From NCBI RefSeq assembly GCF_006345805.1, contig NC_043022.1:7068001-7132000 (forward strand): 64,000 nt of DNA. The letters run 5' to 3'. The position numbers and the translations under genes were made by a program. Below, piece by piece: positions 1 to 64,000 of the stretch. How positions within the stretch are numbered: position 1 is the stretch's first letter; each line of letters begins with the position of its first letter. Origin of the DNA: Octopus sinensis (lineage: Eukaryota). The notes under the pieces are model-generated. The model ran no database searches. It was not told where the DNA came from and saw only the letters and a list, made by a program, of their open reading frames with translations.

Positions 1-1082
1 CATCCATCCATCTATTCTTCCAACCAACCATCCATCCATCCATCCATTCCTCCACCCACTCATCCATCCATCTATTCTTCCAACCAACCATCCATCCATC
101 CATCCATTCCTCCACCCATCCATCCATCCATTCTTCCATCCATCAATCCATTCTTCCATCCATCCATCCATTCCTCCATCCATCCATCCATCCATTCTTC
201 CACCCATCCATCCATCCATTCCTCCATCCATCCATCCATCCATACATCCATCCATTCCTCCACTCACCCATCCATTCCTCCACTCACCCATCCATTCCTC
301 CATCCACCCATCCATCCATCCATTCCTCCACCCATCCATCCATCCATTCTTCCACCCATCCATACATCCATCCATTCCTCCATCCACCCATCCATCCATC
401 CATTCTTCCACCCATCCATACATCCATCCATTCCTCCATCCACCCATCCATCCATCCATACATCCATCCATTCCTCCACCCACCCACCCATCCATCCATC
501 CATTCTTCCACCCATCCATACAGCCATCCATTCCTCCACTCACCCATCCATCCATCATCCATCCTCCACCCACTCATCCATCCATCTATTCTTCCAACCA
601 ACCATCCATCCATCCATCCATTCCTCCACCCACTCATCCATCCATCTATTCTTCCAACCAACCATCCATCCATCCATCCATTCCTCCCCTCCCATCCATC
701 CATCCATTCTCCATCATCCCATTCTCACACCATCCATCCATCCATCCTCCATCCATCCCCATCCATTCTTCCACCATCCATCCATTCCTCCCTCCATCTC
801 CATCCCATCCATTCCTCCATCACCCATCCATCCATCCATCCTCACCCATCCATCATCCATTCTTCCACCCATCCATACATCCATCATTCCTCCATCCACC
901 CTCCATCCATCCATTCTTCCACCCATCCATACATCATCCATCCTCCATCCACCATCCATCCATCCATACATCCATCTCCTCACCCACCCCCCATCCATCC
1001 ATCCATTCTTCCACCCATCCATACAGCCATCCATTCCTCCACTCACCCATCCATCCATCCATTCCTCCATCCACCCAAACAT
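1..1082. repeat. Degenerate (CCAT)n/(GGAT)n tetranucleotide satellite with CATTC(C/T)TCCA variants
   Basis: Directly visible tandem repeat. It explains all W/M/D/G-rich ORFs here. Confidence 0.97.
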
Positions 1083-1439
1083 CTATTTATCTATCCGACC
1101 ATTCATGCAAGCATTATTCCACCCCTACATCCTTGAATCCATTCCTCAAAGCTTCCCTCAGGCCATCCAGTCACTTCTCCACTCACCCAGGGGTCTATAA
1201 TTTCATCCATGCACACATCCGAACACCCATCCGTGTATATCCGTATTTATGCATCCCATGTCTTCCTTTTGTCCCTGATCCTTCGATTCGTCTTTCCATT
1301 CCTCAGGCCGACCCCTAAAACAGCGCATGAATGGAGATACGAAGGAGGAACTGACCAACAGCGAAACGCAGTGGGGTGGTTGACGGGCGAAGAAACGGAA
1401 CGGACGGGGAAAAGGGAAGACGGACAAAAGAGGATGAAC

Positions 1440-1590
1440 GGGTATGATGGATGGATGGGTGGGTGGGGGAATGGATGGGTGGGTGGAGGAATGGATGGAT
1501 GGATGAGTGGGTGGAGGAATGGATGGATGATGAACTGAGAGAAGAAAAAGATGGATTGAGAGGGGAGGAACGGATGGATGGACAGAGAAA
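1440..1590. repeat. (GGAT)n block, inverted relative to 1-1082
   Basis: ggatggatgggtggg... runs visible. Confidence 0.8.
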
Positions 1591-1774
1591 CCAACGGTCG
1601 GACGAAATGGACTGGGTAACGGACGAAAGGAGAAAGAGAAGAGTGGAGAAAATGACTGGCCGACGCTCGGATAGAAAATATATCTTCATATTTTATTATG
1701 AAAGTGAATTATCTCCCCGTAACTGTCTTTCAAGGGAGACAACTCTTTAAAAGCCTGTTTTAGTTTTATAATTA

Positions 1775-2289
1775 ACTAGCAGTATCGCCCGGCGTTGCTC
1801 GGGTTTGTAAGGGAAATAACTATATAAGCATTTTTAGAGAGTTACTTGCCTTATAGATGCCAATTCGGGCTTTCTTAGCCATTTCTGTTTTGGTGTCTTC
1901 AAGCCATGAAGTCGTTGTTCTAAAAGAACGCTGGTCTCCTTGACAACGCTTTACGACGTTGATTTCCTTACACTCCCTTCCCCACAGCTTCACGAGGGAG
2001 GGAAGAAGGGGGAGAAGCAAACAGGTGCAGGTGTGACCATGGACGCCAACTCCGCCGCCATCGACACACGAAAAATTATGCATTAAAATGGAATAAAAAA
2101 TGATGTTAAATTATTTTTAAAATCGTAGACTCATCGTAGACGCGCGCTAATACTCAGACGGGCTCGATATGAATCACGACTATAAGATACCCGAATTTGG
2201 TTAAACTGCACCGCAAAATGTGGGAGTAGTTAGGAATCTAAATCGAAGGGGACAGACACTCACACAACTACAGTTTTATATATATAGAT
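1775..2289 (+). mobile_element. Helentron/Helitron-like non-autonomous element (HINE type)
   Basis: Starts ACTAGCAGTATCGCCCGGCGTTGCTCGGG (terminal CTAG plus GC-rich hairpin) and ends TTTTATATATATAGAT. Same end architecture as the copies at 49931 and 61831. Confidence 0.65.
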
Positions 2290-3084
2290 TTCGCTGTTGA
2301 ATAACGAAAATTCTAGTAAATTCGTTGATAGGCAACGCTGGGTAAAATGTTTAACGGCATTTTATGTGTCTATGCTCAAATCCTCAGGGATCGATTTTTC
2401 TTTTTTTCTTTGCTTAATTTTTTTTATCCTTTCGGGATCGATAAAATAAGCGCCGTTTGTAATCAACTTACACCCTCCACCGAAATTGCTGGCCTTGTGA
2501 CAGAACTTAAATCCGAAATTAAAGGGGTTAGGCCAATTAAATTAATATTTGGTTTTCTAAGATACTAAAGGGACTTCACCGTCGTCGCTGCATTTACTAG
2601 AAATAGCAGCGCAATCTCCCTCAACTCACACTTCTAACTTCTTGATAAATAAAGGTCAAATCGGCGAAACAAGAACAAACGCTTGGATGTCCATGTTCGG
2701 ATTGATCTTTGATCCATAGCTCTTCTAACAAAGGGATGACCGTTCAAATCCTGCCAGCATTTCCTGCTTTTTTTATCCTTCCGTGTCGGGGAGAGGAGGG
2801 GGACTGATTTTGAGAAATTGATTTTTTGTAAACTCTGATCGTGCAGATATATTTTCCAACTAACTGTTGTCGCTAAAATACCGAAATCAAACCGCTATAC
2901 GGCGTGACCGTTTTTAGACCAATCGCAGGCTTACGTCCAGTAATAAATATTGACCCTCTTCAATCGGGCTCTCATTCAGACCTCAATGGCCGAAGACTAG
3001 CCACACACTTGAAACTCAGAGTACCAAGGAGTTTGAATCAAACTGTTTTGTTTTGTATATGTAAATTTTACCTACTCCTATTTA

Positions 3085-3265
3085 CGTCGTTAGACTGTGG
3101 CCCTGCTGGGGCATCGCCTTGAAAAATATTTAATCGAGTGAATCGACTCCAGGACATCTCTGTAAAACCTGGTACCTATTTTGTCGGTATCTTTTGCCGA
3201 ACCGCTATCTTACGGAAGACATTAAACACAGTAACACCGGTTATCAAGCAGTGGTGACACACGCA

Positions 3266-3332
<67 letters not shown>

Positions 3333-3472
3333 ACACACACTACAGGCTTCTTTCAATTTCCGCCTAGTAAATTCACTCACAAGGCTTTGGTTGGCCTGAG
3401 ACTATAGTAGAAGACCAAGATACCAACGATTGAACTGAACCCGGAACCATGTTGTTTATAAGCAAGCTTCTT
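3085..3472 (-). mobile_element. SINE family A (tRNA-like head, internal CA/TA microsatellite), diverged, head truncated
   Basis: Aligns by eye to the intact copies at 10508, 21549 and 57836. May correspond to a described octopus tRNA-derived SINE (OK/OR types); not assigned. Confidence 0.8.
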
Positions 3473-5520
3473 TATTTCATTACATTTGCCATAAAGGCAG
3501 TACATAGAGTAAAGTAGCTTTGCGGGCTGGACGAGGACATTAATGAAATGAATGAGAATGAAAGAAAGATGATAAGGATGGGAGAAGACAAAAAGCGCCC
3601 GCCGACTTCTGCTTCTCTAAAACATTGTTCTTTAAAACCAAACACAAAACGAGGTATTAAACCTCTTACAACTCCTATAACTTTTCAATTTTTGGACTTA
3701 ACAGTCCATTACAAACAACAACATAGTTCAATAATTACATATAATATAAATACAATACACAAAGCCCCTCCTCCCAGACCTGGCTTACACTTCCCTTAGG
3801 CAATACACCAGCTCTAGGTCGGGGCCCCTGAAGGCATATCTAAACATGTCCTTTGAGAAGGTGTTCATTACCCTGACCATAGCGACATCCGATAGTCACC
3901 TGCGAAGGCCACTCCTCGTCCCCTGACCAGGGCATGGGCTCCTCCCTCCGGAAAGCCAGCTTCTTTATTTTATCAAATTAGCCATGGAGACCTTACACTT
4001 ACATCCTCTTCCATCCTCCACGCCTCTTTCAAAATTGAATCGAGTTCCGTGTCAGCGTTGCCCGGGTACAAGCTATATTACTCATTGAGCCCCTTCAGCC
4101 TAAACGTCACGTCAAGCGTTACGGCCTCCACAGCAATCTGCGGAGGCCATTCGGGATCCTGTGTGAAGGCTAAAGGTGCTCCCTTATGGTGCTTTTCCAT
4201 CACCTTTTCAATCTCTCCGCCTCAATAGAAGAAATCAATACTTCGTCTTCCTCCGGGGGCGGGATATCCAATTCTTCCATTGGCGGCACAGTTCCCGCCA
4301 ACGGTATTTCTTCTCCTGCCGGTGGCACAACCCCAACCGACGTAGTTCCGGGACATTCCGGTACTATGTCACCGACTACCGGCAATGTACCGTTTCTCTT
4401 CCTCTTCCTCTTTTTCTTCTTTTTAGCTGAGGGAGGGTGCGTTTCCTCTGTGACCGGGAGATTCGCCTTCCGCTCTTCATCCCTAGGATCCTTCGGTGAG
4501 CACCCATTGTTACTCACCTTCCTCTTTCGGCCTCTGTTTGAGGAGTCCTCCGCTTCCTCGGCCGCCTTCAGTCCCTCTTCTACAGAGGTCTCGCTCAACT
4601 GCTCCGGGACCTTATTTTGTTCCCGGGGACAGTTTTTCTTTATATAGCCGGACTCCAGACACCGATGATACCTGGGGGGGGGGCGACCCTCAAGTATTAC
4701 CGGGTACCTGCACCCGGCTATTTTCAAAAAATCTGGCAAAACCAGATTGGCTGATTGGGTCCAAAGGGTCAAAACAGCTTTTGACCCAACCCAATCAGCC
4801 GCAGGAAGAACTTTTACATTAAGAAGCTTGGTCCCGCTCTCACCCAAACCCCGGCAGATAGTCTCCCTTATCCACTCGGGTTTTATCCCGGGTGGCAGAC
4901 CCAAGCTTTCGTCAATCTCCTCCCACAATACGTGGGAAGAAACAAAATTTCCTCACCCTCCAAGGGTTGACTAGCAAATTTGTGAGCCATTTCAGGGGTA
5001 TCAAATAGCAACCACACCGTTGTATATCTGACACCCCTGGAAATGAATTTAATTGTTGGCAACTTCTTTTCAATTGCCGTCTTTTCGAATAGGGCGATAG
5101 TGTCGAGTGACTTGGAGTAGGTTCTCAACACCACCGTCCTATCTTCACGGTCTTTCAACCACTTTTTGGGCAGTATAATCTCCCACTCCAAAACTTTGTC
5201 TTTTTCATTGCCATGTTTCCCTTTTCTTTTTTTTTTTTTGAAAATATGTTCAAAATAAAACTTAAAAAGCGAGAAGAAAAAAGAAATCAAAAGAAAGTCA
5301 CAATAAACAAAAAGGAGAAAGTCAAATAAAGTTTAGAAGAAAGAAAGTCAATAGTTCAGGAACACAGCAAAAAAAAAAAAAAATCTTCCGGCCATTCGGT
5401 ACTCCCGGCCTAGGTTGAACCCGGAACGCTACAACTGGAACACAACTTCCACAAAAATTGATATACAAATTGTTCAATCTTCGGAGGCAAAGACACTCCT
5501 CCAAACAGCAGTTCTCACTA
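3473..5520 (-). mobile_element. ORF1-only non-LTR element (L1/Tx1-type ORF1, HAL1-like), degenerate
   Basis: Frameshifted ORF1 followed by a U-rich 3' region ending in AATAAA at 3471-3476. No endonuclease or RT frame seen. The 5' boundary is uncertain. Confidence 0.55.
3830..5220 (-). pseudogene. Disrupted gag-like ORF1 (about 450 codons) with decayed CCHC knuckle and basic tract
   Basis: ORFs 4883-5290 and 4200-4928 join by frameshift. YHRCLESGYIKKNCP is C-x2-C-x4-H-x4-C with two substitutions; KKKKKRKRKR tract present. Coding-like sequence continues past 4200 in shifted frames. Confidence 0.65.
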
Positions 5521-5775
5521 TTATTTTAAAGTTCTTTAAAAGGCACAATACAAGCAATAATTAAGTGAGAAAAATATTCACTCAACATAAACCGAAGACA
5601 AATAGCCCCCCCCCCCCAAAAAAAATTCTCACAATTCAGCGAGAAAAATTATTTGCTCCATGTAGGCAGAACCAGAATTCTGAATCCAGTAGGACTTCCT
5701 GCCTGTACAAAAACACTCTATGTGTTTTACTATATGTGAATTGGCAAATTGTTGACATTTTGTATCTCTAATTCC

Positions 5776-5824
5776 GCGCATGCGCATTTATTTTTGGTTT
5801 TGTTGACAACACAATATGGTAAGG
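5776..5824 (+). promoter_or_regulatory. Candidate promoter / first mini-exon: NRF1-type palindrome followed by ATG|GTAAGG
   Basis: GCGCATGCGC at 5776-5785; ATG at 5816-5818 immediately followed by a consensus donor. No downstream exon identified. Confidence 0.25.
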
Positions 5825-6371
5825 TCAGTTGGCACCGTCTGTGAGAAAAAAACAGCACCATGACGCAATTTGGAAACGACATGCTATACTGTTTGGCATT
5901 CGCACCGGAAGCTCCAATAGAATCATTTTAGAGTGTTTGGGTATCGATCTGAGGACATGTACCGAAAGGGATAAAAATCAAACATCAAGTCAACGTCATG
6001 GTGTTTGATCACTTGATCACATAGTGGTGGCGACGTTGTGCAACAAAACTCCTTTGCAACACCAAAGAGGACTGAAGGCAAGAATTGTGGCTGCATTCAC
6101 CAATTTAAACAAGGAGACTGTCCAGACATAAATAAAAGGAAAAGAAAAACGAGATGATGATGATGGTGGAGGCGCTGGTGGAGATGGTGGTGAATACAAT
6201 GAAAATAGCGACGACGATGACAATGATGATGACGATGGTGATGTGTTGAGGAGAAAAGGGAGAAAAATAAGATGGAGAAGACGAAAAGGAGGAGGTGGGA
6301 GAAGAGGAGGAGGAGACAATTCTTTAATAAAGAAGTTGGTGTGTATCTCACAGACTTCTGCTTTGAAACAA

Positions 6372-6580
6372 GGCAGCGAGCTGGCAAAAAACGTTGGCAC
6401 GCATTTCCTCAGTCTTTACGTTCTGAGTTCAAATTCTGCCGAGGTCGACTTTGCCTTTCATCCTTTCGGGGATCGATAAATTAAGCACCAGTTGCGTAGT
6501 AGGGTCGATCTAATCAACAGCCCCATGGCCGCCCGCCAATAATTTCGGGCCTTGTGCCTAAAGTAGAAAAGAATTCTATT
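6372..6580 (+). mobile_element. SINE family B (GTCGAC-containing core)
   Basis: ggcgagctggca...gagttcaaattctgccgaggtcgactttgcctttcatcctttcggg, shared with many copies in the window. Confidence 0.8.
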
Positions 6581-7404
6581 TGAAACAAGATGGTGGGGAC
6601 GAAAACAAAAATTTTAAAAAAATGAAGCAGGTTTAATTAATTAGTTAGTAATCTCCCTCCACCATCCTCTCCCTCTACTCCCCCTCACGTCACTCCCGCT
6701 CCCCCCCTTCGAACTGTCACTGTCAGCGTTGATCTTTGATAAAACACTTGGAGCTTCTTCTCAAACTTCGTTGTTTTCTATAAATCAACCGCTTCCAGCT
6801 TTTTGTCAAGGCAGCCATCTTTAAAATCTAGTTAACAACAACAACAACGTCGACGCCGCAGACGACAATGCCAACAACAACAACAACAACAACGACGACC
6901 ACTAAAACGGTTACAACAGCAGCTAATGTCAGTGAAACCAGTTTGTCTCTTGAAATTGCTTCCAGCTTTCAACGTCAGTTTACCAGAAAATGTATCGATA
7001 TTAGCGTTTGATCTGTATTGATTTTTGGACATCGAAGAGGCTTCGTTGTTGTTGTTGTTGCGATTGTTGATTAGCCTCAGGTCAGTCGGAGATCAAGAAT
7101 ATCTATGGTCAACGATGTTCCAAGCGTGGCCCGCCCATTTCTAGATATCGTGGATCCAGAACTAATTAACTCCTTCCGTTGGGAAGTCAGTAGAACATTC
7201 TATGGCGAAGATTTAGCTGCTACATTTTGCAAGTCGAACATTCTCGTCGAAGCCACATCTTTCGTTCGCGACAGCGACGAAGACTGAACACTGTTAAGGG
7301 GTGTCGGGGAGGGGGGGGCTGCGAAATTCTTTGAGAATTGAGATAATTGGGGAACTCGGCCTGTTGGCTTGGATCAGTATCGAAGTAATTTCTTCAGATA
7401 CGTA

Positions 7405-7448
7405 TACATACATACATACACACGTACATACATACATACATACATACA

Positions 7449-7479
<31 letters not shown>

Positions 7480-8070
7480 GTGTCTATGCGTGTGTGTAAT
7501 ATATATATATATATATATAAATAGATGAGTGTATTTTTACCTTGTTAACAATTAACACGGAAAAATAAATAAATAGTTACCAGGGCAGCAAAAATCTCAC
7601 AAGTAAAGATGTTTCGTTTTTTCCCTTTCCCGAAGAGAAGATTGCATTGTTTATACCATTTATTCTTTTGAATAGTATCAGTGGAATTTTCGAAACATAT
7701 GTAGAAAGTAAAAATACTTGTTTAAACCTGCGTTAACTCCATCTTTTAGTCATATATATATATATATATATACACACACGTGTGTGTTTGTGTATATATG
7801 GTTGCCTTAGTATCCGATTGGGTTAACTAGACATGTAGGTAGAAAAGAGGATATTGTAAGCGATCGATAGATGAGTATGGATCTATAAACAATAATATAG
7901 ACAGATTGACTGACAGATATATATCGATAGCTAAATAGATAGCGCTGTGGTGGGTATGGAGGAAGAAATAGTAGGGAGGGGGCGTCAGTTGTTGTGTGTG
8001 TGTGTGTGGAGATAGAGAAATACGCAGAGCTAAGCATTGATAGCTCTCGATAAATAGGTATACAAACACA

Positions 8071-8123
<53 letters not shown>

Positions 8124-8179
8124 CACACACACACACACGCACACACGCACACACAAACGAACACACACATACACACACA

Positions 8180-8212
<33 letters not shown>

Positions 8213-8440
8213 GCACACACACAAACGCACACACACACACACACTCTCTCACACACACAAACGCACACATACACACACATACACAAACGCACACGGACAC
8301 ACACAGACACATCGATAAACAAGCAACACGGATATGATCAAGTCTCGAAAACCTTGGCGACACACTTATAAACAATAACGACGAAGACAACAATAACAAT
8401 AATAATAATAATGATAATAATAATGATAATAATAATAATA
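7405..8440. repeat. Microsatellite cluster: (TACA)n, (TA)n, (CA)n/(CT)n, (AAT)n
   Basis: Directly visible; interleaved with unique sequence. Confidence 0.9.
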
Positions 8441-8714
8441 GACAATAGCTAAAGCTACTAAGTGCTAAGTGAGTGAGCAGACAGGATTATTTGCCGAAGG
8501 CGAGTAGATCTTTACTCAGACTCAATTTAAAATGTCACTTCAATGGCTGCCGTTTGTTACAACAAACTCCGTCGTTTTGTTTATCGTGGCGACAAATAAC
8601 TCGGTTGTTTTAGTTAAGTCTCTAGTTTTTATAATCAATGGCACCCACAAAATGAAAGACAACCACTGGAATTATGTCTGGAACCGGATTTATTTGGTAC
8701 TATTTAGTTATATA

Positions 8715-9100
8715 CTCTTTACTCTTTTCTCTTTTACTTGTTTCAGTCATTTTCACTGCGGCCATGCTGGAGCACCACCTTTAATCGAGCAAATCGACCC
8801 GGGACTTATTCTTTGTAAGCCCAGTACTTATTCTATCGGTCTCTTTTGCCGAACCGCTAAGTGACGGGGACATAAACACACCAGCATCGGTTGTCAAGCA
8901 ATACTAGGGGGACAGACACAGACACACAAACACACATATATATATATACATATATACGACAGGCTTCTTTCAGTTTCCGTCTACCAAATCCACTCACAAT
9001 GCTTTGGTCGGCCCGAGGCTATAGTAGGAGACACTTGCCCAAGTGGGACTGAACCCGGAACCATGTGGTTGGTAATCAAGCTACTTACCACACAGCCACA
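8715..9100 (-). mobile_element. SINE family A
   Basis: Near full-length match to the other family A copies. Confidence 0.9.
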
Positions 9101-9329
9101 CAGGTGGGATGAAAAGAGAGGGTTTTAGTCACTACAAACAACAAAGAAGGACCAAGGTATAGAAATGATAATAGAAAGTGAAGGGCATGTGTAGGTTGGT
9201 GAAAGGGGATGTTTAACGGGTGGTTAACGGGTGGTTAGTGGGGAGGGAGGGGTAGTTCCAAAATATTTAGACTAATGGAAGAAAAACAGAGAAAAGAGTG
9301 TCAATAAAACGGGGAAGTATGGAGGGGGT

Positions 9330-9454
9330 GCTTACGTTTGGGTGTATATACGTTAGACACATACATGCATATCTATGTGTGTGTGTATGTATGTATATAT
9401 ACACACAAGTACATATTTATATATGTATGTTTACGTGTATATATATATATGTAT

Positions 9455-9506
<52 letters not shown>

Positions 9507-9600
9507 CAACACACACACATATATATACATACACACACATTTATATATATATTATATATATTATATATATATTATATATATATATATATATATAATTATC
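9330..9600. repeat. (TA)n/(CA)n compound microsatellite
   Basis: Directly visible. Confidence 0.95.
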
Positions 9601-9889
9601 AATAATAATATAGGGTGAAATTAATTATTTGGAATAATCATTAATTCACCAATAGATTTCGGCATGTAAAAGCCCCATTCGAGGAAGGTTTAAGTAATAC
9701 TAAGTAATTAAGGTTTAGCAACGATTTGCCTCACCACACACCGAATTTAGAATAGCAGTCAAAGAGTTATGGCTATTCTTTCTACATAAAGGGAGATCCC
9801 AGTAAAACCACAGCACTTAAAGGCAAACACATATATATACAGGACATAGATGTGTGTGTGTGTACACATACACATATATTAAATGGGAT

Positions 9890-10160
9890 ATATTCCGGAT
9901 GAGGTACCCTACCACTAAAACACTGCTGGTTGACTGTGTCTGTAGTTGGAAGAATAGTTTGGGAACATTTGCCGCCTTCCTCCCTGTGTCATCCTCTAAC
10001 CCCCAAAACACAAGAAATATCCCCGGAAGTGAGAGCCACCTGCCGATTGTCGATAGAGATGGTATTTCAGCTTTAAAAATAGGCAAAATAAGAAAACGTG
10101 GTGAACGAAGCGGGGTTGGAGGGTAGATGAGCACATCCGGCTGACGTCACACTTCCGATG
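9890..10160. promoter_or_regulatory. CpG-rich ETS/CRE motif cluster (candidate promoter or enhancer)
   Basis: CCGGAAGTG at 10023-10031, CATCCGG at 10134-10140, TGACGTCA at 10142-10149 and ACTTCCG at 10151-10157, in non-repeat sequence. Confidence 0.3.
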
Positions 10161-10343
10161 AACCAACATCGTGTATTTTCTCTGCGTCGTGTCGACATTG
10201 CTGTCTTTACATTCACAAAACAACCCAATAACACAACATACCATCGCTAGTGAACACAAGGTCATTTCCTGCCAAAAGCTGTGGCATGGCCAGACGGGGC
10301 AGGGTTGAGATTTAATTGTTCACTTAAATCTAAACATGGGAAT

Positions 10344-10374
<31 letters not shown>

Positions 10375-10391
10375 CACATAGTGTGTGTGTG

Positions 10392-10423
<32 letters not shown>

Positions 10424-10507
10424 CTGACATTCCTCGTAGCTTTATATCTATCTATATATACTACACACACACACTCACACACACACACACACACACACAG
10501 GTGTATA

Positions 10508-10720
10508 TACTCTTTTACTCTTTTACTCGTTTCAGTCATTTGACTGCGGCCATGCTGGAGCACCGCCTTAGTCGAGCAATCGACCCCGGGACTATTCTTT
10601 GTACCCAGTACTTATTCTATCGGTCTCTTTTTGCCGAACCGCTAAGAGACGGGGACGTAAACACACCAGCATCGGTTGTCAAGCAATGCTAGGGGGACAA
10701 ACACACACACATACACATAT

Positions 10721-10753
<33 letters not shown>

Positions 10754-10925
10754 CATATATACGACAGGCTTCTTTCAGTTTCCGTCTACCAAATCCACTC
10801 ACAAGGCATTGGTTGGCCCGGGACTATAGCAGAAGACACTTGCCCAAGATGCCGCGCAGTGTGACTGAACCCGGAACCATGTGGTTGGTTAGCAAGCTAC
10901 TTACCACACAGCCACTCCTGCGCCT
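10508..10925 (-). mobile_element. SINE family A, full length
   Basis: Head (rc aggcgcaggagtggctgtgtggtaag) through the aaagagtaaaagag tail. Confidence 0.92.
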
Positions 10926-11215
10926 ATATGTATATACATGTGTATTTTTGTGCATATGACTGTGCGGTTAAGAAACTCATTTCACAAACTTCACAGCCAC
11001 ATAATTCAACGTTCGATTCCATTGCTTGTCACTTTGGCATTTCGGATTTTGGACAAGTCTCTACCAAAACCTTCGAGTGACCAACACCTTAAACGTAAAA
11101 TTGGCTGGACGAAACTCTCGGCCCTTGAGTCACTTATGTAACTTTACAACCGAACACAAACACACACACCCTCTCTTTCTCTCTCTCCCTCACTCTGTCT
11201 GTCTGTCTGTCTGTC

Positions 11216-11252
<37 letters not shown>

Positions 11253-11289
11253 TATTGAATTCTATTTCTTCTGTTTGTTTGCACAAACC

Positions 11290-11483
11290 TATATCGTTGC
11301 TATTATACAAAATACCAGTTGCGTATTGGGGTCGATATAATCGACTTAATCCGTTGCTATTATACAATATTATACAATATCGTTGCTATTATACAAAATA
11401 CCAGTTGCGTATTGGGGTCGATATAATCGACTTAATCCGTTTGTCCCCTCTGTGTTTAGCCCCTTGTGGGTAGTAAAGAAATA
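11290..11483 (+). mobile_element. SINE family B 3' fragment with a local ~64-bp direct duplication
   Basis: tatcgttgctattatacaaaataccagttgcgtattggggtcgatataatcgacttaatccgtt occurs twice. Confidence 0.75.
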
Positions 11484-11489
11484 TATTAT

Positions 11490-11750
11490 ACAAAAGTGTC
11501 GTAACATTTTCTTGGACGTAACATTAAATGTAGATAAGGGCTTATTCTATCCCTATCATAAGCCTAACAAAACTACTGAGTATATCCACGCCTTATCAAA
11601 TCATCCCCAAAGTCTCATTAAGGGGATAATCAAAGGTGTGTCGGTAAGAACACCCAATTTGTCCGCAGACGAAAAGATCTTCGATGATTTTGTCCCTTTC
11701 CTTTATAACACAGCACTAAAAGACAGTGGATTCAAGAGAAAAATATATTA
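11490..11750 (+). pseudogene. Penelope-like element reverse transcriptase C-terminal fragment
   Basis: FLDVTLNVDKGLFYPYHKPN...YIHALSNHP...ALKDSGF resembles the PLE RT motifs E/thumb (FLD, KP, SNHP). Confidence 0.75.
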
Positions 11751-11972
11751 AGAACACAAACAAATTAGGCAAACGGTTTCCAAATATTGCGAATTCAAAC
11801 ATCGACACACCTCCCATGAACTCCCCCACCCACGGAATATAGAAACCAGCAACATTTTAGAAGATTCTATAATTTATTCAGAGGCCCACAGCTCTTCAAT
11901 ATCCTCCCGAAGAACCTGAGGACCTGCATGGTGTAGATGCGGATGTCCTTTAAAGTAGGACTGGATCTCTCC

Positions 11973-12072
11973 NNNNNNNNNNNNNNNNNNNNNNNNNNNN
12001 NNNNNNNNNNNNNNNNNNNNNNNNNNNNNNNNNNNNNNNNNNNNNNNNNNNNNNNNNNNNNNNNNNNNNNNN
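11973..12072. other. Assembly gap (100 N)
   Basis: Run of 100 N. Confidence 1.
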
Positions 12073-12471
12073 CGGGAGTGAAATCATTCGAAAGCTAAAA
12101 CGATTGCAAAGCGCATTGTGAACAGCGATGTGTAACGACATCCGATAGGTCGATCACATGATCAAGTGATAAGCACAAGACGTTGTTAGTAATTGGGCCA
12201 GTTTCTGTAGGTAATCGCTTGCCAAGGCTTACGGATGATAAACACAATTTGTTTGGCAATGTTTTTCTCGATAAATTTAAGTAGAACAGTCCGTCCATCC
12301 ATCCATAGAACTGCGTCAACACTGAATGACGATAATCATAAGATATCAGTGTGGGTGGTCATGCGTGGAACACATCTGAATCATTAAAAAAACAGCCTGT
12401 CTTTGTATCAGATTATAAAACAGAGAAGTAAGGTAGCTTAATGATTAGTGTTACATGAAAATCGATAGTGT

Positions 12472-12502
<31 letters not shown>

Positions 12503-12616
12503 CATACACACACAGACACATACACACACACATACATACACACACACACACATACACAGACACACACATACACACACACACACAAACACACAAACACACA
12601 CATAACACACACACAT

Positions 12617-13146
12617 AGGCACAGGAGTGGTTGTGTAGTAAGAAGCTGAGTTCACACTCTGCCGAGGTCGACTTTGCCTTTCATCCTTTCAGGGTCGATA
12701 AATTAAGTACCAGTTACGCACTGGAGTCAATGTAATCGACTTAATCCCTTTGTCTGTCCTTGTTTGTCCATTCTCTGTTTAGCCCCTTGAGGGCAATAAA
12801 GAAATAAGAAGCTTGCTTCCCAACCACATGGTTCTGGGTTCAGTCCGACTGCGTGGCACCTTGGGTAAGTGTTAGCCTCGGGCTGACCAAAGCCTTGTGA
12901 GTGAATATGGCAGACAGAAACTGAAAGAAGCATGTCGTATATGTTTGTGTGTGTATATGTGTGTGTCTGTCCCCACACCATCGCTTGACAACCGATGTTG
13001 GTGTGTTTACGTCTCTCCGTAACTTAGCGGTTCGGCAACAGAAACTGATAGAATAAATACTAGGCTAAGTCCTGGGGTCGATTTCTTCAACTAAAAGGCG
13101 GTGCTCCAGCATGGCCGTAGTTAAATGATTGAAACAAGTAAAAGAA
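12617..13146 (+). mobile_element. SINE family A interrupted by a 5'-truncated family B copy (12648-12804)
   Basis: Nested insert flanked by TAAGAAGCT at 12639-12647 and 12805-12813 (9-bp TSD). Confidence 0.88.
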
Positions 13147-13163
13147 TATATATATATATATAG

Positions 13164-13233
<70 letters not shown>

Positions 13234-13411
13234 GTGGTCTTTTTACCTATTATATACTATTTATTTATTAGTTTGTACTTTACTTAATTATTGGTATATG
13301 TTTTATCGTATATTTAATTTTTTTCTACATGGTATGATTTAATTATATCATTGTGATATCATTGTTGAATTGCTACATGGTGGTTCTTCTCTGATTTATA
13401 TACATTCAGAC

Positions 13412-13446
<35 letters not shown>

Positions 13447-13617
13447 TAAAAGTGAGATAGGGGTTGTAAATTCAACCCTCCATGGGATAACATATATCCA
13501 ATATACTGCTAGAGAAGTACCCAACAAAGCTAATACATAAATGTTAAAAATTGTGATGCAATTAATTCATCCACTGTATTATGTGGGCAAAGGTAAAATT
13601 ATTACCGTAAATTAATA

Positions 13618-13812
13618 ATACAAAATGAGAAAATGGAGAAACATACCTAAATCAATCATCAACCATCAGATAATACCCAATCAATACTTTATTAAACCAT
13701 TACACCACAGCAATGTTATCATTGCTGTGGTGTAATGGTTTAATAAAGTATTGATTGGGTATTATCTGATGGTTGATGATTGATTTAGGTATGTTTCTCC
13801 ATTTTCTCATTT

Positions 13813-13817
<5 letters not shown>
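13618..13817. repeat. Perfect inverted repeat: 98-bp arms, 4-nt spacer
   Basis: 13618-13715 is the exact reverse complement of 13720-13817; spacer TTAT. Confidence 0.97.
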
Positions 13818-13855
<38 letters not shown>

Positions 13856-14173
13856 AGTACAAAGTAAGATAGGGGTTATGGGTGTAACCCACTATGGGAT
13901 ATCATTTATCCAATATACTGTTGGTAAAGTACCCAAATTCTTAATACATAAATGTTTTTAATTGCAATGCAATTAATTCATTTATTGTACTAAATGTATA
14001 TATAACCAAGAATTGGTTTAATTAATTTATACTACGACTTTTAAAATCTGTATTTGTATTATTATCTTATCTTTTGATTTATATAATATTTTTGTATGCT
14101 TTTGATGTTCTCATTTGTAAAATGAATAAATAATCCAACATTATAATATCTGTAAGTTGATGAACAATACAAG

Positions 14174-14214
<41 letters not shown>

Positions 14215-14253
14215 GTATGTATAATTGTATGTGTGTGTGCATGTGTGTGCAAG

Positions 14254-14287
<34 letters not shown>

Positions 14288-14835
14288 TATGTATGTGTAA
14301 TTGTATGTGTGTGCATGTGTGTGTGTGTGTGTGTATGTGTGTGTGTATACATACTACATATCTAAACATACAATAACAACAAATGAATTTGTGATTCACT
14401 GCAACTCTTTCAGGTTCAGGTTTTTCTTCTTTTCTTTTTTTTTTTTTTTTGCCTTTTGATGAACAGAAGTGTTACATCATGGGAGAAAATAAAAGCAGAA
14501 AATGTTTTCAGCAGGTGAATACAGCTAAAAAAATTAATAATTAGAACTAAAGAACCCCCCAATCCACATTTGGTCAGAGAGTGTATCCATGTGTGGCCTT
14601 GATGACTCACTGTGTAATTCAGTCAGCAATTTATGAATGTATGCGTAACAGAACAAATTCGTGTTTACTTTCGTGAGTACGTATCTGTCGTTATATGTTG
14701 TTTGCACACGACAGCTCTATCGCTGAACGACCTGTACTGATTTCATATATTATCTAAAGTTACTCTAATTCTCTTGAAACCCAGAAATTACATACATATA
14801 TATACATGGGGCAAGCGAAAGCGAAATCGAATTGA

Positions 14836-15417
<582 letters not shown>

Positions 15418-15504
15418 GGTAAATCAATAATAAGAGAACAACGGGAAATAATCAATGTAAGTCGATTAGACCTACATCTCTATATATATATAAATGACAA
15501 AATG

Positions 15505-15686
15505 TCTTTCTGTGTGTCATTGGTGAAAGAGTACAGCAGAGTTCGCCACCATTCCTTGCCAGAGCGTCATGGAGCTTTAGGTGTTTTCGCTTAATAAACA
15601 CTCACAACGCCCAGTCTGGGAACATAAACCGCAATCCTACAACCACGAGTCTGCTGCCCTAACCACAGGGCCACTGCGCCTCCACT
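15505..15686 (-). mobile_element. SINE family C head fragment
   Basis: rc tggaggcgcagtggccctgtggttagggcagcagactcg..., matching the head of 19933-20315. Confidence 0.75.
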
Positions 15687-15716
15687 TTAACCCCATACTC
15701 TGACACTAAAATAATT

Positions 15717-16135
15717 GGATCTTTTCGGTTTGAACGGCAGTTTTTAACATAATTTCTAGGTAACTAAAAAATTTTAAACTTCGTATACTGGTAGAATGTG
15801 TTTATAAAACATCTTTTTCTCTTCGCTCTATTGAGAAAATTCTATAGTTTGTAAGATATTTGTTGTTTTTTTCTTCCATTTCTGCAATTTCAACCAATCA
15901 CTGACGTCTATTGAGGTAAAAAAAACATTCTGTGCCGTATGAATATGTCCCTCGTTTAAGAAACACGTTGGGTTTATTTACATTTGTGAAGAAAAAAGAT
16001 ACCCTTTCGCCCCACCCCTAACCCTAACCCTAAAACAGATTGAAATGCAATAGATCGATACTAGGGTCATAATTATGGGTGACAATTTCATATGACACTG
16101 CTAGAAAAAAACTGCCGTTCAAACCGAAAAGATCC
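15717..16135 (+). mobile_element. MITE family G copy 1 (GGATC termini, ~30-bp TIR, internal CCCTAA repeats)
   Basis: GGATCTTTTCGGTTTGAACGGCAGTTTTT ... AAAAACTGCCGTTCAAACCGAAAAGATCC. Flanks AAATAATT / AAATAATC (7/8) suggest an 8-bp TSD; GG ends plus an 8-bp TSD would fit Merlin (inference). Confidence 0.85.
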
Positions 16136-16176
16136 AAATAATCCAGCATCCCTTTCTTTATGAATTAAGTGTAATA

Positions 16177-16477
16177 CTTATTTGTTATACTTATATGCCT
16201 GGCTCATAAGGACCGGTTTCCCGGTTACCTTGGCATATAGGTTCCTCACCTGGACGGGACGCCGGTCCATCGCAGGTGAGCTGCAAGATGCAGGAGGAAA
16301 GAGTGAGAGAAAGTTGTGGCGAAAGAGTCAGCAGAAGTTCGCCATTACCTTCTGCCGGAGCTGCGTGGAGCTTAGGTGTTTTTGCTCATAAACACACACA
16401 TCGCCCGGTCTGAGATTCGAACCCGCAATCCCTCGACGGCGAGTCCACTGCTCTAACCACTAAGCCATGTACCTCCA
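16177..16477 (-). mobile_element. SINE family C2 (family C head, different 3' end)
   Basis: Inverted homolog of 16889-17190. Confidence 0.8.
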
Positions 16478-16888
16478 CTGTAATACTTATTGGTGACAGT
16501 GGCCTGATAGTGCATGTGCACTCACGAAACCTAAAAAAAAAATTGCCTCGCTTTTTTGCTTTCTTTCTTTTTTTTTTTTTTTTTTTCTTTTTCAGTAAGA
16601 CAAACAGGTCGGCTGTTTGTGGCACCTGTAGCTGAGAGACAAATCGTTGTTTTGAATGGGAACAATTACTCGCCATTGCAAACAGTAGCAGCTGCACTGT
16701 AAAAGATTGCACCGAGTCCAGCTCTAAATATAAGATGTATTTTTCATAGAGGGAAGGTCAATTTGACTTGACCTACATATTGATTAAATCTTCTTTGGTT
16801 CACACACACAACACACACACACACACACACACACAATATATAGTCGCATATATATAGGTAATAAATATATCCATCCATACATATATAC

Positions 16889-17190
16889 ATGTGGAGACAC
16901 ATGGTTTAGTAGTTAGAGCAGCGGTCTCGCAGTTGAGGGATTGTGGGTTCAAATCTCAGACCGGGCAATATGTGTGTTTATGAGCGAAATGCTTAAGCTC
17001 CACGTGGCTCTGGCAGAATTTAATGGCGAACTTCTGCTGACTCTTTTGCCACAACTTTCTCTCACTCTTTCCTCCTGCATCTTGCAGCTCACCTGCGATG
17101 GACCAACGTCCTGTCCAGGTGGGGAACCTATACACCAAGGAAACTGGGAAACTGGCCCTTATGAGCCAGGCATAGCTCAAGAAGGAACAA
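16889..17190 (+). mobile_element. SINE family C2
   Basis: tRNA-like A/B boxes (tggtttagtagttagagc...gggttcaaatc); homologous to 16177-16477. Confidence 0.8.
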
Positions 17191-17277
17191 ACAACACACA
17201 CACACACACATACATAGATACATACATAAATACATACGCAGCACGATTTACAATGCCATCCGTAAAAAAGACTGTCC

Positions 17278-17728
17278 GGATCTTTTCGGTCTGAACGGCA
17301 GTTTTTAAAAATAATATCTATGTAACTAAACGCATTTAAACTTCATATACTGGTAGAATGTGTTTATAAAACATCTTTTTCTCTTGGCTTTCTTGAGAAA
17401 ATTCTGTAGTTTGTAAGATATTTTCTTCAATTTTGGCAATTTCAACCAATCAATGACGTCTATTGAGGTGAAAGCATTATCTGCCGTAAAATCTTCTGGC
17501 GGTGAAATATGAAAATGTCCCTCGTTTAAAAAACTGATTGGGTTTATTTACATTTCTGAAGAAAAAAAAGATGCCCTTCCCCCCACCCCTAACCCTAAAC
17601 CTTAACCCTAACTAACCCTAACCCTAAAACAGATTGAGATGCAATAGATCGATACTAGGGTTATAATTATGATCGACAATTTCATATGACACCGCTAGAA
17701 AAAACTGCCGTTCAAACCGAAAAGATCC
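17278..17728 (+). mobile_element. MITE family G copy 2, expanded CCCTAA tract
   Basis: Same TIRs and internal sequence as 15717-16135. Confidence 0.85.
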
Positions 17729-18090
17729 AGGGAATTTCACAATGCCAATTTTTGGCAATTTTTGGGGGGATGGGCGGAAGTCTTTCCCGATTCGCTCGGC
17801 TAGACTGCTCCAGACGGTACCCCAGCCATAGCTGCAGTCCATTGACTCAAACAAGTAAACGATAATACACACACACACACGCAAGCACACACGCACGCAC
17901 TCAAAAGGGCGACAACTCCAAAATGTTGAACGTTTCATTCGACAATTACTAAGCGGAGGGGAGGCAACTCCGTCGAATCTCAATCTTTCGTGACCCAAAG
18001 GAAATTACGTTATTTCGCAAACGTTTGATGAATGCAATTAAACAGAATTGAATATTTATTCATTTGCTTCTGATCCTATTAAGAATTATC

Positions 18091-18512
18091 GGATCTTTTC
18101 ACTTTGACCGGCAGATTTAAAAAATAATTTCCACGTAACTAAACACTTTTAAACTTCGTATACTAGTAGAATGTGTTTATAAAACATCTTTTTCTCTTGG
18201 CTTTACTGAGAAAATTCTATAGTTTGTAAGCTATTTGTTGCTAACTTTCTTGAATTTCGGCAATTTCAACCAATCAATGACATTTTCATACGGCACAGAA
18301 TGTTTTTTTTTACTTCAATTGACGTCATTGATTGGTTGAAATTGCAGAAATTGCAGAAAAAAACAACAAATATCCTACAAACTATAGAATTTTCTCAATA
18401 AAGCCAAGAGAAAAAGATGTTTTATAAACACATTCTACCAGTATACGAAGTTTAATATTTTTTAGTTACCTAGGAATTATGTTAAAAACTGCCGTTCAAA
18501 CCAAAGAGATCC
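18091..18512. mobile_element. MITE family G fold-back chimera (left arm plus inverted left arm)
   Basis: Both halves match the left half of copies 1 and 2; junction near 18281. Confidence 0.8.
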
Positions 18513-18810
18513 AATTCCCCACCCCACCCCACCCACCCCGTTTCCCCCCAACTCAAAGTAAGCCCACTCTTTGCTAGATCCAGCTGCGGAGATGATGAGG
18601 AAGTGGACCTTCTCAGATGAGACTTTCATTGGAGCTGCCTGTTGCCAGGCATTCCGATAGGCAAAAAGTGATCAACGAATAAAATGGTAACTGCTAGTGG
18701 AAGGAGAATTCGCGAATTCGTGAACATTCCGGTATTGAATGCACTGACAGACAATAGACACAGTTCTGTTTCCTATTTCTTTAATCACCATTTGTTTACT
18801 TCTTAATCTA

Positions 18811-19060
18811 ATCATCATCATCATCGTTTAACGTCCGCTTTCCATGCTAGCATGGGTTGGATGGTTCAACTGGGGTCTGGCAAGCCCGAAGGCTGCACCA
18901 GGCCAGTCAGATCTGGCAGTGTTTCTACAGCTGGATGCCCTTCCTAACGCCAACCACTCCGAGAGTGTAGTGGGTGATTTTATGTGCCACCGACACAGGT
19001 GCCAGACAAGGCTGGCAGACAGTCACGCTCAGATGGTGTTTTTTATGTGCCACCGACACA
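18811..19060 (-). mobile_element. SINE family E 3' part
   Basis: catcatcatcgtttaacgtccgctttccatgctagc... is the rc of the family E tail. Confidence 0.85.
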
Positions 19061-19238
19061 AAACGAAGTCGAAAAAACTTTTGAGCCACACAGGAGATAT
19101 CAGAAATATCCTTATGCGTCAACGGATGTTATCATGTAACCACTAGTCCTTTTCATGATGTAGACGTAATATCTTTAAGAATATGTGTGACAGGAAACCA
19201 CTATATCCTGTGGTTAACAGAAGAATAGCTACATGTTA

Positions 19239-19447
19239 CAGTGGCTTGCAAAAATCTACACCCTCCTTTGAAAATTCATATATTTTGTATATTTTAACAG
19301 AGAACAACACATTTCATCCTGATTGTTAAATAATAAGCAGATCCATCACACTTTCCTTTGATATAAAAATTACATTTTCAAAATTTCCCAGTGACTCTTA
19401 AAATCATATAACTTAGAAAAATGTCTTTGCAAAAGTCTACAGCCCTC
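19239..19447 (+). mobile_element. Tc1-like terminal IR/DR remnant
   Basis: TA|CAGTGGCTTGCAAAAATCTACACCC with an inner direct repeat TTGCAAAAGTCTACAGCCC about 190 bp in. No partner end found. Confidence 0.5.
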
Positions 19448-19932
19448 AAGATATTATACTGTGTAGTTTGTCATTGATGTATACAATCCAAAACAATCAA
19501 AAGTGGTAATGAAAGGGTTAAACTTAAGATGGTGGAGAGGCACAATTGTTAGAGTGTTGGCAAAATACCTTCCAATATTTCTACCAGCTCTTTATATTCT
19601 AGTTTCAAATCCTGTTGAGGCTAACTTTGTTTCTCTTCCTTTCATGGTTGATGAAAAAAGTGCCAGCCAAGTAATAAGATCAATTTAATCAATTAACCAC
19701 TTCCTCTAAAATTTGAGGCATTCCCCTATTTTACAAACAAACATAACCAATTAATCAATTGTCTTGGGAAAAATAAATCTGCATGTTAGGAAACAGGATA
19801 GCTTTCCTGTCATTCGTGAAATTTACAAGATACCATAATTTCAGCAATTCACATAGTCATATTGTAGGAGATGTCATCATCATTTCACTAAAGATGCATA
19901 CAGTAATATAGAAACTGATATTGTCAAATCAG

Positions 19933-20315
19933 TGGAAGCGCAATGGCCCAGTAGTTAGGGCAGCGGACTCGCAGTCATAGGATCGTGGTTTCGATTCCCA
20001 GACCAGGCGTTGTGAGTGTTTATTGAGCGAAAACACCTAAAGCTCCACAAGGCTCCGGCAGGGGATGGTGGTGATCCCTGCTGTACTCTTTCACCACAAC
20101 TTTCTCTCACTCTTACTTCCTGTTTTTGTTGTACCTGTATTTCAAAGGGCCAGCCTTGTCACTCTCTGTGTCACGCTGAATATCCCCGAGAACTACGTTA
20201 AGGGTACACGTGTCTGTGGAGTGCTCAGCCACTTACACATTAATTTCACGAGCAGGCTGTTCCGTTGATTCAGATCAACTGGAACCCTCGTCGTCGTAAC
20301 CGACGGAGTGCTTCC
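19933..20315 (+). mobile_element. SINE family C, full length
   Basis: tRNA-like head; 13-bp TSD ATTGTCAAATCAG at 19920-19932 and 20316-20328. Confidence 0.93.
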
Positions 20316-20812
20316 ATTGTCAAATCAGCTTTCCATATGAAAACTTTCATTAATTAAGAAATCTTAACCATAACCAATATTTTTTATGCTATTTCACCAA
20401 TGAGCAACTAATAAGGCAGAGTTTAAATCCATGCTTCCTTCTCCAGTTTATCATATGCCTCTCAATCCATTCAACCATTTATTGAAAGGTCAATAATCAC
20501 CAGTTTATGTTCAATGATTCCAAACAGAAATTATCTGTGTGCTTGTATGTGAGTGCCTGAGCAATTGCATGTGTATCATCTCTCTTGAGAACAATAGATT
20601 TCGTTGGTGGTACCTGTTATCTCAATTCTAACTTTTGGTGGCTGAGAAGAGGTCAGGAGGGTCAAGTGACAAAGATATTATTCTGCTTAGCTAAGGCATC
20701 TGGTAAATGTAACTGCTGTAGACTCACAGAAAAACTATTGTTTTAGCGTGAGAAAAGTGCTGTTGAACTGTTAAGTGAAATTTGGTGATCAACAATCAAA
20801 TCCACGCCATGC

Positions 20813-21363
20813 CAGCAAGACTTTTGTTAGCCGCTCTCCAGCCATCTATTTAAAACTGTATACAGCTATGGTACGACCACACTTGGAATTCGCATCATCA
20901 GTTTGGAACCCCTATCTTGCTCAGAACATTGACCTCCTGGAATCTGTCCAGAGACGTGCAACCAAACGCATACCCTCCATCAGACACCTACCGTATTCTG
21001 AGCGCCTTGTTTCCCTGGGCATGGATTCACTGAAGCTCCGGCGTCTGGCGACGGACTTGGTAAGCACCCACAAAGTTATCAACCACCTCACCAACAACAA
21101 CACTGAACACCTTTTTGATCTCCATGTGTCTAACACATGTGGACATGCCTACAAAGTCAGAAAACAACACAGCTCCCATGATTTTCGGAAACATTTTTTC
21201 ACGCTCAGAGTTGCTGAAGCATGGAACAAACTGCCTGCGTCAGTTGTTGACTGCCATGACACTGCATCCTTTAAGGCCCTCATGCTTTCCGAAATCCGCC
21301 GAAACTACACCTGATTATATATACACTTTAGATGAGTTGTAGTGCACCTGAGCACTGTACACA

Positions 21364-21393
<30 letters not shown>
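20813..21393 (+). mobile_element. CR1 LINE 3' fragment (ORF2 C-terminus, 3' UTR, (ATT)n tail)
   Basis: LYTAMVRPHLEFASSVWNP...RRL..DL...RKHFFTLRVAEAWNKLP are typical CR1 C-terminal motifs. Confidence 0.93.
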
Positions 21394-21395
<2 letters not shown>

Positions 21396-21548
21396 ACCAC
21401 CTTATCACCTATGTCTATCTCTCTATTCATAATCTAACCCAGTGCTACTCAACCATTTCTCACCCATGAACCACCTTAATCTCTGTTTTACTCAGGAGGG
21501 CTCTCAAAGTCAATCAGTGTTTTAAAAAAATCATTATTATCTATATAT

Positions 21549-21714
21549 AGGCGCAGAAGTGGCTGTGTGGTAAGTAGCTTGCTAACCAACCACATGGTTC
21601 TGAGTTCAGTCCCACTGCATGGCATCTTGGGCAAGTGTCTTCTGCTATAGCCCCGGGCCGACCAATGCCTTGTGAGTGGATTTGGTAGACGGAAACTGGA
21701 AGAAGCCTGTCGTA

Positions 21715-21747
<33 letters not shown>

Positions 21748-21974
21748 GTGCGTGTGTGTATGTGTTTGTGTGTCTGTCTTTGTTCCCCTAGCATTGCTTG
21801 ACAACCGATGCTGGTGTGTTTACGTCCCCGTCACTTAGCGGTTCGGCAAAAGAGACCGATAGAATAAGTACTGGGCTTACAAAGAATAAGTCCCGGGGTC
21901 GATTTGCTCGACTAAAGGCGGTGCTCCAGTATGGCCGCAGTCAAATGACTGAAGCAAGTAAAAGAGTAAAAGAG
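21549..21974 (+). mobile_element. SINE family A, full length
   Basis: Head-to-tail match to the family. Confidence 0.92.
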
Positions 21975-22385
21975 TATATATAAAACTGAGAATGTGTGTC
22001 TGTCTGTGTGAATCCCTAAAACTTAAGAACTACACAACCAATTTCATTCAAATTTTACACATGCTTTACTTAGGGTCCATGTAGTTAACTTTTTTGCCTA
22101 GTGTGAGCTCACAGCAATATCATATCTTCTCCACTATTTCAGTATTACATATCAAAAGTGAAACAAAAACATCTCTCTATTGTAATGTCAGATGCTTTCA
22201 CTTTAATACTGAAACTATTAAAGTCAAACTATTATATAAGAGGGATGAACCATTAACAGTGGACATCTATTATGCTAGAAGAAGATCTGCTATGGTCTTA
22301 TATGCTACACCACTGGTTTTCAATTCATATTAACCAAATTAATATTCAATTGTTCATCCTTATTATTTTAAATTTAAATTTACAC

Positions 22386-22433
<48 letters not shown>

Positions 22434-22573
22434 GTATAGATGTATACATATAGATGTATATATATATACAAGTATCTATATGGATGTATATATATATATA
22501 TATTATATATATATATATATATACATGTATATATAGATGTATATGTATAGATGTATGTGTACATGTGTATATA

Positions 22574-22618
<45 letters not shown>

Positions 22619-23151
22619 TGTACATGTAATATATACACATATATACATCCATACACCTCCTCCACACACATATACATAGGTGCAGGCATGGCTGTGTGGT
22701 AACAAACTTGGTTTCAAAACACATGGTCCTCAGTTCAGTCCCACTGTGTGGTAACTTGGCATGTGTCTTCTGCTATAGTCTCTGACCAACCAAAGCCTTG
22801 TCAGTGGATTTTGTAGACAGAAACTGAAAGAAATCAATTGTGTGTATATGCAAGTCGATGTGTGTGTGTTTGTGTTTCTCCTTCATCACTGCTTCACAAC
22901 TGGTGTTTATTTACATCCACATAACTTACTGGTTTCACAAGAAGAAACTGATAGAATAAGTACCAGGCTTATCAACATAAAAAAAACCTAGACAGTGTCT
23001 CATATTTTTGTTTGCCCACTCAGTTGTATCTATCAATTTATCTTTGTGTGTGTGTGTGTGTATGTGTGTGTGTGTGTATGTGTGTGTGTGTGTGTGTGCG
23101 TGTGTGTACATATATATATATGGATTTCGTAGACAGGAACTGAATCAAATC

Positions 23152-23186
<35 letters not shown>

Positions 23187-24590
23187 TATGTATATATGTA
23201 AGTGTATGTGTGTGTCTCTGTGTTTCGCCCTCATCACTGCTTCACAACTGCTGTTCACTTATTTACATCCCCATAACTTACTGGTTTCACAAGAACAAAC
23301 TAATAGAATAATTACCAGGCTTATCAACATAAAAAAACCCCACTAGGCTCTGTCTCATATTTTTGTTTGTCCACTCAGTTGTATCTAACAATTTATCTTT
23401 TTTATGTGTGTGTATATATATATAATACCCTAATGGAGGTCTTAACTCCCAAATTTTAGCCATTTCTTTTATGATCCAAAACTAGGTCAAAAGTACTGAA
23501 TGGATCTTTATGAAATTTGGAAATTATATTCTATGCATAAGGGCCATAACCCCCATGACAATTCATATATTTTTGCTGTTGATGAAATTTTAACCATAGA
23601 TATTAGACACAAATGAAGTAATATTTATAAAATTTCATCTTCTTACAAGTTGCAAAGACCCCCTCTATGGGGACTTAACACCCACAATTTTGTCATTTTA
23701 TCTAAGCAAAAACGAATACAGTTGTGCTCTTGGAAGCTGTAGGGTTACCTGAGCATAAAAGATGAGCATTATTTGTAATTCAATGGTACAACAGTGTAAC
23801 AGTTTGCTTTGACATACAATTACATTGTGATTTCTGCAATGTGCTGCATAAATTGTCAAGTAAATGAGAGGCATCTTTGACTCCACTGATTCAGTTGCAA
23901 AGTGTTGAGTAAAGTTATTTGATTGCAGACCTCCTTTCAGTCTTTTTATTATCACTGGGTCACACATAGTCCCCAGATGGTAACATTGATTTCAAGGCCT
24001 TCCCAGATGAGTGACTGGTTATTCAAAGACATTTATACATTGTAAATTTATTCCGTCCAGTATAGTGGTCATTTGCAAACTCCAGAGGTGACACTTTCAT
24101 TTCTCCTTAGCCCTCATGTCACACAGTTGTTAATGTTTATTTCAGTTGGGTCACGCCCTTCCAATTGCAATAGATTCGTAATGCACCTTATGGCTGTGCC
24201 TGTCACCTGGATGATGAGGAATCCTACATTGGGAGTGGTAATGACTGGGGTAGGGTAGCTGACTGCTTATTGTGATCATTCGTCTTTTGGTTTCCTATTT
24301 CAAAGAAATTCAAACAATAGATATAAGACCCAAGTTAAGATTCTCAACAATTCAACTTCTCTGGTTGACAATAAGATGCCCACCCCCAACAGGGGCCTTA
24401 ACTCTCGCATTTTAGAGCTCAATGACCTTCATTTTTCAGGAGCAAAATCTTTTTTAGGGTATGTAATGAGGGAAATAACCCTTAAATTGCAATTTTGATG
24501 AAATTCGAAACTTAGATATTCCAGTTCATTACAGAAAAGTCTAATTCCTCAATTGCATGTAACACAGGCAACACCGGGTATCTCTGCTAG

Positions 24591-24592
<2 letters not shown>
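21975..24592 (-). mobile_element. Possible Helentron-like element ends with intervening insertions
   Basis: tatatataaaactgagaatgtgtgtctgtctg at 21975 and caacaccgggtatctctgctagta at 24570-24592 resemble the two termini of the other HINEs. That they belong to one element is unproven. Confidence 0.35.
22678..23400 (+). mobile_element. Diverged SINE family A with a ~190-bp tandem duplication of its 3' part plus flank
   Basis: 22860-23045 is repeated at about 23215-23402. Confidence 0.7.
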
Positions 24593-24651
<59 letters not shown>

Positions 24652-24689
24652 GTATATATATATGTATATATATATATATGTATATATGT

Positions 24690-24887
24690 ATGTGTGTGTC
24701 TGTGTTTGTCCCCCAACATCGCTTGACAACCGATGCTGGTGTGTTTACGTCCCCGTAACTTAGCGGTTTGATGAAAGAGACTGATAAAATAAGTACTAGG
24801 CTTACAAAGAATAAATCCTAGGGTCGATTTGCTCGACTAAAATTCGGTACTCCAGCATGGCCACAGTCAAATGACTAAAAAGAGTAT
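24690..24887 (+). mobile_element. SINE family A 3' half
   Basis: tgtgtttgtcccccaacatcgcttgacaaccg...aaatgactaaaaagag. Confidence 0.85.
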
Positions 24888-25189
24888 ATGCTGCACATAC
24901 CATAACTGATCCAAAACTTTAAACTTTATCTCTGGCAATGACAATGCTGTGATGAGAATGAGTTTCATAATATCTTCTGGATTTTCTTTGAATGACAGAA
25001 GGAAGCTTGAGAATTAATCCTAAGAAGGAAGTCTTTGATTGACTCGTTTTCTAGTTGTTTCAGTTCCAATAATTTTAATCTGTCAGCACTTAAGAGTCTC
25101 GCCTTCAGCTTTATTAGTTGCTGTAAAACATTCATTATTTGTTGATATTTTACATTCTGAAGGTTTACCAGGAAAAGAACATCCTTTAA

Positions 25190-25412
25190 CCCTTTAGTGT
25201 TTGCATTATTCTACCAAAATTAATGCTTCTTCATCCACATTGTTTTGAACTAATCATGCATTATCTTGTAGCTATGAGAATTTGATAAGGTAGCTGTTAA
25301 TTTTTTCAATGATAGTGTAGGGTTGGTGTGAGAAAGACCAGATCTGGCCATTTTGAACATAAAACAGGCAGAATACTTTTGGCCAGATATGGCCGGTTTA
25401 AATGCTAAAGGG
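25190..25412 (-). mobile_element. piggyBac-type MITE family F
   Basis: TTAA|CCCTTTAG...CTAAAGGG|TTAA. Confidence 0.88.
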
Positions 25413-25604
25413 TTAACTTTATTATGGCTTCAGTTCTACAGGTAGAAAGAAATGTTGGCTTCTTTTTCACCTCTTCAACATCATTGGATTCAATTTTTGC
25501 TTCGAACTGCTTCAGCCAGGCATAAGCTTCTTCCAAGTTGTTCAAGTTTAGATGTTTTCCGGTTGTCATGTTTACCACCAAGTAATGTATTCCATTCTTA
25601 TAGG

Positions 25605-25890
25605 ACCAACCACCTCACCAACAACAACACTGAACACCTTTTTGATCTCCATGTGTCTAACACACCTGGACATGCCTACAAAGTCAGAAAACAACACAGC
25701 TCCCATGACTTTCGGAAACATTTTTTCACGCTCAGAGTTGCTGAAGCATGGAACAAACTGCCTGCGTCAGTCGTTGACTGCCATGACACTGCATCCTTTA
25801 AGGCCCTCATGCTTTCCGAAATCCGCCGAAACTACACCTGATTATATATACACTTTAGATGAGTTGTAGTGCACCTGAGCACTGTACACA

Positions 25891-25934
<44 letters not shown>
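25605..25934 (+). mobile_element. CR1 3' fragment
   Basis: Near-identical to the 3' end of 20813-21393; (ATT)n tail. Confidence 0.92.
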
Positions 25935-25937
<3 letters not shown>

Positions 25938-26819
25938 AGGAATATTCGTAACTGCAAGTTATACAGCTCACTTTTCGAGAACCACATTCTACTTTTCTTA
26001 TCGTTGCCAGCTTGTTCATCTCTCATTTCATGATTTTTTATATGGTTGCACAAGACTTCCTTTGAGAGTTCTATATAGATACCAGGATACCAAATCAGCA
26101 ACCCATTGCAACTATTGTATAGCTTCTAAATATTTTTTGCTGTTTTGGGGTCTGGTGGTGGACTCACAATGGTTGCAATAAATGCCTGTCAGTAAGAACA
26201 GGGACATGGCTGGAAGGCAGCACTCTTCCTCTGAGGACTATATTATTATTTAATATGTCCTTCATTTTTAAAATGTTAGAGGGAGATTTGGCTGTTATTT
26301 CTAGGAAATGGAACACCATCACAGTGATTACCTCATTGGCTCATTTGCTGATGTGTATAAATAAACCAAAACTGAAAGAAATGGATCTTCATCTGTTTCT
26401 AGGATGACCATTCCAGTTGTATTATCTTTTGATTATCTTTATTCTATTTGAAAAGGGGATTATCACACACACACGTGCGTTGTTTTCTGACTGGCTGAAA
26501 ATTCTGAAAATGATCAAACTTTGAATACCTGTAACATTTTTGCAAAATTTTTCTGGAATAAATGAATAACAATTTCAGATTCAGCGTCAAAAATTACATC
26601 TATATAGTGCATTAAAATTTTTTTCAAAAGTAATTGTATACAGTAATGAAAACCAAAAAGATCCCCTAAATGTTTTAAAGGACCATGTAGTTTTACCCCA
26701 AGTTGCGGTGCATTGATAAGTTCCAATTTAGAACGAAGTAAATTTGAATTTATCTTCATCTATTTGCAAAGAAAAAAAAAAGAGAAAACAAATAAGAATA
26801 AATTGTAATAAAAGAAGTA

Positions 26820-26960
26820 TAAGGTTGTCCCAAAAGTTCGTAGAAAGTCTTGGAAAATAATGGTCTTTATTTTGAGGAATAATTTTTGTTGTTTTTGTTA
26901 GTACTTGGCGAGTAAAAATTCAATTTTCGCAAGTGTTTACGAACTTTTGGGACAACCTAA
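26820..26960. mobile_element. mariner-type MITE (141 bp)
   Basis: TA|TAAGGTTGTCCCAAAAGTTCGTA...TACGAACTTTTGGGACAACCTAA|TA. Confidence 0.85.
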
Positions 26961-27661
26961 TATATATAAAAAAACACCCACTTTCTCAGGGATTCTCTTC
27001 CCTTGAGGGGAATTTCTCACGCCACCCTTAGCAAACCCTATTTTTCACTACTTCTTAAACTAAAAACAACCGCAGGTGGCAACTGCAGTGAGCACCAATG
27101 CAACACAATAAACTGATGGCAAGATGTCATGCAAGATGATACATTGGTAACTAATCCGAAATCAGACCGATTTTAATACCGAAACTATTAAAGTCAAACT
27201 ATTATATAAGAGGGATGAACCATTAACAATGGACATCTATTATGCTAGAAGATCTGCTATGGTCTTATATGCTACACCACTGGTTTTAAATTCATATTAA
27301 TCAAATATATATATATATACGTATAGATGTATACATATATGTATGTTCAATGATTATGTATGACTGCGGCCATGCTGGAGCACTGCCTTTAGTCGAGCAA
27401 ATCGACCCCGGGACAATACAGCAGAGGGAAAACTGTGAGCTTTTGTTGTGGCCCACAGAACTGTCCAGCAGATCAGCTGGTTTTTCGTTAATTACCGTAG
27501 AATTTATTTTCTTTCGTGTACCAAATTTGTGTGCGTGCGTGAGCATGTCTGCATGCATGCATGCGCATGTGTATGTGTGTTTGTCTGTGTGCATACTTGC
27601 ATGTGTGTCTGTGTGCCTGCATGTTTGTGTGTATATGTGAGTTTGTGCATGTGTATATATA

Positions 27662-27890
27662 TTTCTTTACTACCCACAAGGGGCTAAACATGGAGGGGAC
27701 AAACAAAGTCAGACAAAGGGATTAAGTCGTTTACATCGACCCCCAGTGCGAAACTGGTACTTAATTTATCGACCCCGAAAGGATGAAAGGCAAAGTCGAC
27801 CATGGCGGAATTTGAACTCAGCACGTAGCGGCAGACGAAATACAGCTACGTATTTCGCCCGGCGTGCTAACGTTTCTGCCAGCTCGCCGC
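27662..27890 (-). mobile_element. SINE family B, full length
   Basis: rc of the 32542-32777 type sequence. Confidence 0.9.
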
Positions 27891-28162
27891 CCTTTCATGT
27901 GTATATACATTCGTTCATCTATGTGTGTATGTACACATGCATGCATATCTGTGTGTGTGTGTGCATGCGTACCTGCTTGTGTATAAATTATTTGCATGCG
28001 TGCGTGTGTGTGATTGTGCACGCAGCAACAGAAACACACATACAAACATGCATGCACGCGCTCACATGCAAAAACAGATAGACATACGAATATACGCACT
28101 CACACGCATACAAATACACAAACACATAAATGCAGACAATACACATACATGCCCACTCACAT

Positions 28163-28546
28163 GAAGCACTCTCCGTCGGTTACGACGACGAGGGTTCCGG
28201 TTGATCCGAATCAACGGAACAGCCTGCTCGTGAAATTAACGTGTAAGTGGCTGAGCACTCCACAGACACGTGTACCCTTAACGTAGTTCTCGGAGATATT
28301 TAGCGTGACACAGAGAGTGACAAGGCCGGCCCTTTGAAATACAGGTACAACAGAAACAGGAAGTAAGAGTGAGAGAAAGTTGTGGTGAAAGAGTACAGCA
28401 GGGATCACCACCATCCCCTGCCGGAGCCTCGTGGAGCTTTAGGTGTTTTCGCTCAATAAACACTCACAACGCCCGGTCTGGGAATCGAAACCGCGATCCT
28501 ACGACCGCGAGTCCGCTGCCCTAACCACTGGGCCATTGCGCCTCCA
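28163..28546 (-). mobile_element. SINE family C, full length
   Basis: rc of 19933-20315. Confidence 0.92.
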
Positions 28547-28894
28547 CTACATACTCACATACTCACAGTCGCATGCACGCACGCACACAACACAAGCACG
28601 CAAACACAGACACACACGCTGGTGCACACACACACACACCTGCCCACCAATATACAAATGAACTCACCAAACACAAACATGCCCGTGCACCCACACACAT
28701 ACGTACACATGCACATATGCAGGAATGCACACACAGACGGATGCATGCACACGTGAGCGTGTGTGGTGCATCCTTGCATGCGCGTTTCCATGTGTGTTTG
28801 TATATGTGCGTATGTGTACGTGCCTGTGTGTTTGTGGATGTGTGTGTGCATGTTTTCCTCTCTGTGTGTATATAATAATGAAATTATTGTATAC

Positions 28895-30791
28895 AATGCT
28901 CGGGTGCACCACAAGGTGCTCGGGTGCACCGCAAGGTGCTCAGGTGCACCACAAAGTGCTCGGGTGCACCACAAGGTGCTCAGGTGCACCACAACGTGCT
29001 CGGGTGCACCACAAGGTGCTCAGGTGCACCACAAAGTGCTCCGGTGCACCACAAGGTGCTCAGGTGCACCACAAGGTGCTCAGCTGCACCACAAGGTGCT
29101 CGGGTGCACCACAAAGTGCTCAGGTGCACCACAAGGTGCTCAGGTGCACCACAAAGTGCTCAGGTGCACCACAAAGTGCTCAGGTGCACCGCAAGGTGCT
29201 CAGGTGCACCACAAGGTGCTCAGGTGCACCACAAGGTGCTCAGGTGCACCACAAAGTGCTCGGGTGTATCACAAGGTGCTCAGGTGCACCACAAGGTGCT
29301 CGGGTGCACCACAAGGTGCTCAGGTGCACCACAAAGTGCTCGGGTGTATCACAAGGTGCTCGGGTGCACCACAAGGTGCTCAGGTGCACCACAAAGTGCT
29401 CGGGTGCACCACAAGGTGCTCAGGTGCACCACAAGGTGCTCAGGTGCACCACAAAGTGCTCGGGTGCACCACAAGGTGCTCAGGTGCACCACAAAGTGCT
29501 CGGGTGCACCACAAGGTGCTCAGGTGCACCACAAAGTGCTCGGGTGCACCACAAGGTGCTCAGGTGCACCACAAGGTGCTCAGGTGCACCACAAAGTGCT
29601 CGGGTGCACCACAAGGTGCTCAGGTGCACCACAAAGTGCTCGGGTGCACCACAAGGTGCTCAGGTGCACCACAAAGTGCTCGGGTGCACCACAAGGTGCT
29701 CGGGTGCACCACAAGGTGCTCAGGTGCACCACAAAGTGCTCGGGTGCACCACAAGGTGCTCAGGTGCACCACAAAGTGCTCGGGTGCACCACAAGGTGCT
29801 CGGGTGCACCACAAAGTGCTCAGGTGCACCACAAGGTGCTCGGGTGCACCACAAAGTGCTCAGGTGCACCACAAGGTGCTCAGGTGCACCACAAAGTGCT
29901 CAGGTGCACCACAAAGTGCTCAGGTGCACCACAGGTGCTCAGGTGCACCACAAGTGCTCGGGTGCACCACAAGTGCTCAGGTGCACCACAAAGTGCTCAG
30001 GTGCACCACAAGGTGCTCAGGTGCACCACAAAGTGCTCAGGTGCACCACAAAGTGCTCAGGTGCACCACAAGGTGCTCAGGTGCACCACAAAGTGCTCAG
30101 GTGCACCACAAGGTGCTCAGGTGCACCACAAAGTGCTCAGGTGCACCACAAGGTGCTCAGGTGCACCACAAAGTGCTCAGGTGCACCACAAGGTGCTCAG
30201 GTGCACCACAAGATGCTCAGGTGCACCACAAAGTGCTCAGGTGCACCACAAGGTGCTCAGGTGCACCACAAAGTGCTCAGGTGCATCACAAAGTGCTCAG
30301 GTGCACCACAAAGTGCTCAGGTGCACCACAAAGTGCTCAGGTGCACCACAAGGTGCTCAGGTGCACCACAAAGTGCTCAGGTGCACCACAAGGTGCTCAG
30401 GTGCACCACAAGGTGCTCAGGTGCACCACAAAGTGCTCAGGTGCACCACAAGGTGCTCAGGTGCACCACAAGGTGCTCAGGTGCACCACAAGGTGCTCAG
30501 GTGCACCACAAGGTGCTCAGGTGCACCACAAGGTGCTCAGGTGCACCACAAAGTGCTCAGGTGCACCACAAGGTGCTCAGGTGCACCACAAAGTGCTCAG
30601 GTGCACCACAAAGTGCTCAGGTGCACCACAAGGTGCTCAGGTGCACCACAAAGTGCTCAGGTGCACCACAAGGTGCTCAGGTGCACCACAAGGTGCTCAG
30701 GTGCACCACAAAGTGCTCAGGTGCACCACAAGGTGCTCAGGTGCACCACAAGGTGCTCGGGTGCACCACAAGGTGCTCAGGTGCACCACAA
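28895..30791. repeat. 20-bp minisatellite, about 95 units, (A/G)GTGCTC(A/G)GGTGCACCACAA
   Basis: Directly visible; 1897 bp including three 19-bp units near 29930-29980. Confidence 0.98.
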
Positions 30792-31321
30792 TATATATTC
30801 GTGTGTGTGTGAGCATGTGTGTATATGCGTTTGAGTGGGAATTCTATAAAATAGGTTCATAAAAATACATTCAAACAAAAATCAGAAATGAAAATGAAAA
30901 AGCAAAAAATCTTTTGTTTTATTTTTTTCCATCTTTTTTATTTGTTTTATTGAAACTCCCAAATCTTTCAAATGTTTTTTCTCAAAGTCTTCAGTTTCCT
31001 TGCAACTTGTTTCCCTAAAAAGAAAGAATTTGTTTTTTTTTTCTTTGCCTTCAACAGGTAAATATGTTGTGTTTCTCTTTGTCTTTCTTCATTTCAACTT
31101 TTTTGTTTTTATCTTTACAATTTCAGTTTATTTGTTTTTATTCTTTATCATTATTCTTGTTGGGTGGTCACTGTTTTTCAAACGTATGATGATAAGATTT
31201 ATTGTGAGAGAAGCTGACAGACAGCAACTGTGATAACAGTTTGAGCAGAGATGATCGAGATGTTAATTTTAGCAATGATGATGATGATAATGATGATGAT
31301 GATGGTGGTATTGTAGTGTCA

Positions 31322-31655
31322 TGGCTCAGTGGTTAGAGCGTCAAGCTTACGATCGTGAGGTTGTGAGCTCAAATCCCGGACCAGGCTGTGTGTTGTGTTC
31401 TCGAGCAAGGCACTTTATTTCACGTTGCTCCAGTTCACTCAGCTGTAGAAATGAGTTGCGACGTCACTGGTGCCAAGCTGTATCGGCCCCTTTGCCTTTC
31501 CCTTGGATAACACTGGTGGTGTGGAGAGGGGAGACCGGTATGCATGGGCGACTGCTGGTCTTCCATAAACAACGTTGCCCGGACTTGTGTCTAGGAGGGT
31601 AACTTTCTAGGTGCAATCCCATGGTCATTCATGACCGAAGGGGGTCTTTACCCTT
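31322..31655 (+). mobile_element. SINE family D, full length
   Basis: tRNA-like head tggctcagtggttagagc...; central gagcaaggcactttatttcac...ctcagctg; TSD TAGTGTCA at 31314-31321 and 31656-31663. Confidence 0.85.
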
Positions 31656-31738
31656 TAGTGTCAGGAATTAAAGCATTGGTAATAGTACTTAGTCAGTGGT
31701 GATGATGATGATGATGATGAAAGTGTTTAGGGGTCAAA

Positions 31739-31885
31739 ATTTTATTCTAAGAATCATTGCTGTGAGGTGCATCTGCCTCTTTATTATTTTTTTTGTGGGG
31801 GGTGGGGGTCTGTCCATCAAATAAACAGGGAGATCCTTGCTTCCAAGGAAAAGGGGCAGAGGGAAAGAAAGATAAGACAAATGGC
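31739..31885 (-). other. NLK: Proximal NLK 3' UTR with two candidate AATAAA signals (about 31780-31785 and 31740-31746); true 3' end unknown
   Basis: Lies directly after the TAA. tttatt on the plus strand equals AATAAA on the minus strand. Confidence 0.5.
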
Positions 31886-31940
31886 TTACTTCCAAAGGTG
31901 GGGCAAGGGTGGAAGTTCTGATGCTTGAGCAACCTGCGAG
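31886..31940 (-). CDS. NLK: Nemo-like kinase terminal coding exon with stop codon
   Basis: Acceptor gtttgtattttgcag; phase 2 completes Ser (AG|C), then SQVAQASELPPLPHLWK-TAA. Matches the NLK C-terminus (STVAQPSEMPPSPLVWE; nemo-type SELPPSPHQWE). The preceding intron, 31941-56419, is 24.5 kb. Confidence 0.92.
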
Positions 31941-32354
31941 CTGCAAAATACAAACAAATTCCCCAGTAATGTTAGGTTAACTCACACTCACACTCTCACA
32001 CTCTCACTCACACTTGAACATACAAAAACTGATAAATCCCTTTCAAAAGAATTCCAATAAAATAAATTTTCTTTTATTTTAAAGGTTGGTGGCTGAGTAT
32101 TCCTTTTCCTCTCCAACCAAATGAACTCTTTATGTGGCTTTTTATCCTGCTAAAAATATCAGCCAAATAATACCCTACCCATATTCTATATGTTAAAGAA
32201 CATTAGATATACAGGATGGCCATGGTTGGAATACAATTGATCACAGGTCTGCTTAGTCAGAGTTGATCAGGAACTGGACAGCAACATCAAACACGTGTCT
32301 GAATTTGAGCTTCTTTCAGGGGTGGGGGTCATATGTCTTTATTAAAGCTCTGTC

Positions 32355-32976
32355 TTTTACTCGTTCCAGTCATTAGACTGTGGCCAAGCCGGAGCACCAC
32401 CTTCAGGAATTTTAGTTGAATGAATTGACCCCAGTATTTTCAAGACAACTATTTATTTTATCAATCTCTTTTGTTGAGTGGCTAAGTTATAGGGATGTAA
32501 ACACACCAACACCACTGATCAAATGGTAGTAAGGGACAAACTTTAAGGTGGCGACCTGGCAGAAACGTTAGCACGCTGGGCGAAATGCTTAGCGGTATTT
32601 CGTCTGTCGTTACGTTGTGAGTTCAAATTCCGCCGAGGTCGACTTTGCCTTTCATCCTTTCGGGGTCGATAAATTAAGTACCAGTTCCGCACTGGGGTCG
32701 ATGTAATCGACTTAATACCTATGTCTGTCCTTGTTTGTCCCCTCTATGTTTAGCCCCTTGTGGGTAGTAAAGAAATAGGTATTTCGTCTGTCGTTACGTC
32801 GTGAGTTCAAATTCCGCCGAGGTCGACTTTGCCTTTCATCCTTTCGGGGTCGATAAATTAAGTACCAGTTCCGCACTGGGGTTGATGTAATCGACTTAAT
32901 ACCTATGCCTGTCCTTGTTTGTCCCCTCTATGTTTAGCCCCTTGTGGGTAATAAAGAAATAGGTAGTAAGGGACAA

Positions 32977-33009
<33 letters not shown>

Positions 33010-33170
33010 CATACAACAGGCATCTTTTAGCTTCTGTCTACCAAATTCACCTTTAGGTCGGCTCGGGGCTATGTTAGAAGACACTTGCCTGAGATGCCAC
33101 GCAGTGGGACTGAACTCTCTGAACCATGTGGTTCGGAAGCAAGCTTCTTACCACACAGCCACGCCAGCAC
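32355..33170 (-). mobile_element. Diverged SINE family A split by a nested family B dimer
   Basis: Family A sequence continues on both sides of 32542-32961. Confidence 0.75.
32542..32961 (+). mobile_element. SINE family B head-to-tail dimer (full copy plus 5'-truncated copy)
   Basis: Single 17-bp TSD GGTAGTAAGGGACAAAC at 32525-32541 and 32962-32978. Confidence 0.9.
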
Positions 33171-33262
33171 ATAGACATAAGACATCATTAAACAGTCATA
33201 TCATATGTAATGTTTATTCATGGTTACTGTCATCATTTAATTATGAATTATCTTGTTGTTTG

Positions 33263-33648
33263 TGGAGGCGCAATGGCCCAGTGGTTAGGGCAGCGGACTC
33301 GCAGTCATAGGATCGCGGTTTCGATTCCCAGACCGGGCGTTGTGAGTGTTTATTGAGCGAAAACACCTAAAGCTCCACGAGGCTCCGGCAGGGGATGGTG
33401 GTGATCCCTGCTGTACTCTTTCACCACAACTTTCCCTCACTCTTACTTCCTGTTTCTGTTGTACCTGTATTTCAAAGGGCTGGCCTTGTCACTCTCTGTG
33501 TCACGCTGAATATCCCCGAGAACTACGTTAAGGGTACACGACGTGTCTGTGGAGTGCTCAGCCACTTACACGTTAATTTCACGAGCAGGCTGTTCCGTTG
33601 ATTTGGATCAACCGGAACCTTCGTCGTCGTAACCGACGAAGTGCTTCC
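33263..33648 (+). mobile_element. SINE family C, full length
   Basis: TSD ATCTTGTTGTTT at 33250-33261 and 33654-33665. Confidence 0.92.
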
Positions 33649-34432
33649 ATTCCATCTTGTTGTTTAGAGATTTCGATAATGTGATTATTCTTAGAATGAC
33701 ATTGTAGGATAGGTGTGAGAGGCCAGATCCGACCCTTTTGATCATAAAACAGGTGGAATATTTGGGCCAGTTTCAATACTTAGACACAGCAGCAATGAAA
33801 GACTAGTCACTACTGGGTGAGGAGAGAATCAATTAGTAATTAACTTTTAAATCAAGACGCCATCAGACACAGCGGATTTCTTAGGAATAGCAGGGGTTTG
33901 TCAATATTTCTTTAGTCAACAAAAGATCTGACTCTGGACTAAAATATGGCAGAATGAATGATGAAACAAATGTTTCAGTTTCTTTTGGAAAGAAGAATTT
34001 TACAATCAATGAGGGACAACTCTTAGTCAAGAGTTGTCTTTTCTTCCTTCCCTTTAACTTCATTATCATCATCATTTAATGTCCACTTTCTGTGCTGGCA
34101 TGAGAACTGGCAAGCCAAGAGGCTGCACCAGGCTCCAATCTGATCTGGCAAAGTTTCTACAGCTGGATGCCCTTCCTAATATTGAAGTCTCACACACAAT
34201 AATTGCAGAAAAAGTCATTCACAATAGCCATAAAGTGGAAGTGTTATGGGATGTAGCTTTCTTTTTGTTTGTTTGTCCATTTTGGCCAACTAGAAATGTG
34301 TAATAAGCAGTGCAGCAGATAAGTTGCTCTTAATACTGAGAAATCAGCTTTTGACAATAAGGAGATAAAAATAGAATGGCACTTCTAGGCAACTTAGAAA
34401 CAGGGTGCCATTATCAAACCTGTGGCATTTAA

Positions 34433-34654
34433 CCCTTTAGTGTTCACATTATTCCGCCAAAACTAATGCTTTTTTATCCACATTGTTTTGAACTAATCCT
34501 GCATCATCTTGTAGCTATGAGATTTTGATGAGGTAGCTGTTAATTTTTAAAAACGATATTGTAGGCTAGGTTTGAGAGACCAGATCTGGCCAGTTTGAAC
34601 ATAAAACAAGCAGAATACTTTTGGCTGGATATGGCCGGTTTAAATGCTAAAGGG
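34433..34654 (-). mobile_element. piggyBac-type MITE family F
   Basis: TTAA TSD; CCCTTTAG/CTAAAGGG ends. Confidence 0.88.
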
Positions 34655-34831
34655 TTAAACAAGCCATATATTCTACCTGTTTTAGGTTCACAGTGGCCAG
34701 ATCCAGCCTTTCACACCTACCCTCTAACGCCATTCTAAAAATATACAAACACCATTGAAATCTGAAAGCCATGTAATAATGCAGGATTAAGTGAAATCAA
34801 TGAGAAAAAAACATTTGAGAGTAATCTGAAC

Positions 34832-35246
34832 CAGAGACGTGCAACCAAACGCATACCCTCCATCAGACACCTACCATATTCTGAGCGCCTTGTTTCCCTG
34901 GGCATGGATTCACTGAAGCTCCGGCGTCTGGCGACAGACTTGGTAAACACCCACAAAGTTATCAACCACCTCACCAACAACAACACTGAACACCTTTTTG
35001 ATCTCCATGTGTCTAACACACGTGGACATGCCTACAAAGTCAGAAAACAACACAGCTCCCATGACTTTCGGAAACATTTTTTCACGCTCAGAGTTGCTGA
35101 AGCATGGAACAAACTGCCTGCGTCAGTTGTTGACTGCCATGACACTGCATCCTTTAAGGCCCTCATGCTTTCCAAAATCCGCCGAAACTACACCTGATTA
35201 TATATACACTTTAGATGAGTTGTAGTGCACCTGAGCACTGTACACA

Positions 35247-35286
<40 letters not shown>
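34832..35286 (+). mobile_element. CR1 3' fragment
   Basis: Near-identical to the other CR1 copies; (ATT)n tail. Confidence 0.92.
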
Positions 35287-35287
<1 letters not shown>

Positions 35288-35615
35288 AAGGTTAACGTTG
35301 TTCAATATTGCCACTTGAAGAGCTACGATGTAGTTCCTTGGTGGCTGCTATGTCAAAAAAACTAGTCCAGCTATTCTAATAGCAAGATGGACAACTCTTA
35401 GTCTCTGTGCTATTAATGTTTGCGCTGTTGCAGGGCTCCTGGCACCTTGTATAATAGACGCACTTTGTGTGTGATTCTATTGTTGCCCGAAATTGATGCT
35501 TGCAATTCCGCTCTGAAGAAATAAAGGGGAACAAAAATTAAATAAAAGACTTTTTACCAAGAAGTGTTTAGCCTATTAGAATATGACTTGATTTTAACAG
35601 CAAACATAGAGCCAA

Positions 35616-36019
35616 CTCTCTCTCTCTCTTTTACTTGTTTCAGTCAGTTGACTGCGGCCATGCTGGAGCACCGCTTTTAGTCGAGCAAATCGACCCCAGG
35701 ACTTATTCTTTGTAAGCCCAGTACTTATTCTATCGGTCTCTTTTTGCCGAACCGCTAAGTGACGGGGACGTAAACACACCAGCATCGGTTGTCAAGCAAT
35801 GCTAGGGGGACAAACACAGACACACAAACACACACATACATATATATACATATATACGACAGGCTTCTTTCAGTTTCCGTCTACCAAATCCACTCACAAG
35901 GCATTGGTCGGCCCGGGGCTATAGCAGAAGACACTTGCCCAAGATGCCACGCAGTGGGACTGAACCCAGAACCATGTGGTTGGTTAGCAAGCTACTTACC
36001 ACACAACCACTCCTGCGCC
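35616..36019 (-). mobile_element. SINE family A, full length
   Basis: Head-to-tail match. Confidence 0.92.
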
Positions 36020-36469
36020 ACTCCATTGTTGAATGAACTTTGGCAAACCCAATTCGGTTAATAAGAATACCAATGTGTTGGCCAGGCTTTCTAATGCTAG
36101 TTTATACACATATAAAGACCATTCTACTAAACTCATCATTTTTACATCCACTTTCCATGATGGTATGGGTTAGAGAAATCATCACAATTTCAGTCAGTTC
36201 ATATTAGGTATAATGTCTTCCTAGATGGGTTGGAGGTCATAATGTCACTTGATGGATGTTTTTCCCATCACTGACCACTTTCCACACACTAATGAAAGCA
36301 TTTTATCATTTTCTACAACTGGATACTCTTCCTGTCAACAACACTCACCCATTTTTTTTAACCTAGTCCTTCCAAGACAAACAGTACAAATGACCAGACG
36401 CATTCTCACAGAAGACTGCAATTAAACATCACTGTTTCTAGGGTTTAGCTTTTATCTATTACATGTTTC

Positions 36470-36840
36470 AGACATTAGACTGTGGCCATGCTGGGGCACC
36501 ATCTTGAAGAATTTTTAATCGAATGAATTGACCACAGAACCTTTTTGTTTTTAAGCCTGATATTTATTCTATCGGTCTCTCTTGCTGAACTGCTAAGTTC
36601 TGGGGATGTAAACATATCAACACCAGTTGTCAAGTGGTGACAGAGGGACAGACACACAAACACACATATACATATTGACACACGATGGGCTTCTTTCAGT
36701 TTCCATCTACCAAATCCACTCACAAGACTTTGGTTGGCTTGAGGCTGCAGTAGAAGACACATGCCCAAGATGCCACACAGAGGGACTGAACCTGGAACCA
36801 TGTGGTTGAGAAGTGAGCTCCTTACTGCATAGCCATGCCT
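36470..36840 (-). mobile_element. SINE family A, diverged
   Basis: Collinear match with many substitutions. Confidence 0.75.
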
Positions 36841-37070
36841 GTATAATTATCCCCCAGTACCAAGACAAAGGCACCCACCCACCCACATATATGCACAGTG
36901 AGATTCTTTTAGTTTTCATCAATCAAATCTACTCACAAGACCAGCATTAGCAGAGGCCATCAAAGGACACTGGCCCAAAATGTTGCACAGTCAGATTGAA
37001 CTCAAAACTATGTGGCTGCAAGGTAAACTTCACAGTCATACCTGTACTTACACATGTATTCATATATATA

Positions 37071-37471
37071 TCATCATCATCATCATCATCATCATCATTT
37101 AACGTCCGCTTTCCATGCTAGCATGGGTTGGATGGTTCAACTGGGGGCTGGGGAGCCCGAAGGCTGCACCAGGCCAGTCAGATCTGGCAGTGTTTCTACA
37201 GCTGGATGCCCTTTCTAACACCAACCACTCCAAGAGTGTAGTGGGTGAATTTATGTGCCACCGACACAGGTGCCAGACGAGGCTGGCAAACGGCCACGCT
37301 CGGATGGTGTTTTTTATGTGCCACCGACACAGGTGCCAGACAAGGCTGGCGAACGGCCACGATCGGATGGTGTTTGTTACGTGCCCACAGCACGGAGGCC
37401 AGTCAATGCAGTACTGGCTACGGCCACGATCGGATGGTGTTTGTTACGTGCCCACAGCACGGAGGCCAGTC
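37071..37471 (-). mobile_element. SINE family E with internal tandem duplications
   Basis: (CAT)n tail and conserved core; ~63-bp and ~55-bp units repeated. Confidence 0.85.
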
Positions 37472-37532
37472 GATATATATATATATACACACACACATAT
37501 ATACACAATTGATCATTATAACCATTTCTCTA

Positions 37533-38429
37533 TAACTCTTCAATCAACACCAGATATCAGATATCAAGACAAAAAACAAAAAATATACAAAGTGCAACAA
37601 CATATCTGCCAATATGAGTGTCGAAAGGAGAGTAAAAGGACTCGAGGGCAGTTTGTGAAGGACCTGTATGGGTTTACTAAGAAGCTGTTCAGTGAACCGA
37701 AGAGTGGCTCTTTATTGTGCACAAAAGAAGAATTGGATGTTCATATCAAGGAAACCTACAGCGATCCGCACCGTAACCAGCCGCTGCCACCTCTACATGG
37801 GCTAAATCATCTCTCAAGACCTGATATCGAATTCCAGATTGGGGACATCAGGGAGAGAGAGGTGAATGATTTCGTAAGTAAAGCTAGAGCAAAGAGTGCC
37901 CCAGGAGGTGATGGCGTCTCATATAAAGTCTATAAATATTGCAATTGTCTGCAAAAGAAGCTCTTCGTCCTCCTACTCCAACAGCTGTGGCACGAAGAGA
38001 CTCTAGCAGAGGATGGGCGTAAGGCAGAAGGCATATACCTGCCGAAAGAGGCCAATGCAAAGACCATAAAACAGTTTAGGCCGATGTCCTTGATCTTTAT
38101 GGGAATTCTGTCGAGTAGAACAGTGACATATTTACAGAATAACGGATATGTTGATAAATCTGTTCAAAAGGCCGGAATCCCTGGATGCGTTGAACAGTTT
38201 TTCGATTTGTAAAGTGATCCAGGATGCCAAACAGAACAAAAGAAGTCTATAAGTGATATGGCTCGACCTAGCTAACACGTATGGTTCAGTGCCACACGAA
38301 TTGCTAATTAGAGCCATGGACCACTTCCACATTCCAGACAAAGTGATCAAAATAATGAGGATGTATGTACTATGACAGTTTTGAAATGAGGTTTACAACT
38401 GAATATTTTACAACAGATTGGCACCGATT

Positions 38430-38430
<1 letters not shown>
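37533..38430 (+). pseudogene. HERO-like (RLE-type non-LTR) retrotransposon, N-terminal half of RT
   Basis: ARAKSAPGGDGVSYKVYKYC, IYLPKE...QFRP, SVQKAGIPGC, then WLDLANTYGSVPHELL...FTTDWHRL, with stops and frameshifts. The motif pattern matches HERO-clade RT as I recall it. Confidence 0.85.
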
Positions 38431-38470
<40 letters not shown>

Positions 38471-38507
38471 TATATATACACAATTGATCATTATAACCAT
38501 TTCTCTA

Positions 38508-40639
38508 CATGATATGAGGCCCCGCTTGCTAGATCAGCTGGTCATCATATAAAGCTCACTATTTCTCTAGCCATTGCTCATCATCTCTTTTTAACCAAAT
38601 CCAGTGGCTAGCCTTCTCCACTGTAGTTTGGATATCGGTCATGGTGGTATTTACTTTACGATAGTCACCTCACACTGCGTCCAACAAACCCTCTACATCC
38701 GACTTTGATTGGAAAATGCTCCACTTTCCATCCTGCATCTTCACATTACTTGAGGAGGTTTGCAAACTGTCAATCTTTTGAGCCCAAGCGGTGTCCATGT
38801 TATCTTCATGAGGAACCGTTAACTCAACTAGATTCACAACTTTCTTTCCTTCACACCACGTTAAAATGTCTGGCTTTTTCGTAACTTGGATGAGAAAGAG
38901 ACCCTGGTAAATCTGCAGTCACTTCCCAATAGCCATTCCACTTTTCATCTCTCACAGGAAGTTTCTTGATCTTCTTCTTGAAACAGATCTGCTGACCTGA
39001 GTGCATGAAGTTATTGAAATCTCTAGTTGGTACTTTCAGCGGTTTTTTTCTCAGTGTTGTTGAGATGAATTTGGTTCTTTATAGCATTGAAGATAGCCTT
39101 AAGGACCAGGTTGCGTCTCCATGTGTACCTGTTCAATGCTAATGAACAGTTGGAAAGAATATGTTTTAGTGTACCGACCTTTCCGCATTTACATATGCCA
39201 TTCTCTGAGATGTTCCATCTTACTAGATTCGTAGGTGATGGCAAAACATCATAAGATGAACGAATCAGGAAACTCAGCCGAGATGTCGTCCACTTCCACA
39301 TCTATTCCCAACTTATCTTCCTCTCAACATGTTCTTCCCATCTCGTCATCTGACCTTGATGAAAACATTGGATCAAATGAAGCTCTCTTCTCTCTGCTTC
39401 TCTTGTTTTGATACTGTTGCTAACAACAGATCTGCGTTCGCTCCGCATCATACTCGCAAATGGTCTGAACTGATCTGCACCAAAACCAAGTCCTTAACGA
39501 TGGTTTTGCATTGCACCCACCATATTTCTGTGTATAAGAGAAGACAAGATGTCATCAGTCTCTGCTGTCTACTTCCTGGCTGTTTTCACCTCTGGTGGAT
39601 TATGTCTGATTTCCATATCCTTCGATCCTCTCAGCATCATCATCGTCCGTATCTTCCCCAGTTTATATATTTTGACTATTGACGCTAGTGGTAACTGCAA
39701 CAAACCTCTTTTACGATAAAGAGCTGAACTGGTTAACATTCGAGGGGTAGGCCTAGCCACTTTCTAATGACCACATTACATTTTTGTTCAATGATCTGAA
39801 CTCATGACAAGACTATCTCATACACTCGCCTCCTTATGAGAGCTCAAAATCTCTCGTGGAAGCGCCATCCAACCAAAATGCAAATATATGGGAAACTACC
39901 ACCTGTGTCATCTCTTGTGAAAGGTAGGAGAGTCCAGTTTGCTGGACATTGTTGTAGAGCTGAAAAAGAAGTAATTTCTACTCTTCTCCTCTGGAAGCCA
40001 TCTACTCGCAATACCAGAGGGTGCACACTCTCCTACCCTGATGTAATCTCCAGGGATACAGGCATCCAGCAACAGGACCTCCGTAATGCTATGATGGACC
40101 ATGAAGTCTGGCGTAACATAGTAAATTCCATTGTCTCGACCACGGTCGAACAATGATGATGATGATCTCATACATTAAAAGCAGCCACGAAAGTCGCAGG
40201 TACAAGCTGAACTGCAAGCACCAAATTTTATAGTTACCTGGTAACTTTGAATCATCAATCGCTGATAATCCAGCCTCAGCTTGTTTCATAATTTCCATCC
40301 CGCAACTTCTGTCTGATAATGTTCCAGGGTATACTCGCCCCAAGCTCTTGGTGGGTTCTTCTTTGACTGTTGGAATGCTTTCTTCAGCTATTCAAAACTT
40401 TCTGCTCTCCCTTAACAAATGTCAGACTACGTGACTTTCTTGCTCTAAGCGGCATCCTTCACCACCTCACAAGTTCATCCAGTCTCAAAAGAGCATTTTG
40501 CATGATTTGCTTATCTAGCTAGAAGTGTCACGTTATCCATGAAGGCTTTCTTAGGCGATTGTACATGGGTGATTTGTTCTGAAAAATCCACTGCTTTCAA
40601 AATCATCTCCATGACTAAGATAAACCACGTGACAGATAT
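38508..40639 (-). pseudogene. HERO-like retrotransposon, C-terminal RT half, CCHC finger and RLE endonuclease; interrupted by an RTE
   Basis: ISVTWFILVMEMILK...AFMDN, SKLPGNYKIWCLQF, IRKWLGLP, LIRSSYDVLPSPTNL..W...CKCGKVGTLKHILSNC, KPDILTWCEGKKVVNLVELTVP. Confidence 0.85.
39798..40161 (+). mobile_element. RTE-clade LINE 3' fragment nested in the HERO-like element
   Basis: SWKRHPT...RRVQFAGHC.R...LLLW.P...DTG; stop then (GAT)n; ATGATCT on both sides (39791-39797, 40162-40168). Confidence 0.85.
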
Positions 40640-40829
40640 TTCTAAGTTAGGAACAAAACCACAATACCCACCCTCCTCTTTGGAACCTTATTTTACTGAT
40701 GGACACCAAAAAGGCTGACAAGCAATGTCAACCAAGGCAGGATTTGGACTCAGAACATAACTAAATGCAAAAGGTTTTTTTACTGCCCAGCCAATAACAA
40801 CAATCATTATTTATAAAAAAAAGGCAAGA

Positions 40830-41234
40830 AGGCCACGAGTGGCTGTGTGGTAAGTAGCTTGCTAACCAACCACATGGTTCCGGGTTCAGTCCCACTGCGT
40901 GGCATCTTGGGCAAGTGTCTTCTGCTATAGCCCCGGGCTGACCAATGCTTTGTGAGTGGATTTGTAAGACAGAAACTGAAAGAAGCCCGTCGTATATATG
41001 TATATATATATATAAGTGTGTGTGTATATGTTTGTCCCCCTAGCATCGCTTGACAACCGGTGCTGGTGTGTTTACGTCCCCGTCACTTTGCGGTTCAGCA
41101 AAAGAGACTGATAGAATAAGTACTAGGCTTACACAGAATAAGTCCCGGGGTCGATTTGCTCGACTAAAAGGCGGTGCTCCAGCATGGCCGCAGTCAAATG
41201 ACTGAAACAAGTAAAAGAGTAAGAGTAAAAGAGA
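40830..41234 (+). mobile_element. SINE family A, full length
   Basis: Head-to-tail match. Confidence 0.92.
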
Positions 41235-41489
41235 GTTGAATATCTCGACAACCCCAGAGAAAAGAAACACAATGCTGCTTTCAGATGGAATTGAACAAAC
41301 AACAGATGTGGATAGGAAAAAAAGCATTTTGTCTATCACTCGAGCAATAATAATCTTTTCTCATTCAGGTACAAAGATGGCAATTTCAAGAGAGGTGGGC
41401 ATTAGTGGAAGCAGTTTTGTTCTATTTAACTTTATTTTAACTGATCTTGATGGTGTTTCTACTCAGAATGAAACGAGCTGAACAAACAA

Positions 41490-42364
41490 GTTTCAACTTT
41501 AGGCACAAGGCCAGCAATTTGGGGAGCAGGTGGGGGTAAGTTGATTAGATCATCCCCAGTGTTCAACTGATATTTCATTGACCCTAAAAGGACGAGAGGC
41601 AAAGTGAACCTCAGTGGAATTTGAACTCAGAACTTAAAGACGGATGAAATGTTGCTAAGCATTTTGCCTGGCATGCTAATAATTCTGCCAGCTGCTACCT
41701 TAATTAACAATAATAATAATAATCCTTTCTAGTATAGGCACAAGGCCTGAAATTTTGGGGGAGGGGGACCAGTCGATTAGATCAATCCCAGTACGTGACT
41801 GGTACTTGATTTATCGACCCCAAAAGGATGAAAGGCAAAGTCGACCTCGGCCGAATTTGAACTCAGAACGTAGCAGCAGACGAAATACCGCTAAGCATTT
41901 TGCCTGGCATGCTAATCCTTTCTACTAAAGGGACAAGGCCTGAAGTTTAGGAGGAGGGAACTAGTTGATTACATCAGTCCCAGTGATTCACTGGTACTTA
42001 ATTTATCGCCCCCCCCCCCCAAAGAAGGATGAAATTCTAAAGTCGACCTCAGTGCTATTTGAACTCAGAACATTAAAATGAAATACTGCTAAGCATTTTA
42101 TGCAACTTGTTAACGATTCTGCCAGCTTACTGCCTTGATGATGATGATGATAATCCTTTCTACTATAGGCACAAGGCCTGGATTTTCCAGGGAGGGGGAT
42201 AGTTGATCACATTGACCCTAGTGAGTACTTAATTCATTGACCCCGAAAGGATGAAAGGCAAAGTCGACCTCAGCAGAATTTGAACTTGGAATGGTAAAGA
42301 TGGATGGCATGCCAAAAAGCATTTCACCCAGCATGCCAACAATTCTACCAGCTTGCCACCTTAG

Positions 42365-42396
<32 letters not shown>

Positions 42397-42530
42397 ATGG
42401 TTTCAAATTTTGACACAAGACCAGCAATTTAGGGGCAAAGGAGTAAGTAGATGTCGATGTAAAGACAGATTGCCAGTCATGCTAACAATTCTGCTAGCTC
42501 CCTGCAGAAACAAATATTGTGAAGTGTTTT
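41490..42530 (-). mobile_element. Tandem cluster of about 5-6 family B-type SINE copies
   Basis: Recurrent ggcacaaggcc...aaaggatgaaaggcaaagtcgacctc...gaactcagaa units separated by (AAT)n/(GAT)n. Confidence 0.8.
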
Positions 42531-42543
42531 GTCCAATCAATGC

Positions 42544-43160
42544 TAATAATAATAATAATTGTGTACAGTGCTCAGGTGCACTACAACTCATCTAAAGTGT
42601 ATATATAATCAGGTGTAGTTTCGGCGGATTTCGGAAAGCATGAGGGCCTTAAAGGATGCAGTGTCATGGCAGTCAACAACTGATGCAGGCAGTTTATTCC
42701 ATGCTTCAGCAACTCTGAGCATGAAAAAATGTTTCCGAAAGTCATGGGAGCTGTGTTGTTTTCTGACTTTGTAGGCATGTCCACGTGTGTTAGACACATG
42801 GAGATCAAAAAGGTGTTCAGTGTTGTTGTTGGTGAGGTGGTTGATAACTTTGTGGGTGTTTACCAAGTCCGTCGCCAGACGCCGGAGCTTCAGTGAATCC
42901 ATGCCCAGGGAAACAAGGCGCTCAGAATATGGTAGGTGTCTGATGGAGGGTATGCGTTTGGTTGCACGTCTCTGGACAGATTCCAGGAGGTCAATGTTCT
43001 GAGCAAGATAGGGGTTCCAAACTGATGATGTGAATTCCAAGTGTGGTCGTACCATAGCTGTATACAGTTTTAAATAGATGGCTGGAGAGCGGCTAACAAA
43101 AGTCTTGCTGAGTGATGCCAAGACACCCTTGGCCTTCTTGACAATTTTAGAGATGATGAG
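42544..43160 (-). mobile_element. CR1 3' fragment
   Basis: ORF 42609-43121; (TAA)n tail at 42544-42560. Confidence 0.93.
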
Positions 43161-43329
43161 AAGAGAAGAGGTATGTGGGATGGGAATGTTGGAGAGGAGG
43201 TGAGGTGAGCTCAGCTAGTTGAAAGGAGTAGAAGCCATATAATAGCAGAGAGAAGAAACACAGAATGTCTGGACATCAGAGGATGGAGCAAGTCTGTGAG
43301 TTACTTGATAGTTATTATATCAGGTGGCC

Positions 43330-43533
43330 AAAGCATTGAGAGTAAAAATATGGTAGGTGTCTGATGGAGGGTATGCGTTTGGTTGCACATCTCTGGACAG
43401 ATTCCAGGAGGTCAATGTTCTGAGCAAGATAGGGGTTCCAAACTGATGATGCGAATTCCAAGTGTGGTCGTACCATAGCTGTATACAGTTTTAAATAGAT
43501 GGCTGGAGAGCGGCTAACAAAAGCCTTGCTGAG
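43330..43533 (-). mobile_element. Second internal CR1 fragment, same orientation
   Basis: Duplicates about 42926-43111. Confidence 0.88.
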
Positions 43534-43804
43534 TGGATTGTAATTTAATTACCAGAAGAGTGATGGATGAGGTGATACAAGAAGAAACACAACAACAAAG
43601 AGAAATAATTAAAACGACAAAGAAACATTTTCCTGCACTTATATTCTTTTTTTCTCGTTTGTTTATTTTTTTAATTACATTTAGCATATTGACAATTGAT
43701 TCCAAGTGGCTTGCACTTTTGTAATTTAGTTTTTCATATTGTTTGTTGCTTTGTTTTATATAGTTTTACTTTCATTTTTTCCCCCATCACAAGGGACACA
43801 ATGA

Positions 43805-44228
43805 TAATATAATATCAGTAATAATAATAAATAATAATAATAATAATAATAATAATATTAATAATAATAATAATAATAATAGTATTTAATACTTGACAAG
43901 AAGATTCTTGGATTGAAAAATACAGGTCAGTCGCTCGTGTTCTTTCATACATTGTTATACACACACACACTCACACACATGCACACAAACTTCTATTCTC
44001 AATATCCCTGAATGAAATTGTCCATTCGATGCATCGAACTCTGAAAAGATAATTAATAAGTCCAACAACACTATATATATATATATATATTTATACATAC
44101 ACATGTATATATATATATGTGGGTATATATACATCTGTGTGTATGTATATGTGTATGTATAAATATATGTGTTTGTGCATATATACATATATATATATAT
44201 GTTTATAGTATATATGTGTGTGTATATG

Positions 44229-44261
<33 letters not shown>

Positions 44262-44510
44262 ATATATGTGTGTGTGTATATATGTATGTGTGTATATATA
44301 TGTATGTGTGTGTGTATATATATATATGTGTGTGTGTATATATATATGTGTGTGTGTATATATATGTATGTATGTGTGTATATATGTATATATGTTTATA
44401 TATATATGTATGTATATATGTGTATGTATATGTGTGTATGTATATATATATATATGTGTGTATATATGTGTATATATATACGTGTGTGTGTATATATATA
44501 TATATATATT
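43805..44510. repeat. (AAT)n and (TA)n/(TG)n compound microsatellites
   Basis: Directly visible. Confidence 0.92.
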
Positions 44511-46164
44511 GCACCACCTCCATGTTTATGTCTTCTACCCACTCCCTGGGTCCACCCTTCCCCAACACTTCAAAATAAAACCACACAAAAAAAAAAATTA
44601 AGGGCTATGGGTTGGTGCAAGAATCAAAGGTTTCAGAGAGAAACGATGCAGCAGTTAGCAGAAATGGAAGTTTTTCTTTCTTTCTTTCGTTCTGTTTTTT
44701 TTTTTTTTTTTTTTTTTTTTTGGGTTTTTTTTTCCTTTCTGTTTTTGTTACTTGTGTGTGGGTGCGACAGCTGAAAATCTTGGCCTGAGATGTTTAGAAG
44801 ATATTTAAAACAAAAAAAAAAAAAAAAAAAAATTGCATTTCTTGCATGGGTGGGGGAAGGGCTAGAAGAGGGGGTGAAAGAAGTTGAAGAAGAAACAAAC
44901 AAATGTACCAAGGCAATGACAACATTTGCATGCATGCGCGCGCGTGTGTGTGTGTGTGTGTGTGAGTGTGGTGAGGGAAGTTCATTTTTTTAAAATCTTT
45001 TTTTTTTTTTTTTTGTTTCATATTTTCAAAAAAAAGTTTATATTTCTGGAAACTTTGTGCTGCAAGCATTCTACATATCCTTTGTGCTTTGTAGATAAAC
45101 GTGTGTCCATTTTCACAAACCTCCAATGCACAACTCTGTCGTGTGGCGTTCTTCTCGTCCCACACTTACACGATGGGTTGCACTGTGCAGCCCCGTCCCT
45201 TGTGTCTGCATGCAAGAAAAGATTTCTCTTTGGTTTCTGTTTCTATAAGAGCCAGTCAAGAATTCAAATCTTTATCCAAATGGTCAAACCAAGCAGTCAG
45301 CTGTACTGGACTACACTAAAACACACACACATACAACACTAACAACATTCAGTTAAAAATACTCAACAATTTCACTAAGACACACTACCTGCTGCACACT
45401 GCAAAGACAGGGAAACAACAAAGTGCTGCATTCTCTTGTTGTCTCTGGCACCAGTTGGGTATAAACAATGCCATCTGAGTGCATTGAGGCCAAGCATTGT
45501 TCTTTGGCTATGAAGTTCAATTTGCAATCATGTGATTACAGGTTCAAACTGACTGCACAGCACCTTAGCCTCAGGTCACCCCAGGTGATGGGAGTATAAA
45601 AAGAAATCATGGGGAAGAAGGCGGCTGTCAAATAGTGTGGACTTGTTCTGGGGGTTGGGACATTTAATAGAATCCATTCTGTTGCAATAAAATCAAGCGA
45701 AGCCATACAGGCAATTATCTTCAGCTGATTTCTACTCTACTAACCCTAATTCCTTCTCCACTAACTCCAATTTCCTCTCTGTCAATGGCTACAACTGATT
45801 AAATGATCACGTTAGTGTCTGTCCCATTGATGGCAGTCCTGGATCCTACAGCCCAGGGCTGTTTAGCCCCATGTTGCCTGATCTTCAGAGTCAGGCCCTG
45901 CTTACTGTGTTCTCTTCACTGAGGATCCAACTGGGTTGATGGCTTGCGTTGGTTGACCACATGGTCACAGTAGATCGGGTGACAGATATGGGGGACTGAC
46001 TGGAATTCCACTTGATGGGTCGTCCAAGAGGACCTGTGGAGATATCGGTGAATGCAGCAACGCTGCTGACCTCACCTGAGTATTGATGATGATGGTTGTT
46101 GAACAGTATTTCTAATTAGCTCTGAGTGGATGGCCACAGGCAACCAAGCAGCTCCAGTGTTGTT

Positions 46165-46430
46165 TCTTCTCTTAGGCCTACTACTTATTCTATCAGTCTC
46201 TTTCGCTAACTTGCCAGGTTACAGGAATGTAAACAAACCAACACTGGTTGTCAAGCAGTGGTGGGGGATAAAAACAGACAAAAACACACACATATACTCA
46301 ACAGGCTTCTTTCAGTTTCTGTCCACCAAATCCACTCACAGAGAATTGGTCTGCTTGAGGCTATAGAAAAAGACACTGAACCCAGAACCATGAGGTTGAG
46401 AAGCAAACTTTTTACCACACAGCCACATGA
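46165..46430 (-). mobile_element. SINE family A, diverged
   Basis: tacttattctatc...aggcttctttcagtttc...aaatccactcaca...ccacacagcca. Confidence 0.7.
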
Positions 46431-48339
46431 TTGTTTATTTCAGAATGGCATTGTAGGATAGGTGTGAAAGGTTGGATCTAGCCAGTCTGAACATAAAAAG
46501 GGGCAGAATATTTTGGCCTGATATAGCCTTTTGAAATGCCAAAGGGTTAAAGACTGTAGCATTTTCCAGAGCGCCCAGTTTCACAGGTGAATGCTACTTC
46601 CTAAAAATGACCCCCTACTTCTCAACTGTGAGGTAAGGGTGAAGGAGAGCTCACAAAAATGTAGCTACCTTGCTCAAGGGATTACAAAAGAGTAAAAGAA
46701 ATTAATATTGGCAACAACTTTTTGACACAAAGCCAGCAATTTCAGGGGAAGGGCTAAGTCCATTGACCACCCCCAACATTCCACTGGTGCTCACTTTATT
46801 CACCCCCAAAAGGATGAGGGGCAACAGTCAACTCAGGACATAAAGACTGACACAATATCACTAAGCATTTTATCAACTGCAAAACACTGAAAGGCAAAGT
46901 CAACCTCAGAATGTAAAGACAGCTGAAATGCCGCTAAGAATCTTGCTTGGTGTGCTAGCAATTCTGCCAACTCACTGCTCTGCAAGTGTGAAACTAATAT
47001 TAACATATTTGATAAAGAAAACAGTAAAAAAATCTTTTAATTTTGTGTTGAGGCTAAAACAAAAACTAAGAGAATCGCTTACTTTGTTTACACAATTCTG
47101 GCGACAGCATAAAAACACTTTGCTGTTCTTGTAAGCTAATCAGTACTTGAAGTAGCTATGCTGCTACAATTAAGTAACAAGACAAAACTATATAATGAGC
47201 TGGTGTTGTTAGATAGATAAAAGATTTCAGGTTGGTGACCATGGCCTCAGAAATCAGTCTGACTCTGTATACCTCTGTACAAGTATTGCTACGTGGGTAC
47301 ATTGATCTGGAATCAGTGAAGATTTCATCTGTGGCCCATTCACCTAAATTTCATTGTGGTGAGTTAAGATGGGGGAGAAAGACTATCCTAATTGGTGTCT
47401 CTCCTTGTTCCAAACACTGGAGATGTAAAGGTGAAGAGGTGGTTGTTACATCTGAGTGAAACAGTCGGACACATTCAGAAATGGGAGCATTTAAGAATAC
47501 TTTGAACATGACACAGAAATGCACCAAACTACACACTCCTGTCTATATAGGGGTTCTACAAATGACCACCACCATTCAATCTCTGGGATAAAAAAAATAC
47601 AATTCAACAAGTGACAAACACAATCCAGTGACCCATGTGTAATTATACTCCATGGACACAGACGGACATGCAGACACACACATGCATATGTGCAGAGCCA
47701 GTTGAAGGTATTGGCAACTTGGTGCTAATTGCTGGGAGGAATTATGCCGTGTGTTTGGGATCTCCCAAAAGAAAATGAAAAAACTACATAATTAATCTTT
47801 GGAGATGTAAATGTTTGTATAGAAGTTGGATCAAGGAGGAACAAAAATGACCTCCGTACCATTTGAAGGCAAGATTTTCCTATTTTAACGCTAAGGGGTC
47901 ATTCTGATAATGTTGTTTCACCATTACCATGACGACCAACGTTATTTCTTCTTGTAATAGAAATATAGATATTCAATTGACTGACTAACAATAAAGAAGT
48001 GATATTGAACCAGTGCATGTGTTTAGTATAATGACCCTCCCAAGACAAAATAAAACTGAATAAAATTCCATTTCTAAGGATTTTAAGTGTCAGTTTGCCC
48101 AGGATTTTTGTATACAAAAATGTGTAGCATATATAGGTAATACACCTACAAACACAGAATCACTATTCACATCCAAAATAAATACCCTAAATGAAAATGA
48201 AAGACAAACCATAGGAGTATGGTCAGTGGCCAGAAATAGCAGTGAGTAATCACGTAAAAGTGAAGGGCTTATGTAGTAAGATATGGCTGTGAGTTTAATT
48301 CTCAAATATGAAGTGTATAAAAGATGCATATCTTGTGTG

Positions 48340-48655
48340 AAGGTGCATGGCTTAGTAGTTAGTGCATTCAGTGCAAGATCATGAAGTCACGAGTTCAATT
48401 CCTGAAGGCATGCTGTGTCCTTGGGCAAGTCACTTTATTCCACTTTATTCCACTCAGCTGGCAAAAATGAGTTGCACCTGTAATTCAAAGGGGCCAGCCT
48501 TGTCACATTTGGTGTGACATGCTGAATCTCCCTGAGAACAACATTAAGGGAATGCATGTCTGTGGAGTACTCAGCCACTTGCATGTTAATATCACCAGCT
48601 GACTGTTTTGTTGTTTGTATCAGCTGGAAGCCTTGCCACTGTTGTAGCTGACAGA
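48340..48655 (+). mobile_element. Old SINE related to families C/D
   Basis: tRNA-like head; 3' part similar to family C (aaagggccagccttgtcac...cagccacttgcatgttaat). Confidence 0.65.
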
Positions 48656-49563
48656 TATTCTATATACATGTGTGAATTTCTAAAGGGTTTATATTCCTAA
48701 AGGGCAGCTAACTTGATACAGACACTAAAGCAGTAGGTGAACTTAGTGATAAAAATGGGCGTGAGAATTGGTACAGGGGTGAACAGGATTTGACCGAAAT
48801 GTCTTGAAGATGGTGTCACAGTACAGCCAAATTCTGACAACAAACCTGAAAAAATATTTGAGACGAATGAATGAAAGGGCTGAAGAGAAGCAGGGGCTGG
48901 TTGCAAGTAGACTCTCCATCAGGCAGGGGTCAGTGGGGAACTGTAGCAGTGTTCACAATTTGTTGTGACCTGTTGAGCAGGGCCTCATAGATGTTCACAA
49001 CAAATTTATTATTATCAAAGCTGAGTTCTTTCATTCTCTGTGAGTTGCAACAGTTTTCCATCTGGACAAATTAAAAATGGAAACAAACAATTGTGTCTTT
49101 TAATCATTTTTTTCCATGAAAAAAATGGAAACAAACAATTGTGTTTTTTAATCGTTTTTTCATATCAACTGGAATTGAGAGAGGAGATCCATCAGACTTG
49201 ACTGAAACTATATTTTATCAACTTTGGTGGAATAAAAAGCAACACTGACTTTGAAACCAAAATGTGAGGAGCCAGAACAAATGTTGCATGGCATTTTGAG
49301 TGACGCTCCAATGATTCTACCAAACAACAAAATTAATCTTGAAAGTGAAACAGCAAAGCTTTGACAACCTAGAAGCACCACCACATATAATTAGCAAGTC
49401 TTAATGAAGAGGTGACTAAATATTAAGAGGGTTAAACTAAAGAAGGATACATTAGTAAAAATATAAATAGGGAGCCAAGATGCATTTGAAGGGGAGAAAC
49501 TAAAACTTTTGTCATCCAACAATCCAAAGGCAAAAATTCTTAACCTAAAGATTACAAGAAATG

Positions 49564-49616
<53 letters not shown>

Positions 49617-49930
49617 CACACAAACAGATACATACACATATAGATATAAGAAATTAAAGGGACAAGGAAATAAGAAATGTTATGAACTTCATTGCCTTAC
49701 AGCTGTTTTGTTTTTAGGTGTAATGCACTCATAGTTGAGTGCTTGTGTATCATCTTATAGCTTCATCAGAGCTTCTAAAATGCAATTTTATTTGGGAAAG
49801 TGTTTACATTTATACATATACACTAAAAAGCCATACCACCATAGGACGCTAACTGATGCTTTGTTCTGAAGCGTATGCCTGTTATGTTCCATCCTCAGGT
49901 TATTAGTATTGCTATGCCCAGGTGAAAGAC

Positions 49931-50354
49931 ATCTCTCTCTATATAAACGGCAGTTTGTCTGTCTGTGTGGCTGTCAGGTTGTACCCTCACCCTGACCACG
50001 GCTTTCAACCGATTCTGATGAAACTTGACACACACATAGCCCAATGTCATAATTCAAAACTAACGCAGCGAAAATTTTGAAAAGTTCCCCCAGTTCTGAA
50101 AAAGATCGATAAATTCGACATGGGGTCGAGAATCTATGCTTTTTATATGCAACACATTTTCTGTCTAGGGGACACAACTCGACAGCTAGGGACAGCTAGG
50201 AACATCGTATACACAGAAGTATTCGAGTGAAGAGAAGACATTGCAACCTACACATGCGCCTTCGTTCCCTAGAGGGAAAGAACTAGATTGGGATTAGTCG
50301 TTGCCTACTAGGGGCTCTTACATACCCGGGCAATGCCGGGCTATGCTGCTAGTA
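49931..50354 (-). mobile_element. Helentron-like non-autonomous element, copy 1
   Basis: Ends atctctctctatataaa / gggcaatgccgggctatgctgctagta; nearly identical to 61831-62264. Confidence 0.75.
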
Positions 50355-52050
50355 TATTTATATACTACTTGTTACATCTACACTATTTCCAATCAGTTTG
50401 ATTTCCGTTTTGTCATCATTCCTTCACCCTGTAGCATTCAGATCACTCTGCCAAATGCAATGCTCATTTATTTGTATTCTCTAGAATTAATTAATGATAC
50501 TTGTAACTTTGGAATTTCAAAGGTGTGATTGTTTACTTCTAGAACGACAGTGTAGGGTACGTGGGAAAGGCCAGATCCAGCTGGTTTGAACATAAAACAG
50601 GTGGAATAATCTGGGCCAGATATAGCCAGTTTAGCCCTTCAGCACTCAAACCAGCCCAAATATTCCATCTGTTTTATATTCAAGCCAACCAGATCCAGCC
50701 TTTCACACCTACCCTACAGTTATTATAAAACTTTACAATCACATCATCAAAATCTCGAAGTTATGAGATAATCCATGATTAATTGGATATAATATGAATA
50801 AATAAGCATTACATTTGACAAAGTAGTCTGAATGCTGAATGCTGAAGGGTGAAATTTTAAGGGGTCAGTATGTACAGAATTACTGCATTCTAACAGGGAA
50901 ACTAAGACATGGGGTTTTATTGTTAGTTTAGAAATAAGGTTCAACTTGGAGCTGTCCCTTGATACACATTAGACAACAAAATGATGACTGGAAAATAAAT
51001 TAACCAAAATGTAATTTAACTGGATAAACACTGACTTTCTAAGCTAGGTTCAAGACCTGAAATTCCTGGCGAAAATATCTAAAAAAAAAAAATCTCTCTT
51101 CCTTTAAAAAAACAAACAAACAAAAAAACAGATTAATTATTCAAAGAATTCCAACGTCAATAACAACAATGTATCTCAGATGTTTAATTCAATAATTTCA
51201 TTAAATCTCTCCAAATTCTTGATTAATTTTCACAGTCACTTGAAACACTTTGGCACTACATTAAAGATATGGATAGAAAAAGGCTCAATTTTCATGGATA
51301 TGAAAAGAGATTAAAGGTTATTAGAGCAGAGCCCTGGTCAAGCCAGATTGAATAGACAAAGGCATTCCAATCATGACCACCCCAAATTCGTCTTAGGAGC
51401 AGAGAAGCCATGATTACATTGTCCAATGTGTTTTCATTTAACCCTTATCAGCATTCTGATTAATCTGTCAAATGTAATCCTTACTTAATCACTTTATTTT
51501 CAATTAATCATGGATTATCTCACAGCTTTCAGACTTCAATAACGTGATTGTTTATTTTTTGAATGACATTGCAGGGTAGGTGTGAGAGGCTGGATATGGC
51601 TAGTTTGGACATAAAAACAGGTAGACTATTTGAGTTGGAAATGGCCGGGTTAAATGCTAAAGAGTTAAAATGGTGGGAGTGATTTGGTTTCTATCTCTAG
51701 CAAGTCAGGCATAGCTTACATAGCAAGCATCTTGTATCTCTACAGAGCCCTTGTCACTACTAGAACTACTAATTGTTGTGGTGGTGGTAGCAGCTGCAGC
51801 AGTTCTAATAGTACAAGCAGTGGTATGGCAGGGTGTTCATGTATGTGGAATGAATGCATCTGTTTGGCATTTATACATCTGCTGCCAGGAGGTGTGTACG
51901 TACGAGGAAGTGCAAAACCAGGAAGCAGACATTTCAAATTATAGGCACTATCTGGTTTAGGGGTTTGCTTCAGAACCACAAGGGTTAGTTAGGGATTGAC
52001 CTCAATGCATGACACTGTGAGCAGCTTCTTTCAACTAGGGCCTCACGCTA

Positions 52051-52116
52051 ACAGTTTCCATCTACCAAATTGCACTCAACTCATTAGTTGAGTGCAATTT
52101 GGTAGAGGGAAACTGT
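52051..52116. repeat. 66-nt hairpin, 30 of 31 bp matched, 4-nt loop
   Basis: acagtttccatctaccaaattgcactcaact CATT agttgagtgcaatttggtagagggaaactgt. Confidence 0.9.
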
Positions 52117-52385
52117 CAGAAGCTTCTACTAGGTGTGTATGTGTATGTGTGAGTGTGTCTGGTATGCTTGCATGTGCATGAAACTGTGACTGTGTCTGAA
52201 CCATGTTCTTGTCTTGGGGTTCCCATGCTGTATAGAAACAAGGTTAACATCCATACAAACTATATTATAGTTTACAATCTGCCATAAAAACATGTTCGGC
52301 CAATTATGGAAAAATTGAGAGGAAATATCACCTTAGAAAATTACCATTTTCAAATCTCACAACGTGAGATATTCAGCAACAGTAC

Positions 52386-52752
52386 TTTGTAGTAAAGATT
52401 GTTTGCCAACATAACATGGCAGTCCTGGTTTAGGATGAATGTTGCTGTAATTTAGCCCCAGGAGACGACGTCTCCAGCTGGCTACACAACACAATCTGTG
52501 TCCTTATAGCACCCCTACTCAGCTCACAACAATATCTGTGTATCACGATTTTTGGGTTATTTCTCTTCATCGTGATACACAGATATTGTTGTGAGCTGAA
52601 TGGGGATGCTAGATTCCCTTGTTCGAAAATATAAGGACACAGATCGTGTCGTATAGCCAGCTGGAGACGTCGTCTCCTGGGGCTAAATTGCAGCAACATT
52701 CATCCTAAACCAGGACTGCCATGTTATGTTGGCAAACAATCTTTACTACAAA
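52386..52752. mobile_element. Fold-back MITE with very long TIRs and an internal hairpin
   Basis: tttgtagtaaagattgtttgccaacataacatgg... / ...ccatgttatgttggcaaacaatctttactacaaa; nearly the whole element is self-complementary. Confidence 0.85.
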
Positions 52753-52930
52753 TATTACCTTATTTGGAAGTAACACATGGGTGATAGGAAGAGGGTTTGG
52801 TTGTAACAAAGATTTTTCTCAATAAGTGTTGGAAAAGTGGACACTAAATTGTGTGTATACATGTGTGTATATAAATATATGTGTGTGTGTGTATATATAT
52901 ATATCCATATACATCTATGTGTATGTATAT

Positions 52931-52965
<35 letters not shown>

Positions 52966-52966
52966 C

Positions 52967-53007
<41 letters not shown>

Positions 53008-53051
53008 ATGTGTGTATGTATATATATATATATATATGTATGTATATATTA

Positions 53052-53350
53052 GAGTGAAGGCGCATGGCAAAGTGGTTAAGGTGTTAATTTCCTTACCATA
53101 CAGTCATGAGTTCAATACTTGGTTGTCCTTGAGCAAGACACTTTGTTTCACTTTATTGCACCAGTCTGTTCAGCTGGCAGAAACGTGTTGTACCTGTAAT
53201 TCAAAGGGGGCCAGCCATGCCACACTCTGTGTCCCATGCTGGAGCCTCCTTGAGAGTTATGTCATTGAGGATATGCGTGTCTGTGAAGAGAAGGATCTTC
53301 TGTGGATCAAATCAACCGGAACACTCATTGCTATAACCAATGAAGTACCA
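53052..53350 (+). mobile_element. Old SINE related to families C/D
   Basis: Same layout as 48340-48655. Confidence 0.6.
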
Positions 53351-53773
53351 GTTAAGATATATATGTATATACACACACACACACAAACATACATATATAA
53401 GACAATATGATACACGTATACTTAGGAACAAAACGCTAACCTCCACCACAGACCAATCCAGCTGTACATGAAGATGAAAAAGTGCAAATGCACAGAGAGA
53501 GAGGGGAAGAACAGTAGGAGTGTGGGGGGGGGGGCAAGGAAGTGCTTGACGCTGTTAGTGATGTGCTGTACCCAAAATGTTTTTGACCTAGAGTCAACAT
53601 CTTTGAGGCCAGAGAACAGAGGACTGGCTCTGTGTCTTTTACATTGGGGGTCAACCCTGGGCAGACCAATACCTACTGTGTGGCATTTGGTACAAGGAAA
53701 ACTGGTCAGCAGCACATCATGTGTGTGTATACACACACACACACCCTTGTTATTCTTAAGCGAGAATGTTGTT

Positions 53774-53821
53774 GACAGTGACTTTGAAGTTTCAGCCAGC
53801 TAAGCCATCATCAGACTGACC
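53774..53821 (-). ncRNA. Minimal type I hammerhead ribozyme motif (Penelope-LTR type)
   Basis: Minus strand GGUCAGU-CUGAUGA-U-GGC(UUAGCUG)GCU-GAAAC-UUCAAA-GUC-ACUGUC: core boxes, GUC triplet and stems I-III present. Confidence 0.65.
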
Positions 53822-54249
53822 ATAGCAGGCCAAAACTTCAAAGCAAGTCAAAAATATTCTTGTTTAAGACTCTACAAAAGTATGGAGTAACCCATCAGAT
53901 TAATGTAAAATTGTTTTTATTATAATTAAACATAAAGATGAACATTAATATATATACATATATACACATATATATAGAGAGAGAGTGAAGGCATGAGGCC
54001 TTTTTGTTAGAGGGCACATGATCATAAGGCCATTGTGTTCATTTCCCAGATCATGTGGTACATTGTCTCCATTGTGCAACGTTATTTAATATTGTTCCTT
54101 ACTAGCAGCTGGAGACTTAACTTTTTATGGACTAGCATCCTATCCAGTGGTTGAGGTGTTCAACTCTGTTGTCTGACACCTCAGAAGCCAGGATGAGCTT
54201 TGTCCTAATGAGTGTGTTGGTCCAAGACATAAGATATATTGGTATCAAA

Positions 54250-54605
54250 TTTTGGCACAAGGTCTGCAAGCTTGGGGAAGAGGGGTAAGTCGGTTTTCAT
54301 CGAGCCCCAGGACTCGACTGCTACTTGTTTTATCGATCCTGGAAGGATGAAAGGTAAAGTTGACCTCAGTGCGATTTGAACTCAGAATGTAAAGACAGAC
54401 GAAATGATGCTAAATATCTTGCCCAGCATGCTAACAATTCTGCCAGCTCACCATCTTAATAATGCTTTCGAATTTTAGCACAAGGCCAGCAAGTTCGCGG
54501 GAGGGGTAAGTTGAGTACCTCAACCCCAAGAGTTCAACTGGTTCTTATTTTATTGACCCTGTTAGGACGAAAGGCAAAGTGGACCTTGACGGAATTTGAA
54601 CTCAA
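54250..54605 (-). mobile_element. Two tandem family B-type SINE copies
   Basis: Two ggcacaagg...ggatgaaagg..aagt.gacct...gaactca units. Confidence 0.75.
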
Positions 54606-54935
54606 TTTACATTAATATATAAATTAAGTTTACACCATAAGTTTCTTTTTCTTTCTCTAAAAACCAAACAGCCATCATTGGCCCCCACTCTAAAATACAA
54701 TCCATCTGTCCTGTTTTTTTTGTTTGTTTCAATGTTTTCTGCCTTCTTTTTTTTTCTATTTTTGTTGGGGGCTTTTCACCCACCCGGCCCCTGTTTTCAT
54801 TACATCTCATTTCTTTGGCAAGACTGTAACAATCTATCTCTCTCCATCCGTCCATCCCGACAATTGTTGATTAAATAAAATAGTGATAAGCGATAATGAC
54901 GACAACAACAAGAACAACATTCATGATGATTTGGG

Positions 54936-55198
54936 TGGGGTGGGTGGATCGCAGTGGTGACTGTCTGAGTTCCTGCGAATTGCAGCGTAATTGTCCAGCC
55001 CCTAATCTATGAAACCCTATTCGCAATGGTACCAAAACTTATCTTTCTTTGGTTATATCCACGTTGGGGTGGGTGGATCGCAGTGGTGACACAGTGTCTG
55101 AGTTCCTGCGAATTGCAGCATAATTGTCCAGCCCCTAATCTATGAAACCCTATTCGCAATGGTACCAATACTTATCTTTCTTTGGTTATATCCACGTT
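54936..55198. repeat. Tandem duplication of a ~130-bp non-microsatellite unit
   Basis: 54936-55064 and 55065-55198 are nearly identical (4-bp indel, 2 substitutions). Confidence 0.92.
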
Positions 55199-55529
55199 CT
55201 CCAACGCAATGTTTTTTCTTGTTTGTGTTGTTTTTTAGGGGATGAACTATTATTTTTAGTAGGTCAAGTACATCCATCCTGTTCATTGGAGCGTGGTGGT
55301 GGTCGTGATAATAGCAAAGGTGATCAGAGTAGTTGTGAAAGATTACAAATGGTGGTAGTGGTGGTGGTGGTGAAAATAAAAACAGGGGCCAACAGTTCAC
55401 AATTAACAGGGGTTATTTTGTAGTATTTCCTTCCATCCTACAACACGATTTTTTATTCCTCTTTCTCTTCTTATCCACTGACAAATAGCTCTGTCCACAT
55501 ACCCTCTCAACTCCCTCCCTCCCTCCCAA

Positions 55530-55562
<33 letters not shown>

Positions 55563-56134
55563 GAATATAAACATACAGATAAAAACACACACATATACAT
55601 TTCTATAAATAAACATATACATACATATTCACACAAATTGCATATATGTGTATATATATATATACACACACATAAAGTACACACTCGCACAAAGATGCAG
55701 TATATTTAATATATATTACATATATAAGTTATACCTATATAAAATCTGTATGCCTGTGCATGAGTGTATATGTATACATATGCATACATATATTCACAAA
55801 TGTGTGTGTGTATGTATGGATGCATATATATATGTATACACACAACTGTATGGCAACAGGAAGGGCATACAGCTATAGAAAATCTTCCTCAATAAACTTC
55901 TGACCCACATCAACACATGGAAAAGTGGACATTGAAATGATAAAGCATGAACACACACACATGTACCATATATATATATACACACATATGCTTATATATA
56001 CAGGTATATACATATATATACAAGTATATGTAAATATACACTCACACAAAGAAAAATATATATGTACACATAGATGTACGTATGCTCATTTACTATAGCC
56101 TCTTGGCCATGGTCATACAGGACAAATATATATT

Positions 56135-56165
<31 letters not shown>

Positions 56166-56419
56166 CACACACACACACAAACACACATTTATGTGTATAT
56201 ATGTTTGTATGTGCACACCACACACTCACAAACATGTGTGAATATGTGTATATATACTTTTTTTTTTCTTGTACTTGGTTTCCACTTAATTATGGATTAT
56301 GTTATGTCTTTGTGTTTGTTTTTTCTTCATTTTCTTCTTTTCTGAAATGCATTGATAGTTTTAAGGATTCACACTATTTTGTACAAATGCTCAGGCCACT
56401 GGGCTGGCCGGACGCTTAC

Positions 56420-56516
56420 CTAGCAAATGTTTTAAAAGCAACTGAATTGGGATTCAGACACAATGGGATCCTCTTGTTCCGCTGCTGCTGTTCCACTATG
56501 AATTTATGCAATTTTT
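56420..56516 (-). CDS. NLK: Nemo-like kinase penultimate coding exon, phase 1 to 2
   Basis: Acceptor ttttctatttccag; 97 nt giving (E)KLHKFIVEQQQRNKRIPLCLNPNSVAFKTFA(S); donor gtaagc. Matches the NLK VPLCINPQSAAFKSF motif and is in frame with the previous exon. Confidence 0.96.
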
Positions 56517-56774
56517 CTGGAAATAGAAAATAGAAAATAAAATTTATATATTGTCCATAGATGAACCTATATGTCTGTATGTTTATATGTGTGTGGGTAT
56601 CTGCTTAAGTACATACTTATACACCTTTGAATAAGTTGACAACATGACCGTCAACAGCTTAGGAAAGATGGTGAGTAAATCTTGACCCCCAAGCTACATC
56701 CTTTGGGAATGGGCCTTATGAAACTCAAGAAAAATCTACTTTTTTTTTGTAACCCATTTTAGCTTTGTGTTCTG

Positions 56775-57180
56775 GGTGTTTTTTATGTGCCACCGACACA
56801 GGTGCCAGACGAGGCTGGCGAACGGCATCCGATCGTAGCCGTTCGCCAGCCTCGTCTGGCACCTGTGTCGGTGGCACATAAAAAACACCATCCGAGCGTG
56901 GCTGTCTGCCAGCCTCGTCTGGCACCTGTGTCGGTGGCACATAAAAAACACCATCCGAGCGTGGCCGTCTGCCAGCCTCGTCTGGCACCTGTGTCGGTGG
57001 CACATAAAATCACCCACTACACTCTCGGAGTGGTTGGCGTTAGGAAGGGCATCCAGCTGTAGAAACACAGCCAGATCAGACTGGAGCCTGGGGTAGCCCC
57101 TGGCTCCCCAGACCCCGGTCGAACCGTCCAACCCGTGCTAGCGCGGAAAACGGATGTTAAACGATGATGATGATGATGAT
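56775..57180 (+). mobile_element. SINE family E with three ~63-bp internal units and a 5' inverted segment
   Basis: 56775-56826 is the reverse complement of 56838-56889; (GAT)n tail at 57165-57180. Confidence 0.88.
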
Positions 57181-57835
57181 ATTTTTCTGTTTAAGATTAA
57201 AGAGTGTGGTTTAAAGTATTATAATTGTTCCTTGTTTTAAAAGGTACTGTCTTGTAGGCTCTTGTGAGCCTACAAGACAGTACCTGTCTGGCCAATGTAC
57301 CAAATTCATCAAGTTTCTAACTTTAACAGTCAAATTTTACATTACAGAGGTCATGTGTAACTCACTGGGATTACGTGCTTGTGGATTGTGTTGTTGATAA
57401 TACATCTAACACATTAAAAGTTTCCCTTTACACTCATGACATAACTACACCCCTTTATTTGTATTTATGTTCTTTGACCATGAGTGGTTTAGGCTCCAGG
57501 TGTGTGTGTGTGTGTATACACATATTCATATTGAACATGTATAAATGTATGTGAGTTTCTGTGTGTGTGTGTGTACCTTTATGCGTATTCATTTATGTGG
57601 GTCTATAGAATCCTACAGAGCAGATATCTGCACAAGGTAAAGTGAACTTACTTCTCTGTAGATTGAAAAATAAAAGAAATGACAAACACCCTTAATCGAT
57701 TTTCTAATCTCATTGAATTCTCATCGGAGATGTTGTCTCCATCAATTCATCCAATCCCAGAGAAACAAGCAGCCAACTCGTTTCTATACTTAACTATTTC
57801 CATAGCTCCAGGAAAGTGGGGGTTCTCTGTGTCGT

Positions 57836-58001
57836 AGGAGTGGCTGTGTGGTAAGTAGCTTGTTTACCAACCACATGGTTCCGGGTTCAGTCCCACTGCG
57901 TGGCACCTTGGGCAAGTGTCTTCTACTATAGCCTCGGGCCGACCAAAGCCTTGTGAGTGGATTTGGTAGATGGAAACTGAAAGAAGCCCGTCGTATATAT
58001 G

Positions 58002-58032
<31 letters not shown>

Positions 58033-58241
58033 TTATATGTCTGTGTTTGTCCCCCTAGCATTGCTTGACAACTGATGCTGGTGTGTTTACGTCCCCGTCA
58101 CTAGCGGTTCGGCAAAAGAGACCGATAGAATAAGTACTGGGCTTACAAAGAATAAGTCCCGGGGTCGATTTGCTCGACTAAAGGCGGTGCTCCAGCATGG
58201 CCGCAGTCAAATGACTGAAACAAGTAAAAGAGTAAAGAGAG
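57836..58241 (+). mobile_element. SINE family A, antisense to NLK, about 40 bp from the exon donor
   Basis: Head-to-tail match. Confidence 0.92.
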
Positions 58242-58283
58242 TATTTTAGTGACAATAATCTGAATTCCTGTGAATTTACCCAC

Positions 58284-58482
58284 CTTTGACCTTTTGCACA
58301 GATATCAAGTCGTCTTCAAAGTCATAGTTAAAAGGCTGGTGACAGGAGGGTTCAAATTCTGTGGTGTATTGGCGGGTGGAGGGGCCATTGTGGCAACACT
58401 TACACATACAGGAATGGTATCGCAGACGACCCTCGTCTATGTAGGGATGAGATAAAGCATCGCTTGCTGATATTCGTTTGTC
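58284..58482 (-). CDS. NLK: Nemo-like kinase coding exon (end of kinase domain plus Cys-rich motif), phase 0 to 1
   Basis: Acceptor tttcttctctttcag; 199 nt encoding DKRISASDALSHPYIDEGRLRYHSCMCKCCHNGPSTRQYTTEFEPSCHQPFNYDFEDDLISVQKVK plus G; donor gtgggt. EGRLRYHxCMCKCC is an NLK signature. Confidence 0.97.
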
Positions 58483-58607
58483 CTGAAAGAGAAGAAATGT
58501 ACAAGTCTTTAATATGACAATAATTACACTGGATGATTATAACGATGAGGGTGATTTCTATTGGAAGCGCAAGAAAATAAAGTTAGAGGCAGGGAAATAA
58601 ACTTAAG

Positions 58608-58960
58608 AGGCGTGGCTGTGTAGTAAGAAGCTTGCTTCCCAACCATTATTGGGTTCCAAGTTCGGTCCCACTGCATGACACCTTAGCCAAACGTTTTCCA
58701 TTATAGCCTCAGTCCGATCAAAGCCTTGTGAGTGGATTTGGTAAACGGAAACTGAAAGAAGCCTGTCGTGTGTGTTTGTTTGTCCCACACCACTGATTGA
58801 CAACCGGTGTAGGTCTGTTTATGTTCCAGTAACGTATAGCAGTTCGGCAAAACAGAACAATGGAATGAGTACCGGGCTTTAAAAAAAATGTAACTGGTGT
58901 CGTTTCATTCAACTGAAACTTTTTGAAGGCGGTGCTCCAGTATGACAGCAGTATGAAACA
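58608..58960 (+). mobile_element. SINE family A, diverged
   Basis: gcgtggctgtgtagtaagaagcttgc...ggcggtgctccag. Confidence 0.75.
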
Positions 58961-59262
58961 AGCAAGAAGTGAGAAGATATGACTGGTCTCTATTTTAACG
59001 TGAAAAAAGGATAACGTTAACTTATGCTTGGCATAAGTGGACTTTATCCTTACAACATGAGCAATATGTTGCACCAATAATTGCATTGGATTTAGTTATC
59101 TCCCCTTTATTTTCAAAGTCCAAATCTTACGAAGATCCACTCAGCCCCCCCCCCCCCCACATTTTCTTGGGAATCGACAGACTTCAGAACCAGTCATACA
59201 CCAGTGTGTGGTAAATCGATTATATCTCTTCCCCTATATTTGTAGCATAGAACCTATATTAA

Positions 59263-59483
59263 CCCTTTAGCATTTAAACCGGCCATATCCGGCCAAAAGT
59301 ATTCTGCCTGTTTTATGTTCAAACTGGCCAGATCTGGTCTCTCACACCAACCCTACAATATCGTTTTAAAAATTAACTGCTACCTCACCAAAACCTCAAA
59401 GCTCCAAGATAATGCATGATTAGTTCAAGGCAATGTGGATAAAAAAGGATTAATTTTGGTAGAATAATGCAAACACTAAAGGG
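59263..59483 (+). mobile_element. piggyBac-type MITE family F
   Basis: TTAA TSDs at 59259-59262 and 59484-59487. Confidence 0.9.
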
Positions 59484-59759
59484 TTAAATATTCATCAAAA
59501 TGGACGACAAATATCCTCTCATATTGCCATAAAGGCACAAGTTTTGGGAGAGAAATACATTGATCTTTGTGGCCAATAAATTCATGCCCTAATTTCCCTA
59601 ATTTCATCAATCTCCAAAAGCATGGGAAGCAAAACCGACCGCAATAGGATTAGACGTCGGGATGTAAAAAATTAATTATTCGTTCAAGAGATTCTACCAA
59701 ACTACCATCTCATATTGATGATGAGGTATTTAATTTGGGCACAAGGCCAGCAATTTTAA

Positions 59760-59981
59760 CCCTTTAGTGTTCCTATTATTCTGCCAAAATTAATGCTTTT
59801 TCATCCACATTGTTTTGAACTAATCATTCATTAATCTTGTAGCTATGAGATTTTGATGAGGTAGCTGTTAATTTTTAAAACGATATTGTAGGGTTGGTGT
59901 GAGAGACCAGATCTGGCCAGTTTGAACATAAAACAAGCAGAATACTTTTGGCCGGATATGGCCGGTTTAAATGCTAAAGGG
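59760..59981 (-). mobile_element. piggyBac-type MITE family F, inverted relative to 59263
   Basis: TTAA on the left; terminal CTAAAGGG on the right. Confidence 0.88.
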
Positions 59982-60299
59982 TCAGTTGACACAATCGACC
60001 TAGAACTTGATTGCTGCTTTACTTTGCTGACCCTGAAAGGATGAAAGGTGAAGTTGCAATTGGCAGGATTTGAACACAGAACCTAAAGTGCTGGAACAAA
60101 ATAACACAAGCCATTTTGGCTGATGCTCCAGCAAAGTCTGATGATTTGGCAATTCTTGTTCTTACAACATGAGCAATATATTGCACAAACCTTTTCAATA
60201 AAACGGTTTCTCATAACAGCACAAATTCAGATGACAAGCATGGCTGGTTTAAATCACGTCCCGCATTTGATTGTTTATCAATTCTGGAAATTGGTTTAA

Positions 60300-60518
60300 C
60301 TCTTTAGTGTTCAGATAATTCTATCAGACATAATGTCTATTGATTCCCATTGATTTGAATTAATCATGAATTATCTCATATCTTCAAGATCTTGATGGTG
60401 TAATTACTTAATGTAGAATAACATTGTAGGGTAGGTGTGAGAGCCTGGATCTGGTCAGTTTGAACATAAAACAGATTAACTATTTTGGCCGGATATGGCC
60501 GGTTTAAATACTAAAGGG
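60300..60518 (-). mobile_element. piggyBac-type MITE family F, diverged
   Basis: ttaa|ctctttagtg...ctaaaggg|ttaa. Further partial copies near 32140, 33660, 34670, 46430, 50450-50860 and 51440-51668. Confidence 0.8.
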
Positions 60519-61160
60519 TTAAAAATGAAATATTGCTGATGGCAGATATTTACTGCCAAGTGAAAGCAAAATAATTTCCTTTCCACAGATGAAACAATGC
60601 ACACTAAGAATGCATATAAAGATACCAGTTTCTCATTCCTCATCTAATGATGCAGGTATATCAAAATTAGAGCTAGGCAGATGTATGATGTGACGAGCAT
60701 TAACATTTGAATAAATATATAAGTTACCAATTATTATCTCCATGGCTAATATTTTTGACAGACTTCAGCCATAATAATCAGCCTAAACTTGTGGTTACCT
60801 GTGAATACTCAAGGTAGTCTGCTGAACAGTGTAATTAATTAGGTAAGCATTTTTTCTTCTTTTAGATGAATTCTGGTTGGCATTAGAACAAATCAATTTT
60901 ATTTTGATTGATCGATTGATTCTAGTTTCAGCTCACGAGCTGTGGCCATGCTGGGGCACCGCCATTTATTTATTTTGATGATTCATTCCTCCCACTTGTT
61001 TTTTGTTCCCATTTTAATATTAGACCCAGGGGCTAACTGTTCTTAAAGGAACAGCCTGAAACCGAATTAACAAATTAAAAATGTGATACAAATAGACCAA
61101 AAATCTCGGTCTTTGGTTGTTGCAACAGTTTATATATTATATTTGTGCATTTTTTGGTAT

Positions 61161-61427
61161 CAGCCTCGTCTGGCACCTGTGTCGGTGGCACATAAGAAAA
61201 CACCATCCGAGCGTGGCTGTCTGCCAGCCTCGTCTGGCACCTGTGTTGGTGGCACATAAAATCACCCACTACACTCTCGGAGTGGTTGGCGTTAGGAAGG
61301 GCATCCAGCTGTAGAAACACTGCCAGATCTGACTGGCCTGGTGCTTCCTTCGGGCTTGCCAGACCCCAGTTGAACCGTCCAACCCATGCTAGCATGGAAA
61401 GCGGACGTTAAACGATGATGATGATGA
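61161..61427 (+). mobile_element. SINE family E 3' part
   Basis: Conserved core and (GAT)n tail. Confidence 0.87.
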
Positions 61428-61830
61428 TTTAGACTGGAATAAGCATTGATTTAACCTATCTTCACATAATATAAGATTCTGAAGCACAGATCTTCATCTA
61501 TTGATTTATGCTAATAGTTTTGCTTTCACAGTTTATTCTGGCTTAGTTCAGACGGTCAAATTAAAGATGGAAAAAAATGCCAAACCATATTATCTTAAAA
61601 ACAGAGGGACACAATGGATAATGTACTTCTAGACACACTCTGCTCAATTTCAATGTTTTGGACTATAAACATCATGTTAGGAAATCCTGTGTACTGTTGG
61701 CATTTGGTATAGAAATAGAGTACTCCCTCAACTATCACGAGTGATACGTTCCCAAAACCCCTGCAACAGGTGAAAATCTGAGAAGTTGAAACAGTACTGT
61801 ACTGTCTATTTTTATAATTTGTATATACTT

Positions 61831-62264
61831 ATCTCTCTATATATAAACGGTAGTTTGTCTGTCTGTGTGTCTGTCAGGTTGTACCCTCACCCTGACCACG
61901 GCTTTCAACCGATTCTGATGAAACTTGACACACACATAGCCCAATGTCATAATTCAAAACTAACGCAGCGAAAACTTTGAAAAGTTCCCCCAGTTCTGAA
62001 AAAGATCGATAAATTCGACATGGGGTCGAGAATCTAAGCTTTTTATATGCAACACATTTTCTGTCTAGGGGACACAACTCGACCTTTTTATCGCCCAAAG
62101 GGACAGCTAGGAACATTGTATACACAGAAGTATTCGAGTGAAGAGAAGATATTGCAACTTGCACATGCGCCTTTGTTCCCAAGAGGGAAAGGACTAGATT
62201 GGGATTAGTCGTTGCCTACTAGGGGCTCTTACATACCTGGGCAATGCCGGGCTATGCTGCTAGT
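61831..62264 (-). mobile_element. Helentron-like non-autonomous element, copy 2
   Basis: Nearly identical to 49931-50354. It abuts a Tigger/pogo-like end fragment at about 61725-61830. Confidence 0.75.
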
Positions 62265-62968
62265 TTTATTATAAATGCAAAACAACACCACAGAAGAATC
62301 GACGTTAGCTTAAATAATAAACTGCGATAGGTGAACTGTGATATGGCAATGGATTACTGTAAAGGTTCTTAGTCTAAATTCAGCGTGACGCTATGTATCA
62401 GTTCAAGTTAATAAAACTGAGGACACCCGGAGAGCGAACTGATTGAAATACAGTGGAGATGTAAGAGAACAGGTTAGAATTCTAAAATTAGAAGAAGGGC
62501 TTAACGATTAGAATCATATTAACAAATTAGAGAGAGAAAAATCATAGCAAAAATTTGTTTGATCATATGACTCCTTGACTATGCTAACCTAGGACTAAAC
62601 AACAGCAAAGTGCCAACCAAGGAACCTGTTCCTGATTACTCCATCTGCTAGAAAGACAGCTAAATCCCACTTAAATCAAACACTACTGTCTTGAAAGCTA
62701 AATCCCACTTAAATCAAACACTACTTGTGATGAAAGGCAAAGTCGACCTCGGTAACGAAAGGGTTATACACACAAGGGCATGGAAACACTGGAAAATTTC
62801 ATCTTAGACACACTCTGTTAAAAACCCCCAAAAACAGGAGTGGATACAGATATGGTGCCTTTGACCATAGATCTTATTTGATCAATGTTGGGCTGGAACT
62901 AAAGTTAAGTTCTGACTCAGTAAGGGATTATCAAGCAGTGAAAAGAAATTTCAGAATTGAAAACTTAC

Positions 62969-63157
62969 TGGATTAAAAACAAGCATGCGGGAGACAAGGT
63001 GTATAGCTTCATGAGTGGCTTGACTAGACAAGGAGTAGAGGGCAGTGAAAGAATTTGGTTTATGTGGCTGGCGGAGCATGTGTGCTTTGGCTCCTTCACA
63101 CGCTGTTCGCATGTCTTCCAAACTCGGAGTACCAAGTAAATCTGTTATGAGATCAAG
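62969..63157 (-). CDS. NLK: Nemo-like kinase internal coding exon (late kinase domain), phase 0 to 0
   Basis: Minus strand: polypyrimidine acceptor ctttctttcttccttacag, then 189 nt open, LDLITDLLGTPSLEDMRTACEGAKAHMLRQPHKPNSFTALYSLSSQATHEAIHLVSRMLVFNP, then donor gtaagt. Closely matches the NLK sequence I recall (DLLGTPSLEAMRTACEGAKAHILRGPHKQPSLPVLYTLSSQATHEAVHLLCRMLVFDP). Confidence 0.97.
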
Positions 63158-63284
63158 CTGTAAGGAAGAAAGAAAGAAAGAGAGACAAAATGAAAAATGT
63201 TTATATTCATAATTTTACACAAGGCTAGAAATGTGGAGGGGTTAGTTGTTTATATCGATTGCAGCACATCACTGTGTTATTTAA

Positions 63285-63505
63285 CCCTTTCGTTACTGTA
63301 TTTATTTTCAGATGTTCTGTGTTTCTTCCAATTATTTTAAATATAACAAAGAATTTAGTAAAATAACATCGTTATAATTAAGCTAGTTTTAGGAACATAA
63401 ATTGTAACTAAGGTTTGGTGGAAGATTTTAATTCAGAAATTTTGAAAACCAGATATTTGTACTAAAGAGCCAGAGCCGGTTTCAGCCGGGTTGGTATCGA
63501 AAGGG
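63285..63505. mobile_element. piggyBac-type MITE, second family
   Basis: TTAA|CCCTTTCG...CGAAAGGG|TTAA. Confidence 0.85.
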
Positions 63506-63865
63506 TTAATTGAGCACAACCCTTCCTCTGCCCAGAAAGTAAAGCCCAGCAGAATTTCAACTCATAAACGCTTGCAAACTGAATAGCACAAAGAATTTTG
63601 TTAACGGTGGGGATTTTTATAATTATTTTTGTGATTTAGGCACAAGAAATGAAAAACATCTAATCTTTGTAGCCATGTGTGTGGAACACAGCAATTTAGA
63701 AATTGCCCAACTTTTTAATTGTTGTTGCCAGATCTTTAGTGCATGGAATTCAGATGGAATTGGAAGCTTCTGACAGGAATGTTTCAATTGTAACAAGGAC
63801 AGAAGAACATTCTAAATGTTCAGAGACTATGAAGACACTGCAATCCAACAAACAGGTTCAAAACA

Positions 63866-64000
63866 TACCTATTTCTTTACTACCCACAAGGGGCTAAACA
63901 CAGAGAGGACAAACAAGGACAGACAAACGGATTAAGTCGATTATATCGACCCCAGTGCGTAAATGGTACTTATTTAATCGACCCCGAAAGGGTGAAAGGC
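63866..64000 (-). mobile_element. SINE family B, cut by the window edge
   Basis: atttctttactacccacaaggggctaaacacagag...; matches 27662-27890. Confidence 0.88.

What the first reader, a model, noticed from the sequence alone, without database searches (positions are those of the whole stretch)
28872..30791. Minisatellite of about 95 tandem copies of the CR1 3'-terminal stem-loop, 1.1 kb behind the NLK stop and in NLK-sense orientation
Seen: the unit AGTGCTCAGGTGCACCACAA matches 19/20 to the reverse-complemented 3' end of the CR1 copies in this window (AGTGCTCAGGTGCACTACAA, 42567-42586). The array's left edge (ataataatgaaattattgtatacaatgctc) continues the match into the CR1 (TAA)n tail (taataataattgtgtacagtgctc). 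On the LINE-sense (minus) strand, CR1 folds AGTGC-acctga-GCACT. Array units fold GGTGC-acc(t/c)ga-GCAC(C/T), so the closing A-U pair becomes G-C or G-U and pairing is kept; the other common variant lies in the loop. Established: CR1/L2-group LINEs use a 3' stem-loop plus short tandem tail for RT recognition (shown for eel UnaL2). Inference: the array grew from a CR1 3' end, by repeated template re-use during TPRT or by later slippage. A long or read-through NLK 3' UTR would carry about 95 RT-recognition hairpins, a possible RT/RNA-binding-protein sponge or a signal for mobilising host RNA.
Basis: partly seen in the sequence, partly recalled or inferred. Interest (0 to 1): 0.85.

Follow-up and report, generated by a model that had tools for sequence, protein, structure and literature searches.

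The report
Minisatellite grown from a CR1 retrotransposon tail
A 1.9-kb run of 95 copies of a 20-base unit downstream of the octopus NLK gene grew from the last 20 bases before the tail of a CR1-like jumping gene; it looks like an ordinary transposon-seeded minisatellite, and nothing here supports a function.

Summary
A 20-bp tandem array of 95 units lies at 28895-30791, 1,095 bp past the NLK stop codon, with its LINE-sense strand matching the NLK strand.

The CR1 origin is supported and sharpened. 23 units are 20/20 identical to the 3' hairpin module of a sister CR1 subfamily seen in Octopus vulgaris. The last unit runs straight into that subfamily's tail (GTATACAATAATTTCATTAT), 38/40 identical.

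Only the 20-nt module and a 23-nt tail are CR1-derived. The other flank is host (CA)n-rich DNA.

The array has dimeric higher-order structure and two variant domains, which points to DNA-level slippage or unequal exchange.

The functional idea of 95 RT-recognition hairpins acting as a sponge is not supported:
- In tandem context the local hairpin has a predicted pair probability of about 0.05.
- 94 of 95 units lack the tail that stringent LINEs also need.
- Nine AATAAA signals lie between the stop codon and the array.

A second tandem array derived from a related copy of this CR1 family (121 bp × 6.9) turned up in O. vulgaris, so such arrays recur.

Verdict: a real feature and a new member of a known kind, of low to moderate interest.

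The parts
28872..28894 (-). CR1 3' tail remnant. In LINE sense it reads GTATACAATAATTTCATTATTAT. It is present once, directly 3' of the last array unit.
   Evidence: 20/20 identical to the tail of the O. vulgaris CR1 copy at L003:10493-10512 (alignment).
28895..30791 (-). The whole minisatellite: 95 head-to-tail units of the CR1 3' hairpin module. In LINE sense the unit is TTGT-GGTGC-ACCYGA-GCACY.
   Evidence: TRF gives period 20, 94.9 copies, 93% matches. Unit census. 23 units are 20/20 identical to L003:10473-10492.
28895..29914 (-). Tail-proximal domain of 51 units. It is rich in the loop variant ACCCGA and is arranged as 40- and 60-bp higher-order blocks (unit patterns AC and AAC).
   Evidence: Unit string. 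Lag-40 identity is 0.948 against 0.912 at lag 20. The loop variant occurs in 22 of the first 54 units against 1 of the last 41, Fisher P = 6e-6.
29915..29971 (-). Three consecutive 19-bp units, each missing one T of TTGT. This marks a local block duplication and shifts the array phase by 3 bases.
29972..30791 (-). Tail-distal domain of 41 units. Almost all carry loop ACCTGA. Units ending in C and T alternate (pattern AB).
   Evidence: Position 20 changes between neighbours 65 times against 47.8 ± 4.7 expected, P about 1e-4.
30792..30850 (.). Host flank on the LINE-5' side, TA/TG-rich and low in complexity. It has no CR1 similarity. TATATA at 30792-30797 may be a target-site duplication of TATATA at 28869-28874.
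   Evidence: Local alignment to four CR1 3' regions scores 17-22, against 16-18 ± 2 for shuffles and 146-227 for positive controls. The candidate duplication is low-complexity and not significant.
28575..28871 (.). Host flank on the LINE-3' side, an imperfect (TG/CA)n region. The array sits inside one degenerate microsatellite.
31886..31942 (-). NLK last coding exon, ..SSQVAQASELPPLPHLWK followed by the stop codon.
   Evidence: Its C-terminus matches the NLK homologue P0002..SQVAQPSELPPSPHVWE.
30918..31785 (-). Nine AATAAA hexamers on the NLK strand, 101-963 nt after the stop codon and all upstream of the array. The next one on this strand is at 27503-27508.
42545..43155 (-). Comparator: a 5'-truncated young CR1 copy with the ORF2 C-terminus, a 45-nt 3' UTR, the hairpin module AGTGC-ACCTGA-GCACT and an (ATT)n tail. 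Three more copies lie at 20813-21394(+), 25607-25934(+) and 34832-35286(+).

Best explanation
This is a transposon-seeded minisatellite.

Shown: a severely 5'-truncated copy of a CR1-like LINE, or of a SINE that shares its tail, sits inside a degenerate (CA)n tract 1.1 kb downstream of the NLK stop. The copy came from the subfamily ending TTGTGGTGCACCTGAGCACT-GTATACAATAATTTCATT(ATT)n. Only the 20-nt hairpin module and the tail are CR1-derived.

Inferred: the 20-bp module then amplified to 95 copies at the DNA level, by replication slippage and unequal exchange. The unit consists of alternating inverted arms (GGTGC / GCACC, including the 8-bp palindrome GGTGCACC). These arms can pair within a unit or across neighbouring units, so single-stranded DNA forms misaligned hairpins easily.

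Inferred: variants that arose during growth (loop T>C, position 20 T>C) spread as 2- and 3-unit blocks, which gave two domains and a dimeric higher-order repeat.

Inferred: the array has no demonstrated function. It is most likely neutral DNA downstream of, or rarely within, the NLK 3' UTR.
For: - Array existence and size.
- Source: 23 units are 20/20 identical to L003:10473-10492. The last unit plus tail is 38/40 identical to L003:10473-10512. The same module sits at every CR1 3' end examined: 4 in the window, plus L002, two in L003 and L007 at about position 3173. A further, degenerate L007 copy has this module interrupted by an insertion.
- The tail is present once, at the LINE-3' end only. 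The opposite flank has no CR1 similarity.
- Post-insertion DNA-level growth: lag-40 identity exceeds lag-20; position 20 alternates with P about 1e-4; the loop variant is confined to one half with P = 6e-6; there is a run of three 19-bp units.
- Slippage-prone structure: ssDNA of both strands forms alternative intra-unit and inter-unit hairpins, z = -1.8 to -2.4.
- Precedent in the same family: the O. vulgaris copy L004:10665-11495 carries a 121-bp × 6.9 tandem array made of the ORF2 end plus the start of the 3' UTR.
- TE-derived minisatellites are common in general (PMC9659126).
- CR1 is among the recently active LINEs in O. vulgaris (PMC13282606).
Against: - The array holds a whole number of units, and its 5' boundary coincides with the first CR1-derived base. 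That is roughly a 1-in-20 coincidence under random DNA slippage.
- No microhomology explains the first 20-bp duplication. The TGT repeats would give an 18-bp period.
- Neither the orthologous empty site nor population data could be examined.
- The CR1 clade assignment rests on 3' architecture and C-terminal ORF2 homology, not on an RT phylogeny.
Confidence: 0.7

Rival explanations
1. The array, or at least its first few copies, was made by the CR1 reverse transcriptase during one target-primed reverse transcription event. The enzyme would have re-copied the hairpin module repeatedly before joining the upstream target DNA. DNA-level turnover then reshaped the array.
For: - The array is a whole number of units.
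- It starts exactly at the first CR1-derived base and ends exactly where the tail begins.
- LINE reverse transcriptases are known to slip on their 3' ends. UnaL2 re-copies its terminal UGUAA repeat (PMC1636434).
Against: - Known slippage involves the terminal short repeat, not the stem-loop. Here the tail is not part of the unit.
- Re-priming through the only available microhomology (TGT at positions 2-4 and 20-22) would give an 18-nt period, not 20.
- None of the 9 other CR1 3' ends examined has more than one module.
- The higher-order and domain structure needs DNA-level events in any case.
Confidence: 0.12
2. The array was inherited ready-made from a source element: a CR1 variant, or a CR1-dependent composite or SINE, that carries a VNTR of its hairpin module in its 3' region. 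It would then be one of many dispersed copies.
For: - A related O. vulgaris CR1 copy carries an internal 121-bp tandem array.
- SVA-like VNTR-bearing retroposons exist in other animals (own knowledge).
Against: - No CR1 sequence lies 5' of the array.
- No other module multimers occur in about 150 kb of octopod sequence examined.
- The stop-free array peptide has no relatives in the protein collection. This is weak evidence, because such ORFs are rarely called as genes.
Confidence: 0.08
3. The array is a functional RNA element of a long NLK 3' UTR. It would act as a decoy for CR1 ORF2p or other RNA-binding proteins, or as a handle that lets CR1 mobilise NLK RNA.
For: - The units are in sense orientation with respect to NLK.
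- The last unit keeps an intact module plus tail.
- 91 of 95 units can still form the 5-bp stem.
Against: - In tandem context the predicted probability of the local hairpin is about 0.05.
- 94 of 95 units lack the terminal repeat.
- Nine AATAAA signals precede the array.
- The variant pattern fits neutral turnover, including stem-breaking variants that were duplicated (29255 and 29335).
- No RNA or conservation data are available.
Confidence: 0.03

Closest known systems
Retroposon-derived minisatellites: Alu-derived human minisatellites, the mouse B1-derived VNTR family, and about 7,276 human TE-derived minisatellites, as reviewed in PMC9659126
   Same: A short internal segment of a retroposon copy is amplified in place into a tandem array. 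One edge of the array still runs into the parent element.
   Different: Here the parent is a CR1-like LINE of a cephalopod. The amplified segment is exactly the 3' hairpin module, and almost nothing else of the element is present.
Tandem repeats built from LINE 3' regions: the chicken HinfI repeat containing CR1 ORF2 and 3' UTR, and the cetacean common satellite from the L1 3' end (PMC9659126). Also the O. vulgaris CR1 121-bp array at L004:10665-11495
   Same: LINE 3'-terminal sequence converted into a tandem repeat. The L004 array comes from the same CR1 family.
   Different: Those units are 100 bp to kilobases long and include coding sequence. This unit is 20 bp and is a near-palindrome.
3' recognition elements of stringent-type LINEs: the UnaL2/ZfL2 stem-loop plus terminal repeat (PMC1636434, PMC4176376) and the amniote CR1 hairpin plus 8-bp microsatellite (PMC8665684)
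   Same: The parent element has the same layout, a short hairpin directly followed by a short-unit repeat tail and no poly(A). That terminal module is kept while the rest of the 3' UTR varies or is deleted.
   Different: - The array repeats only the hairpin part.
- The hairpin is 5 bp, against the two-part stem of about 36 nt in UnaL2.
- Binding by the octopus ORF2p is untested.
- In tandem context the hairpin is not the predicted fold.

Membership tests
TE-derived minisatellite | Head-to-tail array of a 10-100 bp unit | tested here: met
   Period 20, 94.9 copies, 93% matches.
TE-derived minisatellite | The unit is homologous to a segment of a dispersed element, and the array edge continues into that element | tested here: met
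   20/20 for 23 units and 38/40 for the last unit plus tail against L003:10473-10512. The module is present at the intact CR1 3' ends examined.
TE-derived minisatellite | Internal variant structure showing stepwise DNA-level amplification | tested here: met
   Dimeric higher-order repeat, two variant domains and a run of 19-bp units.
TE-derived minisatellite | Copy-number polymorphism among individuals (VNTR behaviour) | not testable with these tools
   No reads or second assembly could be reached. The exact array ORF is not on record.
CR1-clade LINE (the parent element) | 3' end made of a hairpin followed by a short-unit microsatellite, with no poly(A) | tested here: met
   AGTGC-ACCTGA-GCACT followed by (ATT)n in the 4 window copies. 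Relatives in L002, L003 and L007 have the same layout, and a 46%-identical relative, L006, has CACT-ACAAAG-AGTG followed by (ATTATG)n. Layout as described for CR1 in PMC8665684.
CR1-clade LINE (the parent element) | ORF2 with endonuclease and RT domains that falls in the CR1 clade in an RT phylogeny | not tested
   All copies at hand are 5'-truncated. The 170-aa C-terminal ORF has no Pfam hit. Its homologues are named 'jockey-like RT' or 'Tick transposon', and three of them (P0092, P0098, P0157) carry PF00078. The VQRRATK...FF..RV...WN.LP motif resembles the chicken CR1 C-terminus from memory. That is a lead, not a test.
CR1-clade LINE (the parent element) | The hairpin is supported by covariation | tested here: inconclusive
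   Among 6 distinct 3' ends, 96.7% of cells are paired and there is one compensatory pair (GGGC/GCCC in the second L003 copy). 83 of 500 shuffles do as well.
Functional stringent-LINE 3' recognition element (applied to the array units) | Stem-loop directly followed by the terminal repeat where reverse transcription starts | tested here: not met
   Only the last unit (28895-28914) adjoins a tail. The other 94 units are followed by another unit. Requirement as in PMC1636434.
Functional stringent-LINE 3' recognition element (applied to the array units) | The hairpin is the favoured fold of the RNA in its context | tested here: not met
   Mean pair probability is about 0.05. The hairpin appears in 0-1 of 20 units in the minimum-energy fold of 400-nt array RNA.
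Functional stringent-LINE 3' recognition element (applied to the array units) | Bound by the cognate ORF2 protein, and present in a transcript | not testable with these tools
   No RNA or binding data. Nine AATAAA signals precede the array.

The most novel reading that the evidence does not exclude
The CR1 reverse transcriptase itself synthesised the array, or its seed, by repeatedly re-copying its own 3' hairpin module in one integration event. This would be telomerase-like repeat addition on a 20-nt template. Read-through NLK transcripts that carry the array would then titrate or recruit CR1 ORF2p.
Probability: 0.07. Interest if true: 0.7.

Novelty: new member of a known kind. Interest (0 to 1): 0.25.

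Why it matters
This is a clean case where the origin of a minisatellite can be read base by base. A 43-nt retrotransposon stub seeded the array, its near-palindromic 20-nt hairpin module was amplified 95-fold, and the variant blocks record the growth.

It is useful as a likely hypervariable (VNTR) marker next to NLK, although length variation among individuals was not tested. It also shows that LINE 3' recognition hairpins are slippage-prone seeds of tandem DNA in repeat-rich cephalopod genomes. A related CR1 copy in O. vulgaris carries a second such array.

It does not currently bear on NLK regulation or on the control of retrotransposition.

Tried and rejected
1. Orthologous locus. The only close NLK hit was an Argonauta hians fragment (P0001, locus L001). 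Its 10 kb of downstream sequence contains neither the last NLK exon nor any 3' UTR similarity. No Octopus NLK protein was returned, so the empty-site test could not be done.

2. Other arrays.
- The stop-free plus-strand array peptide found no homologues.
- The exact 699-aa array ORF and a 97-aa CR1 ORF from the window are not on record.
- About 90 kb of O. sinensis, O. vulgaris and other octopod-like loci (L002-L007) contain no second array of this unit.

3. CR1 classification by Pfam. There is no hit for the C-terminal ORF. The neighbouring L003 ORF turned out to be a C2H2 zinc-finger gene, not LINE sequence.

4. Rfam and tRNA scans of the window found nothing.

5. CR1 sequence on the far (LINE-5') side of the array. 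Rejected, because alignment scores are at shuffle level.

6. Microhomology-mediated template switching as the origin of the first duplication. Rejected as a simple explanation, because the available TGT repeats predict an 18-nt unit, not 20.

7. 'Compensatory change keeps the stem' as evidence for selection. Rejected.

8. L004 as the NLK orthologue, because a Pkinase gene lies next to the CR1 copy. Rejected, because only repeats match the window.

Full report
**1. What is there**

Tandem Repeats Finder reports a single array at 28897-30791 with period 20, 94.9 copies, 93% matches and no indels at its resolution. Parsing on the GTGCTC anchor gives 95 units from 28895 to 30791.

In LINE sense (the minus strand) the unit is TTGT-GGTGC-ACCYGA-GCACY. 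Four unit types account for 82 of the 95 units.

Only two positions are commonly polymorphic:
- Position 13, in the loop: T in 71 units, C in 23.
- Position 20, the last base: C in 53 units, T in 41.

Position 5 is G in all 95 units.

**2.

The window's 20-mer AGTGCTCAGGTGCACTACAA occurs exactly at 21337, 25864, 35220 and 42567. With up to 3 mismatches it hits 92 array units, against none expected in shuffles.

Those four sites are the 3' ends of nearly identical, 5'-truncated LINE copies. Each has an ORF2 C-terminus, a UTR of about 45 nt, the module TTGT-AGTGC-ACCTGA-GCACT, then GTACACA and an (ATT)n tail.

The 170-aa ORF has homologues in O. sinensis and O. vulgaris that are named 'jockey-like RT'. 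More distant homologues carry PF00078.

The layout of a hairpin followed by a short-unit repeat tail with no poly(A) is the one described for CR1 (PMC8665684). CR1 is listed among the recently active LINEs of O. vulgaris (PMC13282606).

I could not do an RT phylogeny, because no copy at hand contains the RT domain and the C-terminus has no Pfam family. 'CR1-like' is therefore well motivated but not formally tested.

**3.

Related copies were fetched from O. sinensis (L002), O. vulgaris (L003, L004) and an ENA contig (L007). They show a sister subfamily whose 3' end reads TTGTGGTGCACCTGAGCACT-GTATACAATAATTTCATTAT(ATT).
- 23 array units are 20/20 identical to its module.
- The last array unit plus the left flank, in LINE sense TTGTGGTGCACCCGAGCATT-GTATACAATAATTTCATTATTAT (28872-28914), is 38/40 identical to L003:10473-10512.
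- The window's own young subfamily fits less well. It differs at position 5 and lacks AATTTC in the tail.

The progenitor already had G at position 5 with a G·U closing pair.

**4. How much of the locus is CR1**

Only the 20-nt module (×95) and the 23-nt tail are CR1-derived.

The 200 nt on the LINE-5' side of the array align to four CR1 3' regions no better than shuffled sequence does. Scores are 17-22 against 16-18 ± 2 for shuffles, while positive controls score 146-227.

Both flanks are imperfect (CA/TG)n with TA runs, so the insertion lies inside a degenerate microsatellite. A possible 5-6-bp target-site duplication (TATATA at 28869-28874 and 30792-30797) is too low in complexity to count as evidence.

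A CR1-dependent SINE with the same tail cannot be told apart from the LINE as the donor.

**5. How it grew**

The variants are not scattered at random:
- Identity at lag 40 (0.930 overall; 0.948 in the left half) exceeds identity at lag 20 (0.912).
- Position 20 changes between neighbouring units 65 times, against 47.8 ± 4.7 expected under permutation (P about 1e-4).
- The loop-C variant occurs in 22 of the 54 tail-proximal units and in 1 of the 41 distal units (Fisher P = 6e-6).
- Three adjacent units share the same 1-bp deletion.
- A stem-breaking double variant (GATAC) occurs twice, 80 bp apart.

This is the signature of block duplication by slippage or unequal exchange after the variants arose.

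The unit is a chain of alternating inverted arms, GGTGC-loop-GCACC-TTGT-GGTGC and so on, and includes the 8-bp palindrome GGTGCACC. Single-stranded DNA of either strand forms several alternative hairpins within and between units, with z = -1.8 to -2.4. That gives a plausible physical cause of misalignment.

**6. What is not explained**

The array is a whole number of units, and it begins at the first CR1-derived base. There is no microhomology that would generate a 20-bp first duplication, because the TGT repeats at positions 2-4 and 20-22 would give 18 bp.

This leaves room for an RT-made seed, for example template re-use during TPRT. I rate that at about 0.12. Three points count against it:
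- Documented LINE RT slippage concerns the terminal short repeat (PMC1636434).
- The tail is not part of the unit.
- None of the nine other CR1 3' ends examined has more than one module.

**7. The functional proposal**

Isolated units fold into the 5-bp hairpin at -5.6 to -7.1 kcal/mol, which is no better than shuffles.

In 400-nt stretches of array RNA the hairpin has a mean pair probability of about 0.05 and appears in 0-1 of 20 units in the minimum-energy structure. The arms pair across units instead.

C at position 20 strengthens the CR1 stem, but it equally creates the competing junction hairpin GCACC-UUGU-GGUGC.

For the best-studied stringent LINEs, both the stem-loop and the adjacent terminal repeat are needed (PMC1636434, PMC4176376). 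Only the last of the 95 units has a tail.

On the NLK strand there are nine AATAAA hexamers 101-963 nt after the stop codon, all before the array. The next one is 4.4 kb from the stop. Whether any transcript reaches the array cannot be decided from sequence.

Conservation of the hairpin among six distinct CR1 3' ends is high. 96.7% of cells are paired, and there is one compensatory GGGC/GCCC pair. This is not statistically distinguishable from chance with so few sequences.

**8. Context**

NLK identity and geometry are confirmed:
- Exons at about 63.1, 58.4 and 56.4 kb on the minus strand match nemo-like kinases.
- The last exon ends at 31886-31888. Its peptide matches the C-terminus of homologue P0002.
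- The array's LINE sense is the NLK strand.

**9. Is it unusual?**

TE-derived minisatellites are common and well reviewed (PMC9659126). In the small sample of octopus DNA fetched here, an O. vulgaris CR1 copy of the same family carries a 121-bp × 6.9 tandem array built from the ORF2 end and the start of the 3' UTR (L004:10665-11495). A SINE-like element next to it is amplified as 94 bp × 4.6.

So this array is a tidy and unusually legible example of a known process, not a new kind of element.

**10. Verdict**

- Observation: confirmed.
- Origin from a CR1-like 3' end: supported and refined.
- Growth: mainly at the DNA level.
- Functional sponge or mobilisation idea: unsupported, and partly contradicted by the folding and tail arguments.
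- Interest: 0.25.
- Novelty: new member of a known kind.

Noticed in passing
L004:10665-11495 (O. vulgaris, GCA_951406725.2): A CR1 copy of the same family carries a tandem array of 121 bp × 6.9 copies. The unit is the last ~90 nt of ORF2 plus the first ~30 nt of the 3' UTR. This is a second, independent CR1-3'-region tandem repeat.
   Followed up: partly
window 42562-42608 compared with L003:10367-10472 and L002:10727-10842: The window's young CR1 subfamily has lost about 85 nt of the 3' UTR compared with the O. vulgaris and O. sinensis copies. It keeps only the terminal module of about 45 nt (..GATGAG-TTGT-hairpin-tail). This fits the idea that the module is the part that matters for retrotransposition.
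   Followed up: partly
L001:10001-10442 (Argonauta hians, BAAFZT010000031.1): Three NLK coding exons, which lie kilobases apart in the window (about 63.1, 58.4 and 56.4 kb), are contiguous here. The sequence then continues into intron-like sequence after ..KTFAR. This is either intron loss in Argonauta or a partly processed retrocopy.
   Followed up: partly
window 31320-31657: A dispersed SINE-like repeat sits inside the presumed NLK 3' UTR, between the stop codon and the array. It is 89% identical to L003:213-529, and its plus-strand ORF reads AQWLERQAYDREVVSSNPGPG, which looks tRNA-like. ARAGORN and Rfam do not call it.
   Followed up: partly
L004:7407-7841: A 94-bp segment of a dispersed repeat (matching window 21806-21903, 8793-8889 and others at 95-99%) is tandemly amplified 4.6 times in O. 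vulgaris. This is another TE-derived tandem array.
   Followed up: no
window 37251-37452 and 56826-57009; 32594-32965; 54936-55198: Short tandem arrays lie inside dispersed elements: 63 bp × 3 at two loci whose TRF consensus units look reverse-complementary to each other (not checked by alignment), 184 bp × 2, and 133 bp × 2.
   Followed up: no
window 1-1077: A long (CATC)n microsatellite of about 273 copies, 72% matches, lies at the window start.
   Followed up: no
window 28725-30862 (+): The array has no stop codon in any plus-strand frame, which gives three mechanical ORFs of 636-699 aa that encode a 20-aa repeat. The ORFs have no homologues and should not be annotated as genes.
   Followed up: yes
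L003:8295-9182, 3804-4583, 13694-14557: A cluster of C2H2 zinc-finger ORFs surrounds the CR1 copies in the O. vulgaris locus.
   Followed up: no
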